A DNA stretch of 60,923 nt, counting the filler. It is 6 parts of 6 records of this genome, joined end to end, with 100 filler letters (N's around TTAATTAATTAA, not from the genome) between each part and the next. Parts side by side here need not be neighbours in the genome. Positions count along the whole stretch, not along the records: positions 39,663 to 48,923 come from SRR31156797_30391; 5 more parts are not named here. The stretch is one strand, 5' to 3'. The first letter of the stretch is position 1, and every line of letters starts with the position of its first letter. The position numbers were made by a program, and so were the translations under genes. The notes below the pieces were generated by a model, which worked only from the letters and a program-made list of their open reading frames with translations, searched no databases and was not told the DNA's origin. This document shows positions 1 through 60,923 of this stretch, piece after piece.

Positions 1-1
1 C

Positions 2-1390
2 ATGGGCGCACAGATGGTCAAGGAAGTTGCTTCCAAGACCAATGAAATCGCCGGTGACGGAACCACCACTGCCACAGTGCTGGCCCAGTCCATTTTCAAC
101 GAAGGCGTCAAGCTGCTGGCTGCCGGCCGCAACCCCATGTCCATCAAGCGCGGCATCGATCTGGCTGTCGACGCTCTGGCCGAAGAGCTGGAAGCAATGG
201 CCAAACCGATCAAGAAAAGCTCCGAAATCGCTCAGATCGGTTCCATTTCCGCCAACAATGACATGACTATCGGTGAGATTCTCGCCGAGGCTGTAGAAAG
301 AGTCGGCGACAACGGCGTCATCACCGTTGAAGAATCCCAGGGCCTGTCCACTCAGCTGGACGTGGTCGAGGGCATGCAGTGGGATCAGGGTTACCTCTCC
401 CCCTACTTCATCAATGACGGCGACAAACAGGCTGCTGTTTACGAAGACCCGTTCATTCTGCTCTCCGAGGGCAAAATTTCCAACATCAAGCCGCTGGTTC
501 CCATCTTGGAAGCCGTGGCCAAAGCCGGACGTCCCCTGCTCATCGTCGCCGAGACGGTTGAAAATGACGCTCTTGCCGGTCTGACCATCAACGCCATGCG
601 CGGCTCCCTGAAAGTTTGCGCAGTCAAGGCTCCCGGTTTCGGTGAACGCCGCAAGGACATGATTCGCGACATCGCCATCATGACCGGCGCGACTCCGGTT
701 TCCGAAGACACTGCTGTCACTCTGGAATCCATCCAGCCGAATGACTTCGGTACTGCCAAGAAAGTGGTTGTTGACAAGAACAACACCTTGGTCGTGGATG
801 GTGCAGGCGACAAGGAAGTCGTAGCACGCCGTTGCGAAGAGATCATGAACATGGTCAACAATGCTTCCAGCGACTACGACCGCGAAAAGCTGCAGGAACG
901 TCTGGCCAAGATGGTCGGCGGTGTAGCTGTCATCAAGGTCGGCGCTCCTACAGAAATCGAAATGAAAGAACGCAAGGACCGCGTTGAAGACGCTTTGAAT
1001 GCCACCCGCGCAGCCGTTGACGAAGGTATCGTCGCTGGCGGCGGTACCGCTCTGGTTCGCGCTGGTAAAGCCCTGGCCAAGGTCAAGGGTGCCAACGACA
1101 CCGAGCAGGCCGGTGTGGACATCGTCGTTCGCGCCATCGAAGAGCCTCTGCGCCAGATCGCCAACAACTGCGGCCTCGAAGGCACAGTGATTGTCGAGAA
1201 GGTCAAAGCCCTCAAGGGCAACAACGGCTTCAACGCCGCCACAGGCGAGTACACCGATCTGGTTAAGGCCGGTGTCATCGACCCGAAAAAGGTCACTCGC
1301 ATCGCCTTGCAGAATGCCGCTTCCGTGTCCAGCATGTTGCTGACCACCGAATGCGCCATTTCCGAGGCTATAGTCGAAGACGAAGCTTAG
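2..1390 (+). CDS. groEL: Chaperonin GroEL (Cpn60), 5'-truncated by the window edge; divergent paralog
   Basis: [30 protein letters not shown] and [12 protein letters not shown] motifs. The first ~70 residues of canonical GroEL are missing and there is no GGM tail. Confidence 0.97.
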
Positions 1391-1411
1391 CCTTCACGCC
1401 ATTCGATATTC

Positions 1412-1443
1412 AAAGGCCGGACGCAGTGCGTCCGGCCTTTTTT
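1412..1443 (+). terminator. Rho-independent terminator after groEL
   Basis: Stem AAAGGCCGGACGC/GCGTCCGGCCTTT followed by a T-run. Confidence 0.9.
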
Positions 1444-1486
1444 GTTCCCTGTTGTCGAAACGTCATCAAATCGGTAAGATTCAACC

Positions 1487-2041
1487 ATGTCATTCTTTTC
1501 AAAACTCGTGCAGCCTTATCGCAAAGGTGAGAAAAACTTCGAACGCGGACGATTTGCAGAACTCCGTCGGGATTTCGTAAAAGCCGAGGAGTACTTCACC
1601 ACGGCGGCATTCGCCTTTGATGAACACTTCGCAAAGAAGAATGCCGCAAGCAAAGACTCCCGCGTGTCCCATCTGGTCATGGCCGGAATTTGTTACACCC
1701 GTATCGGCCGATTTGAAGACGGGTTGCGAGTGCTTGAGCAATGCATTGAAGCAAAGGATATCCCGGACGCCTTTCTCCATGCAGGATATGCGGCAGCAAA
1801 ACTCGGCATGACTGAAAAAGCGATTACTCATTGGAAAAACTACCCGGACTGGGCGGGCCAACGCATCATTGCCAACACGCTCAAGGATCAACTCAAAATG
1901 ATTCGTACCGAGGACGCCAACCTTCAAGCTGCATGCGAAGCCGTTGCCAAGGCCGTGCAGAAACAGGACAAGATGAATCAAAATGACCGAAAATTTCGAG
2001 AACGCGGCCAGCGGGACCGTGAGCATAAACAAGGATATTAA
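1487..2041 (+). CDS. TPR-like helical repeat protein
   Basis: 184-aa ORF with TPR-like patterns (AGICYTRIGRFEDG, AFLHAGYAAAKLG...AITHW). Confidence 0.7.
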   Translation: MSFFSKLVQPYRKGEKNFERGRFAELRRDFVKAEEYFTTAAFAFDEHFAKKNAASKDSRVSHLVMAGICYTRIGRFEDGLRVLEQCIEAKDIPDAFLHAGYAAAKLGMTEKAITHWKNYPDWAGQRIIANTLKDQLKMIRTEDANLQAACEAVAKAVQKQDKMNQNDRKFRERGQRDREHKQGY

Positions 2042-2085
2042 CCAACTGTTTGTAAAACGCATCCAAAGCATGTAATTTCACTGTC

Positions 2086-3417
2086 ATGCCGCAACATCAC
2101 CACATATTCAAACGCTTGAGCCTCTCTTTTACCCCGGCACTTCTTGCCGTACTTATTTTTTCGTTCCCAGCTTTAGCTGCTGACACAACAGTTGTCGGCA
2201 CAGGCTCGTCCTCTCAAGATGTGCCGAATGTTCAGGCCGCAGTGAACAAAGGTGGATCGGTCCTCCTCAAAGGGAAATTCAATTTTGGGTCTGAAGGCCG
2301 AGTAAAAATCACAAAAAACATTCGTATTTCCGGTGAAACCGATTCTATCGGAGAACCAAAAACCATTATTACCGGTGGTTTCTGGACGCTATACGCCCCC
2401 CTGCCTTACAAAGATGCACCTCCGTCAGAAAAAGGTCCCATCGTTGCTATCAGTTCCATCCGATTCGATGGCTCAAAAGGAACCCCGCTCCACTTCCCCT
2501 ATGTAAGCGGCCTGGATATACGGGGATGCACCGTAACAGATGTCATTCCTCAACAAGTTGACATTGAATGGTCTGAGGCCGACACCCTTGCATTTCAAGC
2601 CGGAGTCATCGTGGGCAACCGTATTGTCCACACCAAAGGACCGTTGAAAAAAGCGGTGAGCGGAACAATCAGAATTGAAAACAACCGTTTCTTCATGGAA
2701 AACAAACGCCCTGAAAGTACTGCCGGATTCGGTGTTCTCACAGACTGGACCACGGGCGCAGAAATCACCATCAAGGATAACATCATCCTCCGTACATCGC
2801 GAAACGGCATAGAAGTGTTGGATAATACGCGTAATGCCAAGGGTAATGGCTCCATCACCATATCCGGCAACCGCATAACGACTGACGAGGAAGGTATTCC
2901 TTACCCTCACAAATACGGTCCCAACGGTATTGTGGCTGGATGGTACTTTGACACTCGCGGCGGCGCGGACTTTTCACGCAACAACCGCATTGCCATCACT
3001 GGCAATCGCATCGAAGGTCGAGGAGAGGCTTCTACCGGCATCCTGCTCTATGCCAATGATATAGTGGCCACCTGCAACGACATCATTATGGGCGGAGGCG
3101 TCAGTGCGCGTGGCATTGTCCAAACTGGGTCACGTGGTTTTTTTGCCAATAACAGAGTGCGTGGCGAAGCTCGATACGCCCTCTACTGTTACCCCTTCGA
3201 GTCACTCAAAGCCACGGCCAATACCTTTGCATGGACAGAGCTGAACGATTTCACAGGCATCAAAGGCCACATCTTGCTCGGGGGTCAAGTCAATGTTGTT
3301 GTCGGCTCAGTTCCGGCACTGCTCGACAAGGGCAAAGGAAATCGTGTGGTAGAAACTCCGCCTTGTGCTCTCCCAGAAGTTGACCCTGAAGGCGAATCCT
3401 GGGAACCCGTTGAATAG
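2086..3417 (+). CDS. Secreted right-handed parallel beta-helix repeat protein
   Basis: N-terminal signal peptide (ALA-A) and repeated I(E/S/T)xNxI turns (IENNRF, IKDNII, ISGNRI, ITGNRI, FANNRV). Confidence 0.75.
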   Translation: MPQHHHIFKRLSLSFTPALLAVLIFSFPALAADTTVVGTGSSSQDVPNVQAAVNKGGSVLLKGKFNFGSEGRVKITKNIRISGETDSIGEPKTIITGGFWTLYAPLPYKDAPPSEKGPIVAISSIRFDGSKGTPLHFPYVSGLDIRGCTVTDVIPQQVDIEWSEADTLAFQAGVIVGNRIVHTKGPLKKAVSGTIRIENNRFFMENKRPESTAGFGVLTDWTTGAEITIKDNIILRTSRNGIEVLDNTRNAKGNGSITISGNRITTDEEGIPYPHKYGPNGIVAGWYFDTRGGADFSRNNRIAITGNRIEGRGEASTGILLYANDIVATCNDIIMGGGVSARGIVQTGSRGFFANNRVRGEARYALYCYPFESLKATANTFAWTELNDFTGIKGHILLGGQVNVVVGSVPALLDKGKGNRVVETPPCALPEVDPEGESWEPVE

Positions 3418-3663
3418 CTGACGGCTCTCAACCTTCAACTCGCTTGAGCTTTGCTCATGGAGCCCCCCTTTTTTATTTGAAAAGAGAATTCGTCAGCATA
3501 AGTTCTTTCGTCCCAACGGTTCCAACCAGACATAGATGTACAGAAATCTCAAATAATATTTCTTCTAAAAGTATCCAAAAAACAGACACTTCTATTACAA
3601 TATTATCACGAACCTGATGAATATTGCCTTTTGTGTTGACACTCTCAACCTCACCTTGTATTG

Positions 3664-3682
3664 ATTGATAACGATTTTCAAT
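3664..3682 (+). promoter_or_regulatory. Putative Fur box downstream of a TTGACA -35 hexamer (3636-3641)
   Basis: ATTGATAACGATTTTCAAT, an imperfect 19-bp palindrome resembling the Desulfovibrio Fur motif TTGAAAATnATTTTCAA. Confidence 0.6.
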
Positions 3683-3703
3683 TTCAACCAAGCCGAGGTA
3701 ATT

Positions 3704-3985
3704 ATGTGTGCCGCTCTTGTAGGTGGAATGGACCGACTGAAAAGAGAATATGTGACTGAAGCCAAAAAAAACGGCGTCAAGCTCAAACACTTCACAGGTA
3801 AAGAACGAAAGATATCTCAATCCTTGGGTAATGTAGACTTTGTCGTCATGTTTACGAACAAGGTTTCACACAAAGCACGCAAAGACGTCCTCGACGCAGT
3901 GCGCGGCAAGGACGTTCCTGTTTACATGCATCATTCCTGTGGAATCAGCACTCTTCGCAAGCAGTTGGACGAAGTTGTCGGCTAG
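3704..3985 (+). CDS. DUF2325 domain protein
   Basis: ALVGG...D.VV.FT..VSH...H..G pattern. ATG at 3704 follows a GAGG RBS; the track start at 3665 lies inside the Fur-like site. Confidence 0.8.
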   Translation: MCAALVGGMDRLKREYVTEAKKNGVKLKHFTGKERKISQSLGNVDFVVMFTNKVSHKARKDVLDAVRGKDVPVYMHHSCGISTLRKQLDEVVG

Positions 3986-4938
3986 CCTGCTTCCCGACCT
4001 TCCCATTCTTGAATCAAGTTGATGACCTTCTGGGTCAACCCGTTGAATTCCGGCTTGGTCACCTGAGCATCAGCCATGACAGCCTTGCCCTTGTGAAGAA
4101 CGGACTTGGAAATCAAGGAGGAAAACAAGGTCACGGGCAGTACTTTGAGTATAGGATCTTCCTTGATCCTACGTGTTAATGTGTAGCCGTCCATTTGCGG
4201 CATCTCCACATCTGAGACCACGGCGTCAAGATAATGAAGAGGACTTTTCCCTTCTTCTATGGCTTTATTCTTGATGGCTTCCAATTTCGCCCATGCTTCA
4301 GATCCATCGCCGACCATGGTCACTTCAAAATTGGCATTTGTAAAATTCTTTTCCAACAACTGACGCACAGATGTCGAATCATCGGCTATAAGAGCTCTAT
4401 AGCGTTCTTCAGAAACCAAGTCGCTCAAGTTGGCATCAGTTTGACCGGATTCGTCCAGATCGGCCAGCACCTGCTCAAGATCCAACATCAATACAAAGCG
4501 ATCTTTTATCTTGATAGTACCGGTGATGCAGTTGGTGTCCATAGAAGAGAAATATTTACTGGGAGGCTCAACGTCTGCCCAATTCACACGATGAATCTGT
4601 GTCACACCAGACACCAGAAACCCCGTAATCATGGCATTAAACTCTGTTACAATGACAGGTTCATTAACATCATCCGCCTTGTCTATGTTCAACCAGACAC
4701 TCAGATCAACGACAGGTAGAATCAAATCACGCAAAGGGATCGTTCCAAGAAAACTCGGATGAACAGCCGCCTCCGATCCTTCCAGACCTTCTGGAGCTTC
4801 TACCACTTCAAGGACTTTGGCCACGTTGACACCAAAATATTGCGTCTCGATGCCTTTATCTGTTTTTTCATTAACAAAAAACTCAATGATTTCGAGTTCA
4901 TTAGTTCCTGTTTCCAATAAAATATCTGTCTGACTCAT
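3982..4938 (-). CDS. cheV: Chemotaxis coupling protein CheV (CheW + receiver)
   Basis: ILLETGTNELEIIEF and FGVNVAKVLEV CheW domain; C-terminal receiver with ADDS and SDVEMPQMDG. Confidence 0.93.
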   Translation of the reverse strand: MSQTDILLETGTNELEIIEFFVNEKTDKGIETQYFGVNVAKVLEVVEAPEGLEGSEAAVHPSFLGTIPLRDLILPVVDLSVWLNIDKADDVNEPVIVTEFNAMITGFLVSGVTQIHRVNWADVEPPSKYFSSMDTNCITGTIKIKDRFVLMLDLEQVLADLDESGQTDANLSDLVSEERYRALIADDSTSVRQLLEKNFTNANFEVTMVGDGSEAWAKLEAIKNKAIEEGKSPLHYLDAVVSDVEMPQMDGYTLTRRIKEDPILKVLPVTLFSSLISKSVLHKGKAVMADAQVTKPEFNGLTQKVINLIQEWEGREAG

Positions 4939-5058
4939 TCTTCCTTCCTCCGATCCGCAATTGTGCGACTTGTTTCACGCTTAGCATGACATGCCTCTTT
5001 AGATGAATGATTTTTTTCATCTAAACCAATTTTTTACGGATTCAAAACATATCAACCC

Positions 5059-5089
5059 AAAAAAAAGCGCCGCTAAAATGCGGCGCTTT
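5059..5089 (-). terminator. Rho-independent terminator after neuB
   Basis: AAAGCGCCGC/GCGGCGCTTT stem with an A8 run (U-tract on the minus strand). Confidence 0.85.
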
Positions 5090-5111
5090 AAAAGCTTCAT
5101 TAAAATCACAA

Positions 5112-6203
5112 TCAGGACGATACAGCTCCAGCTACTTCGACCTCTGTAAGACGTAAGGTATCCCATTGCACTGGCTCTTCGTGCTTCACGGAACGATTAA
5201 GAACCGCTCCCAAAACCTCATCCCAATGAACAGGAGATACGCCCACGCGAGGGCATCGAGTCGTCAGATCTGCTTCTGTAAGGATATGACCGGCAGGCAG
5301 TTCGCGGGAAAAGACAATGCACTTGCGCAATTTTTTGGACGCGGCCTGCTCGTCTGGGAACACGACCTTCCCCTTGACCTGAATGGCTTTTTCAACTTCA
5401 CGGATCATGGTCACCATGGACGCCAACTCTTGCGGTTCAAGAGAAGCCTGATGGTCTGTTCCCTTGAGTGTCTTGTCCAAAGTAAAATGCCGTTCAACCA
5501 CACAGGCATTCAAAGCCGCAGCTCCAACACTGGGGCCTATACCTTTTTCGTGGCCAGAATATCCGACCGGCACATCATAGCGCTCAATAAGGGCTTCCAT
5601 GACCGGCAGGCCTATCTGCTCTTCAGGACAAGGATAGGTGGAGTTGCAATGCAACAGAATCACGTTGTCATGATAATTACGAATTTCCGCCATGGCGACA
5701 TCAATATCTTCAAGTCCGCTCATGCCCGTGGAAAGAATGATGGGGATACCGGTGGCCGCATATTTACGAACCAGCGGCACGTTGACCAATTCGGCAGAAC
5801 TGATCTTGAGCAGTTCCACATCCAGATCCACAATCTGCTCCAGGCTGGGTTCATCCCAAGCCGAAGCGAAAAACACCAATCCCTTGGATTCGCTATACTC
5901 CTTGAGCTGTCTCATCTGCTCAATGGACAGTTCCAAAGCATTACGGTGCTCACCGTAAGTCGGCCCAAAACTATTAGGACCGGTATACGGAGCCGCTCTA
6001 CCTTCGCGGGTCAGCAAGGCTTCATTGTCCCTTTTCTGGAACTTGACCCCCTGCACGCCTGCGGCGGCGGCTTCGTCGATCATCCTTTGTGCGATGTCAT
6101 ATTCACCCTGATGGTTATTTCCAATCTCTGCGACGATAAAGCAGGGATGGCCCTTGCCAATGGTGACGCCAGAACGAAGTGTGACGGACTGAATCTGTTT
6201 CAT
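5112..6203 (-). CDS. neuB: N-acetylneuraminate/nonulosonate synthase family protein with C-terminal SAF domain
   Basis: IVAEIGNNHQG, VKFQ, ILSTGM, LLHCNSTYP, GYSGHE and ERHFTLDK motifs. Confidence 0.92.
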   Translation of the reverse strand: MKQIQSVTLRSGVTIGKGHPCFIVAEIGNNHQGEYDIAQRMIDEAAAAGVQGVKFQKRDNEALLTREGRAAPYTGPNSFGPTYGEHRNALELSIEQMRQLKEYSESKGLVFFASAWDEPSLEQIVDLDVELLKISSAELVNVPLVRKYAATGIPIILSTGMSGLEDIDVAMAEIRNYHDNVILLHCNSTYPCPEEQIGLPVMEALIERYDVPVGYSGHEKGIGPSVGAAALNACVVERHFTLDKTLKGTDHQASLEPQELASMVTMIREVEKAIQVKGKVVFPDEQAASKKLRKCIVFSRELPAGHILTEADLTTRCPRVGVSPVHWDEVLGAVLNRSVKHEEPVQWDTLRLTEVEVAGAVSS

Positions 6204-6204
6204 A

Positions 6205-6852
6205 TCAGAATCTCACAATTTGAAATCCGCGCTTTTCGGAATACGGCTTGAGCTGCTCATAAATCTCGGCTTGTTTGCCAAACGAGGTGATGACTACGGC
6301 ATCGCAGTCCACCTGATCCAGAACATGCGGTGCGGAAACCACATGGCCGTTGAAAATCTGCCCCTGTTTCTTCGTATCATTATCAAGAAGCGCCAGGACC
6401 TGAAATCCTGTATCCCTCAGAGCGGATAAAACCACTTCGCAGGTCTCGGATGCACCGAATAACGCCAGCTTTCTTTTTCCTTGGCTCTCCAGCAAGGAGA
6501 GTTGATCCAAAACAAATTCTTTAATGGTCGAATACAAACGGACCGTTTCAGATGAATAATCTGAAAACATCCGCTGCCGCGACTGATGTCCCTGATCTGT
6601 CAGAGTATAGCTATAGCTCTTCCCGTTAACAGGGCAAAACTCAACCAGTCCCTCGGACTGGAGTTGTTTGAGATACTGATTGACCATAGCCCCGGACAAA
6701 TGAAGCTGTTTGCCCAGTTCAAACTGAGACAAACGGGAATCCCTTGAAAGGGCATCCAGAATGGCAAGCACACGCGTGTTCTTACTCGGCTTAAGGTAGC
6801 ACCCGTCGGTTATCAACATTCCGGTAACCACATTTTCAATTTGATCTGCCAT
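6205..6852 (-). CDS. Winged-HTH transcriptional regulator fused to a Rossmann-like domain
   Basis: SQFELGKQLHLSGAMVNQYLKQL HTH with a YSYTLT wing; C-terminal LALFGAS...LLDND...GHVV Rossmann-like segment. Confidence 0.8.
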   Translation of the reverse strand: MADQIENVVTGMLITDGCYLKPSKNTRVLAILDALSRDSRLSQFELGKQLHLSGAMVNQYLKQLQSEGLVEFCPVNGKSYSYTLTDQGHQSRQRMFSDYSSETVRLYSTIKEFVLDQLSLLESQGKRKLALFGASETCEVVLSALRDTGFQVLALLDNDTKKQGQIFNGHVVSAPHVLDQVDCDAVVITSFGKQAEIYEQLKPYSEKRGFQIVRF

Positions 6853-7363
6853 GAACTCTCTCGGTCATTCGTTCGGTCAATGATTCATCCAGTTTAAAAG
6901 GGAATTGCATCGCCGAGTGTGTCACTCTAGACATGCGTTGCACCCCTGTCAATACGCCCGTCCCACAATGGTTTTGACCGTATTTCTTATTTTTATTCGG
7001 CACAAGCCGCTTTTAATCAATCGTTGACATATTGAATAATCGGCCCTTTTCGCCCCAAACTTTAGCAAAGAGGCAATCATTTCCACATTTGGAAACGGGA
7101 ATTGATTTGCAAAGAGTTTGCCAAGAAGTGATTTCACATAATAAACACAACTAACAAATTCAATCAACAGCCCGAAATATTTTATTTTATTCAAAAAAGA
7201 AGACATTCAAAATAAATAAACGTGTTTCAGATACAACGCTTAAAACTACACACAACGTCAAAACTCCAACCCGTCACTGTTTGAAACACGCCATATTGAC
7301 CCCGCCACCCACCTATTATAGGTTCGGGGCGCTTTCAACGAAATCAACGAGGATATTTACTCC

Positions 7364-9091
7364 ATGGAGCATATAAACCGCCCCTGGCTCAAGGCGTACG
7401 ACCCTGACGTGCCGCCCACTCTGGACTATGACAAGATTCCCCTGTTCGAATTTCTGGACAGGGCCGCACACAAATGGCCAAAACGCAAGGCCATTGTTTT
7501 TAAAAACTGGTCGATAACTTACGCCAAGCTCAAGACCCAGAGCGAAATATTCGCAGCCAATCTCAAGGCCGCCGGGATACGCAAGGGCGACCGGGTCGCC
7601 TTGATGCTGCCCAACCTGCCACAGACAATCATTGCCTTTTGGGGCGTCCTTCGTGCCGGAGCCATTGGCGTCATGACCAACCCGCTCTATATGGAAACAG
7701 AGATCGTCCACCAGTTCAACGACGCAGGGGTACGATGCTGCATCACTCTGGACATGCTTTGGCCCAAACTAAATAAACTGCGAGACTCCATCCCCGTAGA
7801 AAAATTTTTCATCACGACCATAGGTGAAGGGCTCAAATTCCCCTTGAGCACCCTTTACAAACTTCAGGCTAAAAAGAACGGTACCGCGCCCAAAATCCCT
7901 TACGATGGGAAACACATTTTCCCCTTCAAGGAATTAACGAAAGGCCGCGAAAAATTCACTGACAAAAAAGTGGATCACCATGACACCGCCCTACTGCAGT
8001 ACACAGGCGGAACCACGGGTGTAGCAAAGGGATGTATCCTGACCCATTCCAACATCAGCGCGAACATGCAACAATGCCATGCCATGATGCACACCTTGGG
8101 GAAAAAGAAGGAAACATTCCTCGGAATCCTCCCCTATTTCCATATATATGGACTGACGACCTGTCTTGCCTGGCCAACCAGCCTGGGGGCAACACTGGCT
8201 CCGTTTCCGCGCTATGTTCCTCTTGACGTACTCAAAGGAATCAACAAGCTCAAACCGACCGTATTCCCGGGTGCACCGTCACTGTATATTTCACTCCTTC
8301 AGCAAAAAGACATCGATAAATACGACCTGCAATCCATCGAAGTGTGTGTATCCGGTTCTGCCCCCATGCCTGTTGAATATATGGAGCAGTTCAAAAAACG
8401 ATCTGGCACATCCATCACCGAAGGATATGGATTAACGGAGGCGTCCCCTGTCACTCATTTCAACCCGCTGGAAGGTATCAGCAAAGTAGGCTCCATTGGC
8501 CTACCTTTCCCTGATACTGACGCAAAAATTGTTGATATGGATGTTGGTGGAGAACCTCTGCCTCCGGGGAAACGGGGAGAACTGGTGGTCCGCGGACCGC
8601 AAATCATGAAAGGCTACTACAACCGCCCGGACGCCACAGCCGATGTCCTGCGAAATGGTTGGCTTTACACCGGCGATATCGCCACCATGGACGAAGAAGG
8701 TTACTTCTACATCGTGGACCGCAAGAAGGACCTCATCATTTCAGGTGGCTACAACATATATCCACGCGAGATTGACGAAGTTCTGCACTCCCACCCTAAA
8801 ATCAAGGAAGCTGTCTCCGTGGGAATCCCACACGAGACTCGCGGCGAAATCGTCAAGGCGTATGTAATAACTCAACCGGGAGAAGAACTCTCTCGCAGTG
8901 ATGTCATCGCGTACTGTCGTGAAAAACTTGCCAACTATAAGGTGCCTCGTAAAGTCGAATTCAGAAAGGATCTGCCCAAAACCATGGTCGGCAAGGTCCT
9001 CCGTCGGGCCTTGCGTGACGAGGAAGTGACCAAGATCGAAGAAAAAAAAGCCCGAAAAGCACTCAAAAAAGCAAAAAAAAATAAAAATTAA
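7364..9091 (+). CDS. fadD: Long-chain fatty acid--CoA ligase
   Basis: LQYTGGTTGVAKG AMP-binding motif, EGYGLTE, GWLYTGD and LPKTMVGK. Confidence 0.93.
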   Translation: MEHINRPWLKAYDPDVPPTLDYDKIPLFEFLDRAAHKWPKRKAIVFKNWSITYAKLKTQSEIFAANLKAAGIRKGDRVALMLPNLPQTIIAFWGVLRAGAIGVMTNPLYMETEIVHQFNDAGVRCCITLDMLWPKLNKLRDSIPVEKFFITTIGEGLKFPLSTLYKLQAKKNGTAPKIPYDGKHIFPFKELTKGREKFTDKKVDHHDTALLQYTGGTTGVAKGCILTHSNISANMQQCHAMMHTLGKKKETFLGILPYFHIYGLTTCLAWPTSLGATLAPFPRYVPLDVLKGINKLKPTVFPGAPSLYISLLQQKDIDKYDLQSIEVCVSGSAPMPVEYMEQFKKRSGTSITEGYGLTEASPVTHFNPLEGISKVGSIGLPFPDTDAKIVDMDVGGEPLPPGKRGELVVRGPQIMKGYYNRPDATADVLRNGWLYTGDIATMDEEGYFYIVDRKKDLIISGGYNIYPREIDEVLHSHPKIKEAVSVGIPHETRGEIVKAYVITQPGEELSRSDVIAYCREKLANYKVPRKVEFRKDLPKTMVGKVLRRALRDEEVTKIEEKKARKALKKAKKNKN

Positions 9092-9702
9092 TGTCTAATA
9101 ATCAATACAAATGCAAATTCCGCGGAGAAGTCTGCCGAGGACACCGGGAAATGCGCAATGGATACCGCGCTGTGACTCTCTGGTTTTGCGGACTGTCCGG
9201 CGCCGGAAAATCAACCATAGCCCATGCCGTGGAAAAACGACTTTTTGATGAAGGGGCACGCACGTATACCTTTGACGGCGACAATGTTCGGCATGGACTG
9301 TGCGGCGATCTCTCGTTTTCACCAGAAGGCCGTGCAGAGAACATCCGACGCATCAGCGAAATGACAAAACTCTTCATGGATGCCGGCACTATTTGCCTCT
9401 GTGCATTCATCACCCCCGAACACGACGCACAGCAGCGTCTCCGAGAGATGCATGAGGATGGGGACTTCTTCCTCGTCCATGTAGACTGCCCTGTGGAAGT
9501 CTGTGAAGAACGTGATGTAAAAGGATATTACAAGCTCGCCCGTGAAGGAAAAATCAAAAACTACACTGGAATCAGTGCGCCGTTTGACACTCCTGAATCA
9601 CCAGATTTACGTTTGGATACAACGGCCTGTAATATCGATGAATGCGCCGATCAGGTCCTCACCTTTCTCAAAGAGAAAATCTCCCTTTTAGATGTGAAAT
9701 AG
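9091..9702 (+). CDS. cysC: Adenylyl-sulfate (APS) kinase
   Basis: WFCGLSGAGKST P-loop, DGDNVRHGL, RAENIRR and RDVKGYY; start overlaps the fadD stop (TAATG). Confidence 0.95.
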   Translation: MSNNQYKCKFRGEVCRGHREMRNGYRAVTLWFCGLSGAGKSTIAHAVEKRLFDEGARTYTFDGDNVRHGLCGDLSFSPEGRAENIRRISEMTKLFMDAGTICLCAFITPEHDAQQRLREMHEDGDFFLVHVDCPVEVCEERDVKGYYKLAREGKIKNYTGISAPFDTPESPDLRLDTTACNIDECADQVLTFLKEKISLLDVK

Positions 9703-9755
9703 CCATAAAAAGCAGAGAAGGGATCTCTCAAAAGCCCCTATCTTGACAATAATGA

Positions 9756-9790
9756 AAACCGAAATTTTTCTTTTTGAAAAATTTCGGTTT
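9756..9790. repeat. Perfect 15-bp inverted repeat upstream of livK (operator or hairpin)
   Basis: AAACCGAAATTTTTC-TTTTT-GAAAAATTTCGGTTT; TTGACA at 9743-9748 just upstream. Confidence 0.8.
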
Positions 9791-9947
9791 AATTTATTAT
9801 GAAATACCTTGAAAATACGCATTTTATTCAACCATAACACCACATTTGCAAAAATGTAGTATAGAAAACCCCTTCCTCTCATGGCCTATTTGGTGTAAGC
9901 ACAGAGCTTGTATCGATTGGTAACTAATATTCCTATGAGAGGAGGAA

Positions 9948-11132
9948 ATGATGAAAGGTTTTCTTAAAGGTATAGGCCTGCTGACCCTGATGTTGGTATG
10001 CAGCGCCTTTCTGTTGGCCGGTTGTGGAGAGGAAAAGTCTAATACAATCAAAATCGGCTTCAACCTGCCCCTGACCGGTGATATTCCGGAAGTCGGTGAA
10101 GGTTCCAAGAACGCAGCAGAGATGTATCTCAAAGACATCAACGATGCAGGCGGTCTGGAAGTGGGCGGTCAGAAGTACATGCTCGAGTTCGTTTACATGG
10201 ACAACGAATCCAAAGCCGAATCTGCCACAAACGTTGCCTTGAAGCTCATTGATCAGGAAAATGTTGTTGCCATCATCGGCCCCAACTCCTCCAAGCAGGC
10301 TGTACCCGCAGGTGGTACCTGTAACGAAAACCGCGTCCCCATGATTTCTCCGTGGTCCACCAACCCGAACACAACACTGGATCGCCCCTGGGTTTTCCGC
10401 GCAGCCTTCCTCGACCCCTTCCAGGGTCCTGTTGTTGCCGACTTCGCTGCCAAGAAGTTTGACGCCAAGACTGCTGCTGTTATCTTTGATGTCTCCAACG
10501 ACTACTCCAAGGGTTTAGCCGAAATCTTCAAGACTTCCTGGGAAGCAAAAGGCCTCGGCCCGGTCGTGGCTTTCGAATCTCACGGCACCAAAGACCAGGA
10601 TTTCTCTGCGCAGTTGACCACCGTCATCGCTGCTAACCCGGACTTCATCTTCGTACCTGACAACTACAATCAGGTTGCCCTGATTATCCAGCAGGCCCGT
10701 GACCTCGGTTACAAAGGCCCCTTCATGGGTTCCGACGCCTGGGGTACTCCTGACTTGATCAAGCTGTGCGGCGACGAATGCTACGGCAACTTCTTCTCCA
10801 CCCACTACGCTGCAGCCGGAGCCAAGGGTGCCACCAAGACCTTCATTGATCGTTATGAAAAAGTTTATGGTTCCACACCAGCTGACTACGCAGCCCTGAC
10901 GTGGGATTCCATCGGCATCATGATCGAAGCCATCAAAAACGCAGGCAAGGTCGAATCCGACCCCGTTGCCATGCGTAAGGCCGTTCGCGAAGGCCTGTCT
11001 GCCATCAAGTCTTTTGACGGCATCACCGGTTCCTCCAAGTTCGACGCACAGGGTGATCCCATCAAATGCGCTGTGGTTGTTAAGATTTCCGACAAAGGTG
11101 AATTCGTCTTTGAAGAATCTGTCTGCCCATAA
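9948..11132 (+). CDS. livK: Branched-chain amino acid ABC transporter substrate-binding lipoprotein
   Basis: Lipobox LLAGC, IKIGFNLPLTG, DYSKGLA and DFSAQL; first gene of the liv cluster. Confidence 0.9.
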   Translation: MMKGFLKGIGLLTLMLVCSAFLLAGCGEEKSNTIKIGFNLPLTGDIPEVGEGSKNAAEMYLKDINDAGGLEVGGQKYMLEFVYMDNESKAESATNVALKLIDQENVVAIIGPNSSKQAVPAGGTCNENRVPMISPWSTNPNTTLDRPWVFRAAFLDPFQGPVVADFAAKKFDAKTAAVIFDVSNDYSKGLAEIFKTSWEAKGLGPVVAFESHGTKDQDFSAQLTTVIAANPDFIFVPDNYNQVALIIQQARDLGYKGPFMGSDAWGTPDLIKLCGDECYGNFFSTHYAAAGAKGATKTFIDRYEKVYGSTPADYAALTWDSIGIMIEAIKNAGKVESDPVAMRKAVREGLSAIKSFDGITGSSKFDAQGDPIKCAVVVKISDKGEFVFEESVCP

Positions 11133-11155
11133 GCCTACTACGTACTGACATAATC

Positions 11156-11185
11156 GGGCGGGGGCCATTTGGCTCCCGCTCTTTT
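11156..11185 (+). terminator. Intra-operon hairpin/terminator between livK and livH
   Basis: GGGCGGGGGCC/GGCTCCCGCTC stem with GU pairs, followed by TTTT. Confidence 0.6.
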
Positions 11186-11254
11186 ACTGAGTGAACGGGC
11201 CAACTCGTTCGGAATAAACCCCAAAGGCCCAAAGATATTTCCCGGGAAGTAAAC

Positions 11255-12166
11255 GTGGACTTTATTATTCAAAACATACTCAATGCGCTTCAGTGGGGCA
11301 GTTTCTATGCCCTTATCGCATTGGGCTACACCCTCGTGTACGGCGTACTCAGGCTGATCAACTTCGCCCATGGCGATATTTTCATGGTTGGCGCGTATAT
11401 CGCTTTTTTCGTGGCCGGATTTCTGCTCGGTCCCGCAGTTGGCCTTTCGCCCATGGTGACATTTTTGCTCGCTGTGCCGCTGACCATGTTCCTGACCGCC
11501 TGTGTCGGTGTCACGCTTGAACGCGTCGCATACCGTCCCTTGCGTCGCAAAGGAGCGCACCGACTCTACGTGGTCATTACGGCACTCATGTGCGGACTGA
11601 TCCTTGAGTACTCAAACCTGGCAGTGCTCGGAGCCAGCCGCCTCAAATTTCCTGAACTGGTCGAAAAAACAATCTGGCATCTCGGCGGCGTAACCATCAC
11701 AAACCTGAAGGTCATCGTCATTGTGGCGGCAGTCGCTGTTTTCGTTTTCCTCAACTTCATCGTCACCAAAACGAAAATCGGCATGGCCATGCGCGGCATT
11801 TCTTACGACAAATTCGCCATTCCACTTATGGGCATCCCTATTGACGCCATTATCGTGTTCACCTTTGTTCTCGGTTCCTCTTTTGCGGGTCTGGCCGGAC
11901 TTCTATTCGCCATGTCCTATCCGGTTCTCGAACCATTCATGGGCATGATTATCGGTTGGAAAGCATTCATTGCAGCGGTTGTCGGCGGCATCGGAGATAT
12001 CCGGGGAGCATTTTACGGAGGCTTCCTACTTGGCTTCATTGAGGTCGGTGTTGTTACCGTATTTCCATCCACCTATCGCGATTTGTTCGCCTTTACGATC
12101 CTGCTGATCATCCTCTGGATGAAACCAACAGGCTTGTTCGGCATGCCGCAATCAACCAAAATTTAG
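11255..12166 (+). CDS. livH: BCAA ABC transporter permease
   Basis: YALIALGYTLVYG, INFAHGD and KAFIAAVVGGIG; GTG start. Confidence 0.92.
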   Translation: MDFIIQNILNALQWGSFYALIALGYTLVYGVLRLINFAHGDIFMVGAYIAFFVAGFLLGPAVGLSPMVTFLLAVPLTMFLTACVGVTLERVAYRPLRRKGAHRLYVVITALMCGLILEYSNLAVLGASRLKFPELVEKTIWHLGGVTITNLKVIVIVAAVAVFVFLNFIVTKTKIGMAMRGISYDKFAIPLMGIPIDAIIVFTFVLGSSFAGLAGLLFAMSYPVLEPFMGMIIGWKAFIAAVVGGIGDIRGAFYGGFLLGFIEVGVVTVFPSTYRDLFAFTILLIILWMKPTGLFGMPQSTKI

Positions 12167-12182
12167 TTGGGAGAAAAGACAT

Positions 12183-13253
12183 ATGAAAAAATATTCTCTC
12201 AACTTCGTTATGGTTGTCAGTGCGCTGTTCCTGCTGTCCCTGGCTCAATTCGGCATCATCAGCAACTATATTCAGGCCGTATTCATGTATGTTGGTATCA
12301 ACATCATCATGGCGACCAGCCTGAATCTGGTGAACGGCAACATGGGCGAGTTCACCTGTGGACACGCTGCTTTCATGTGCGTGGGGGCATACGTCTCATC
12401 AATCCTGTCAGTCTTATTCTTCGGAAAGACTCTCGGCGACCCGATGCTTCCCCCGAACATGGCCTTTCTGGTGTTCCCAATTATCATACTCATTGGCGGT
12501 GTTTTTGCTTCTGTTGTCAGTATTCTGGTGGCAGTCCCGGCATTCAAAACACGCGACGATTATCTGGCCATCATCACCATCGCCGTAAACTACATGGTGA
12601 TCTCGGCCATTGAAAATATGGACTTCATCGGTGGTTCTCGTGGCTTCCAAGGCATGAAAAGCACTGTTTGGGCTATGAAAGACACATTAAACGGCCCATG
12701 GATGCTCTTCTGGGTCATTACCTTTATGGTCTTTACCATCTGGGTCATCCGCCGATTTATCACATCCACATACGGCAAAGGCGTCAACGCCATCTGTCAG
12801 GATGAAACTGCGGCAGAAATCATGTCCGTGAATACCAACAAGATCAAACTGGTCAACTTCATGATTTCAGCAGGTCTTGCTGGATGCGCAGGCGGTCTGT
12901 TTGCCCACGTTGTCGGCTACGTCAACCCACAGTCTTTCAACATTCTCAAATCCACCGAGGCCATGGTTATGGTCTATCTCGGCGGCATGGGCTCGCTTTC
13001 CGGCGCAGTCATTTCGGCCGTGGTCTTTACCTTCCTGATGGAAGTGCTTAGATCCCAGTCCCTCATGGACTTCCTGCTGGCTCCTGCCACGTTCGTCTTC
13101 CCGGAATGGGAACCGTCAGCCGGTGTCATCAAATGGGTCATGATTCCCCTGCTCCTCGTCCTGATCATGCAGTTCAGGCCCGAAGGCATCATGGGTAACA
13201 AAGAGTTATCGGACGTGTTCCCGAAACTCAAAAAATTCTACACGTTCAAGTAG
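12183..13253 (+). CDS. livM: BCAA ABC transporter permease
   Basis: SLNLVNG..G...GHAAF, DYLAIIT, MVYLGGMGS and RPEGIMG. Confidence 0.92.
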   Translation: MKKYSLNFVMVVSALFLLSLAQFGIISNYIQAVFMYVGINIIMATSLNLVNGNMGEFTCGHAAFMCVGAYVSSILSVLFFGKTLGDPMLPPNMAFLVFPIIILIGGVFASVVSILVAVPAFKTRDDYLAIITIAVNYMVISAIENMDFIGGSRGFQGMKSTVWAMKDTLNGPWMLFWVITFMVFTIWVIRRFITSTYGKGVNAICQDETAAEIMSVNTNKIKLVNFMISAGLAGCAGGLFAHVVGYVNPQSFNILKSTEAMVMVYLGGMGSLSGAVISAVVFTFLMEVLRSQSLMDFLLAPATFVFPEWEPSAGVIKWVMIPLLLVLIMQFRPEGIMGNKELSDVFPKLKKFYTFK

Positions 13254-13262
13254 GGGGTCGGC

Positions 13263-14030
13263 ATGTCACTTCTCAAAATCGACACTATGACCCAGCGCTT
13301 CGGGGGCCTTCAAGCCGTGTCCGAATTCAGCGTAGAAATGAAAGGCGGCGAACTCATGGGGCTGATCGGCCCCAACGGAGCAGGCAAGACAACCATCTTC
13401 AACCTGATATCCGGTTTTTACCAGCCCACCGAAGGAAGCATCACATTTGACGGCACCCTGACCGCTGGCCTCAAGCCGCATCAGGTAACGTCAATGGGCA
13501 TTGCCCGAACCTTCCAGAATATCCGACTGTGGCACGACATGACCGTGCTCGACAACATCCGTATCGCCCAGCATTATCGCATGGGCTATTCGGTCTGGGA
13601 CTCCATCATCAGAGGTCCCAAATACAAAGCACGTGAAGCACGCATTCTGGAGATAGCCGAGGAATTGCTTGACGCCATGTCGCTCACCGACGTGGCCTAC
13701 GAATTCCCCAAAAACCTCCCGTACGGTCTGCAACGCCGTGTTGAAATCGCCCGCGCCATGTCCATCCGGCCAAAACTCTTGCTGTTGGACGAACCCGCAG
13801 CCGGACTCAACTCCGCCGATGTGGAAGACCTCATCAAACTGGTCCGCTGGATTCACGACAATTTTGATATTACCATCTTCATGATTGAACATCAGATGAA
13901 AGTTGTGACATCCTTGTGTCAGTGGATCAAGGTCATCGACTTCGGCGCGACCATCGCTGAAGGTACACCAGAAGACATCCAGAGCAACCCGGCCGTCATC
14001 AAGGCCTATCTTGGAGACGACAACATATGA
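13263..14030 (+). CDS. livG: BCAA ABC transporter ATP-binding protein
   Basis: FGGLQAV, GPNGAGKTT, RTFQN, LPYG, LLLDEPAAG and VIKAYLG. Confidence 0.94.
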   Translation: MSLLKIDTMTQRFGGLQAVSEFSVEMKGGELMGLIGPNGAGKTTIFNLISGFYQPTEGSITFDGTLTAGLKPHQVTSMGIARTFQNIRLWHDMTVLDNIRIAQHYRMGYSVWDSIIRGPKYKAREARILEIAEELLDAMSLTDVAYEFPKNLPYGLQRRVEIARAMSIRPKLLLLDEPAAGLNSADVEDLIKLVRWIHDNFDITIFMIEHQMKVVTSLCQWIKVIDFGATIAEGTPEDIQSNPAVIKAYLGDDNI

Positions 14031-14764
14031 CAACTCCACTTATCGAGGTCGAAAACCTCTACGTTAAATACGGCAACATCGAAGCCCTTCACGGCATCGA
14101 CTTCACTGTGGGCGAAGGCGAAATCGTTACCCTCATCGGTGCCAATGGCGCAGGTAAGTCAACAACCCTCATGTCCATTGCACAACTGCCGCCGCCGGAA
14201 GCTCCCAAGATCATCAAAGGCGACATCAAATTCAAAGGCGAATCCATTCTGGGCATGGCCCCGGACAAAATCGTCAGTGACCTGCACCTTGCTCTGGTCC
14301 CGGAAGGTCGTCATATCTTCGGCAATCTGACCGTTGAAGAGAACCTCAAGCTGGCAACTTATGCCCGCAAGGATTCACAAGCCGATATTGATCGGGATTA
14401 TAAACGCGTCTACTCGCTCTTCTCCCGTCTGGACGAACGTAAAAAACAACGTTCCGAATCCCTTTCCGGTGGTGAACAACAGATGTTAGCCGTGGGCCGC
14501 GCTCTTATGTCCGGTTGTAAAATCATTATGCTTGATGAACCATCCATGGGACTCGCCCCGCTACTTATGTATGACATGTTCCGCACCCTGAAAGAGCTGA
14601 ACAAGGAAGGAATGACTATCCTGTTGATCGAACAGAATGCCAACCTTGCTCTCAAATTCGCTCACCGCGGCTACGTCATCGATACTGGCGAAATAGTCGC
14701 ACAAGGACCTTGCGATCAACTCAGGGAGGACCCTGAAGTCAAGAAAGCCTATCTCGGCGGCTAG
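14027..14764 (+). CDS. livF: BCAA ABC transporter ATP-binding protein
   Basis: GANGAGKST, VPEGRHIF, LSGGEQQM, DEPSMGLAP and EQNA. Confidence 0.94.
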   Translation: MTTPLIEVENLYVKYGNIEALHGIDFTVGEGEIVTLIGANGAGKSTTLMSIAQLPPPEAPKIIKGDIKFKGESILGMAPDKIVSDLHLALVPEGRHIFGNLTVEENLKLATYARKDSQADIDRDYKRVYSLFSRLDERKKQRSESLSGGEQQMLAVGRALMSGCKIIMLDEPSMGLAPLLMYDMFRTLKELNKEGMTILLIEQNANLALKFAHRGYVIDTGEIVAQGPCDQLREDPEVKKAYLGG

Positions 14765-14787
14765 CACCTCACTCTTGCACGCTTTAG

Positions 14788-14817
14788 AGGACTGTCTTCA
14801 CGGACAGTCCTTTTTTT
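14788..14817 (+). terminator. Rho-independent terminator after livF
   Basis: AGGACTGTC/GACAGTCCT stem with a T7 tract. Confidence 0.9.
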
Positions 14818-14838
14818 ATATCCATAGCTCACCTGTAC

Positions 14839-14854
14839 TGGCACGGCTTATGCT
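14839..14854 (+). promoter_or_regulatory. Sigma-54 (-24/-12) promoter
   Basis: TGGCACG-GCTT-ATGCT with exact GG-N10-GC spacing, 55 nt before the ATG at 14910. Confidence 0.75.
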
Positions 14855-14909
14855 TTCGGTTCTGGCAGGGCAAAAAATGCCCATGAACCCTGAATGCAAG
14901 AGGACCACA

Positions 14910-15524
14910 ATGGCAGTTCAATCGGTTGGATCAAATGGATACATGGATGCCTATTCGCTTTTGCAAGCCGCGAATGAAGAACAGCAATTAAAGGCACGTG
15001 CTGCTCAGATGGATAAGGAGCAGGATAAAATCGAAAGCAAAAACGGCATGACCAGTGACATTGAGTCATACTTGTCCAAAATCCCCAAAGGAACGGACAA
15101 CAGACTCTCCTTTCTTGATGTCGATAAATACCGTGCAAATCTCGAAGCTAAATGGGATATCACCGTGACCGCAGACCTTAAGGCCTTGGGTGTGGATGTC
15201 ACAAAAGAACTTCCGCTGAGTTACGACCCGGCGACCGGCAAGGTAACCGTCGCCAAAGGCCATGAAGACAAGGAAATCATCGACAAATATTTCGAAGATA
15301 ACCCCGACAAAGTTGAAGAATTTGATACCATTCTTCAATTGGGCAAACTGACCAACACGGCAAGCACCAAGCTGTCACAAGGTCAAATGATGCAAAATCT
15401 TCAATTCAAGGCCATGTCATGGTGGTTTGCCGACAACTCAGATCCGACATCCTGGTTCGATGGCGGAGGCCTCATGTTCGGTCAGGGCCAAAAATCTTAC
15501 ACTGGATTAAATCTAACTGTCTGA
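14910..15524 (+). CDS. Hypothetical protein (204 aa)
   Basis: ATG at 14910 follows a GAGGA RBS. The track start at 14775 would run through the livF terminator and the promoter. Confidence 0.75.
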   Translation: MAVQSVGSNGYMDAYSLLQAANEEQQLKARAAQMDKEQDKIESKNGMTSDIESYLSKIPKGTDNRLSFLDVDKYRANLEAKWDITVTADLKALGVDVTKELPLSYDPATGKVTVAKGHEDKEIIDKYFEDNPDKVEEFDTILQLGKLTNTASTKLSQGQMMQNLQFKAMSWWFADNSDPTSWFDGGGLMFGQGQKSYTGLNLTV

Positions 15525-15550
15525 TTTTCCAACACAAACTGAACTTACAG

Positions 15551-15587
15551 AAAACGGCGTACCCCATATACACAGGGTACGCCGTTT
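15551..15587. terminator. Likely bidirectional terminator between convergent genes
   Basis: AAACGGCGTACCC/GGGTACGCCGTTT 13-bp stem. Confidence 0.85.
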
Positions 15588-15624
15588 AAATTCATGTGCC
15601 GGAGATTTCCAGCAACAAAAAGAA

Positions 15625-16122
15625 CTAGTCTTCAGTCACAGTGGCCTTATTGATAAAAACCGGCTCGACCGGGACATCATCATGGAAGCCATTGCGTCCA
15701 GTAGCCACGCCTCTGATCTCATCAACAACATCAGTGCCTTCGACGACTTTGCCGAAAACAGCGTAGCCCCAACCCTGAGGGGTCTCGGAGGAAAAGTTCA
15801 GGAAGCCGTTATCCTTGACGTTTATGAAGAACTGAGAAGAAGCGGAATGAGGGTCCATGGTGCGTGCCATGGCCAATGTGTAACAGTCATTCTTCAAGCC
15901 ATTATTGGCTTCGTTTTCGATAGGCTCACGGGTTGCCTTTTCCTGCATGTTTTCATCCATGCCGCCGCCCTGAACCATGAAGTTACCGATAACACGGTGA
16001 AAAATCAGACCATCATAAAAGCCTTCCTCGACATACTGCTGGAAGTTTGCAGCAGACTTGGGGGCCTTTTCAAAATCAAGCTCGATGACAATGTCACCCA
16101 TGCTGGTTTCCATTTTAATCAT
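15625..16122 (-). CDS. ppiB: Cyclophilin-type peptidyl-prolyl cis-trans isomerase
   Basis: [31 protein letters not shown] and [17 protein letters not shown] before ATG 16122. Confidence 0.93.
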
Positions 16123-16235
16123 TTCATATCTCCTTTGTGCCGGCAATTTCCCGGCGTGATGTCATTCGCGTCCCACCGTGTATCAGAGGGACGCACGGCT
16201 GGCAAATTGTCGGCAAGTGCCGATTATAGTCAGGG

Positions 16236-16580
16236 TTATTCTGATTCAACAGGCGTCGCATTCGACAAAGAATCCGGCTCCGACAAAACTTCTATTTCAT
16301 CTGCCACAACCGGGCTGCTAAATACGGGCAATCCCTCCTGTGTCACGGAACCTACAGCCGTAACAGACAGGAGAGACCCGAGTTTCATAATATTCTTTTC
16401 AATGACCAATTCGGCCTGAGGCTCAAGTATCTCCGCCTGCTTTGCAGCATACGGATTCTCGGGCTGGAAATGCACCGGAGCGGGTTTATCCACCATGGCG
16501 GTAGCCAAAAAGGCCAAGGCGAGCCCGGCCACAATCGGCTTAAGCACACGTACCATATTCGATGAACTCCCGAAGGCCAT
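16236..16580 (-). CDS. Hypothetical protein with an N-terminal membrane segment
   Basis: 114-aa ORF starting 6 nt after the DegT stop; hydrophobic IVAGLALAFLATAMV. Confidence 0.55.
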   Translation of the reverse strand: MAFGSSSNMVRVLKPIVAGLALAFLATAMVDKPAPVHFQPENPYAAKQAEILEPQAELVIEKNIMKLGSLLSVTAVGSVTQEGLPVFSSPVVADEIEVLSEPDSLSNATPVESE

Positions 16581-16586
16581 TGACTC

Positions 16587-17717
16587 TTATCCCTTAAGCG
16601 TCTCGGCGATAGTCGCCTGATCTTCAGCCTTGAGGTAAGGATGCATAGGCAAGGCAAAGATACGGTTTCCGACTTCTTCGCATACAGGGAAATCCCCTTC
16701 CTGATATTTCAGGTTGGCAAAAGCTTTCTGAAGATGCAGCGGTTTCGGATAGTAAATAGCCGTAGGAATGGAGGCTGCCCCAAGCTTACCCATAAGTTCG
16801 GTACGATGCTCTGAATTCTCAGCCAATACAGAATATTGCGCCCAGACAGAGGTATTCCCTTCTGCAACGGTGGGCGTTGTCAGACCGGGCACAGAGGACA
16901 AAAGTTCCTCGTACCTATCTGCAACCTGCTGACGTTTAATGATTTCGTCAGGGAAAATTTCAAACTTGGCAAGCAGCACAGCAGCCTGCATAGCATCAAG
17001 GCGGCCATTAATTCCCAAACGAACATTTTCATACTTGTCTTCCCCCATGCCATGCACACGAACGGAAAGAAGCAGTTTATGCAATTCCTCATTATGCGCG
17101 AAGACCATTCCACCGTCACCGTAGCAACCGAGGGGCTTGGCTGGGAAGAAGGAAGTACAGGCAATGTCACCCAATGAACAGACAGGCTTACCTTTGTAGG
17201 TTGCACCAAAGGACTGAGCTGCATCCACGATAAGGAACAACCCACTATTGTGCGCCAACGGTTCAATAGTGTCATAGTCTGCCGGTTGACCAAAAAGATC
17301 CACGGCAATAACGCCTCTTGGAGTCAGGTCAGGACGGTTGTCCTTCACATCAGCAATCTTACGGCGAAGGTCTTCGGAATCAATATTGTACGTCACAGGA
17401 TCAATGTCCACGAACACTGGAGTTGCACCAACGAGTGCAATAGACTCTGCGGTGGCCATGAATGTAAACGGTGTCGTAAAGACTGCATCGCCAGGCCCTA
17501 CACCGAGAGCCATGAGAGCCATGATCAAGGCATCGGTACCAGAAGCGCACCCGACACCGAATCGTACAGAACTGAAGCTCGATAAACGAGCCTCCAAGTC
17601 GGCAATCTCCGGTCCCATAATATACGCGCCATGTTCCAACACACCATCTATGCCTTTCTTTACGGCAGTCTCAATCTCTTTATACTGTGATTTCAAGTCG
17701 ATAAAAGGAATACTCAT
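16587..17717 (-). CDS. DegT/DnrJ/EryC1/StrS family sugar aminotransferase
   Basis: IPFIDLK, SGTDAL, DAAQSFGA, SFFPAKPLGCYGDGG (PLP lysine) and LPMHPY. Confidence 0.93.
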   Translation of the reverse strand: MSIPFIDLKSQYKEIETAVKKGIDGVLEHGAYIMGPEIADLEARLSSFSSVRFGVGCASGTDALIMALMALGVGPGDAVFTTPFTFMATAESIALVGATPVFVDIDPVTYNIDSEDLRRKIADVKDNRPDLTPRGVIAVDLFGQPADYDTIEPLAHNSGLFLIVDAAQSFGATYKGKPVCSLGDIACTSFFPAKPLGCYGDGGMVFAHNEELHKLLLSVRVHGMGEDKYENVRLGINGRLDAMQAAVLLAKFEIFPDEIIKRQQVADRYEELLSSVPGLTTPTVAEGNTSVWAQYSVLAENSEHRTELMGKLGAASIPTAIYYPKPLHLQKAFANLKYQEGDFPVCEEVGNRIFALPMHPYLKAEDQATIAETLKG

Positions 17718-17795
17718 TTGTTACTCACTTGTTGTCTTGATAGGTTCAGCCGCACTTTCTCATGAAAAGCGACTCGGAGACAAGAAATTTACGCG

Positions 17796-19190
17796 TTAAG
17801 ACTTGGGACAATATTCACTGGCGGCAGCGACAAATCGGATGGCCCAATCAGGCACTGCAAGAGCATGGATATGATTATACCCGGCAAGTGTGTTTTTATA
17901 CAGAAAACCGTCATGACCAACACCTCCCCCCTGCCCCCGCAACATTTTCAAAGCGGGTCGCAAAGTTGAAGATTCGTCTGAAACACACAAGGAATAATGA
18001 AATTCATGACCTTGAATACGTGTCCCGATAGGGAAAAATGGATTTTCTTCCACGGCTTCGGCTTCTGTGTACCCCAAGCCCTGTGGTCTGGGACAAAAAG
18101 CGGTGCCAACGGGAAAAACTCCAGCCATCGGATAGGAAACGCCCTTGATTTCCAAAGAGTCACATAACACCATAAAACCACCACATTCGGCATAAATTGG
18201 CATGCCACTCTCTGACAATTCTTTTATATGCGAAAGAATAGTGGTGTTATCCGCAATACGTTCAGCAAAAACTTCAGGGAACCCTCCGCCAAGATACAAC
18301 CCATCAATGTCGGGCCACGGCTCATCGAAAAGTATGCTCAACCGAACAAGCTCGGCTCCCGCATGTTCCAAGGCTTCAAGATTCTCCGGGTAATAAAACC
18401 AGAGAGAAGCGTCTTGAACATAGCCAATCCGCACCTTTTTATTAACTGATTTATCCAAATACACAGGACCGGGATCAAGACCGAAATCCGGTACACTCGT
18501 AGCGATATCAATAATCTTGTCGATATCGAGCAATTCTTCAGCCATATCAGCCAGTGCTTCAAGAGCATCCTGCGCAGGAAAATCCTGTTCCTGATCGGAG
18601 ACGAGTCCCATATGTCGCTCGGGAATGGGGTTCGAAGAAATTTTAGGTAACATCCCCAAAACCGGAACATCTGTATGGGTCTCAATAGATTTTTGCAGCA
18701 CCGAACGATGACGCTCTCCGGCAGTCCGGTTAAGAATCACGCCAGCAAGGTTCAACCCCGGTTCAAAATGTGTACACCCTTGAACGATTGCCGCCACTGT
18801 ACGGGTCATTTTTGTACAATCAATTGCAAGAATCACCGGAGCATCAAGCATCCGTGCTAATTCGGCAGTCGAACAGGAACCATGTTCGTCCATACCATCA
18901 AACAGTCCACGGTTCCCCTCCACCAAACTGATATCAAAACCACATGACCTATGAAAAAAGAGAGAACGAATCGTATCTGTGGAATGAAAGAAGGGATCAA
19001 GATTGGAACAAGGGTGACCGGCTGCAAGGGTCAGCCATTGGGCATCAATGTAGTCCGGCCCTTTTTTAAAGGGGACGACTTTTCTCCCCGCTCTTTTGAA
19101 GGCACGAGCCAAGGCAAGGGAGACAATCGTCTTCCCTGTGCCGCCGGATAAACCGGCGAGGACTATACGAGAAATATTGTTTTGCACCAT
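17796..19190 (-). CDS. dsrN: Cobyrinate a,c-diamide synthase-like amidotransferase (DsrN by position)
   Basis: SGGTGKT, FKKGPDYID, EGNRGLFDG, ERHMGL, YAECGG and GHEFHYS; lies directly downstream of dsrBD. Confidence 0.85.
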   Translation of the reverse strand: MVQNNISRIVLAGLSGGTGKTIVSLALARAFKRAGRKVVPFKKGPDYIDAQWLTLAAGHPCSNLDPFFHSTDTIRSLFFHRSCGFDISLVEGNRGLFDGMDEHGSCSTAELARMLDAPVILAIDCTKMTRTVAAIVQGCTHFEPGLNLAGVILNRTAGERHRSVLQKSIETHTDVPVLGMLPKISSNPIPERHMGLVSDQEQDFPAQDALEALADMAEELLDIDKIIDIATSVPDFGLDPGPVYLDKSVNKKVRIGYVQDASLWFYYPENLEALEHAGAELVRLSILFDEPWPDIDGLYLGGGFPEVFAERIADNTTILSHIKELSESGMPIYAECGGFMVLCDSLEIKGVSYPMAGVFPVGTAFCPRPQGLGYTEAEAVEENPFFPIGTRIQGHEFHYSLCVSDESSTLRPALKMLRGQGGGVGHDGFLYKNTLAGYNHIHALAVPDWAIRFVAAASEYCPKS

Positions 19191-19210
19191 AACAGGCTCA
19201 ACTCACAATC

Positions 19211-19251
19211 AAGAAAAGCCTTGCCCTGCATCATAAAGATACGGGCAAGGC
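19211..19251 (-). terminator. Terminator-like hairpin between dsrD and dsrN
   Basis: GCCTTGCCC/GGGCAAGGC stem followed on the minus strand by TTTTCTT. Confidence 0.75.
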
Positions 19252-19276
19252 CTCAATTACGGAGCTCGGCTAGAGT

Positions 19277-19525
19277 CTAGTCTTCGCCCTCGGAAGCGGC
19301 CTGTTTGCCGGCACCGGCCATGCCGTACATGGTGGTGGACCCGGAGGACCAGAACACCAATTTTTCTTCCTGAATTAAAGCGGTCAAAACTTTCTTGACT
19401 GCACGGGCTTTTTCATCCGGGAAAAGCTTGGTGAAATCATTGAAGTAGAACTTGGACTTGTTCTTTGACTTCGATTCGCAAAAAGCCAAAATTTCAGCTT
19501 TTGCGGCTTCAATGTCGAGTGCCAT
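19277..19525 (-). CDS. dsrD: Dissimilatory sulfite reductase protein DsrD
   Basis: KSKFYFNDF and FWSSGSTTMYG signature; AAGGAG RBS before ATG 19525. Confidence 0.96.
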   Translation of the reverse strand: MALDIEAAKAEILAFCESKSKNKSKFYFNDFTKLFPDEKARAVKKVLTALIQEEKLVFWSSGSTTMYGMAGAGKQAASEGED

Positions 19526-19552
19526 GATGGACTCCTTGTTATTTGAAAAGAA

Positions 19553-19581
19553 CGGGGTACGGTCCAAAAGACCGTACCCCG
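19553..19581 (-). terminator. Strong hairpin between dsrB and dsrD
   Basis: CGGGGTACGGTC/GACCGTACCCCG 12-bp perfect stem followed on the minus strand by TTCTTTT. Confidence 0.7.
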
Positions 19582-19593
19582 ATGGTATTTATC

Positions 19594-19957
19594 CTACCAC
19601 TTGAACTGAGTGGTCTGACGCCAGGTGTAGTATGCCGGATCACGGAAGTCATCGATCAGATGCTCAGTGAAGGGCAGGTCACATTTCTCGAAGAAACGTT
19701 CCCAACCGATACGATTGGCCCAATCGCCCAAACGCTCGTACTTGTTGGCTTCAGCTGCGTAAGTATCAAGAATTCTCTTGATGGTCTTAGTCAGCGTAGG
19801 CCAGCGAGGAGGCTCGTTGGGAATAAACGGAACCACAACCTTGGAGAAGGCGGGTTTCGTAATACGGTTGGAGATCTTACCACCGACCATCAGTGCAATA
19901 CCGTCGCCTTCGCCGTCAGACAGCGGAAGGGAGGGGCACATGGTGTAGCAGTTACCG
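19594..19957 (-). CDS. dsrB: Dissimilatory sulfite reductase beta subunit, C-terminal fragment (contig edge)
   Basis: GNCYTMCP, GGKISNR, PNEPPRWP, YERLGDWANRIGWERFF and TWRQTTQFKW. Confidence 0.96.
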
Positions 19958-20057
19958 NNNNNNNNNNNNNNNNNNNNNNNNNNNNNNNNNNNNNNNNNNN
20001 NTTAATTAATTAANNNNNNNNNNNNNNNNNNNNNNNNNNNNNNNNNNNNNNNNNNNN
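19958..20057. other. Artificial contig spacer
   Basis: N44-TTAATTAATTAA-N44 (stops in all six frames); composition changes across it. Confidence 0.98.
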
Positions 20058-20206
20058 ATCAGGGCGCGTTCGCGGGCGGTCAGGACCCTCGATTCGCTTT
20101 CGAACAAGTCGGCCACGGTTTCCGCCAGCGCACTCCGTCCCTCCACGGATTTCTGCCGGGCCAGACGGAGCAGTTGTTCGATTTCGATCTTGTCGTCTTT
20201 GTTCAT
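20058..20206 (-). CDS. DUF2336-like protein, N-terminal fragment
   Basis: MNKDDKIEIEQLLRLAR..S.EGR..LA..VADLF......LTARERAL resembles alphaproteobacterial DUF2336 N-termini. Confidence 0.55.
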
Positions 20207-20321
20207 TTGCCGTTCACGATGCAGATGCCTGGCAAAGATACGTGATCCGGCCCTCCTGTTTCTACAGGCTTGTTCCGGTTTGGTGAATTTCGATGCCAAA
20301 ACATGACCAAGAAGTTCGCCG

Positions 20322-20789
20322 TCAATGCTGTTTCAAAACATAGCGCAACAGTGTTCCCGACTGATCGTAGATTCCCGGTGCCGTGCTTTCCCGGGGGCCG
20401 GCAACGTTCAGAACGGAAACATCGCTGCGTTTCAGCCAGCCGGCAATATCCGACGGTTCGGGATCATCGCCAAGATCGACAAGCAGAAACGGGCGATGCA
20501 GTTTTTTCGCCATCTCGACGGTCAACGCGGTTCCGCCGGTTGGCCGGCCACGGGTCAAGATCAACGTTCCGTCCGAATCGCGGACATTTCGCATCGTCCG
20601 TTCGGGATAGTGGGCGGAGGAAGTCTCGGTCATACGGTATTTCTCCGGAAGCGGCCCGTCCTCGCTTCGCCGGCCGGCCGGGATCCAGCCGCCATGCGGG
20701 ATACCGAGGTCGATCGCGACATCCAGGGCGGCGCGGTCGACCCCGGTTTGGCCCCCGGAGACGATGCGTTCAAGCCCGATGGCGGTCAT
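20322..20789 (-). CDS. SLOG superfamily protein (circularly permuted YpsA / 'putative molybdenum carrier')
   Basis: IVSGGQTGVDRAALD, RT..NV.DSDGTL, GGT.LT and LNVAGPRES. Confidence 0.88.
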   Translation of the reverse strand: MTAIGLERIVSGGQTGVDRAALDVAIDLGIPHGGWIPAGRRSEDGPLPEKYRMTETSSAHYPERTMRNVRDSDGTLILTRGRPTGGTALTVEMAKKLHRPFLLVDLGDDPEPSDIAGWLKRSDVSVLNVAGPRESTAPGIYDQSGTLLRYVLKQH

Positions 20790-20790
20790 C

Positions 20791-21591
20791 TTATGCCGTT
20801 ACCGTTTCGCAGATGGCACCGGTTGCATCGAAGCAGGCTGCATTCAGCGGCCCGCCGAATCCACAACCGCCGTCCAACGAGGCGGTCGCGGTGCCGACTT
20901 CGATCCCCCGTCGGCGCAGATCGAAACCGCGAACGATCCGGGAGAACCCGCAAAACGGCTCTTCGATCGTATGGAAAGGGGTTGCCCCCCACCAGAAACT
21001 GTCGAACTGCTCCGACAGCGGCCGCGACACATCGATTCCGGCGCTGACCATCAGGATCGACCGGTCTTCGGAAAATGCGGCGCGGCGCAACGAGCTCATC
21101 AATGCGCTGTGTCCGTCGGCGGTGCGAATGGCCCGCCTCAGGCGGCCCGTCCATTCGGTGAGTGCAACCGCCCCCCTGCCGGCCGCATCAAGGCCTTCCT
21201 TTGCCGTCGATCCGTAGGCGCGGACCGAGGCCTCGGCGCCATGGTCGAACATCCAAGTCAGGACCTCGGATGGATTTATCGCGAACTGAATCTGCAGCAG
21301 CCTGTGCCACATCTCTTCCTGGCTGCCCCGAACGAAAGCGATTTCCGCGCAGTCGGCACCCGGCCGGGCGAGAATGGCGCGGCGGAAAAGAAGCACTTCC
21401 TGCACTGTTTCGAAAACAGCCGGACCGTAGCCGATGAGATTTCCGAGATAAACCAGGCAATCACCCGGTTCGATCAGATTGGCCAGTTCAGCATGCAACT
21501 GCCGAAGCTTCGACGCTTCGCCATGGACCGACGCCACGGCCCAGATACGCCGTCCCCCAGGCAAAACCGCGAATACATCCTTTTCCGGCAT
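20791..21591 (-). CDS. Metallophosphoesterase-fold protein with degenerate metal-binding motifs
   Basis: Spacing of ApaH/PrpA-type motifs is kept (AVASVHG, YLGNLIGYG, VRGSQE, VSAG, VRG, LDGG) but ligand residues are replaced. Confidence 0.8.
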   Translation of the reverse strand: MPEKDVFAVLPGGRRIWAVASVHGEASKLRQLHAELANLIEPGDCLVYLGNLIGYGPAVFETVQEVLLFRRAILARPGADCAEIAFVRGSQEEMWHRLLQIQFAINPSEVLTWMFDHGAEASVRAYGSTAKEGLDAAGRGAVALTEWTGRLRRAIRTADGHSALMSSLRRAAFSEDRSILMVSAGIDVSRPLSEQFDSFWWGATPFHTIEEPFCGFSRIVRGFDLRRRGIEVGTATASLDGGCGFGGPLNAACFDATGAICETVTA

Positions 21592-21681
21592 GCGGAATCA
21601 TTCCTCTATGCCAAAAGCGCTCCGGATCGAGAGCAACACGGAGCGCCCGGCAACAACCGCAGCGATTCGGCAAAAGGCAGT

Positions 21682-22179
21682 CTACGCCGCTACCAACATT
21701 TCTTCCAGTTTCTCGGCGGCTTTGTCGTGGTCGATTTTTTCGACAGCGGCAAGTTCGCAGACCAGTCGGTCAAGCGCGGCTTCGTAGATCTGACGTTCGC
21801 TAAAGGATTGGTCCGGCTGATCGACCTTGCGATGAAGGTCGCGGACCACTTCGGCGATGGAAATGGGATCGCCCGAGTTGATCTTCGCCTCGTATTCCTG
21901 GGCGCGGCGGCTCCACATCGTGCGTTTGACCCGGGCCCGGCCCTTCAGGCGGGTCAGGGCGTCTTTCATGACCTTCTGCGTACTCAGGCGCCGCAGACCC
22001 GATGTCGGGGCTTTCGACACGGGAACGCGCAATGTCATCCGGTCCCGCGTGAATTTGATCACGACAAGATCGAGATTGTGGCCGGCAATCTCGCGTTTTT
22101 CCACGCCTTCCACCCGGCCGACGCCGTGGGTGGGGTAGACAACCATATCGCCAGTCTTAAAGTCCATTTTCTCTGCCAT
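21682..22179 (-). CDS. carD: CarD/CdnL RNA polymerase-binding transcription factor
   Basis: FKTGDMVVYPTHGVG, WSRRAQEYEAKINSGD and AEVVRDL. Confidence 0.95.
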   Translation of the reverse strand: MAEKMDFKTGDMVVYPTHGVGRVEGVEKREIAGHNLDLVVIKFTRDRMTLRVPVSKAPTSGLRRLSTQKVMKDALTRLKGRARVKRTMWSRRAQEYEAKINSGDPISIAEVVRDLHRKVDQPDQSFSERQIYEAALDRLVCELAAVEKIDHDKAAEKLEEMLVAA

Positions 22180-22450
22180 GTTCTTTTTCATTCTCAAATG
22201 AAATGATGAAACCGACCCACACCGCACTAAGCGGCGCGCACCAAAATGCGAGCCACGAACGCGTGCCTCATCAGTTGCAAATGCTTTAGGGTATCAACCC
22301 CTCGGGTACCGAACGCCACCGGCTACCCCAAACAGCAAAAACAGGCCCAATTCGGGCCAGTTCCACTGAATATATAACATAAAACTGTCAAAAAACCTAC
22401 CCCCGGACCTCTTTTTCTTTGATTCAAGGAGCGGAGATTGTTTTTGGCGT

Positions 22451-22792
22451 CTACGATCCCTTGCCGGGATTATCGCTCAAATACTGCAGTTTATCGGGTT
22501 TGTCTTTCCACTCGTCGGATTCCGGAAGAGGGTCGCCCTTGCGTGTGATGTTGGGCCAGGCCTTTTCCTGCGAGAAGGCCCGGTTCCGTTCCATCCACTC
22601 CTCGATTCCGGGTTCGGTATCCGGAACGATCGCCTCGGCCGGGCATTCGGGTTCGCAAACGCCGCAATCGATGCATTCATCCGGATTGATCGCGAGAAAG
22701 TTCTCGCCCTCATAAAAACAGTCGACCGGACATACCTCGACGCAGTCCATGAATTTGCACTTAATACAGTTTTCAGTGACGACGTACGTCAT
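22451..22792 (-). CDS. fdxA: 7Fe ferredoxin (FdxA type)
   Basis: [26 protein letters not shown] and [12 protein letters not shown]. Confidence 0.95.
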
Positions 22793-22836
22793 GAGAATCC
22801 CATTCCTTAAAAATCCCGCACCGCGATACGGATTGA

Positions 22837-23313
22837 TTACTTAGGCGAACCACCTCCGGTGTCAAGCCGGGACAGCACTCTTTGCCGCGCTTCGCCGCTT
22901 TCCTTGTCGGAAACATACAGCAATCCGGCCACCCGGCGGGCCAATCCCGCCTCATAGTCATGCAGGCTGCCGTCGGCATAGGCGACCTGCCACAACAATT
23001 CGAGAATCGCCCCGCGTTCGTCGGGTTCCAGTCGGTCTTTGATGGTTCGGGTGAAACCGTACAGTTCGACCGATTCGGCGACAGCCGTTTCCGCTTTTTC
23101 GATCAACGCGGCGGTCTCGGTCTCGTCAAGCCCGAAGTGCTGCCCAAGGCCGCCGGCTATGGAGTCGCGTTCCGAAGTTTCGAAATGGCCGTCAAGGACG
23201 GCCGCCTCGACCAGCAAGGCGGCCGCGGCCAGATGAAGATCGTCGGTTTCGGTATCGGCGCCGGATTTGGACGCTTCCGTACCGAACATCAGTTTTCTTA
23301 GTCCAGCTATCAT
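22837..23313 (-). CDS. TerB-family (tellurite resistance-like) protein
   Basis: [16 protein letters not shown] and [12 protein letters not shown]...RRVA.LL.V. Confidence 0.85.
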
Positions 23314-23384
23314 CGCGGTTGACTAGCATATCGCCGATGAATCGGGCAATAGAGCATCATTTGCCCGGGCCTGCCGAGGTCCGC

Positions 23385-23963
23385 TCAAGAGCCCTTTTGG
23401 CGAAGCCGTTTTTCGGCATTGCGAAATGTCGCGAAGGCGTCTGGGAACTCGGCAAGCGAAAAAAAGCGCTCCCGCGCCGTCAATCCGCCGGGTTCGAAGA
23501 AACGGACAACCAGGCTGCGACCGGTTGCCATCTGTCCGACGATTCCGGCCGCCGCCGGTCCCCGCCAATCGGCTTCGCCGCCCCGGGCCGCCTGCGCCGA
23601 ATGGGGCGGATGGGTGTCGATCCGCAGGGATACGGGCCGATCCGTATCGACGACATGGTGAATGAACAGACGAACCGCGGGGCGGTCATCGTCATCGGCG
23701 GAAATTTCGATACGCGCCCGAACGCCGACCGGCGACGGCGCCATCGCCGGGGCCGGCGCGCCAAGGACACAGGCCTGCCTTCCCGTCGGCTCGTCGCGGG
23801 CGCAAACCACGCTCCATTCACCAAAGGAGCGCATGAACAGGACATACGCGGCGTCGACCCCGGTCGTTGCCAACAAGGACATGATGAGTGCCGCCACAAA
23901 GGCCGCCGCCGGTACGTAATCGTGCGGGCTCGACAGTCCGCGTCGGTTCATGGACAGGTTCAT
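23385..23963 (-). CDS. Invasion-associated locus B (IalB)-like exported protein
   Basis: Signal peptide, then FGEWSVVC...C and C-terminal M..G..L.V...FSL..F..A. ATG at 23963 overlaps the hslR stop (ATGA). Confidence 0.65.
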   Translation of the reverse strand: MNLSMNRRGLSSPHDYVPAAAFVAALIMSLLATTGVDAAYVLFMRSFGEWSVVCARDEPTGRQACVLGAPAPAMAPSPVGVRARIEISADDDDRPAVRLFIHHVVDTDRPVSLRIDTHPPHSAQAARGGEADWRGPAAAGIVGQMATGRSLVVRFFEPGGLTARERFFSLAEFPDAFATFRNAEKRLRQKGS

Positions 23964-24343
23964 TGGTCGCTTCGCAATCGGTCGATGGCCCGGCGATCGG
24001 CCTTGGTCGGCCGGCCGGTGCCGCGTTCGCGTGTCGGCACACCCGTGACCACGGGCGACGACGATCGTTTTTCCGGCGGCGGTTGCAGGTCTTCGTAAAG
24101 CGTCATGGCCTCTGCCGCCGGCCCACGCCGGGTGCCGACGGCGACGACCCTTATGACCCGGATCTCGCGGCCCTGGGGAAACGTAAGCACGTCGCCCGGT
24201 CTTACGGTTTGGTGGCTTTTCGCGATGGATTCGCCGTTCAGCCGGACCTTTCCGCCGGCGCACAGTTTCGTCGCAAGTGTTCGGCTTTTGAAAAAACGGG
24301 CAAACCAAAGCCATTTGTCGATGCGGATGGACGGCTCGCTCAT
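23960..24343 (-). CDS. hslR: RNA-binding S4 domain protein (Hsp15 type)
   Basis: RIDKWLWFARFFKSR, RRGPA.EA..LY and GRPTK.DRR; start overlaps the helicase stop. Confidence 0.9.
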   Translation of the reverse strand: MSEPSIRIDKWLWFARFFKSRTLATKLCAGGKVRLNGESIAKSHQTVRPGDVLTFPQGREIRVIRVVAVGTRRGPAAEAMTLYEDLQPPPEKRSSSPVVTGVPTRERGTGRPTKADRRAIDRLRSDQ

Positions 24344-26847
24344 CGTGAATTGACCAAATCCTGAAGCCCGGCAAAAGGCGAATCCGGCCGCGGCCGCCGT
24401 CCCTTTGCCGGATCTTTGCGAACCTGGGTTTGGCGACGGCGCTTTTTTGCCGGCGAGTAGGTTGCTTCCGCATCCCTCGACGCCCGTTGAAATCCAATCG
24501 CCGCCATCACCTCTTCGATATCGTCGGCACCGCAGCCCGCCAGGTTCAGGATATCCGGTTTTATGGCGAAAGGTCCCTTGGCGGCCAGGGTCCAGGCCCG
24601 TTCGGCCAGACGTTCCAGGATGTCCACCCGCAAGGCCAGTTTGCCGGTCGGGACATAACCCGCCGCCACATAGAATTCCCTGGCGATGCCATCGGCAACC
24701 GGCACCGAAACCCGCCCGGTCGGAATATGGGCCGGCGGTTCCGGGCTTTCGGAATGGATTGCCCACAACAAAAGGCGCGCTTCGACGGCCGCCGGTTTGC
24801 CGAGATCCGGCATGAAAACGTAATGGCGGCCGATGCGCACACCGAGACGCCGGACGGCCCGGCGGCCGTCGGTACCAAGGGCCTTGATCTGCGGTTCCAG
24901 CAATCGGCGCGGGGCCGATCCCAGCCATTCGGCCAATTGGAAGGCCAAACCGCGCGCCGGCGCCGGCAATTCTGCGTCGCGCAGTTTCAGCAGCGGGCCA
25001 AGCCGCCGTTCCAGATGGGTGCGTAGCCAGGTCTCGATCCGCCGCCGGACCCGTTCGCGGTTTTCCGAATCCAGCAGGTCGCTGGTCAAGGGGTCGATGA
25101 TGGGTTCCAGAATGCCGGATCCCTTGGCCAGACGGGCGACGGTTTCGTCCCGCCACAGGACGGCGGCACCCGGTCCCAACGAAAAAGCATCGTCGGATTC
25201 GGTCTCAAAACGCGCGACGCGGCGCCCGACGTCGCTGCGCAGGGCTTTCAGCGCCGCATTCGTGGCGGCGCGCCGGGCGTTCGGGTCGCGATCGCCATCA
25301 TCGGGGGTGAACCTGAAACCCTTCAGGCGCCCGACGAAATGGCCTTCGACAACGACGTCGCCCTTATTCGTAACGGCGGCAATCAGGTCGTCGTTTTCCT
25401 TCAGGCGGCGAACCAGGGTTGTCGTGCGTTTGTCGACGAACCGTTGGGTCAGTCTTTCGTGCAGCGCATCCGACAGGCGATCCTCGACGGCGCGGGCGCG
25501 TTCCTGCCAATGGCCGGCATCTTCCAGCCAGTTGCCGCGAAACGAAACATAGGTCCAGGTCCGGATATTGGCGATGCGTTGGGCCAGGGTTTCGATATCG
25601 CCGTCGGTCCGGTCGACCCGGGCCAGATTGCCGGCCACCCAATCCGTCGGCAAACGTCCCGGGCCCGATCGCAGATGGGTGAAAATCCGGGCCAGAAGCC
25701 GGGCATGGGCATCGCTCATGACCTTGCCGAAATCGGGGATCTGGCAGACTTCCCACAGCAGCGACACGGCTTCCGGGGTCGATGCCAGCGCCGAAATTTG
25801 CGGGTCTTTCGCCAGGGCATCCAGCGCCAGTTCGTCGTCGGCGGCCCGCGCCCGGATCAGGCCGGGGTGGTCGGGGGATTTGATCAGGCTGGATTTAAGC
25901 GCCGCCAGCGATGTCCGCCGCAGCCGCGAATTGCGCCAGTACAGGAATTTCAAATTGTCGAAGCTGTGGTTTTCGATCTGCGCCGCCACCTCGGGGTCGA
26001 TCGGTTTGGAATCAGCCGTCGTGCCGAAGGTGCCGTTGTTCATGTGGCGGCCGGCCCTGCCGGCGATCTGGGCCAGTTCGGCCGGGATCAGTTGGCGCGG
26101 AATCCGCCCGTCGAACTTGCGCGTCTGTGCAAACGCGACATGATCGACATCCATGTTCAGGCCCATGCCGATGGCGTCCGTCGCCACCAGATAGTCGACC
26201 TCGCCGGCCTGATACATGGTGACCTGGGCATTGCGGGTGCGCGGGCTCAGCGCACCGAGGACAACGGCGGCGCCGCCGCGGTGGCGCCGGACCATTTCGG
26301 CAATGGCATAAACATCGGCGGCCGAGAAGGCGACGATTGCGGACCTTGCCGGCAGGCGCGTGATCTTGTGGCCGCCGGTCCAGCTCAGCGTCGAAAACCG
26401 GTTCCGCGTTTCGAATATGGTTTCCGGAACCAGTTTCCGGATCAACGGCTTGACCGTCTCGGCCCCCATGAACATGGTTTCCGATCTGCCGCGGGCGTGC
26501 AGAAGCCGGTCCGTAAAGATGTGCCCGCGGTCGGGATCGGCGCACATCTGGATCTCATCGACTCCCAGGAAAGCGACCTGCCGGTCGACCGGCATGGATT
26601 CGACGGTGCACAGGAAATAGCGCGCGCCGGGAGGCAGGATCTTTTCTTCGCCGGTCATCAGGGCGACCTGGTTTTTACCCCGGATGCGGATCGCACGTTC
26701 GTAGTTTTCGCGCGCCAGCAGGCGCAGCGGAAACCCGATCATGCCCGATTCGAAACCAAGCATGCGTTCCATGGCCAGATGCGTCTTGCCCGTATTGGTC
26801 GGGCCGAGGACGGCAATGACGCGCGATTTGTCCGATGAAAACTGCAT
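24340..26847 (-). CDS. SUV3-like SF2 helicase (alphaproteobacterial MgpS type)
   Basis: LGPTNTGKT, PLRLLARE, DEIQ, ATDAIGMGLN and QIAGRAGR. Confidence 0.92.
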   Translation of the reverse strand: MQFSSDKSRVIAVLGPTNTGKTHLAMERMLGFESGMIGFPLRLLARENYERAIRIRGKNQVALMTGEEKILPPGARYFLCTVESMPVDRQVAFLGVDEIQMCADPDRGHIFTDRLLHARGRSETMFMGAETVKPLIRKLVPETIFETRNRFSTLSWTGGHKITRLPARSAIVAFSAADVYAIAEMVRRHRGGAAVVLGALSPRTRNAQVTMYQAGEVDYLVATDAIGMGLNMDVDHVAFAQTRKFDGRIPRQLIPAELAQIAGRAGRHMNNGTFGTTADSKPIDPEVAAQIENHSFDNLKFLYWRNSRLRRTSLAALKSSLIKSPDHPGLIRARAADDELALDALAKDPQISALASTPEAVSLLWEVCQIPDFGKVMSDAHARLLARIFTHLRSGPGRLPTDWVAGNLARVDRTDGDIETLAQRIANIRTWTYVSFRGNWLEDAGHWQERARAVEDRLSDALHERLTQRFVDKRTTTLVRRLKENDDLIAAVTNKGDVVVEGHFVGRLKGFRFTPDDGDRDPNARRAATNAALKALRSDVGRRVARFETESDDAFSLGPGAAVLWRDETVARLAKGSGILEPIIDPLTSDLLDSENRERVRRRIETWLRTHLERRLGPLLKLRDAELPAPARGLAFQLAEWLGSAPRRLLEPQIKALGTDGRRAVRRLGVRIGRHYVFMPDLGKPAAVEARLLLWAIHSESPEPPAHIPTGRVSVPVADGIAREFYVAAGYVPTGKLALRVDILERLAERAWTLAAKGPFAIKPDILNLAGCGADDIEEVMAAIGFQRASRDAEATYSPAKKRRRQTQVRKDPAKGRRPRPDSPFAGLQDLVNSR

Positions 26848-26937
26848 AATTCGAAAGATCGCGGCTTTGGCCGGCGATTGCAACCGCCGACGGCTCAAGG
26901 GCGGACCGTCGGGCTCGGGTTTCCGCCGACGGCGCAA

Positions 26938-27981
26938 CTATTCCGACGGATGAAGGGGGTTTTCTTTCGTCTCGGTCTGGGCGCTTCCGCGCAGTTCGGC
27001 GGCGATTTCTTCGGGCAGCGGGAACCAGCGAAGGCTCTCCAGATCGCCGGTGAGGCTGACCGGCCGCTCGGCCTGGATGTCCCCGGCTTGGGCGGCGATC
27101 GATCGGGCCTCGTCGATATAGGTCGCAAGGATCGACGCCGGCGCGCAGGTTCGCTGCCAACGATAGCTGAGCCGCCCGTCCTCATATTTGACGTCGTCCA
27201 ATCCGGGAACCTCGGCCGGCTTTGCGTTGCGGTGCAGCCAGCGCCCGGAATCGGCATCGAAGCTGTAGTCGGGAAGAAGCTTCCAGCCGTCGGTGGCGAT
27301 CCACGACACCGCGTCGAGGATAAATTGGAAGATGTCCTCGGTCAGGAAGTAGTTGAAGTTGACCCGCACCCAGCCGGGCTTGATGCCTTCGCAACCGTGC
27401 AGGATCGCCGCTTCGAAGCGCTTCGACATCGGCCGGTCGATTCCCAAAAGCCGGTGCCCGTAAGGTCCGGCACAGGAACAGCCACCGCGCGCCTGAATGC
27501 CGAACAGGTCGTTCAGCAGGGCGACGATGAAATCATGGTGCAGGTAGCGGTTGCCGTGGCGGACCATGAACGAGACGATGGACAGGCGTTCGGCCTTGAG
27601 ATTGCCGAGAAGCTCGATGTTGGGGTTCGCCCGCCAGGTTTCGACGGCGCGCTGGATGAACGACTCCTCGCGCTCGCGGATCAGATCGGTTCCGACCGCT
27701 TCCTTCAGCTGAAAGACCAGACCGGCCCGGATCGATTCCAGGATCGCCGGCGTGCCGCCTTCTTCGCGGTGTTCCGGGTCTTTGATGTACTTGTGTTCGT
27801 CCTCGTTGACGTAGGCCACCGTGCCGCCGCCGGGCCGGGCCGGAACCCGGTTGGTCAGCAGGTGTCTTTTGACCGCCAATATGCCTGGCGTGCCGGGGCC
27901 GCCGATGAACTTGTGCGGCGACAGGAAAACCGCGTCCTTGCCGTCGATGGCGCCGTCTTCGCCTTCGCCGCTCGGCGCCAT
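26938..27981 (-). CDS. Aminotransferase class V-fold PLP enzyme (cysteine desulfurase-like), 5'-truncated
   Basis: SPHKFIGGPG, EEGGTP, LNDLFGIQARGGCSCAGPY and KPGWVR. Confidence 0.9.
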   Translation of the reverse strand: MAPSGEGEDGAIDGKDAVFLSPHKFIGGPGTPGILAVKRHLLTNRVPARPGGGTVAYVNEDEHKYIKDPEHREEGGTPAILESIRAGLVFQLKEAVGTDLIREREESFIQRAVETWRANPNIELLGNLKAERLSIVSFMVRHGNRYLHHDFIVALLNDLFGIQARGGCSCAGPYGHRLLGIDRPMSKRFEAAILHGCEGIKPGWVRVNFNYFLTEDIFQFILDAVSWIATDGWKLLPDYSFDADSGRWLHRNAKPAEVPGLDDVKYEDGRLSYRWQRTCAPASILATYIDEARSIAAQAGDIQAERPVSLTGDLESLRWFPLPEEIAAELRGSAQTETKENPLHPSE

Positions 27982-28081
27982 NNNNNNNNNNNNNNNNNNN
28001 NNNNNNNNNNNNNNNNNNNNNNNNNTTAATTAATTAANNNNNNNNNNNNNNNNNNNNNNNNNNNNNNNNNNNNNNNNNNNN
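27982..28081. other. Artificial contig spacer
   Basis: N44-TTAATTAATTAA-N44. Confidence 0.98.
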
Positions 28082-30900
28082 TCGATTTTTGAAAAATCGA
28101 GAATATCGTTGATGATGGTCAGCAGGATTTCCCCTGAGGATTCGAATATATTGACGTATTCGCCCTGCTCGTCGGAGAGGTCGGTATTCTTAAGCAGATC
28201 GGCAACCCCCAGAATGGAGTTCAGGGGAGTGCGTATTTCATGACTCATACTGGCGAGGAAGGCACTTTTGGCTTCGTTGGCTTCCTCGGTTTTCAGGATG
28301 GCCTGTTCTAGTCTTTTTTCTGTCTTTTTGTGCTCCTCAATCTCCTGATTAAGGTCAGCTGTCCTGCTTTCCACTTCTTCCGCCAGCCTTTCTTTTTGTT
28401 TTTCTACAGCTCTGGTACGTTGGCGTACAATGAGGACGAATAATATGAGGGCCAAAACTCCTAATACGGCTTTGAACCATAAGGTCTTCCAAAACGGAGG
28501 GATGATGGTCAGTTTCAAGCTGGCACCTTTTTCATTCCAGATGCCGTCGCTATTTGAGCCTCGGACCCTGAAGACGTAGCTGCCTTGATCGAAGTTGGTG
28601 AATGTGGCTGTGGCGTCAGGGGAGTCTATCCATTCATTGTTGAAGCCTTCAAGCTTGTATTGGTATTTGTTCAGCTTTGGGTTCTGATAGTCGAGGGCCG
28701 CGAACTGGAAGCTGAACATGGCGTCTTTCCATGATAGGGTTACCCGATCAGAGTCTGTTATGTTTGTTTTCAGGTCGGTTGGTGCTCCCATGGTTGTCAG
28801 GCCGGTGATGACTACCGGAGGGGGAGTCATGTTGATTTTTATGTTGCGGGGATCAAACATATTCAGACCTTTCAATCCGCCGAAGTACATTTTTCCGCTT
28901 TGGCCCATGTTGTATGAATTAATCCAGAATTCAATGCCTTGGAGACCGTCTGAGGGGCCGAAGTTCCAAACCTTGCCGCTGACCGGATCAAGGCGGGAGA
29001 TGCCTTTGAAGGTAGAGACCCAGACATGCCCTTTGCTGTCAAGGCAGAGTCCTTGGATTCCGTCATTAGCAAGTCCGTTTGCTTCGGTGTAGCGGGTGAA
29101 TATGCCGCTTTGGGGATCAAACCTGTTCAGGCCGGAGTCAGTGCCCAGCCATAGTGAGCCGTCAGCCGCTTCAGCTATGGGGGTTACCCGGTTGTTGGAT
29201 AGTGATTGCGGATTGCCCGGTTCATGGCGAAAATGCTTGAAGGTGCCCTTTTTGCGGTCCATGAGGTTCAGTCCGGCATTAGTACAGACCCAGAAGTTGT
29301 TGTTACTGTCCTCGAAAATATTGCGGACCCTTTTGTGGCCGAGGCTGGTTGGGTCGGAATCTGAGTGGTTGTAGCGCTTGAATTCTTCGGTTTTGTGGTC
29401 AAGACGGTTGAGACCTTTTTTGCTGGTCCCGATCCAGATGTAGCCCATGCTGCCTTCGTATATCCACCAGATATTGTTCTGGCTCAGGGAATTGGGGTTT
29501 TTCTTCTCCCATTTATATCTTTTGACTATTCCTTTACCCTTCTCGATTACGAATACACCTTTTTTGCGGGTTCCGACCCAGATGAGACCGGAGTTGTCTT
29601 GAAAAATACAGTTAACTCTGTTGCCGGAAAGTTTCCATGGTGAAGCAGATTTTGTGCTGTAGGATTTGATCTCACCGGTTCGGGAATCATAGGTGTTGAG
29701 TCCGTTTTTATAGGTCCCGATCCAGAGTAATCCTTCCCTGTCTTCAAGTATTGCGCTGACTTCAAGTCCAGATAGGGTGTTTTTTTTCCAAGGTTGGCGG
29801 TTCAGGATGCCGAAGGCCTGCATTTTCGGGGGCAGTTTGCTCAGCCCGTCGGTATAGGTTCCAACCCAAATGACGCCGGAGTTGTCTTCCAGTACTTTGG
29901 TTACCTTGTTACTGCTCAGGCTCTGGTGGTCAAGCTGGTTGTTTTTGAAGAAATCAAATTCCATTTCTTCCGGAACAGCCGATGCGGTTGCCGGATTTCT
30001 TTTGCCTAATCCTTCAAGGGTGCCGATCCAGAGGTTTCCTGAGCGGTCCTGGTAAATGTCATTTATTTCAAGAGAGCGAAACAGGGTTTTGAATTTTTCT
30101 TGGCGGACATCGAGAATAGAGATTCCCTTTTTGGTTCCTACCCACATTTCGTTTTTATTTTGTTGGTAAAAGCAGAGTACGGTGTTGTCGCAGAGGCTGC
30201 TTTTATCTTCCGGATCATTCAGGTAAGTTTTGAATTTCTTATGTTTATTATCGAAGAGGTTCAATCCTATAGCTGTGCCAACCCATATATTTCCTTGAAG
30301 ATCTTCATAAATGGATCTGACTTCATCATGGCTGAGATTGCCCGGCTGTTCAGAACGTTGAAAACGGGTGAACGTTTCTGTGTTGCGGTTAAAGAGGTTT
30401 ACTCCTGTGTGGGTCCCAACCCATAAACGTCCTTTTGAGTCTTCGAATATTGCGCTTACATTTTTACCGGAAAGTGAATCAGAATATCCAGGGATTGGCT
30501 GGTAGTTCTTGAAACTGTCAGTAAGGCGTTCATAACGGTTTAATCCACCTCCTTTTGTGCCGACCCATAAGACCCCGGCTTTGTCTTCGTAAAGTGCGCG
30601 GATGTTTCCATCGGAAAGCGTTCCCTTTTCTGTGCCACCTTTGTATACTTTTATATTCCTGCCGTCGTATCGGTTCAATCCGTCATAGGTTCCGAACCAA
30701 AGAAAGCCCCGTGAATCTTGGAGCATGCACAGAATGGACGATTGTGACAGCCCTTCGTTTAACGAAAGGCGATCAAATCTCAATTCTTCCTGAAAAGCGA
30801 AGGAAGGGATTATAGAAATAAGGAAGAATATCAGTATCCCTGTGGTTATGGTCGCAAATCTGATGTTCAGTGACATGCGCAAATACCTGTGCTGTTGCAA
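28082..30900 (-). CDS. Sensor histidine kinase with periplasmic Reg_prop beta-propellers and Y_Y_Y domain, 3'-truncated
   Basis: About 14 repeats of S.N.V..I.ED..G.LW(I/V)GT..GL, then YQYKLEGF..W, a TM helix and His[16 protein letters not shown]. Alternative start ATG 30876. Confidence 0.92.
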
Positions 30901-30929
30901 GAAGTTGAAAACAGGATGTTTATTGTCGT

Positions 30930-32129
<1,200 letters not shown>

Positions 32130-32369
32130 TGTGTACCCTCCATTTTTGACTTTATCTTTCTATATAAGACACGCCCGTTTTTGTCAGCCATCTTTTTGAT
32201 TTATAATATATTCTGAACCGTTTGACAGAATTAAATTTGTAAATGCGAGTAAATTAATAATAAAAAAGTGGTTATTTTTTTTGGGAAAGGGTTATTTTAT
32301 ATCCAAAGAAGTATTATGATGGAGTTATTAATGGTTAGTGTCTCATAAAAATATGGTCTGGAGGCAATA

Positions 32370-33521
32370 GTGTATAAAATTCTTTTTGTTGATGATGATG
32401 AAGCTATCCATTTGCTGTTTTCAAAAATATCGACCGAAAGACTTCATATTTCCTGCTGTTCTTCCGGAGCTGCTGCTCTTGAATCTTTAAAAACAGATGG
32501 CGCTTTCCATATTATCGTTTCTGATTATCAGATGCCTGAGATGGACGGAGTGGAATTTCTGACCAAAGCCAAAGATGTTTCTCCAGCGTCTGTCCGAATT
32601 CTTCTCAGTGGCAATGCTGATCTTGCAATGGCAATTGATGCTGTAAACGAATGTGGTGTTTTCAGGATATTAACCAAGCCTTGTTCGCCTAAAATATTGA
32701 AGGGGGCCTTGCGGGACGCTTTAGAGTTTTATCGTTTGTCAAATGTTGAGTCGCATATGAGCAGTAAAATGACTCGTGGGGTTATCCGGATGGTCAGTGA
32801 TATTGCTGCCATGCATAATCCCGGGTTAAACAGCCGAACTGCGCGTGTTTTACCGCTGGTAAAGGCTTTAAGCAGAAAGTTGGGGGACCCTGATCCATGG
32901 AGTACTGAAGTAGCTGCTGTGTTGTCGTCCATCGGATTCATTTTTCTGCCTGATCGCTTGCTGGAGATGATTGAGACAGGAGACGTCTTCGGGAGCATTG
33001 ATTACAGTATTTTTATCCAGCATACGCAGTATTCAGCCAAGATATTATCCAGACTTCCTTATTTCGAAGATGTTTGTACAAAACTCTCTTTGCAGGAAGC
33101 TCATTATATGGAGGATGGCAGAGACGGAGGTTTTTCCAGTGACGAAATTCCTATCGGGGCGAGAATTTTGAAGGCTGTATCCGATTTCGATAGACTTAAG
33201 TCCGGAGGGCGGGGTGCCGGAGAAGCTCTCGCCATGATGAATTTACGGGTCAATAGGTATGACCCGAAAGTCGTCAAAGAGCTCAGCAGCATTTTGGGAT
33301 CGGAAGCACAATATCATGTCCGTGAGGTTTATCCATTGGGACTTGCCGAAGGAATGGAGCTGGCCGAAGATGTCTATGGTGTTGTGAAAGGTAAGAAAGT
33401 CAAGTTCTTATCTAAACGGCAGGTTCTTGATTCTAAAATAATAGACTATATCCATAGGAATGCTGAGAATATAATAGATATAACGAAAAAGATTTCCATT
33501 AGAGAAAGAAATGAATTCTGA
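32370..33521 (+). CDS. Response regulator with a degenerate HD-GYP-like output domain
   Basis: Receiver (FVDDD, SDYQMPEMDG, KP). The HD-GYP-like part reads LSSIG instead of LHDIG and lacks HHE/GYP but keeps IPIGARIL. Confidence 0.82.
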   Translation: MYKILFVDDDEAIHLLFSKISTERLHISCCSSGAAALESLKTDGAFHIIVSDYQMPEMDGVEFLTKAKDVSPASVRILLSGNADLAMAIDAVNECGVFRILTKPCSPKILKGALRDALEFYRLSNVESHMSSKMTRGVIRMVSDIAAMHNPGLNSRTARVLPLVKALSRKLGDPDPWSTEVAAVLSSIGFIFLPDRLLEMIETGDVFGSIDYSIFIQHTQYSAKILSRLPYFEDVCTKLSLQEAHYMEDGRDGGFSSDEIPIGARILKAVSDFDRLKSGGRGAGEALAMMNLRVNRYDPKVVKELSSILGSEAQYHVREVYPLGLAEGMELAEDVYGVVKGKKVKFLSKRQVLDSKIIDYIHRNAENIIDITKKISIRERNEF

Positions 33522-33544
33522 CGGTTATCGAGTGGTGCGTTGAT

Positions 33545-34840
33545 ATGGCTAAGCTTAAAAGCGGTGAACATATGATCGATGTAGATCAGTTGAGGCCCGG
33601 AGTTTATATTAAGCTCGTGGGGGTGCCGTGGTATCGACATCCATTTTTGACCAGCAGTTTCCGAATTAAGGATTTCGAGACGATTGAGACTTTGCATTCT
33701 TTGGGAGTTGATAAGGTTATTTGTGTACAGGACAAAAGCTTGGTCACGCCTTTGAAAGTTAAGAAAAAGAGGACGGCTCCACGTCCTGCCAAACTCCAAT
33801 TTGCTTCGGCTCCAGACGCTTTGTTCAAAGAAAAGAAAGAGCGGATGGAAAAGCTAAAGGAGAAGAAAAAGTCAGTTGCCCGTGCGGAGCAGAAGTATTC
33901 TTTATCAGTACGGCAGGTTGAAGATCTCATGTTTTCTATCACCAGAGGGAACATGCAGTTCTTTGAGGAGGCAAATACTTTTTCGAAAACTTTGAGCCGT
34001 TATTTTTTAAGTGATTGTGAAGCCCTTATGCATGTCCTTAATTTGCAGACAGATAAGAACGACACTGTTTACTATCACTCCTTGAACGTTACAGTTCTAT
34101 CTTTAATCTTGGGCAGATCGATAGAGCTGGAAGAGGATGAGATGCGCGTACTTGCGATGGGAGGTCTTTTTCACGATATAGGCAAGGCGAAGATTGAAAA
34201 GAAGATTTTGCATAAAAAGGGAAAGCTTACAAAGTTTGAGGCGGAAGTGTTGCGTAAACATCCTTTTTACGGTGTGGATCTTCTTTCTGGTTGTGACAGC
34301 TATCCTCCAGAGGCAATGGAGATTGTGTATGCTCATCATGAACGTTGCTGCGGCGGAGGATATCCCAGAGGGGTGGAAAGAGGAGAGATAGGAAAGCTGA
34401 CCAAAATTCTGGCCATTGCCGATTTCTACGACTGCCTCATAAACAAGCATGATCCGTCTTTGTCGCTGACCCCATATCAGGCTTTGTCGTATATGTTTTC
34501 TAAAAGGGCCAGTTATTTTGAACCGGATTACTTGTCAGCATTTATCCAATGTATGGGTATCTATCCTCCGGGAACAGTTGTCGTTCTTAATGAAGAGATG
34601 GTCGGGATGGTGATTTCAGTAAATCTTGCAAAGCCTTTGCTGCCAAGTGTAGTAATATATGATCCGGAAATCCCGAAGAAAGAAGCTCTTATTCTTGATT
34701 TGGAAGATGAACTCGAATATTCAATTACCAATTCAATTAATCCGGCTAAGCTTGCGCATGAAGTCTTCGATTACCTCTCGCCGCGTAGCAGGATGATTTA
34801 TTTCGTGGACCCAGAATTTTCAGAGCGAGAAAAGAACTAA
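33545..34840 (+). CDS. HD-GYP cyclic-di-nucleotide phosphodiesterase with DUF3391-like N-terminus
   Basis: IDVDQLRPGVYI...W.RHPF N-terminus; HSLNV, FHDIGK, HP, HHERCCGGGYP and GIYPPG. Confidence 0.9.
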   Translation: MAKLKSGEHMIDVDQLRPGVYIKLVGVPWYRHPFLTSSFRIKDFETIETLHSLGVDKVICVQDKSLVTPLKVKKKRTAPRPAKLQFASAPDALFKEKKERMEKLKEKKKSVARAEQKYSLSVRQVEDLMFSITRGNMQFFEEANTFSKTLSRYFLSDCEALMHVLNLQTDKNDTVYYHSLNVTVLSLILGRSIELEEDEMRVLAMGGLFHDIGKAKIEKKILHKKGKLTKFEAEVLRKHPFYGVDLLSGCDSYPPEAMEIVYAHHERCCGGGYPRGVERGEIGKLTKILAIADFYDCLINKHDPSLSLTPYQALSYMFSKRASYFEPDYLSAFIQCMGIYPPGTVVVLNEEMVGMVISVNLAKPLLPSVVIYDPEIPKKEALILDLEDELEYSITNSINPAKLAHEVFDYLSPRSRMIYFVDPEFSEREKN

Positions 34841-34876
34841 AAATCCCCCTGCTAGCATAACAGGGGGATTTTTTTT
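34839..34876. terminator. Bidirectional terminator
   Basis: AAAAATCCCCCTG/CAGGGGGATTTTT between convergent genes. Confidence 0.88.
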
Positions 34877-35474
34877 ACTGTCTCTTGCGTTGGGTAACGT
34901 CCACTTTTTCCACCCATTTTGATCCACTGGGCGGTTCGTAAGTGGCGAATGATTCAATTAGCAGGTCCGGGGTATCGGCTGTGAGCAGTTTTTCCCGGTG
35001 CATATCTTTTAAAAATCCTTCCTCAACCACTCCGTCCAGAAAACTGAGCAGTTTGTCGTAATAGCCATCAACGTTGAGCAGGCCGCAGGGCTTGGAGTGG
35101 AAGCCGAGCTGGGCCCAGGTGAATATTTCAAATATTTCATCCATGGTTCCGATTCCTCCGGGCATGGCAATAAAGCCGTCGGAAAGTTCGGCCATGAGGG
35201 CTTTGCGTTCGTGCATGGAGTCGGAAACATGCAGTTCTGTAAGCTCGGTGTGGGCGATCTCGATCTTGTAGAGACTTTCCGGGATTACTCCGATGACTTT
35301 GCCGCCAGCTTTCAGCGCGCTTTCAGCAAGAATGCCCATCAGTCCGGTGCGTGAACCTCCGTAAACTGTAGTCAGGCCGCGCTGGGCCAGTTCTCGGCCC
35401 ATGTTGCGGGCCGCTTGTGCGTATTTAGGATCGTTGCCGGGGTTGGCACCGAGGAAGATGCAGATACTTTTCAC
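34875..35474 (-). CDS. LOG family nucleotide phosphoribohydrolase (TIGR00730 type)
   Basis: VYGG..GLMG, MHERKALM, PGGIGTMDE and WAQLG.H.KP. Confidence 0.92.
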   Translation of the reverse strand: MKSICIFLGANPGNDPKYAQAARNMGRELAQRGLTTVYGGSRTGLMGILAESALKAGGKVIGVIPESLYKIEIAHTELTELHVSDSMHERKALMAELSDGFIAMPGGIGTMDEIFEIFTWAQLGFHSKPCGLLNVDGYYDKLLSFLDGVVEEGFLKDMHREKLLTADTPDLLIESFATYEPPSGSKWVEKVDVTQRKRQ

Positions 35475-35475
35475 T

Positions 35476-36330
35476 TCAGGATTCCTTCTTGTTTAGATAA
35501 AATGAGTTATAAGCAAGGGTTAAGAGGACCGCGAATCCGGCCGAGGCAACCCCGAGGGCTGCATTGTAGAAGGGAGGTGCCGCAAGTGCAAGCCTGATCA
35601 GCAGGGTAACCAGTGCGAATCCTGAATTCCTGAACACAGCGTGAAATGCCGGAAGAAAACGTTGGGAAATGAGTACCAGCAGGATGTCGCTGAAAATCAG
35701 GATGGTGTAGAACGTACTGAAAAAGTCAAAACTGGGCAGCCCTTTGGCTGAACAATAGAATACGTATCCGCCCAGTCCCATGAAAAGGCCCAGCAGCAAG
35801 AGGGCGACCAGTTTTTTACTGGCAACGTAACTGAATTTAAAGGCTGGTTTCAAAGTCGGTCCTGATTTTTGGACCCGGTAGTATATGCCCAGTAGCACAA
35901 AGACCACAAAGGCACCGGCCCCATCTGAAAGAATCTGGTAAATGGGAGTCATATCACCGGTGAAGGTGATGGGTTCTGGGAAATTTACCAGTTCCTTGAA
36001 GGAGTTGCGCATGAGGATCAGACAGAGGATTTCCAGCTGTTTGCCCACGGATTTGGAAAAGGAGCAGGGCAGTACAAATATAAAACTGATTACCTCCAGA
36101 ACCAGAACAAGGGTGAAGGCAATGCCTACTGCTGCATAGTGGCTGGTCGGGGTTTTGGCGGCAATTGCTGCAGGTAGTAGCCCCTGCCTGCCCAGTTCAA
36201 TGCCCAGCAGGGCAGCCAGAAAGCAGCCTATCAGGATTCCGGCAACCGCTCTTTCGGTCCGTTCATTCTGCCAGAAAGCATGCAGGGGATCGAATGCGTA
36301 TGTTGCAAGTTCGTATATTGAGTATCTCAT
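35476..36330 (-). CDS. Hypothetical multi-pass membrane protein
   Basis: About 7 hydrophobic segments; overlaps the SpoIIE-type gene stop and ends 1 nt before the LOG start. Confidence 0.75.
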   Translation of the reverse strand: MRYSIYELATYAFDPLHAFWQNERTERAVAGILIGCFLAALLGIELGRQGLLPAAIAAKTPTSHYAAVGIAFTLVLVLEVISFIFVLPCSFSKSVGKQLEILCLILMRNSFKELVNFPEPITFTGDMTPIYQILSDGAGAFVVFVLLGIYYRVQKSGPTLKPAFKFSYVASKKLVALLLLGLFMGLGGYVFYCSAKGLPSFDFFSTFYTILIFSDILLVLISQRFLPAFHAVFRNSGFALVTLLIRLALAAPPFYNAALGVASAGFAVLLTLAYNSFYLNKKES

Positions 36331-38525
36331 AAGAATTTTACCACGATAATAGTACAGTCATCCTCAAGGGGAAGACCTTTTCGGTGCAACTCAACTTCAG
36401 TTAGTAGGGTTTCAGCCATGTCCTGCGATGATTTATGGCAGCTGTCCCGGATTATCTGTTGCATTTTATCTTTACCGAATTGTTTGCCCGCTGGGCTATG
36501 CGCTTCCCAGATGCCGTCCGTGTAAAGCACGAGAATCTGTCCTTGATTCATTTGGCTCAGGTATTCGCGGTAGGGATAGCTTTCATCCACGCCAAGAGCC
36601 AATCCTTCACCCAGAAGCTGATCAAAGGTATCAGTGTCAGGAGAATAGACCATTCCGGGATCATGTCCGGCCCTAATCCAGTTTACAGTTCTTTTTTCCG
36701 CATTACAGATAGCCATGAACATGGTCATGAAGTGTCCGGTCTGGGCGCAATCCTTGGTTATGAGCCGGTTAACTTCCGTTGCCGCTTCCACAAGAGTCTT
36801 GCCGCGTCCGGAAAGGGCCCGCATGTAGGCCCGGGCGCTGGTCATGAGCAGGGCTGCGCTGACACCATGTCCGGAGACATCTCCGATAACAGTGGCGAAT
36901 GTTTTCGGGCCGCAGGTGGCGCAGCCCACAAAGTCGTAGTAATCGCCTCCGGTCTGTTCGGAAAAAGTGCAGCGTGCGCCGATATCAACACCCGCAACAT
37001 CCGGTGGAGCCTTCGGGAAAAGTGACTGCTGGGCTTCATCGGCTAGACTCAGGGCTTGTCTTATTTTGGAATGTTCACGCAGCTGCGGGACCATGTAGTT
37101 AAAATTCTGTGCGAGGTCGCCAAGTTCATCCTTGGAGTGGAAATCCGCCCGGGCATCCCAATCTCCTTCCCCGACTTTGATCATGGCTTCGGAAAGTTTG
37201 CGGATAGGTTTGGACAGCCCTTGGGAAACAAAATAGGCCACTATGGCGATGGATATGATAACCGCAAATGCGATCAGTGATGTCCCCTCGTACTGGTTGG
37301 CTATACTTTCCCGGACATATTGTTCGGCTTCGTCTGCTTCGGCCGTGAATTCATGAACCGGGGTAATGATCAGGATGGATACAGCCGTGTTTACGGGGCT
37401 ATATGTCCACAGAGATGGGATTCCCTTGTCGTTCATGTGTAGAACCCCTGAATTTTTATCAGTGACATCCCGGATCAGTGTTTTGAATTCAGGGTTGTCT
37501 TCAGTCAACCATTCCCGTTCAGGTGGAGCCTGCCAGAAATGTCCGTGCATTGGGCGGAGTTCTTTTTCAACCTGCTCATCACCGATTTTACCAAGCACTA
37601 GCAATGAGTTTTGGTGTGTTTCATCGCGATGGAGGGTTGTGACCAGCATTACTTTTGCTTTTTGCGTGTCGGTTGAAACAAGTGCTTTGTTCAGGCTTTC
37701 CCCGATTGGGATTACCAGTGAAGCGACGCCGATAAATTGACCGTCATTGCCGTAAAGTGGAGCTGTTAACCTGTTGCATAGGGTTTTGGTTGCAGCATCC
37801 GGGGATGGCAGGGTCCAGCTTACTTCTCCCTCTTCTCTGGCCTCCTTGTACCAAGCGTGATTTCTGGGATCATATTTGCGTGGGAAGGAGTTGTGGCCCG
37901 GATAGCTGGCAACTAGCCCGTTTTCAAGAATAATTTCTTGCCAGAGCACTAGGCTTTGTAAAGCTGAAGCGCATGATTTAAAATCGTCCAGCAGGGGGGC
38001 AATTCTGTTGATGTCAGCTCTGGCCTGCTCAGGTGGCATCCCCTCCGCCAGCCAGAAGGATATGTGGTCGAGCGTTATCGGCAGGTCGATAAGGTCTCCG
38101 CGCTGGACGGCAGCCATGGTGTTATGGTTGCCCCTACTATTCATGCCTTTACCCATCAGCGCCCGTCTTTTATAGGCCGGGTTGTTGGTAAGCTCCGGTT
38201 CGCCGAAATTTTTATGCTGAGTTGTTATAAAAGGATTTTTTGTCTGAGGGGGAGTGTCGTTGTCGTTTAGGCGTAGTTCCGCTTCTCCCTGAATGCTTTT
38301 CAAGGTGGATTGATAGAGTCGTCCTTCAATATCAATCATGACCGCAGCCCCTTTGGCCTGATCAGCAAGGTTCTGGGTGGCCCGTTCAAGCAGGGTCACG
38401 CGGGTCTGGGTCTGCAGGTCTGCCCCCAACTCCTTAAGTGAATTCAGTCCGTGGGTTTTGAGCACGAATAAGGGAGTCAGGGAAAAGGTCAGCAGGATGA
38501 TGAGCATTTTCCAGCGGATTTTCAT
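36327..38525 (-). CDS. SpoIIE/RsbU-type PP2C phosphatase with periplasmic Cache-like sensor and HAMP domain
   Basis: YDPR...WY Cache motif, PIRKL...DELGDLA.NFN HAMP, GGDYYD, GDVSGHG, RAGH, YTDG and DDCT. Confidence 0.9.
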   Translation of the reverse strand: MKIRWKMLIILLTFSLTPLFVLKTHGLNSLKELGADLQTQTRVTLLERATQNLADQAKGAAVMIDIEGRLYQSTLKSIQGEAELRLNDNDTPPQTKNPFITTQHKNFGEPELTNNPAYKRRALMGKGMNSRGNHNTMAAVQRGDLIDLPITLDHISFWLAEGMPPEQARADINRIAPLLDDFKSCASALQSLVLWQEIILENGLVASYPGHNSFPRKYDPRNHAWYKEAREEGEVSWTLPSPDAATKTLCNRLTAPLYGNDGQFIGVASLVIPIGESLNKALVSTDTQKAKVMLVTTLHRDETHQNSLLVLGKIGDEQVEKELRPMHGHFWQAPPEREWLTEDNPEFKTLIRDVTDKNSGVLHMNDKGIPSLWTYSPVNTAVSILIITPVHEFTAEADEAEQYVRESIANQYEGTSLIAFAVIISIAIVAYFVSQGLSKPIRKLSEAMIKVGEGDWDARADFHSKDELGDLAQNFNYMVPQLREHSKIRQALSLADEAQQSLFPKAPPDVAGVDIGARCTFSEQTGGDYYDFVGCATCGPKTFATVIGDVSGHGVSAALLMTSARAYMRALSGRGKTLVEAATEVNRLITKDCAQTGHFMTMFMAICNAEKRTVNWIRAGHDPGMVYSPDTDTFDQLLGEGLALGVDESYPYREYLSQMNQGQILVLYTDGIWEAHSPAGKQFGKDKMQQIIRDSCHKSSQDMAETLLTEVELHRKGLPLEDDCTIIVVKFL

Positions 38526-38596
38526 AATAGTATTAGAACCTATCCAAACTTAATATTCAATGATGAAAACGTTTAAAACATTAGCTTATTGTAAAT

Positions 38597-39280
38597 TTAG
38601 TTAAACAGGGCGGTGAGCGCGATAATTACTCCCAAAGAGGGCAGCAGGTTGGCGAGGTTTATCCGTTTGATTTCAAGCAGGGTCAGGCTGATGCCGATGA
38701 TGAGCAGACCACCGCAGGCGGTAAGCTGGTCGATGATCAGCGGGGAGAACCATTCTTGAAACGAACTGGCGAAAATAGTTAATGCTCCCTGATAGATAAT
38801 AACCGGGATGAAGGAAAAGAGCACTCCTATTCCATAAGAGGAAGCAAGGGCAATGGAAGCAAAACCGTCCAGCATTGCTTTGGTGTAGAGGATGGTTGTG
38901 TCCCCTTTGATTCCTTCCTCCAGAGAGCCGATGATGGCCATGGCCCCGATGCAGAAGATCAGGGATGCGGTGATCATGCCGTCAATAAATCCGGTGTCTT
39001 TGGAGCCTACTTTCTTTTTCAGCCATCCGGCTCCGCGTTCAAACATTGTATCCAATTGTAGCAGCTCCCCGATGATTCCCCCGATGATCAGGCTGAATAT
39101 GAGAACAAGTATATCCTGTACTTTCAGGGACATCTGGATGCCGATCAGGATAACGCCGAGCCCCAGTGCCTGAAAAATTATTTCCCTGATGCGTTCAGGA
39201 AATCTGCTGTGCAGGAGAATGCCGATAATGGAACCGCCGATAATTGCAGCACCGTTGACGAGCGAGCCGATTGGAATCAT
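38597..39280 (-). CDS. DUF554 family membrane protein
   Basis: GSLVNGAAIIGG, FCIGAM.I.GS..EG and K..LDG...I.LAS..G.GV.FS. Confidence 0.88.
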   Translation of the reverse strand: MIPIGSLVNGAAIIGGSIIGILLHSRFPERIREIIFQALGLGVILIGIQMSLKVQDILVLIFSLIIGGIIGELLQLDTMFERGAGWLKKKVGSKDTGFIDGMITASLIFCIGAMAIIGSLEEGIKGDTTILYTKAMLDGFASIALASSYGIGVLFSFIPVIIYQGALTIFASSFQEWFSPLIIDQLTACGGLLIIGISLTLLEIKRINLANLLPSLGVIIALTALFN

Positions 39281-39433
39281 GGGAGTCTCTTGTTTAAAAT
39301 TAGTGAAAGGGAGTTAGAAATAGCACTGAGTTATCCGGTTTACAATAGAGTAAAGTATGAACCTGACATGGATTGGCATTGCCTTGAATAATGTAATCTG
39401 AGACGCAGATAATTTATATATTGCTAAATGCTC

Positions 39434-39462
39434 TTGACAGCCTTAACCTCATCTAATATTAA
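39434..39462 (+). promoter_or_regulatory. Probable sigma-70 promoter of the tRNA
   Basis: TTGACA at 39434 with AT-rich TATTAA 17 nt downstream, 15 nt before the tRNA. Confidence 0.5.
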
Positions 39463-39477
39463 CAATCCCTCACGCAT

Positions 39478-39562
39478 GCCGGGATGGCGGAATTGGTAGA
39501 CGCAGCGGACTCAAAATCCGCCGGTAGCAATGCCTTGCGAGTTCGAGTCTCGCTCCCGGTAC
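39478..39562 (+). tRNA. tRNA-Leu (anticodon CAA), 3' CCA cut by the contig end
   Basis: Acceptor GCCGGGA/TCCCGGT, D-arm GCGGAATTGGTAGACGC, anticodon arm GCGGA-CT-CAA-AA-TCCGC, long variable arm and T-arm GCGAG-TTCGAGT-CTCGC. Confidence 0.97.
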
Positions 39563-39662
39563 NNNNNNNNNNNNNNNNNNNNNNNNNNNNNNNNNNNNNN
39601 NNNNNNTTAATTAATTAANNNNNNNNNNNNNNNNNNNNNNNNNNNNNNNNNNNNNNNNNNNN
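39563..39662. other. Artificial contig spacer
   Basis: N44-TTAATTAATTAA-N44. Confidence 0.98.
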
Positions 39663-39664
39663 TG

Positions 39665-40930
39665 AATCTGGTAGCCGCTTTCTTTCTCAGAAACTCACGC
39701 TATCTCATGTTCATCTCGTCGGGCTCATTTGTCGCCTATCTCGCCTATATAGCGAGAATCTTGCTGGAAGGTATTGCGGCGGTTGAGGGAAAGATCCAGA
39801 GCGAGCAGATCATTATGGTCTCCATCGTCTACCTGGTCGGTCTTGTGCTGATCGTTTCGGAGAAGCGGCTTTTCAACGCCATCACCGCCGACGCCCTCAA
39901 GAGGTTTGAAGAGAGCGAGGTTCACAGCCAGAGGATGATCGAGCTCGTCAGCTCCGTCTCCGAGCAGATCGACAAGACCGAGGTCCTCAGGGAGGCGGCC
40001 GACGAAACGGGCATGGCCGTCGACCTTATAGACAACAGGGCCGGGAACATCCTGGAGGCCCTGGTCAACCTGAAAGAGGGGTTCGCCAGTACCAGCGGCG
40101 CTCTGAACGCCATCGGAAGCAGCCTTGAGGTGCTGAAGAACAACGCTAACAACCAGTCCGCCAACGTGACCCAGTCCAGCGCGGCCATCGAAGAGATGGT
40201 CGCCTCCATCAAATCTCTCTCCCAGAATGTGCGCAGCAGGAAGGAGAGCGTGGAAACGCTGATCGAAACCTCCCGGGGCGGGGAACGGGTCATGCAGGAA
40301 ACCGAGAGCGCCTTCAAGGCGGTCCTCGATCAGATCGGCAGCATCAGGGATATGACCAGTCTGATCAGCGGCATAGCCGCCCGTACGAATCTTCTGGCCA
40401 TGAACGCGGCTATCGAGGCGGCCCATGCGGGCGATGCGGGCCGGGGATTCGCGGTCGTTGCCGATGAGATCCGGAAGCTGGCGGAGAACAGCGCTTTCAA
40501 CACCAAGCAGATTTCAGAGAATCTAAACGTCATGATCGCGTCCATCGAAAAAACGGGAAGCCAGGTGAGGATGTCGGGGGACTCGTTCCGGGACATCCGG
40601 CAGGAGGTCGATCAGGTGGCCCGGGTCATGGAGGATATCCATACGGGAATGGACGAGCTCAACACGGGAAGCGAGGAGATCCTCAAGACCACGAGCAGCC
40701 TGAACGAACTGACCGTCAGCGTAATGGACAGCGTTCTGGACGTGGATGGAGACAAGAAGACCATTGACAGCAATCTCGAACGGAACTCCCAACTCTCGGG
40801 CAGGCTGGAACAGGTGGCCCAGGAGATTCAGAAGGACGCGGTAGAGATAAGAAAAACCAATGACCGGGTTCTGGATACGGCCGGTACCCTGTCCGACCAG
40901 TCCGCCGAGCTGAAGAGGGAGATCGTCTGA
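39665..40930 (+). CDS. Methyl-accepting chemotaxis protein, 5'-truncated
   Basis: [34 protein letters not shown] (the 'AAHAG' variant is common in spirochaetes); frame open from the contig edge. Confidence 0.93.
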
Positions 40931-40996
40931 CCCACCCGAAGCCCGGCGATGCCGGGATGCGCCGGAAGGGGCGCTCCGCGGCGGTCCGGCCGGGGA

Positions 40997-41611
40997 TCAG
41001 GGATTGTGGACGAAGCGCTCGCTGTTCCCCAGCATGAGGGATTCGATGGCGTGCTTTCTGCCGAGCCCCCTGAAGTCGACCTTCCATATCTCTCCGTTGT
41101 TGGGGAATCCCTCCGGATAGAGGGGAAGGCTGTCTTCGAGAACGGCCCTGATCAGACGGAAGGTCACCGCATGGGTCACTATCAGGATCCGTTCGTCCGA
41201 GTCCGGATCCAAATCCGAAAAGAAGGATTTCACCCTCTCCGCTATCATACGATAGGACTCGCCGCCTTCCGCGGGCACCCAGTCCCAGCGTTTGGAGGTC
41301 TCCGTTTCGTACTGTCTCTCTTCCTTGACCTGATCGTAGGTCATGCCGGAGTAGCGGCCGAGCTCCTGCTCTGAAACCCTTTCATCCAGCTCCAGCTCCA
41401 GACCGAAGCGTCCGGCGAAGGCCTCGGCCGTCTGGACCGCCCGTATCAGGGGAGAGGAGATGATCCTGTCCAGAGACACCAGTTCGGCAAGTTCCCGGGC
41501 GATAAGATCAGCATCGGTCCGGCCCTCGACCGTCAGGGGGAACGGGAGGCGGCTGGCCATGATCCTCTGCCTGTTGGCTTCGCTCTGCGCGTGTCTTATC
41601 AGATACAGCAT
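40997..41611 (-). CDS. Histidine phosphatase (phosphoglycerate mutase-like) family protein
   Basis: LYLIRHAQS, SSPL.RA.QTA, GGES and VTH. Confidence 0.92.
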   Translation of the reverse strand: MLYLIRHAQSEANRQRIMASRLPFPLTVEGRTDADLIARELAELVSLDRIISSPLIRAVQTAEAFAGRFGLELELDERVSEQELGRYSGMTYDQVKEERQYETETSKRWDWVPAEGGESYRMIAERVKSFFSDLDPDSDERILIVTHAVTFRLIRAVLEDSLPLYPEGFPNNGEIWKVDFRGLGRKHAIESLMLGNSERFVHNP

Positions 41612-41713
41612 ATTACTTCCTTGTGTCCGATGTAAGCTCCATTTGAGCTTTCGGGATGCTTCTCATAGGGTGCGAAGGGCCTCGCCCGGCGGGGATGCCC
41701 TCTTCTCTATGAG
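41612..41713 (-). ncRNA. Candidate structured 5'-leader RNA, copy 1
   Basis: Two hairpins (CTCATAG/CTATGAG; CCGA-AAGCTC/GAGCTT-TCGG); 65-nt core is homologous to 45895-45959. Confidence 0.6.
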
Positions 41714-41719
41714 GGGATC

Positions 41720-41748
41720 AGTGTAGCGGATTTCCCTTGCTGGGCCAA
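41720..41748 (-). promoter_or_regulatory. Sigma-70 promoter for leader copy 1 and the histidine phosphatase
   Basis: TTGGCC-N17-TACACT on the minus strand. Confidence 0.6.
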
Positions 41749-41924
41749 GAGTATCCCGTTCCCCTGGTAGGGGCCCTGCGGAAAGAGGGGAGAAAGGGAC
41801 AAGAATTCATCCGATCTTTGACAACCGCCCCTGGAACGCAGTAGTATTAAAGCTGGACGGCGATCATTGTCGTCCTAGTTTAAACGAGAGGGTAACCGGG
41901 AACTCCGGATAAGGAAGAACATAA

Positions 41925-42296
41925 ATGAAGATCCTGATAGTCGATGATTCCAAAGCGGCACGCATGCTGGTCAAATCCATCCTGAGCGACTATGACCCGA
42001 CCGTCAGTCTGTTCGAAGCTGCCAACGGCCTTCAGGCCATAGATCGTTATGAAAAGGAGAAGCCCGATCTCGTGTTTCTCGATCTGACCATGCCGGAGAT
42101 GGACGGTTACGAAGCCCTGGAAAAGCTGAAGGATTCGGATCCGGACGCCCACATTATCATACTGACAGCCGATGTGCAGCAGAAGTCCATCGAACGCTGT
42201 CTGGCCCTGGGGGCATGGAAGGTTATGAAGAAGTTGCCTGACAAGGCGACCATCTATTCCATCCTCGACGAGAGAAAAGCGGAACTGACCCGATGA
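41925..42296 (+). CDS. Single-domain response regulator (CheY-like)
   Basis: ILIVDDS, FLDLTMPEMDG, TAD and K. Confidence 0.9.
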   Translation: MKILIVDDSKAARMLVKSILSDYDPTVSLFEAANGLQAIDRYEKEKPDLVFLDLTMPEMDGYEALEKLKDSDPDAHIIILTADVQQKSIERCLALGAWKVMKKLPDKATIYSILDERKAELTR

Positions 42297-42928
42297 AGAA
42301 AGATGTCTTGCTGACGGAAATGGAACTGGACGCTCTCCAGGAGACAATGAATATCTCCTTCGGCTCTGCGGCGGCCGATCTGGCGGAGATCATGGATATC
42401 TTTATCCAGCTCACAGTCCCGGATATCAGCGCCGTCAAAGTCTCCTCCCTTTCCAGTATCCTTGAAGAGAATATCAATGATTTTCACTCCTGCAGCGTGG
42501 TGGAACAGCAGTTCCACGGTGATTTCAAAGGGATGGCGTTCCTGGTTTTTCCCCATGGGGACGAGATGGATCTGATCTCTTACTTTCAGTATCCCGGAAC
42601 CCAGAGCTTTAAGTCGGATGAGCTTATCGATCTTGAGAAGGAGGTCCTTCTCGAGGTGGGTAATATCCTGATCGGAGCCTGCATAGGCCGGATCTTCGAA
42701 CTCCTGGAAAGCAGTATCTCCTACTCGCCGCCCCTCGTCTTGAAGGGGCGGGATTTCGACAGCTCCCTCCTGAATACGGAGGTTCAATCTCAGGATATCA
42801 CGATTATGATGAAGACTTTTTTCAAATTTGAAGACAGGGATACCAAGGGCTATCTCTTTCTTATCAACAGCTATGAATCCATTCCCCATCTGAAGAAAGC
42901 GCTGAGCCGCTTTCTGGGAGGGGAATAG
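42293..42928 (+). CDS. CheC-like phosphatase
   Basis: Two ExxN motifs: DALQETMNI and EVLLEVGNIL. Confidence 0.85.
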   Translation: MKKDVLLTEMELDALQETMNISFGSAAADLAEIMDIFIQLTVPDISAVKVSSLSSILEENINDFHSCSVVEQQFHGDFKGMAFLVFPHGDEMDLISYFQYPGTQSFKSDELIDLEKEVLLEVGNILIGACIGRIFELLESSISYSPPLVLKGRDFDSSLLNTEVQSQDITIMMKTFFKFEDRDTKGYLFLINSYESIPHLKKALSRFLGGE

Positions 42929-42932
42929 GAGC

Positions 42933-43907
42933 ATGTACAAACAGGTCCTTGACGTTTTGAATCAGGGCATTGTGATACTGGATTCACAGTATACGGTGTT
43001 GGAATGGAACAGCTGGATGGAGATCAACAGCGGACTCAAAAGAGAGGACGTCGTCGGTACCAGCCTTTTCAATCACTACCCCGATCTGAGTACTCCCAGC
43101 TTTACCCGGAGTTTCAAATCGGTCCTTCGTTTCGGCAACTATGTCTACTTTTCCCAGAAACTCCATCGCTACCTCTTCCCCTTCAAGCTCACCGGAGTGT
43201 ACTCCCAGTATTTTGAATATATGCAGCAGAGCTGCACTCTCACGCCCCTCAGGGATGAGGCCGGAGCGATCGGCAACATCGTCGTCTCCGTGCAGAACGT
43301 GACCGAGAGCGTCTATCTGGAACAGAACCTCAAGCTCATGACCCAGCAGGACAGCCTGACGGGCATCTACAACCGTCGCTTTCTGGACAGGAGGCTGGAA
43401 GAGGAGTTCAAACGGTTCAGGAGGAGCGGGCGCCGCTTCAGCCTTCTTATGATCGATATCGATAACTTCAAGAAGGTGAACGATACCTACGGGCATCAGT
43501 TCGGCGACCAGGTTCTGAAGGTCATCGCCCGCTGCTGCTCCAGTCAGATACGGGGCAGCGATATCGTGGCCCGTTTCGGAGGAGAGGAGTTCGCCGTCGC
43601 CCTGATGGACTCTTCCGCGGAAGGGGCCGTCTCCTTCGCCGAGCGTCTGAGAAAGACAATCCAGGAGTATAAGGTCACCACCGACACGGGGCAGTCCGTA
43701 AGCGTGACCGTCAGCATCGGTGTGGATGAGGTGAATGAGAAAAAGAATTCCTGGGAAGAGATTCTGGGAAATGCGGACGCCGCCCTATACGTATCGAAGA
43801 AACGAGGAAAGAACTGCGTCACCCTCTTCGACCCCTCCATTGATAAAGCGGCTGCCAAGGAGAGGAGAGCCAAGCGCAAAGGCGACTCGGGTTCCCCGTC
43901 CTCTTAG
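42933..43907 (+). CDS. PAS-GGDEF diguanylate cyclase
   Basis: PAS (GIVILD...WN.WM...G), DSLTG.YNRR, DIDNFKKVNDTYGH, RGSD I-site and RFGGEEF. Confidence 0.93.
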   Translation: MYKQVLDVLNQGIVILDSQYTVLEWNSWMEINSGLKREDVVGTSLFNHYPDLSTPSFTRSFKSVLRFGNYVYFSQKLHRYLFPFKLTGVYSQYFEYMQQSCTLTPLRDEAGAIGNIVVSVQNVTESVYLEQNLKLMTQQDSLTGIYNRRFLDRRLEEEFKRFRRSGRRFSLLMIDIDNFKKVNDTYGHQFGDQVLKVIARCCSSQIRGSDIVARFGGEEFAVALMDSSAEGAVSFAERLRKTIQEYKVTTDTGQSVSVTVSIGVDEVNEKKNSWEEILGNADAALYVSKKRGKNCVTLFDPSIDKAAAKERRAKRKGDSGSPSS

Positions 43908-43915
43908 GTGTTCAA

Positions 43916-45382
43916 TCAGACAGATTGTACCTCTTCCTGAGCCCTGTCGAAACCCATTAATGTGGCGTCGGAAGGTTTCTCGGTAAAGAGACTGACGATG
44001 ACGACAGCGACAAATGCCAGTATGAAACCGGGGAAGAGTTCGTAAACATACTCGCCTTCCATGCTGACATAGTTCTTTACGACAAAGATGGTCAGAGATC
44101 CGGTGATTATTCCGGCCAGAGCCCCCGCCCATGTCGTTTTGCGCCAGATCAGCGAAAGAAGGATAACCGGACCGAAGGCCGCGCCGAATCCGCCCCAGGC
44201 GTATCCCACCATGCTGAGAATGTTTCCCGAATCGGTGAAGGCAATGAGAAAGGCCAACAGGGCGAATCCCACGACTCCGAGCCTGCTGATCCACTCCTTC
44301 CTGGCGTCGTCCATTCTGCGGATAGCGGGAATGTCCTCGGTAAGGGAGGAGGTCAGAACCAGAAGCTGAGAGTCTGCGGTGGACATCACCGCCGCCAGAA
44401 CGGCCGCGAGAACGAATCCGCCGAAAACCGGATGGAAAAGGGCCGAGGTCATGGCCAGGAAGATCTTCTCGCTATTGGCGTCGGGACCGCTGAGTCCTTC
44501 CATGGGACTGATGGCGTTGAAGCCTATGCCCACTAAGCCGATGGTAATGGCGAGAGTCATGCAAATGCCCATCCAGGAAATTCCGATACGTCGCGCCCTG
44601 GTTACGGATTTTACGTCTTTGATACCGATGAATCTGGTCAGGATATGGGGCTGTCCGAAGTAACCGAAGCCCCATGCCATCAGGGAGATACCCGTAATCC
44701 AGCTGATGGATACATTGAAGGCATCCGGATTGGCCGAAGCGATTCCGCTTCCCTTACCGGATACCGCGAAGAATCCGAGGAGCGCGCAGAAGAGAAGGGC
44801 TCCGAGCATCAGAATCCCCTGGATCAGGTCGGTCCAGCAGACCGCCATATAACCGCCCAGAAATGTGTAGGAGACGACCACCAGGGTGGTGACGATAAGC
44901 CCCACTTTCTCGCTGGCCCCGAAGGTATGGGCGAAGAGCAGCGTTCCTCCTTTGAGGCCTGAGGCCACATAGAGGGTGAAGAATATGAGGATGACCAGGG
45001 TGGATAGGACCTGGATGATCCCCTTCTGATCGTCGAAGCGCTTGCCGAGATACCCGGGAATGGTCACGGCCCTGTAGTAGGCGGTAGCGGATCGCAGACG
45101 GCCCGCCACGACCAGCCAGTTGAAGTACGCGCCGATCAGGAGTCCCAGGCAGATCCAGAATCCTTCAACAAGCCCTCCGGCGAATACGGCGCCGGGAATT
45201 CCCAGAAGAAGCCAGCTGGACATATCGGAAGCGCCGGCGGAGATGGCGCTGGTGACGGGGCCTATGGTTCGGCCACCGATAAGAAAGTCCTCGTTTGTAT
45301 TGGTTTTTTTCATAGACACGTAGCCTACTCCGAGCATGAGGAGAAGATACAGTCCGAATTGGATGTAGAAAATCACGTTCAC
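43916..45382 (-). CDS. putP: Sodium/proline symporter
   Basis: SAGASDMSSWLLLGIPG, WTDLIQG, GYFGQPHIL, AAVMSTADSQLL and YAWGGFGAAFGP. Confidence 0.92.
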   Translation of the reverse strand: MNVIFYIQFGLYLLLMLGVGYVSMKKTNTNEDFLIGGRTIGPVTSAISAGASDMSSWLLLGIPGAVFAGGLVEGFWICLGLLIGAYFNWLVVAGRLRSATAYYRAVTIPGYLGKRFDDQKGIIQVLSTLVILIFFTLYVASGLKGGTLLFAHTFGASEKVGLIVTTLVVVSYTFLGGYMAVCWTDLIQGILMLGALLFCALLGFFAVSGKGSGIASANPDAFNVSISWITGISLMAWGFGYFGQPHILTRFIGIKDVKSVTRARRIGISWMGICMTLAITIGLVGIGFNAISPMEGLSGPDANSEKIFLAMTSALFHPVFGGFVLAAVLAAVMSTADSQLLVLTSSLTEDIPAIRRMDDARKEWISRLGVVGFALLAFLIAFTDSGNILSMVGYAWGGFGAAFGPVILLSLIWRKTTWAGALAGIITGSLTIFVVKNYVSMEGEYVYELFPGFILAFVAVVIVSLFTEKPSDATLMGFDRAQEEVQSV

Positions 45383-45491
45383 CGTCCTTAATTTTTTAAT
45401 TATTAAAGTAATGAATAATTAATAGATTTGTAATGTATGGAAATGATACGGCATTGCCGCCGTTTAGGTCAATTGGGAATGTATATTTATA

Positions 45492-45525
45492 CGGCCTGAG
45501 TCTTTCTTTCCTAGACTCAGGGCCG
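45492..45525. terminator. Hairpin downstream of the cupin gene
   Basis: CCTGAGTCT/AGACTCAGG stem; poor U-tract on the minus strand. Confidence 0.5.
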
Positions 45526-45554
45526 ATTGTTTGATTTTATTACGGATTTTCTGT

Positions 45555-45887
45555 TTAAAGATGCGGAGCGCAGGCCCATGCGGTGACGGAGATGGCGTCT
45601 CCGATATTGACGCTGTAATGGGGCTGGCCTTCGGGGATCAGGATGCAGTCGCCCTTGTGCAGCTCGTGAACCTCATCCAGATCGGGCAGGTGCATGGCAA
45701 TCCTGCCCTCTATTACGTAACAGGTTTCGTCGGCACCCGTATGCCCCTTGTCCACGCAGGCTTTCTGGCCGGGCAGAAGGGTGCTGGTGGCGAAGATCAG
45801 TTTATCGGTGTGAAAGTACACCTTGGTAAACTCATCCCCCTCCAGAAGGTTTTTCGTATCGTTGTAGCGGACGATCTTTGTGCTCAT
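45555..45887 (-). CDS. Small cupin-domain protein
   Basis: PG......GH...DE..YVIEG and GD.I.IP.G.PH...N.G cupin motifs. Confidence 0.88.
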   Translation of the reverse strand: MSTKIVRYNDTKNLLEGDEFTKVYFHTDKLIFATSTLLPGQKACVDKGHTGADETCYVIEGRIAMHLPDLDEVHELHKGDCILIPEGQPHYSVNIGDAISVTAWACAPHL

Positions 45888-45972
45888 TCATTTCTCCTTT
45901 TATCCTGTTCTAGCTCCAGCGGAGCTCCGGTGGCTTGCTTTCATAGGGACGAAGGGCCTGCCTATGGTAAGC
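45888..45972 (-). ncRNA. Candidate structured 5'-leader RNA, copy 2
   Basis: Hairpins GCTT..CATAGG/CCTATG.AAGC and AGCTCC/GGAGCT; core homologous to 41618-41682. Confidence 0.6.
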
Positions 45973-45979
45973 TGGATCT

Positions 45980-46008
45980 ACTATCCGACGAGGGATGATT
46001 CCTGTCAA
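45980..46008 (-). promoter_or_regulatory. Sigma-70 promoter for leader copy 2 and the cupin
   Basis: TTGACA-N17-GATAGT on the minus strand. Confidence 0.6.
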
Positions 46009-46118
46009 GGGAAACCCGAAAAAGGGCCGGCCACAGTCGATCCCGCCGGACGGTTTCACCAGGGTCATGAGGGCATGGGAAACCGAAGGATTTAATGCCG
46101 CCGGACTCTCATAAGGGA

Positions 46119-46502
46119 TCAGTCGCTGCCCCTGCTCTTTTCCAGTTCCCGAACCTTCTTGTCGATCTGATTGACCCTGTACTCGATGGAGTTGAGGATC
46201 CAGAACTGGAAATGACTGACCTTGTGGGCATTGTTCATCATCCAGATGATCTTGATGGAAAGGAAAAGGAGCCCCACCTCCAGGGAGACGAAGGGCGGCA
46301 GGAAGTGGGTCGTGACCTCAAGGACAAAGAAGGTGAGGACGACGATCAGGAAACCCATATTGATCAGCTTCTCCCTCCGTACAGAGCGGGTGCCCCCAAG
46401 ATTGCCAAGTATCTGCTTGACCCTCTCTTTCTCCTTCTTGAACTCTTCGAGCTCCCTCTCAAGTTCCTTTTCCCTGTCGCTTACAGTCTTTTGGTCATCC
46501 AT
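46119..46502 (-). CDS. Hypothetical membrane protein (coiled coil, 2 TM, coiled coil)
   Basis: 127 aa with AAGGAG RBS; charged heptad N-terminus and two hydrophobic segments. Confidence 0.75.
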   Translation of the reverse strand: MDDQKTVSDREKELERELEEFKKEKERVKQILGNLGGTRSVRREKLINMGFLIVVLTFFVLEVTTHFLPPFVSLEVGLLFLSIKIIWMMNNAHKVSHFQFWILNSIEYRVNQIDKKVRELEKSRGSD

Positions 46503-46642
46503 CGGCAGCCTGTCTCCTTTTACATGATCCTTTGCCCATTATAACCTGATACGCCAGTTCGGAAAAAGGGAGCTGTCCAAACGATCCTGTTCCAGGAGGC
46601 TTCACAGGTTGTAGGGGCAGTCAATCACGTGATCGGGATCAG

Positions 46643-47275
46643 CTATTGTAACAGCCTCATAAGATCATCCGGCGATCTGAGCCTGCCATCGGGCCTAAGG
46701 GCCATCCCGAAGCCGTACTCCGAATGGATAAAGGGAAGTCCCGCCTCCCGGGCTGACTGTTCGTCCAGGGCCGTGTCACCGATATAGACTCCCCTCCGGA
46801 TCCCGTTTCTCTCCAGGATAAAGCCTATGTTCCTGGACTTCTTCATTCCCGTTCGTCCGGAGCACTCGAAATCCCTGAAAAGCTCTGCTAATCCGTGGTA
46901 CTCCAGAAAGGCTTCTATATAACCGTCCTGACAGTTACTGACAATATACAGGGGCCGCGTTGGGGCCAGCGCTTTCAAAACCCTTTCCATGCCGGGATAG
47001 AGATCTCCCCCGCGACGGCGGATCGTCGCTATCTCCTCCGCATAGCACTCGAGGAGGATCCTTCCCTGATCCTCTTCCTTCAGTCCGGGTAGAAGATGGC
47101 GGCCCACCTCGTCATCGGGTAGACCCATGATGCTCTGGAGATCCTTTTTCCCGGGAACGGGACTGATGCCCCTGCGGGAGAGTACGGCCTGCCAGGCCAG
47201 GGTGCAGCTCTCCGACGAGTCCCACAGGGTGCCGTCCAGGTCGAAGATCAGGGCGTCGCGGTCTTTGAGTGTCAT
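46643..47275 (-). CDS. HAD-family hydrolase
   Basis: IFDLDGTLWDS, IVSN and YIGDT..D...A. Confidence 0.92.
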   Translation of the reverse strand: MTLKDRDALIFDLDGTLWDSSESCTLAWQAVLSRRGISPVPGKKDLQSIMGLPDDEVGRHLLPGLKEEDQGRILLECYAEEIATIRRRGGDLYPGMERVLKALAPTRPLYIVSNCQDGYIEAFLEYHGLAELFRDFECSGRTGMKKSRNIGFILERNGIRRGVYIGDTALDEQSAREAGLPFIHSEYGFGMALRPDGRLRSPDDLMRLLQ

Positions 47276-47315
47276 AGGACCTCCTTCATGCCGGATTGAT
47301 TTTCATCGGCAGTAT

Positions 47316-47681
47316 CTATTTTTTTCCCATCTGCTCATCAAGGGTTCTGGTCAGATGGCTTACGGTGGAACCGGTGTGCTTCGTCGATTTCAGCTCAATC
47401 AGCATGACCCGGCACTCCTTTTCGGCCCGGGGGAAGTGGCGGCGTCCCTTCCTGACCACATGCATATCCCCTTCTGTCAGGACCTCTTCCGCATCATCAT
47501 AATGAATGATCAGAGAGCCATCTACTACATAGAAAAGTTCATCCTCATCGTCGTGGGTATGCCAAACGAAGTCGCCCTTGACCTTGGCGATCTTCACATA
47601 GGAATCGTTGACCTCCGCCACGATAACGGGCGCCCAGTATTCATTGATTTTATCGAACTCTTCATTCAGGTTGCTGATCAT
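47316..47681 (-). CDS. Cupin-domain protein
   Basis: W.P.IVAEVND, GDFVWHTHDDEDELFYV and HFP.A. Confidence 0.9.
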   Translation of the reverse strand: MISNLNEEFDKINEYWAPVIVAEVNDSYVKIAKVKGDFVWHTHDDEDELFYVVDGSLIIHYDDAEEVLTEGDMHVVRKGRRHFPRAEKECRVMLIELKSTKHTGSTVSHLTRTLDEQMGKK

Positions 47682-47899
47682 CTTAACTCCTTGACTTCAC
47701 TCATAAGGGACTCTGGAAATACAAGCAACAGTATAGCCGATTGTTGGGAACATTGCTTCAGGTATTTTATTGTCAGACCTGACAGGATATACATTATCAT
47801 TAGAGTAATAATAGGTCTGTCCGTGTTGTATATGTACTATAATTAATCTACAAGGCCTTCTATTGTAGTCATGATTGAACCCTTCTCAGGAGGATCGCA

Positions 47900-48922
47900 A
47901 TGGCTTTCTTCAGATATTTCACTGTTATCTCGTATTGGATTTTAACTGTTCTATGGTCTTTTATCTTTGTTTTTTATATCAGGAAGATCATTAATAGAAA
48001 GCTCGGCAGCAAATTATTGTTTACCCTTCTTACAATTCTGGCAATTGATTCATTTAGAACACTTTTTGAAAGCCTTTATTTCGGCTTCTGGTTTACATCT
48101 CTGGAAGGGTTTCTCCCAGAATCAATACATGCCGTACTGGTTCGGCCCGAAAATGTGTTCATACCGAAGAGCATCAACGTCATAGCGGCCTTATTGATCA
48201 TTGTCATCCTCTTAAAACACTGGATCCCGGAAGAGCTGGCCGAGAGAAAAAGGGACATGGCGCATACGGAAGAACTGAAGGGTGAGATAGATCGCAGGAA
48301 AGCCATAGAGAGAAAGCTGATGAAGAACGAAGAGCAGCTTATGGAAGCTCAAAAGCAGGCTCAGCTCGGCTACTATGTCCTCAATATCAATGAGATGAAA
48401 TGGAGCAGCTCTATCGTCCTTGATGAGATCTTCGGTATCGATGACGATTATACGAGGGACTATGAAGGATGGGTGAATCTTCTGCATCCTGAAGATCGGG
48501 ACATGATGATTTCCTATCTTGAGAAATTTGTCCTGTCTGAACACGAAGAGTTCAATAAGGAGTACAGAATCGTCAATCTTAGGGATCGGAAAACGGTCTG
48601 GATCCATGGGATCGGGCATCTGAAATTCGATGGTGACGGCAGTTTGTATGAAATGTTTGGGACCATTCAGGATGTTACCGAACACAAAAAGCTTATCACC
48701 GATCTCGAGGATGCTCTGCAGAATATTAAAATACTGGGCGGTTTGATTCCCATCTGTTCTAAATGCAAAAACGTTCGTGACGATAAAGGATACTGGGAGC
48801 ATCTTGAGTCCTATATTGACAGGCATTCGGATATGTCTTTCAGCCACTCTCTCTGTCCGAAATGCGCAAAGGAACTGTACGGCGATGAGAAATGGTTCGG
48901 TAGAATGACAGAAGAGGATTAG
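47900..48922 (+). CDS. Membrane-anchored PAS protein with C-terminal Cys/His (putative Zn-binding) domain
   Basis: 3 TM segments, coiled coil, PAS_3 (HPEDR, EYRI, GTIQDVT), then IPICSKCK.VRD..GYW...SH.LCPKC. Confidence 0.82.
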   Translation: MAFFRYFTVISYWILTVLWSFIFVFYIRKIINRKLGSKLLFTLLTILAIDSFRTLFESLYFGFWFTSLEGFLPESIHAVLVRPENVFIPKSINVIAALLIIVILLKHWIPEELAERKRDMAHTEELKGEIDRRKAIERKLMKNEEQLMEAQKQAQLGYYVLNINEMKWSSSIVLDEIFGIDDDYTRDYEGWVNLLHPEDRDMMISYLEKFVLSEHEEFNKEYRIVNLRDRKTVWIHGIGHLKFDGDGSLYEMFGTIQDVTEHKKLITDLEDALQNIKILGGLIPICSKCKNVRDDKGYWEHLESYIDRHSDMSFSHSLCPKCAKELYGDEKWFGRMTEED

Positions 48923-48923
48923 C

Positions 48924-49023
48924 NNNNNNNNNNNNNNNNNNNNNNNNNNNNNNNNNNNNNNNNNNNNTTAATTAATTAANNNNNNNNNNNNNNNNNNNNN
49001 NNNNNNNNNNNNNNNNNNNNNNN
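48924..49023. other. Artificial contig spacer
   Basis: N44-TTAATTAATTAA-N44. Confidence 0.98.
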
Positions 49024-49117
49024 CTCGACCTTGGAAAAAACTCCTCATTTATGTACAGACACTAAATAAGAGCGGGCCTGATTCAAATTAAGAAATCGTC
49101 GGCAAACAGGATTAGTA

Positions 49118-51094
49118 ATGATTGAAAAAATGACGAACAACGGAAACTCATTTGACGGAGCAACAGGCCCTGTTCTTGGTATTGATGCGGGCGGAACCTA
49201 CACTGATGTTATTCTTTTGGACCAGGGGACCGGAGAAGTTCTTTTAAGGCATAAGTCGCCGACAACCCGGCCGGACCCTTTGGAAGGCATAAAAGCCGGT
49301 TTGGAAGGGTTGGGGGATGTGGATTTCAACCGTGTGGAAATGGTTTCCCTGGCCACGACTTTTGCCACAAATGCCATTGTTGAGGAGACAGGCGCGGAAG
49401 CGGGCCTGATTTTGATCGGTTATGAAAAGACACCGGAAGTCATCCCCAATGGAACCCGCATTCTGCACATCAAGGGCGGCCATACGGTCACAGGCGTGGA
49501 ACAGGAGCCATTGGATACGGAGACTCTGGACAGTGTGCTGGAATCATTTATCGAAGGTCTTGACACTATTGCCGTCACCGGTTTTTTTTCGGTTCGGAAT
49601 CCCGAGCATGAACAGATTGTGACTGAAAGGATCAAACGATTTTGCGATCTGCCGGTGATTCCGGGCCATCGTTTGTCCATGAAACTGGATGCAATCAAAA
49701 GGGCGGCCACATCCTGGCTGAACGCACGACTGATACCTTTAATCAGAAACCTGATCGGTTCATGTCAAAATGTTTTGGAAAATTATGGGATAAAAGCGCC
49801 GCTCATGGTGGTGCGGAGCGACGGGACCCTGATGTCGGCGCATATGGCCCTGGAACGGCCAATTGATACGTTGCTCTCCGGCCCGGCTGCGAGCATTTTA
49901 GGGGCTAAACATCTGGCAGGGCTTGATGAGTGCCTGATTGTCGACATGGGCGGAACGACAACAGACATGGCCGTCCTTTCCGATGGACGGGTCAGAACTT
50001 CGCCCAAGGGAGCCAGGATCGGCAAGTGGGAAACCCATGTTGAAGCCGCCCGCGTCCGCACGGTAGGGCTGGGCGGAGACAGTTATATTCATGTGGAAAA
50101 ATATAAGAACATCAAGGTCGGACCGCGCCGCGTAATTCCCCTATGCGTCCAGGCGGAAAAGGATGAACGCATTTTTGACCATTTACAATCTGTTTTAAAA
50201 CGGATTCGATATACTCCCTGCCGGGTCGCCAATCCTTGTTCTTTTTACTTTGAAAGCAATCACCACGGATTAGGCGAAGGAAAGCTGATCGGGGAGTATG
50301 ATCTGTGGACGCAATCCGACGGCGTTTCCTTGTATAGCCTGATTGAAAAGGAAGCCAGAGGCTTGTATTTCAGGACGGCTCTGACTCCAACAGACATCCG
50401 TGCGGCCAACGGAGAAATGAGCTTGGGAAATACGGAAGCATCCCGACTGGCCCTGAGCATCTTTGCCGTTCACATGGAAATGACCGAGGAAGAACTGACC
50501 AGGCAGGTTAATGAATATATATATAAAACGCTTTGCCTTGAGACGGTTGCCTTTGTATCCGGCAAGGACCACGAGCTTTTTACCGGTTTGGGGGACCGCT
50601 AGTATAATTCATCAGACAACGGCGGCCCCAGCGGCGTCGATCTCGACCTCCGGGTGACTCTGACATCGCCCGTGGTCGGACTCGGGGCGCCGGCTCATGC
50701 CTGCATGCCCCAGGCTTTCAGGCATATTAACACCGACACTCTTCTGCCTGAAGGATATGACGTCTCCGTGGCCGTGGGTTCGGTTGTGGGCATCGTGGAC
50801 CGGACCTACAAGGGATTCACCATGGCTAATGATTCCGGCGACTTTGATTTGTTTACTCCAAAGGGCAAGAAAGCATGCAAGAGCCTGGAAGAAGCCATAG
50901 AAACAGGACGGGCAATGATGGAAGACCTGGCCAGGGAAGAAATGCTGCAAAATTATGTGGATGAGCCGTTAATTGAATTCGAATCCTATGCAATTGCATT
51001 TGACGAAACCTCCGCAGACGGGAGTCTTCGTACCGAACTTGTTTTGAGGGCCTCGGGGAGGCCTACGGTGAGCGTTTCGGAAAAGATGAGATAG
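49118..51094 (+). CDS. Hydantoinase/oxoprolinase-family (ASKHA) protein with an in-frame TAG at 50600-50602 (read-through or pseudogene)
   Basis: GIDAGGTYTD, SLATT.ATNA, LSGPAAS, DMGGTTTD, GLGGDS and TPTD; the same frame continues past the TAG into PVVGLGAPA...AVG.V. Joined length 658 codons. Confidence 0.8.
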
Positions 51095-51103
51095 TTTAAG
51101 AGC

Positions 51104-51132
51104 TTGACATACAGCCTCCCCTGCTTTACTTT
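51104..51132 (+). promoter_or_regulatory. Sigma-70 promoter for the Cys-rich ORF/DUF2318/ABC operon
   Basis: TTGACA-N17-TACTTT. Confidence 0.65.
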
Positions 51133-51157
51133 TAAAAGGAAAGCTTGGAGGTTGTTG

Positions 51158-51598
51158 TTGGCAAAGCTTAGAGCAATATCGGTAATTTTGATCTTGTGCC
51201 TGTTTACCGCCCAGACATGGGCCGGGATTATGCCGGCAAGTTATACTTGTGCGAAAGACGCTGATATTGCAAACAAAATATCTTCATGCTGCCATAAAGA
51301 AACAACCCAAGATCATCATGCGGGTGCTTTATCATGCTGCGCGGGTACAACAGGGTCTGTTCAGTTGAATGAGTCCGAACCACTAAGCTGCGAGTGCCAA
51401 ATTAAAGCTGGAGCTCAACTCCCCGAAGCATTACCGGCAACAGTTAATACCGGCGCATCAGAACGCCTTGAAAAACTGACAGTTCCGGCCCAATATACGC
51501 CAGCCGGAGTCATCAGCGGGATATCCGTATTTATTTCAAGATATTCCGTGCCTTACGACCCTCTAATTTTCCTTAAACAAGTTTCTCTCCAAATTTGA
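51158..51598 (+). CDS. Exported Cys/His-rich small protein (putative metal-responsive leader)
   Basis: GGAGG RBS then TTG start; signal peptide; C, CCH, HH, CC and CxC clusters; C-terminus DPLIFLKQVSLQI. Confidence 0.65.
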   Translation: MAKLRAISVILILCLFTAQTWAGIMPASYTCAKDADIANKISSCCHKETTQDHHAGALSCCAGTTGSVQLNESEPLSCECQIKAGAQLPEALPATVNTGASERLEKLTVPAQYTPAGVISGISVFISRYSVPYDPLIFLKQVSLQI

Positions 51599-51737
51599 TT
51601 CATCCCGACCTTTATTAAATTTCAAAATTAATATCAGTCGTATCAACGGATCTGCCTATTTATTGGATTTACCAGGGATCCATGATTTTCAATTGAAATG
51701 CGTACAATTGAACCAGTTTGGAATAAGGAGAGAAACT

Positions 51738-52322
51738 ATGTCTAAAAAGAAAAAAAACCGTCAAACACATGAAGAGCCGCGTTCGGCCAAGAAAGCGGAA
51801 GTAATTGGAGACGACCCCAAAAAGAATTTACTGCCGGTCAAGATTGTCGCTTGTCTGATAGCTGTAATAGCTGTGGTTGCGGGATACTGGTTTCTGCACT
51901 CATCAAAGAATATGGTTGGGGCTTCGGATGAGGCAGACAAGGTCGCCGAGCAATCCAAGGTATCCACGAACGAGGTTTCATTCACGGTTTCCGAATTTGA
52001 AGATGGGCAAGCCCGTTATTACAGCATGAGACTCAGTAAGGACCGTGCGGTCAAATTTTTCATTTTAAAAAGTTCGGACGGCGTAATCCGGGCGGCTTTT
52101 GACGCCTGCGACGTATGTTGGAGGGCCGGTCTGGGGTATGCCCAGGACGGCGACGTCATGGTCTGCAGAAATTGCGGCCGCAGGTTTGCTTCGGTCAGGA
52201 TCAATGAAGTCAAGGGCGGCTGCAACCCGGCGCCTTTGAACCGGAGGATAGAAAACGGCAAGGTTATAATAACCAAAGCCGATATTGCCGATGGAATATC
52301 TTACTTTGATTTCAAATCCTAA
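51738..52322 (+). CDS. DUF2318 family membrane-anchored Cys-rich (putative Fe-S) protein
   Basis: FDACDVC, GY.Q.G..MVCRNCG and GGCNP; AAGGAG RBS before ATG 51738. Confidence 0.88.
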   Translation: MSKKKKNRQTHEEPRSAKKAEVIGDDPKKNLLPVKIVACLIAVIAVVAGYWFLHSSKNMVGASDEADKVAEQSKVSTNEVSFTVSEFEDGQARYYSMRLSKDRAVKFFILKSSDGVIRAAFDACDVCWRAGLGYAQDGDVMVCRNCGRRFASVRINEVKGGCNPAPLNRRIENGKVIITKADIADGISYFDFKS

Positions 52323-52334
52323 GGAGATATTCCA

Positions 52335-53492
52335 ATGACATTGACCAGGATCGCACTGCTAAACCTTTTGCGCAGAAAATCAAAAGCCATATTCGTTCTG
52401 GCCGGTCTGACCATAGGGGTCAGCACAATGGTGACGCTCAATGTTTTGACCGGCTCTCTAACCACGGAAATAAACAAAAAACTGGAAAAATACGGGGCCA
52501 ACATCCTTATTTTGCCCAAATCGGAGCAATTGTCTTTAACTTACGAAGGCATGTCTTTGGGCGGCTTTTCAATTGAAACAGGGGAGTTGAAAGAAGCCGA
52601 CCTGGAAAGAATCAAAACGATCAAGAATGCAAAGAACGTGGCCGCCGTCGGCCCGATGGTAATCGGGGCTGTAGAGATAAATGGCCGGGCCCTGCTTATG
52701 GCCGGAGTAGATTTCAAGGCCTACCGGATGCTTAAGCCGTGGTGGGAAATCGACGGCGCCCGCCCCGGGGCGGAGCAATTGCTGGCCGGATCGGAAGCGG
52801 CCCGGATTCTTGGTTTGAAAAAAAACCAGGAAGTAAAAATCGGCGATCGCTCGCTTCAGGTGAGCGGTGTGTTGAAACCGACCGGGTCGCAGGATGACGC
52901 GCTAGTGTTTACACGTTTGGAAACCGCACAAGGCATCCTGGGCATGGAAGGAAAGATCAGCATGGCCGAAGCGGCCGCCCTTTGCCTGGGCTGTCCTATA
53001 ACTGAAATGGTCCGGCAGATAGGCGAAGCCCTTCCTAACGCACGGGTCACGGCTGTCCAGTCAGTAGTTAAAGGCAGAATGGAGATGATAAAGAACTTCG
53101 AAAGGTTGTCTCTGGGTATTTCCATCCTTGTCTTTTTAGTCGGCGGTCTCGTTGTTTTCGTGACGGTTATGGGAAGCGTAAAAGAAAGAACCGGAGAAAT
53201 AGGCGTTCTGAGGACCGTGGGATTCCGCAAAGGCCATATCATGAAAGTTGTTTTAACGGAAGCTTTCATTCTTTCAGCAGCCGCGGGCGTGCTGGGCTAC
53301 CTGATCGGCCTTGGCGGGGGCGAACTCGCCCTGCCCTTTTTCGCCCAGACCAAAGGCGTGCATGTGTCTCCGGCGCCGTTTCTGGCGTTAGCCGCCTTGG
53401 CCGTTTCCATAATATTGGGATTTCTGGCCAGCCTTTACCCGGCTTTGTCGGCGGCGCGACTGGATCCTCATAAAGCGCTGCGAACCATTTAA
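52335..53492 (+). CDS. MacB/FtsX-type ABC transporter permease
   Basis: NLLRRK, GANI, SVKERTGEIGVLR.VG and ASLYPA..AA..DP..AL; periplasmic CLGCP. Confidence 0.9.
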   Translation: MTLTRIALLNLLRRKSKAIFVLAGLTIGVSTMVTLNVLTGSLTTEINKKLEKYGANILILPKSEQLSLTYEGMSLGGFSIETGELKEADLERIKTIKNAKNVAAVGPMVIGAVEINGRALLMAGVDFKAYRMLKPWWEIDGARPGAEQLLAGSEAARILGLKKNQEVKIGDRSLQVSGVLKPTGSQDDALVFTRLETAQGILGMEGKISMAEAAALCLGCPITEMVRQIGEALPNARVTAVQSVVKGRMEMIKNFERLSLGISILVFLVGGLVVFVTVMGSVKERTGEIGVLRTVGFRKGHIMKVVLTEAFILSAAAGVLGYLIGLGGGELALPFFAQTKGVHVSPAPFLALAALAVSIILGFLASLYPALSAARLDPHKALRTI

Positions 53493-53503
53493 AGGAGTAT
53501 ATT

Positions 53504-54199
53504 ATGAGTTTCATACAGGCAATCAACCTGGTCAAAAATTACGGCGACGGAGAAGCACGGGTTTCGGCTGTCAAGAACATAAGTTTTGAAATTAACCAGG
53601 GAGAGTTTACCGCGGTTATGGGGCCGTCCGGGTCGGGCAAGTCGACCCTGCTGTCGATTATGGGAGCGTTGAACACTCCTGATAACGGGGTGTATAAAGT
53701 TGACGACATTGATATTTACACCCTCAATTCTGACAAACAGGCGGATTTTCGCAGGGAATACCTGGGATTTGTATTCCAGAATTTTAATCTGCTGCCTTTT
53801 CTGACCATTATAGAAAACGTGATGCTGCCATTGACCACTAAAAGAATAAGTTTGAAGGAAAAAAGAGACATGGCCCGTGAGGCCTTAAACCGCGTGGGAT
53901 TGTCCGGCAAGGAAAACCGCTTGCCCGGGGAGGCGTCCGGCGGCGAACAGGAAAGGGCGGCCATTGCCCGGGCGATTGTGAACAACCCTCCGGTTCTTCT
54001 GGCGGACGAGCCCACCGGGAATCTGGACGCGACAACCGGCCACAAGGTTATGGAATTTCTGCAAGACCTGTCATCAAAAGGGATGACTATTGTAATGGTG
54101 ACCCACAACAAGGAATATGTTTTATATGCATCGCGAGTTTTGCAGATAATGGACGGCAGGTTGACTATTGACAATGGCAAGATAATCAAAGCGGCTTGA
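53504..54199 (+). CDS. ABC transporter ATP-binding protein (MacB/LolD type)
   Basis: GPSGSGKST, GFVFQ, SGGEQER, LADEPTGNLD and VTH. Confidence 0.94.
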   Translation: MSFIQAINLVKNYGDGEARVSAVKNISFEINQGEFTAVMGPSGSGKSTLLSIMGALNTPDNGVYKVDDIDIYTLNSDKQADFRREYLGFVFQNFNLLPFLTIIENVMLPLTTKRISLKEKRDMAREALNRVGLSGKENRLPGEASGGEQERAAIARAIVNNPPVLLADEPTGNLDATTGHKVMEFLQDLSSKGMTIVMVTHNKEYVLYASRVLQIMDGRLTIDNGKIIKAA

Positions 54200-54203
54200 A
54201 ATT

Positions 54204-54262
54204 AACCGGCCGTCGCGCGGATGCCGTCATTTTCGTTAACGGTTTTTTATCGGCGGCCGGTT
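54204..54262 (+). terminator. Long hairpin after the ABC operon
   Basis: AACCGGCCGTCG/CGGCGGCCGGTT outer stem with an inner CCGT/ACGG stem. Confidence 0.5.
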
Positions 54263-54414
54263 TGGTATGGAGAACTTACCAGTGGGTTTCTAAAAGATAC
54301 CTATTGGAATACACATTTCGCCGTTATCCCTTATAATTTGATCATGGGTGCAACGACCCCGGAAATTGTCCGGGAGAACATTATTCATGTTTTAATTTAA
54401 GGAGGGATAGAGAA

Positions 54415-54606
54415 ATGTATACCATGGCCAATCTAACTAGCGATCAGTTGAATAAAATCAATGAATTGGAACAGAAAACAGGAAAAACCCTGCTTGCATT
54501 CGGCGCGCAAAGCTTTAAGCCGGCCGAAGTGGAGGGATCAGAACTGGATCAAATCATGGCTTTGGAAAAAGAGCTTAACCTGTCACTGGTGGCGGTGACC
54601 CAATAA
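54415..54606 (+). CDS. 63-aa protein made of two tandem ~30-aa repeats
   Basis: AAGGAGG RBS; ANLTSDQLNKINELEQKTGKTLLAF and AEVEGSELDQIMALEKELNLSLVAV. Confidence 0.8.
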   Translation: MYTMANLTSDQLNKINELEQKTGKTLLAFGAQSFKPAEVEGSELDQIMALEKELNLSLVAVTQ

Positions 54607-54689
54607 AGGCTTTAGGAAAGTCTTTTTTCCAACTATAGCGTTTCTCATATTTAAGTTCCTATGGCGGTGTTTTCCCGAATTGTTCTACT

Positions 54690-54700
54690 GTAGGGGCACG
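54690..54700 (+). repeat. Probable start of a GTAG-type REP palindrome at the contig end
   Basis: GTAGGGGCACG is cut exactly by the assembly break; only 11 nt are visible. Confidence 0.4.
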
Positions 54701-54800
54701 NNNNNNNNNNNNNNNNNNNNNNNNNNNNNNNNNNNNNNNNNNNNTTAATTAATTAANNNNNNNNNNNNNNNNNNNNNNNNNNNNNNNNNNNNNNNNNNNN
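54701..54800. other. Artificial contig spacer
   Basis: N44-TTAATTAATTAA-N44. Confidence 0.98.
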
Positions 54801-54884
54801 AATTTTAATTCAGCAAAAATAATGAAGTCTTTTATTTAGAAACAGTAACTTTATGCTAATTATTCTGCGAAATATACAATTTAA

Positions 54885-55652
54885 ATGATCAGTAAAAATA
54901 CGATAAAACTTATTAATTCACTTTCAATTAAAAAATTCAGACAAAAAGAACGTTTATTTATTGTTGAAGGTGATAAAAATGTGGCCGAGGTTTTGACTTC
55001 CATGTATAAAGTTAAATGGCTATTTGCAACAGAAGATTATCTCGCCAAACATAAAAATAAGATTGATTCACATACAAAACTAGAAGAAGTTCAACCCGAT
55101 GAAATAAAAAAAGCAAGTTTATTAAAAACACCGCAAAGCTGTATTGCAATTTGCCAAATTCCATCACCCGATGAATTTCCTGAACAAATTCAGGATAATC
55201 TTTCGTTGTATCTCGATGGAATTCAGGATCCGGGAAACCTGGGAACCATTATTCGTATTTGCGATTGGTTTGGAATTGAAAATTTATATTGCTCGCCCGA
55301 TACTGCAGATTTATATAATCCGAAAGTTATTCAGGCAAGTATGGGATCGTTTTGCAGGGTAAAAGTATGGTACATTTCGTTTAACGAAATTCAACAAACA
55401 GCAGTACAGTCGGATGTAATTATTACCGGAGCATTTTTAAACGGGAAAAATATTTTTACTGAACAAATACCGGCCAAAGTTTTACTTGTTATTGGGAACG
55501 AGGGAAAAGGCATTCGAAAAGAAATTGAAAAAAAAATAGATAAAAAAATTATGATTCCCTCTTTTGCCAAAATGAACAGCGGCGCAGAATCTTTAAATGC
55601 CGGTGTTGCAACAGGAATTTTATGTGCCGAAATAAGAAGGCAACAATCCTAA
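54885..55652 (+). CDS. TrmH/SpoU family RNA methyltransferase
   Basis: IQDPGNLGTIIR, NPKVIQASMGS, IGNEGKG and ESLNAGVA. Confidence 0.93.
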   Translation: MISKNTIKLINSLSIKKFRQKERLFIVEGDKNVAEVLTSMYKVKWLFATEDYLAKHKNKIDSHTKLEEVQPDEIKKASLLKTPQSCIAICQIPSPDEFPEQIQDNLSLYLDGIQDPGNLGTIIRICDWFGIENLYCSPDTADLYNPKVIQASMGSFCRVKVWYISFNEIQQTAVQSDVIITGAFLNGKNIFTEQIPAKVLLVIGNEGKGIRKEIEKKIDKKIMIPSFAKMNSGAESLNAGVATGILCAEIRRQQS

Positions 55653-55655
55653 GAA

Positions 55656-56417
55656 TTATTCAAAATGAAAGGAAAGTGTAAATATATTTGAACGCATCGA
55701 TTTAATCGACTGTGAATAATATTGTCGTTGCGTTTCGCTGGGTACATCGCCCAGTTGATTATTAAGCCCTAAACTAACTTTTGCTTCAACAGAAAAACGG
55801 AAAAATGTAAAATAGTGATCCCAGCCAACTCCCATTTCGGCATAAAAACCACCGCTTCGTAAACTTACCAAATCTTCCTGTGCTGTGCGCGAAATATCTT
55901 GCCGGTATGCAGTTCCAAAAATAATATATGGCCTGTCGTTATTCATTCTACGGGCTTTGTATTTTATTAGAACCGGAAAATCGAGAAACGTAGATTTAAT
56001 AGAATAATACGAACTTGGTTGTTCGTTGTAAATATCCCAGACATCGATATTATAGGTAATTCGTCTTTCGCCAAATGAGAGTCCCGGTAAAAAACGCAGG
56101 TTTAGGTCGCGCGATAAACGTAAACTTGAAATAATTCCAACGGTAAACCCCGGCACCAGTTCAGCAACATCAGAATTTACTACACTGTTATACGAGATCT
56201 GCTGTTTATCGAGTTGCCAGTTCTGCGGAGTAAATGCCTGATTATCGCCCATCCTACTATAATTCACCACGGCAAAATCGAGCGAATTAACACCAATTGT
56301 AAATCCAAAATGAACCAATTTATCATCGAAAGTGGTTAAATAATTTACTTTTTGTCTTTGCGCATAGGCCTGAAAAACAAAAAAAGATATAAACAGTATA
56401 ATGAATATTTTTTTCAC
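55656..56417 (-). CDS. porT: Type IX secretion system outer-membrane protein PorT/SprT
   Basis: Signal peptide, D.K..HFGF.IG.N, PGF.VG, LRF.PGLSFGER, P..IKYK..R.NN.RPY and C-terminal FHFE; ubiE-porT/trmH synteny typical of Bacteroidota. GTG start. Confidence 0.88.
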   Translation of the reverse strand: MKKIFIILFISFFVFQAYAQRQKVNYLTTFDDKLVHFGFTIGVNSLDFAVVNYSRMGDNQAFTPQNWQLDKQQISYNSVVNSDVAELVPGFTVGIISSLRLSRDLNLRFLPGLSFGERRITYNIDVWDIYNEQPSSYYSIKSTFLDFPVLIKYKARRMNNDRPYIIFGTAYRQDISRTAQEDLVSLRSGGFYAEMGVGWDHYFTFFRFSVEAKVSLGLNNQLGDVPSETQRQYYSQSIKSMRSNIFTLSFHFE

Positions 56418-56484
56418 CTGGTTTCTTTCCAAACTTACTACTTTTTCAAAACAACGAATTAAACAAATTATTGTACACTTCCCG

Positions 56485-57216
56485 TTAATTCTTTGGTTTT
56501 TGAGTCTGATATATTGAAGCAATCCCAAAAGTCTGCGGATGCCATTTACTTTCTTCAAATCCCACATTACCTAAAATGCCAGTAAAATCTTCTCCATCAG
56601 GAAAAGCATTAACAGATTCAGGTAAATATGTATATGCATTACTATCTTTCGAAATTAACCGCCCTAATATCGGCAATATTCTGGTGAAGTAAAAATAATA
56701 CAATTGTTTAAAAGGTGCTTTTCTGGGTTTCGAGAATTCCAAAACAATAAAACTCCCACCCGGTTTTAATACTCTCCATATTTCGCCTAAACCTTTTTCC
56801 AGAATTTCAAAATTCCGAACCCCAAAACCTACAATAACTACATCGAACGAATTTTCAGCAAACGGGAGATTTTCGGAATCTGCTTTTTCCAGTTTTATCC
56901 TTTCCGACAAACCTTTTTTTTCAATTTTCTTTTTCCCTACTTCCAACATTCCCGCAGAAATGTCAATTCCTGTTATAATTGAATTTTCTATTCGTGAAGC
57001 AGCAATTGCAAAATCACCAGTTCCGGTTGCAATATCGAGGATTTTAACCGGCTTTGTAGTTTTTAACAATTTTACCGCCTTTTTCCTCCAAATCTTATCA
57101 ATATTCACCGACAGTAAATGGTTTAAAAGATCGTATTTTGGAGAGATATTATCAAACATCTCTTCCACCTGATCCTTTTTCCCCTGATTCGATTTTTTAT
57201 TCGGAAGAACAGCCAT
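56485..57216 (-). CDS. ubiE: Demethylmenaquinone methyltransferase UbiE/MenG
   Basis: VEEMFDNI...YD.LN, LDIATGTGD, FGVRN, RVLKPGG and AY.YLPESV. Confidence 0.95.
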   Translation of the reverse strand: MAVLPNKKSNQGKKDQVEEMFDNISPKYDLLNHLLSVNIDKIWRKKAVKLLKTTKPVKILDIATGTGDFAIAASRIENSIITGIDISAGMLEVGKKKIEKKGLSERIKLEKADSENLPFAENSFDVVIVGFGVRNFEILEKGLGEIWRVLKPGGSFIVLEFSKPRKAPFKQLYYFYFTRILPILGRLISKDSNAYTYLPESVNAFPDGEDFTGILGNVGFEESKWHPQTFGIASIYQTQKPKN

Positions 57217-58256
57217 TAAGCGCCTGCAGTCATTTTATCAATAAATCCCATAGAAACATCATCGATCCTGATTTCACCTTTTGTAACGTGCCCCAATGTA
57301 AAAAACGGAACTTTCATTTCGGTTAAAACGTCTACAAAATCATCTTCTTTTTCTTCATCTACATCTACCAAAATACGTCCCATTCCTTCGCCAAACATAA
57401 ACGAATCTATTCTGGTTTCTGCGTCGGTTGTAATATCGAATCCCAAATCATTCGGGAAAGCAGCACGTAATAAAGTAAAAAACAAGCCACCTTTTCCTAT
57501 TGGACTGGCACTTTTTACTAAATCGAGTTTATGTAATTTTTTTAAAGCTGACTGAATTACAATTTCATCATCGATATTAAACGAAGGAAGTGGTGAATTT
57601 GAGATGCCATGATAAAACTCCAGGTATTCAGAAGATCCTAAATCATCAACCGAATTACCAATCATAAATATATTATTCCCTTTTCTTTTAAAGAGATGGT
57701 TTGTCATTTGTTCCCGGTTTTCCACTTTGCCCATCATACTAATAATAATGGTTGGCGGAACCGGACCATGTTTTGAGAAATGGTCGAAACGTATTTTACG
57801 ATCCGAAATTTTCAAATTAAATTTTTGTGCTGCATTTTCAAGCCCTTTTTTCGCACCCGAGGCTATAAATTGTCCTTTGGGATCGGCAAAGTTAATGTGA
57901 TATAAAAATGCACTAATTGCAACTGGTGTAGCACCAAAACATAACATTTTACGGGCTGCTCTTGAAATTAATATTTCTGTTGCTTTTTGTGGATCGTTTT
58001 GTAAATGATGATGAAATGCATGTGTGCTCATAGCCATGCTTGTTCCATTTTCATCAAAATCAAATAAACCGGTTTCATCTGTATCCGCATCTCCAATCGA
58101 ATCGGGCGAAATATTTACTTCACTAAAATCGTTAAAATAATTAATCGTCGATAGGTTCGGATTAACCATTAAGGAAAATATTACGTCTTCCAGATTTTCG
58201 GGTTCAGGAATTGCATCGAGGGAGAATTCCATTTCTTTTTGTAAAATATCGTTCAT
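57216..58256 (-). CDS. Stand-alone PurL/PurM (AIR synthase-related) fold protein with degenerate motifs
   Basis: Similar to the C-terminal half of PurL (GA.P.A, NF.DP, P.I...G, LGSSEYL, GGL, FGE...R); stop overlaps the ubiE start. Confidence 0.72.
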   Translation of the reverse strand: MNDILQKEMEFSLDAIPEPENLEDVIFSLMVNPNLSTINYFNDFSEVNISPDSIGDADTDETGLFDFDENGTSMAMSTHAFHHHLQNDPQKATEILISRAARKMLCFGATPVAISAFLYHINFADPKGQFIASGAKKGLENAAQKFNLKISDRKIRFDHFSKHGPVPPTIIISMMGKVENREQMTNHLFKRKGNNIFMIGNSVDDLGSSEYLEFYHGISNSPLPSFNIDDEIVIQSALKKLHKLDLVKSASPIGKGGLFFTLLRAAFPNDLGFDITTDAETRIDSFMFGEGMGRILVDVDEEKEDDFVDVLTEMKVPFFTLGHVTKGEIRIDDVSMGFIDKMTAGA

Positions 58257-58287
58257 TTAACTTGAAAATTACAGAATTAAGTAGAAG

Positions 58288-58295
58288 CAAAGGTA
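58288..58295 (-). promoter_or_regulatory. Bacteroidota -7 promoter element
   Basis: TACCTTTG (TAnnTTTG) about 30 nt upstream of the PurL-like gene. Confidence 0.6.
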
Positions 58296-58368
58296 ATTAA
58301 GTACACGATTTTTCCATAAAAATTGATGTTTTTTTTAATTTCGGGAAAGATTAAAAAGTTATCAGAAA

Positions 58369-59127
58369 ATGAATAAAACAGCAATAATCACCGGAGCCTC
58401 AGCGGGAATTGGAGAAGCCACAGCACTCCTTTTATCGAAAAACAATTACGATTTAATATTAACCGGACGAAGAAAAGAACGACTTAAAGCGTTGGAATCT
58501 AAAATAAAAGAAGAATCGGATTGTAAAATACTTTTACTGAACTTTGATATCAGGAATCAAAATGAAACCGAAAATGCCATAAAAAGTATTCCGGAAAACT
58601 GGCTAAACATTGAGGTTCTTATAAATAATGCCGGTTTAGCTGTGGGAATGAATGCAATACAGGAAGGGATTGTCGACGATTGGGAAAGAATGATAGATAC
58701 TAATATAAAAGGCCTTTTATATATTTCGCGGTTAATTACGCCATTAATGGTTGAACAAAAAAAAGGGCATGTTATTAATATTTCTTCAATTGCCGGAAAA
58801 GAAACTTATGCAATGGGAAATGTTTACTGCGGCACAAAACATGCTGTTCAGTCGATAACGCAAGGAATGAGAATTGATCTTCTCCACCACGGAATAAAAG
58901 TAAGTTCTGTGTGCCCCGGAGCTGTAAACACCGAATTCTCGGAAATAAGGTTTAAAGGCGATAAACAACGCGCCGAAAAAGTATATGATGGTTTTACACC
59001 CCTGTTTGCCCAGGATATTGCAGAAACTATCTTATTTATTCTTTCCCGGCCAAAACATGTAAATATCGACGATATTCTTGTAATGCCAACCGCGCAAGCA
59101 TTTACACGCGATTTTCACCGCGATTAA
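58369..59127 (+). CDS. SDR family oxidoreductase (YdfG-like)
   Basis: ITGASAGIG, NNAG, YCGTK and PGAVNTEFS. Confidence 0.93.
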   Translation: MNKTAIITGASAGIGEATALLLSKNNYDLILTGRRKERLKALESKIKEESDCKILLLNFDIRNQNETENAIKSIPENWLNIEVLINNAGLAVGMNAIQEGIVDDWERMIDTNIKGLLYISRLITPLMVEQKKGHVINISSIAGKETYAMGNVYCGTKHAVQSITQGMRIDLLHHGIKVSSVCPGAVNTEFSEIRFKGDKQRAEKVYDGFTPLFAQDIAETILFILSRPKHVNIDDILVMPTAQAFTRDFHRD

Positions 59128-59144
59128 AAGCCATAAAAATGTGT

Positions 59145-59152
59145 TACATTTG
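59145..59152 (+). promoter_or_regulatory. Bacteroidota -7 promoter element
   Basis: TACATTTG, 18 nt upstream of the glycosyltransferase ATG. Confidence 0.6.
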
Positions 59153-59170
59153 TATCTCAGAAAATAAATA

Positions 59171-59881
59171 ATGTCAGAAGCAATAATAATAACTCCGGTT
59201 AAAGATTCACAAGAAACTACAAAAAAAACCATTGAAGCGATTTCAAAGGCTGAAGGAAATTTTGAATATTATATCTATAACGATTTCAGTACACCAGAAA
59301 CAAAAGAATTTCTGAACAAATCAAGTAAAAAATATGGTTTTCATGTTATTCACCTTGAAGACATCACAGCAACGCCCTCGCCAAATTATAAACTGGTACT
59401 TGAATTGGCGCAAAAAATGGCCATAAAAAAAAATCTGCCACTGATAATAATTGAATCGGATGTGGTGATTAAAAAAGATAGCCTGAAACAACTAATCGCT
59501 CTTTCGCAAACTCAGGCAAATGCAGGAATAGTTGGGGCAATTACGATTGATAAATCGGGAAATTACAATTTCCCCTATACTTTTGAAAAGACAAAAAGTA
59601 ACGATGTAATAAATACATCGCACAGTTTAAGTTTTTGCTGCACTTTAATAACACCTGCATTAATGCAGGATTTTGATTTCGCTACACTTTCGTCGAAAAA
59701 AGACTGGTTTGATGTATTTATTAGCCGGCAATCGAATAAACTGGGTTATAATAATTACCTCGCAAAGGGAATCGAGGTTCTTCATCTGCCACATTCCAGC
59801 AGGCCCTGGAAAAATTTAAAATATTCAAATCCTATTTTATATTATTTAAAGAAATACATTTATAAACGCGATCGCATTTAA
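59171..59881 (+). CDS. Glycosyltransferase family 2-like (GT-A) protein
   Basis: IITPVKD, YNDFST, ESDV (DxD-like), WFD and HLPHSSRPW. Confidence 0.72.
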   Translation: MSEAIIITPVKDSQETTKKTIEAISKAEGNFEYYIYNDFSTPETKEFLNKSSKKYGFHVIHLEDITATPSPNYKLVLELAQKMAIKKNLPLIIIESDVVIKKDSLKQLIALSQTQANAGIVGAITIDKSGNYNFPYTFEKTKSNDVINTSHSLSFCCTLITPALMQDFDFATLSSKKDWFDVFISRQSNKLGYNNYLAKGIEVLHLPHSSRPWKNLKYSNPILYYLKKYIYKRDRI

Positions 59882-59882
59882 C

Positions 59883-60923
59883 ATGTCACAACGTTTCTAT
59901 TATAACCGGTTCAAATATATTGGGCACCTACTTTTCTGGCTGGCCAGTATTATTTTTATGTTGTCGTTTTTCTATTTTAATGAAAAACGCGTTCATCTCG
60001 ATTTGGTAATTCTTTCGAAAGCGCTTATTACAAATTTAGGATTTGCTGTTGCCGTTTATATTAATTTATACCTGCTTATTCCGCGTTTTTTAAAAGAGAA
60101 GAATTATATCTTTTATATTTTCTGGCTTGTTATTTTACTTACCGCTTCAAGTTTAATAATTCAGTTTCTCCTGCTTTTCCCCTTACGAAATGCATTAAAA
60201 TTTAACGAAAGTTTTACCTCATTCGATATTAATTTGCATTCGGCTTACTTTTTTGCGAATCTTATTTATGTGGCATTTACTTCGTTCCTGAAATTTATTA
60301 AAGACTGGTTTTCGTTACAAGATCTTAATTTTAAGTTGGCTAAAATTGAACAACAAAAGTTAGAAGCAGAATTAAAAACATTAAAAGGGCAGTTAAATCC
60401 TCATTTTCTATTTAATTCTTTAAATAACATTTACTCACTCGCACTTATTAAATCGAATAAAGTCCCCGATTTAATACTTCAACTTTCCGATTTAATGCGG
60501 CACATTATTTATGAGTCTAAAGAAAATTATATCGATCTTGAGAAAGAGATAGAATTTGTAAATAACTTTATAACGCTTCAGCAAATACGAGTTCCTGAAC
60601 ATGTTAAAATTGATTATAAAATTGAAGGTGAAATACCTTCATCGAAAATTGCTCCACTTTTGTTCGAACCGTTCATTGATAATGCCTTCAAACATGGATT
60701 TCCAGGAACATCTGCAAACGACTTTGTGAAAATACATTTCGATTTTAGTAGGCCTGATAAACTCATCTTTACTATTTCAAATAATTATGAGGAACACGGA
60801 AACTGGAACAATAAGAATTCAGGCATCGGCATTAACAATGTAAAACAACGATTAAAACTTTTATACAAATCCAACGATTATAAACTTTCAATAAAAAAGG
60901 AAAACCAAATATTTTCAGTATTT
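59883..60923 (+). CDS. LytS/YehU-type sensor histidine kinase, 3'-truncated (absent from the ORF track)
   Basis: My translation from ATG 59883: MSQRFYY...HLLFW, about 4 TM segments, AELKTLKGQLNPHFLFNSLNNIY, EPFIDNAFKHG and SGIGINNVKQRL; open to the window end. Confidence 0.92.
   Translation, partial: MSQRFYYNRFKYIGHLLFWLASIIFMLSFFYFNEKRVHLDLVILSKALITNLGFAVAVYINLYLLIPRFLKEKNYIFYIFWLVILLTASSLIIQFLLLFPLRNALKFNESFTSFDINLHSAYFFANLIYVAFTSFLKFIKDWFSLQDLNFKLAKIEQQKLEAELKTLKGQLNPHFLFNSLNNIYSLALIKSNKVPDLILQLSDLMRHIIYESKENYIDLEKEIEFVNNFITLQQIRVPEHVKIDYKIEGEIPSSKIAPLLFEPFIDNAFKHGFPGTSANDFVKIHFDFSRPDKLIFTISNNYEEHGNWNNKNSGIGINNVKQRLKLLYKSNDYKLSIKKENQIFSVF

Follow-up and report, generated by a model that had tools for sequence, protein, structure and literature searches.

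Two structured leaders on the minus strand of the 60,923-nt stretch of DNA analysed here (the window) are very likely diverged copies of an interspersed, lineage-specific repeat with a unit of about 60-70 nt, carried by Oceanispirochaeta-like spirochaetes and belonging to a REP2/MIRU-like, RBS-bearing class. The two leaders do not form a two-gene regulon. The window consists of six contigs joined by N-linkers, and both copies lie on a single 9.26-kb contig (39663-48923). The repeat unit comprises, in order, AAGG-CC-CUUM-GGCC (the small hairpin P0), an A-rich linker ending in AUCACC, a hairpin of 10-11 bp (P2) and GGUAG(GA)CA. Copies were located with two models of the family, R1 and R2. R2 is a covariance model trained on 68 copies from other genomes, with the window sequences left out. 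The loci were compared with an element-free orthologous locus, L024. The features are as follows.

39563-39662, no strand: artificial contig linker N44-TTAATTAATTAA-N44, left end of the contig with both copies
40997-41611, minus: His_Phos_1 gene, 204 aa (family match, E 2e-40)
41615-41684, minus: repeat copy 1, more decayed, with non-standard pairs in P0 and P2 (R2 24.9 bits, E 1e-6)
41616-41622, minus: Shine-Dalgarno (SD) AAGGAAG, 4 nt 5' of the phosphatase ATG (sequence)
41635-41649, minus: copy 1 P2 apex AGCUC-AAAUG-GAGCU (sequence, strain comparison)
41685-41713, minus: copy 1 5' extension, with the CUCAUAG arm of a local stem and a segment homologous with the element-free orthologue's own native leader
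41720-41748, minus: promoter-like TTGGCC-N17-TACACT, conserved in L024 as TTGGCC..TAAAAT
43916-45382, minus: sodium:solute symporter (SSF) gene, 488 aa (family match, E 4e-82)
45555-45887, minus: Cupin_2 gene, 110 aa, followed by the SSF symporter gene (family match)
45888-46118, minus: 231-nt spacer, not in the orthologous locus (comparison with L024)
45893-45961, minus: repeat copy 2, with degenerate P0, A-rich linker, P2, box and SD (R2 36.2 bits, E 8e-11; R1 71.7 bits)
45894-45899, minus: SD AAGGAG, 6 nt 5' of the cupin ATG (sequence)
45912-45926, minus: copy 2 P2 apex AGCUCC-GCU-GGAGCU, having lost the lower stem that the family consensus has (sequence, folding, R2)
45962-45972, minus: 5' arm CCAUAGG of a local stem around copy 2, no family feature
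45980-46008, minus: promoter-like TTGACA-N17-GATAGT within the 231-nt spacer (promoter scan, 10/12 matches)
48924-49023, no strand: artificial contig linker, right end of the contig with both copies

The two leaders in the window

The earlier note had described a shared structured leader in front of two unrelated genes, with cores about 70% identical and ending in a Shine-Dalgarno, and direct reading of the minus strand bore this out. Both sequences agreed with those quoted; copy 1 adjoins the ATG of the His_Phos_1 gene and copy 2 that of the Cupin_2 gene, and the SDs AAGGAAG and AAGGAG precede the two ATGs. Alignment with MAFFT gave a mean column identity of 70-77%, and the blocks common to both are AGGCCCTTCG, CCCTATGA, AAGCA, AGCTC..GGAGCT, GGA and AAGGA. 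The 9-mer GGCCCTTCG by itself was not significant in the window (2 matches against 0.78 expected, with at least 2 in 20 of 100 shuffles). The whole element, unlike the lone 9-mer, was: R2 returned the two copies and no others in 60.9 kb on both strands, the next-best match having an E value of 0.23.

Copy 1 folded more stably than its shuffles (z -3.6), and copy 2 no better than its own (z -0.06). Both leaders were kept in independent strains at ~96-99% identity, and in strains X2-X4 two changes at 41643/41644 turn the copy 1 apex into CUCC-GAU-GGAG. Alignment to R2 revealed that pairs have been lost from P0 and the lower part of P2 in both copies, and the window copies may be decaying relics in which the SD is the sole working part.

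Distribution of the repeat among related genomes

R2 detected the repeat in 8 of 38 genomes of the closest relative's order, with 103, 51, 39, 14, 12, 10, 6 and 1 copies in the eight carriers. With R1, 57 matches were found in the closest relative, an Oceanispirochaeta MAG (G102; 150 candidates scored), 98 in G108, 30 in G111 and 6 in G109; G108, the element-richest genome, is a fragmented assembly. A same-strand ORF of at least 50 codons starts 2-9 nt past 49 of the 51 tabulated G102 copies, and for 25 of the 51 an open frame in the same direction, 80 codons or longer, ends within 60 nt upstream. Many G102 copies begin 0-20 nt past an upstream open frame. The repeat also forms tandem pairs and direct tandem arrays between cistrons, including one of three 60-nt units that spans the interval from stop codon to ATG and another of 4-5 units after a putative nuoB, a gene identified by eye. 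Further copies lie 3' of tRNA genes (tRNA trailers) without any ORF, and stand-alone copies in G104 and G105 follow promoter-like sequence and have after them AAGAGGGCC, a sequence complementary to P0. An internal ATG was present in 23 of 75 copies, in varying frames.

For a repeat, the earlier note had expected abundant copies, randomly oriented or placed at gene 3' ends. The many copies were found, but they are strictly co-oriented and sit at gene 5' ends. The family is not in Rfam 15, and a full-text literature search found no description of it; it appears to be undescribed. Rfam gave nothing for the two leaders either at the gathering score or at E up to 10, and nothing for six canonical copies with the E limit set at 1.

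The same Rfam result means that a riboswitch, if present, would be a new one, and a new ligand-sensing cis-regulatory RNA, in which CCCUU sequesters the SD to give translational control, would also account for an element that ends in an SD. We consider this reading very improbable. The earlier note had looked to the downstream genes for a common metabolite, and the 49 proteins downstream of G102 copies matched 71 Pfam families, each in at most two proteins, which form no coherent set. Other evidence against a riboswitch is the number of copies (~50-100 per genome in relatives), their arrangement in direct arrays of up to 4-5 units, the ORF-less copies in tRNA trailers and the lack of the element at orthologous genes.

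Structure and covariation of the unit

Covariation among homologs, which had been proposed as a test, was strong in P2. All 11 of its pairs showed changes on both sides, and 89% of cells were paired, compared with ~51% when the partner was slid by one column. On four of five measures the observed values were reached by none of 500 shuffles; on the fifth, the number of pairs with both partners changed, 2 of 500 did so. P0 was paired in 84-92%. Of the two-hairpin fold proposed earlier, the second hairpin was thus upheld across the family; the first, the P1 stem CATAG/CTATG, belongs to the two window copies alone and had no support across the family.

P2 covariation could be counted in favor of a riboswitch, as could the ability of CCCUU:AAGG to pair in 73.5% of cells and its presence in the MFE structure of 3 of 8 canonical copies folded. 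The proposed pairing of CCCUU with the SD gained no support across the family: each pair showed 0-3 double changes and 10-27 unpaired cells, and of 19 copies without an SD, 13 still retain CCCTT. Among the pairings tested, signal came from the two hairpin stems only, with no conserved multi-helix junction. Predicted SD accessibility was 0.51, compared with 0.53 in shuffled controls, and 21 of 51 copies lay above their own control; as modelled, folding gives no hint that the SD is either insulated or sequestered.

The motifs around P2 bear on a putative platform bound by a single global post-transcriptional regulator (a CsrA-type protein recognizing GGA motifs or a trans-acting small RNA), with the copies making up a large translational regulon. 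Of 40 G102 copies, 33 have CUCC-NNN-GGAG as the P2 apex, 22 have an AGGA box 3' of P2, and 38 have an SD after that. The fixed orientation and start-codon spacing, the compensatory changes at a retained orthologous site (below) and the stand-alone G104 and G105 copies with their P0-complementary sequence also favor such a platform. The GGA motifs are not family-wide, however, since the apex GGAG occurs in 1 of 11 G108 and 0 of 10 G111 copies and the AGGA box in 1 of 11 and 1 of 10, and 70 nt of similarity and tandem arrays exceed the needs of a protein site. We regard this platform as distinctly unlikely.

Mismatches in P2 were about as often G-U (49) as A-C (40), a balance that would fit selection on the hairpin as DNA, on either strand, rather than as sense RNA. 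The foot of P2 has a conserved GGTAG. The ends of the unit, as read from the alignments, are direct AAGG, and no inverted ends were seen by eye.

Filled, empty and retained orthologous sites

Neither the phosphatase gene nor the cupin gene of the closest relative carries the element, and R1 found no element over 38 symporter-orthologous loci (324 kb). The orthologous His_Phos leader in L024 aligns with part of 41685-41713 up to its own SD, GGAGG, the point at which the window element begins (GCGAGG followed by CCC in the window). At the cupin junction, the upstream ORF stop and the cupin start overlap by 4 nt (ATGA) in L024, versus 231 nt between them in the window. The insert is flanked by AAGG, or by TGA/ATGA at the cupin junction, and these flanks may belong to the repeat itself or be sequence that the genes require. 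Rather than a target duplication, the two terminal AAGGs may be a component of the unit.

Promoters had been placed 5' of both copies. That of copy 2 was recovered by the promoter scan, and that of copy 1 fell below the scan threshold, yet is conserved in L024. Since it is kept there without the element, sequence comparison indicates that the His_Phos promoter predates the element. The promoter-like hexamers just upstream of both copies would fit a DNA operator or duplicated promoter region common to the two genes. We find this scarcely credible: the two promoters are not similar to each other, one of them is conserved without the element, about half of the G102 copies directly follow an upstream co-directional open frame, orientation tracks transcription, and the stem covaries.

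The element was also found before mnhE in both G108 and G111 (85% identity between the two proteins), and P2 at this site differs by a wobble change and two compensatory changes. Such compensation, at an orthologous site that has stayed fixed, speaks for post-insertion selection on the hairpin and hence against purely selfish DNA, REP/MITE-like, whose hairpins would serve single-stranded DNA transposition and whose link to the SD would be a by-product of target choice. Such an origin is suggested by the high copy numbers, very uneven among close relatives (0 to 103), by presence and absence at orthologous sites, by tandem and mosaic arrays, by the conserved GGTAG and by the lack of a G-U excess over A-C. 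On the other hand, the arrays are direct rather than alternating, no terminal inverted repeats were seen in the consensus read by eye, and in 49 of 51 cases the copy points the same way as the downstream gene, with the SD at working distance. The Y1 transposase (PF01797) is also untied to the element, with two in G102, two in the element-free G106 and none in the fragmented G108, in G111 or in G104. Purely selfish DNA is, overall, possible but unlikely.

Proposed explanation and significance

We favor a repeat whose units occupy the transcribed strand of 5' UTRs and intercistronic spacers, either alone or as direct tandems. The last unit runs into AAGGAG, seemingly the truncated start (AAGG) of another unit, which provides the SD of the downstream gene. 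The units probably spread by duplication or insertion, landing at the SD/start junction, and may act generically as RNA, with hairpins that influence how the downstream cistron is processed, how stable it is or how its translation begins, without ligand sensing. In the window, the phosphatase gene and the cupin-symporter operon would each have gained a new leader and SD, and at the cupin gene the element appears to have arrived together with a promoter-like site. A bolder version, which we hold to be rather doubtful, is a mobile RBS cassette that homes to SD/start-codon junctions (into the AGG of an SD or a stop/start overlap), regenerates the SD from its own repeated AAGG end and occasionally creates a promoter, with its hairpins read by a dedicated RNA-binding factor and an acquired translational regulon of 1-2% of genes.

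For riboswitch hunting, these leaders are a worked false lead, in which a dispersed repeat explains a shared structured leader before unrelated genes, and the deciding test for such leads is a genome-wide census in relatives. The family is unusually clean for its kind, with near-perfect gene co-orientation, an SD at the end of the last unit, direct intercistronic arrays and strong stem covariation, and it is also unusual in showing loss or gain as well as conservation at orthologous sites. It could be used to study the evolution of RBS and leader replacement, as a variable-copy marker for strain typing, and to avoid mis-annotated small ORFs and sRNAs in these spirochaete genomes.

Comparison with known systems

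Classical REPs carry GTAG 5' of the palindrome. With REP/BIME and their RAYT (Y1) the spirochaete repeat shares short GC-rich hairpins, transcribed spacers, mosaic clusters and GTAG at the hairpin foot; it differs in its lack of correlation with Y1_Tnp, its direct arrays and its bias to gene 5' ends with an SD. Like preQ1-II and other SD-sequestering riboswitches, it is a small leader that ends in an SD with possible pyrimidine:SD pairing. Unlike them, it has no Rfam match (E up to 10), no coherent gene set and no covariation in the sequestering helix. GGA in the apex and over the SD, as in a CsrA-type leader, is frequent in G102 but does not extend across the family (apex GGAG in 33/40, compared with 1/11 in G108 and 0/10 in G111).

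MIRUs form tandem copies co-oriented with flanking genes, and the spirochaete repeat has the same tandem, co-oriented, within-operon arrangement. MIRUs (Supply 1997) contain short ORFs overlapping the stop and start codons of flanking genes (PMC3184786); in the spirochaete repeat no such ORF was found, an internal ATG being present in only 23 of 75 copies. The two share an intercistronic position within operons, transcription with them (here predicted) and filled versus empty orthologous sites (PMC3184786). The Borrelia plasmid repeats IR-A/IR-B (Dunn 1994), in the same account, are low-copy repeats carrying a promoter and ATG and, like the present family, are spirochaete repeats directly 5' of genes with two stem-loops and an RBS (PMC3184786). 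Compared by description only, the present family differs in being chromosomal, high-copy and tandem.

Neisseria REP2 (Parkhill 2000; Morelle 2003), as that source describes it, is 120-150 bp long with a promoter and ATG inside (PMC3184786). The spirochaete unit is shorter (60-70 nt), lacks its own ATG, often lies between cistrons directly past a stop codon, occurs as direct tandems and belongs to another phylum; a promoter and ATG within the repeat were not found as a family trait, with the His_Phos promoter older than the element, many copies abutting an upstream frame and an internal ATG in 23 of 75 copies only. The likeness, which rests on description rather than sequence, lies in interspersed repeats with two internal stem-loops, an RBS at the 3' end, tens of copies directly 5' of ORFs and no terminal inverted repeats (here by eye) (PMC3184786). 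It is extended by the cupin insert, which also brings a promoter-like site, and the RBS at the 3' end directly 5' of an ORF is seen in 49 of 51 G102 copies and in both copies of the window.

Two leaders on one contig share a structured element

The earlier note had described the same structured leader before two genes, and examination of the minus strand confirmed this observation, with both leaders reading as quoted before the His_Phos_1 (phosphatase) and Cupin_2 genes. The features concerned are as follows.

40997-41611, minus strand, His_Phos_1 gene
41615-41684, minus strand, copy 1 of the element, in the His_Phos_1 leader
43916-45382, SSF symporter gene, downstream of the cupin gene
45555-45887, minus strand, Cupin_2 gene
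45893-45961, minus strand, copy 2 of the element, in the Cupin_2 leader
19958-20057, 27982-28081, 39563-39662, 48924-49023 and 54701-54800, five artificial N44-TTAATTAATTAA-N44 linkers in a concatenation of six contigs

The two leaders had in common the blocks AGGCCCTTCG, CCCTATGA, AAGCA, AGCTC..GGAGCT, GGA and an AAGGA Shine-Dalgarno sequence (SD), and their column identity in an alignment was 70-77%. Neither matched a family in Rfam 15, at the gathering score or at E values up to 10, in keeping with the earlier note's view that the sequence fits no recognized class. Copy 1 folded more stably than its shuffles (z -3.6), and copy 2 folded no better than its own (z -0.06). Both copies were diverged, with non-standard pairs in the small hairpin (P0) and the lower half of the second hairpin (P2) in the alignment to covariance model R2. 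In strains ~96-99% identical from three other runs, both leaders were kept, and the copy 1 apex was the canonical CUCC-NNN-GGAG. No raw-read RNA run contained the stretch, and the RNA runs listed shared at most 0.10 of its words. Element-like pieces seen by eye at 45973-46118, considered as decayed units, were supported by neither R1, the other covariance model, nor R2 and were rejected.

Both copies lie on one 9.26-kb contig (39663-48923), and the window is not a single molecule. Its contigs shift in GC content from 35% to 64%, and the match to the nearest genome, G001, is confined to its first contig (1-19957; 99% identity). G001 lacks both loci, and the cupin gene was found in none of the 101 genomes searched (G001 and relatives). 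The contig bearing both copies resembles Oceanispirochaeta, and R1 matched no copy in G001 or G002. The assembly may be a mixture of organisms. A tRNA gene (39478-39561, 55.8 bits) stops one base short of a contig linker.

The leaders belong to a lineage-specific repeat family

An exact search with the 22-nt pattern from the window copies found no match in genome_contigs or metagenome_contigs. Allowing up to 3 mismatches, a search of 101 relatives of G001 yielded matches at chance level only: none of 15 sites was element-like, and a reversed control pattern matched as often. Using the symporter protein as the query, we obtained 80 loci, the best of which was L024 from an Oceanispirochaeta MAG, G102 (86% amino-acid identity). 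L024 is syntenic with the window (cupin 90%, His_Phos 84% identity), and the motif was absent at both of these orthologues.

A mismatch-tolerant pattern search of the genomes of five spirochaete loci revealed a canonical form before other genes: AAGGCCCUUMGGCCC-UAUNNGARAAAAUCACC-(10-11 bp hairpin)-GGUAGGACA-UAAGGAG-N4-9-AUG. It had no Rfam match, and a full-text literature search, judged from result listings, returned no published description of the repeat family. The element-bearing genes of G102 had no orthologues in the window, where only paralogue-level ABC ATPase matches were found. There were no matches in viral_contigs and thus no sign of phage carriage there.

We built R1 on 8 seeds; R2 was built on 68 copies from other genomes and included no window sequence. 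In the five spirochaete genomes, R1 matched 57 copies in G102 (among 150 scored candidates), 17 in G104, 12 in G103, 5 in G105 and none in G106; in further genomes it matched 98 in G108, 30 in G111 and 6 in G109. On the whole window, R2 recovered copy 2 (36.2 bits, E 8e-11) and copy 1 (24.9 bits, E 1e-6) and nothing further below E 0.2. Among 38 genomes of the order of G102, R2 found the family in eight, with 103, 51, 39, 14, 12, 10, 6 and 1 copies. The repeat to which the two leaders belong is lineage-specific, present in high copy number, oriented with transcription and a source of the SD.

Copies precede diverse genes and form tandem arrays

Of the 51 tabulated G102 copies, 49 lie 2-9 nt ahead of a same-strand ORF of 50 codons or more; of the other two, one opens a tandem pair and one is followed by a short frame. 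About half of the G102 copies are intercistronic, since a co-directional open frame ends no more than 60 nt upstream in 25/51. The 49 downstream G102 proteins contained 71 Pfam families, none of them in more than two proteins, and included TGT, UxaC, aconitase, starch synthase, CbiC and a transposase.

In G108, three 60-nt units separate a stop codon from an ATG, and 4-5 units follow a gene identified by eye only as nuoB. Array junctions read GGUAG-N-AAGGCCC and the last unit ends GGUAG-N-AAGGAG; the SD therefore resembles the beginning of another, truncated unit. The three G108 units (locus L204, 1441-1640) can be read by eye as a single open frame, 20 codons to the unit, continuing beyond the last one, which may be chance. 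A leader peptide was rejected, as an internal ATG occurs in only 23/75 copies and the frames vary.

Copies followed by an ORF were few in G104 (1/9) and G105 (1/5). Several copies in these genomes directly follow the 3' end of a tRNA and precede a terminator (loci L133, L139 and L123), and the repeat thus also occupies tRNA trailers. Stand-alone copies at L113 (G105) and L114 (G104), around 1400-1620, follow a terminator and promoter-like sequence, with no ORF after them. GAAGAGGGCC, some 25 nt downstream of these copies, is complementary to the 5' arm of P0. The arrangement may represent a small RNA gene.

Covariation supports the second hairpin but not the proposed sequestering helix

All 11 pairs of P2 varied on both sides, one pair, for example, being AU in 34, GC in 30 and GU in 7 copies, in support of the second hairpin proposed earlier. 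P2 cells were paired in 89%, versus ~51% with the partner slid by one column. None of 500 shuffles reached the observed values on four of five measures; on the fifth, the number of doubly changed pairs, 2/500 did so. P0 was paired in 84-92% and was mostly invariant.

Stem P1 of the earlier note (CATAG/CTATG) did not hold across the family: in the 5' flanks, the best helix averaged 4.61 nt, versus 4.50 +/- 0.11 in permuted pairs. The proposed sequestration of the SD through a CCCUU:AAGG helix was not supported either; this helix was possible in 73.5% of cells and present in 3/8 MFE structures but showed almost no double changes. CCCTT was kept in 13/19 copies lacking an SD. Gene content, copy number, tandem arrays and the near-absence of covariation in the proposed sequestering helix together contradict the riboswitch reading. 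What stands of the earlier interpretation is a structured leader with an SD and a covarying P2.

P2 mismatches were about equally G-U (49) and A-C (40), and by that count the hairpin may be selected as sense RNA or as DNA on either strand. Predicted SD accessibility was the same as in shuffles, suggesting neither insulation nor sequestration by folding. Count and accessibility add no support for a function of the hairpins. GGA motifs were frequent in G102 and rare in G108 and G111. Upstream of mnhE, whose proteins are 85% identical in G108 and G111, both genomes keep the element; P2 there shows one wobble and two compensatory changes. Persistence with such compensation favors some function. 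The hairpins may have an RNA role (processing, stability, initiation or factor binding) or may have served only the spread of the element.

Gain and loss at individual loci

R1 detected no element in 38 symporter-orthologous loci (324 kb in total). At the His_Phos locus, the L024 promoter and native leader align with the window up to the L024 SD (GGAGG versus GCGAGG), past which the element, with a new SD, takes over in the window. At the cupin junction of L024 (~3480-3525), the stop of a 127-aa upstream ORF overlaps the cupin start (ATGA), an arrangement read from the sequence as translational coupling. The window instead has 231 nt (45888-46118) with a promoter-like site (10/12 matches) and the element. 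Its -35 region, CCCTTGACAGGAATCATCC (45990-46010, minus strand), resembles by eye the 3' arm of P2 together with the box (CUUGGYAGGA) and the linker (AUCACC), and some G102 copies by eye read CTTGACAG. The repeat may seed -35 hexamers.

In sequencing run X1, a minor contig joins 41608 to 41887, bypassing the phosphatase leader and promoter, and may stem from an element-free relative; its depth, 3.5 versus 687, was too low for it to be taken as an empty site. No RAYT link was found: the distribution of Y1 transposase genes does not follow that of the element. One of the two such genes in G102 (G102:C2:1197859-1198197) lies ~870 nt from a repeat copy (1199066-1199134) on the opposite strand, probably by coincidence.

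Comparison with known repeats

MIRUs are arranged in tandem. The spirochaete family is likewise found in arrays. In the review by Delihas (2011, PMC3184786), MIRUs are intercistronic, have filled and empty sites and contain ORFs; REP2 is an ORF-proximal, two-hairpin repeat that donates a ribosome-binding site and has an internal promoter and ATG; and the Borrelia IR-A/B repeats are similar to REP2. Set against these descriptions, the spirochaete family is intercistronic like MIRU and lacks the MIRU ORFs. Unlike REP2, it has no internal promoter and ATG; like REP2, it is ORF-proximal, forms two hairpins and donates a ribosome-binding site.
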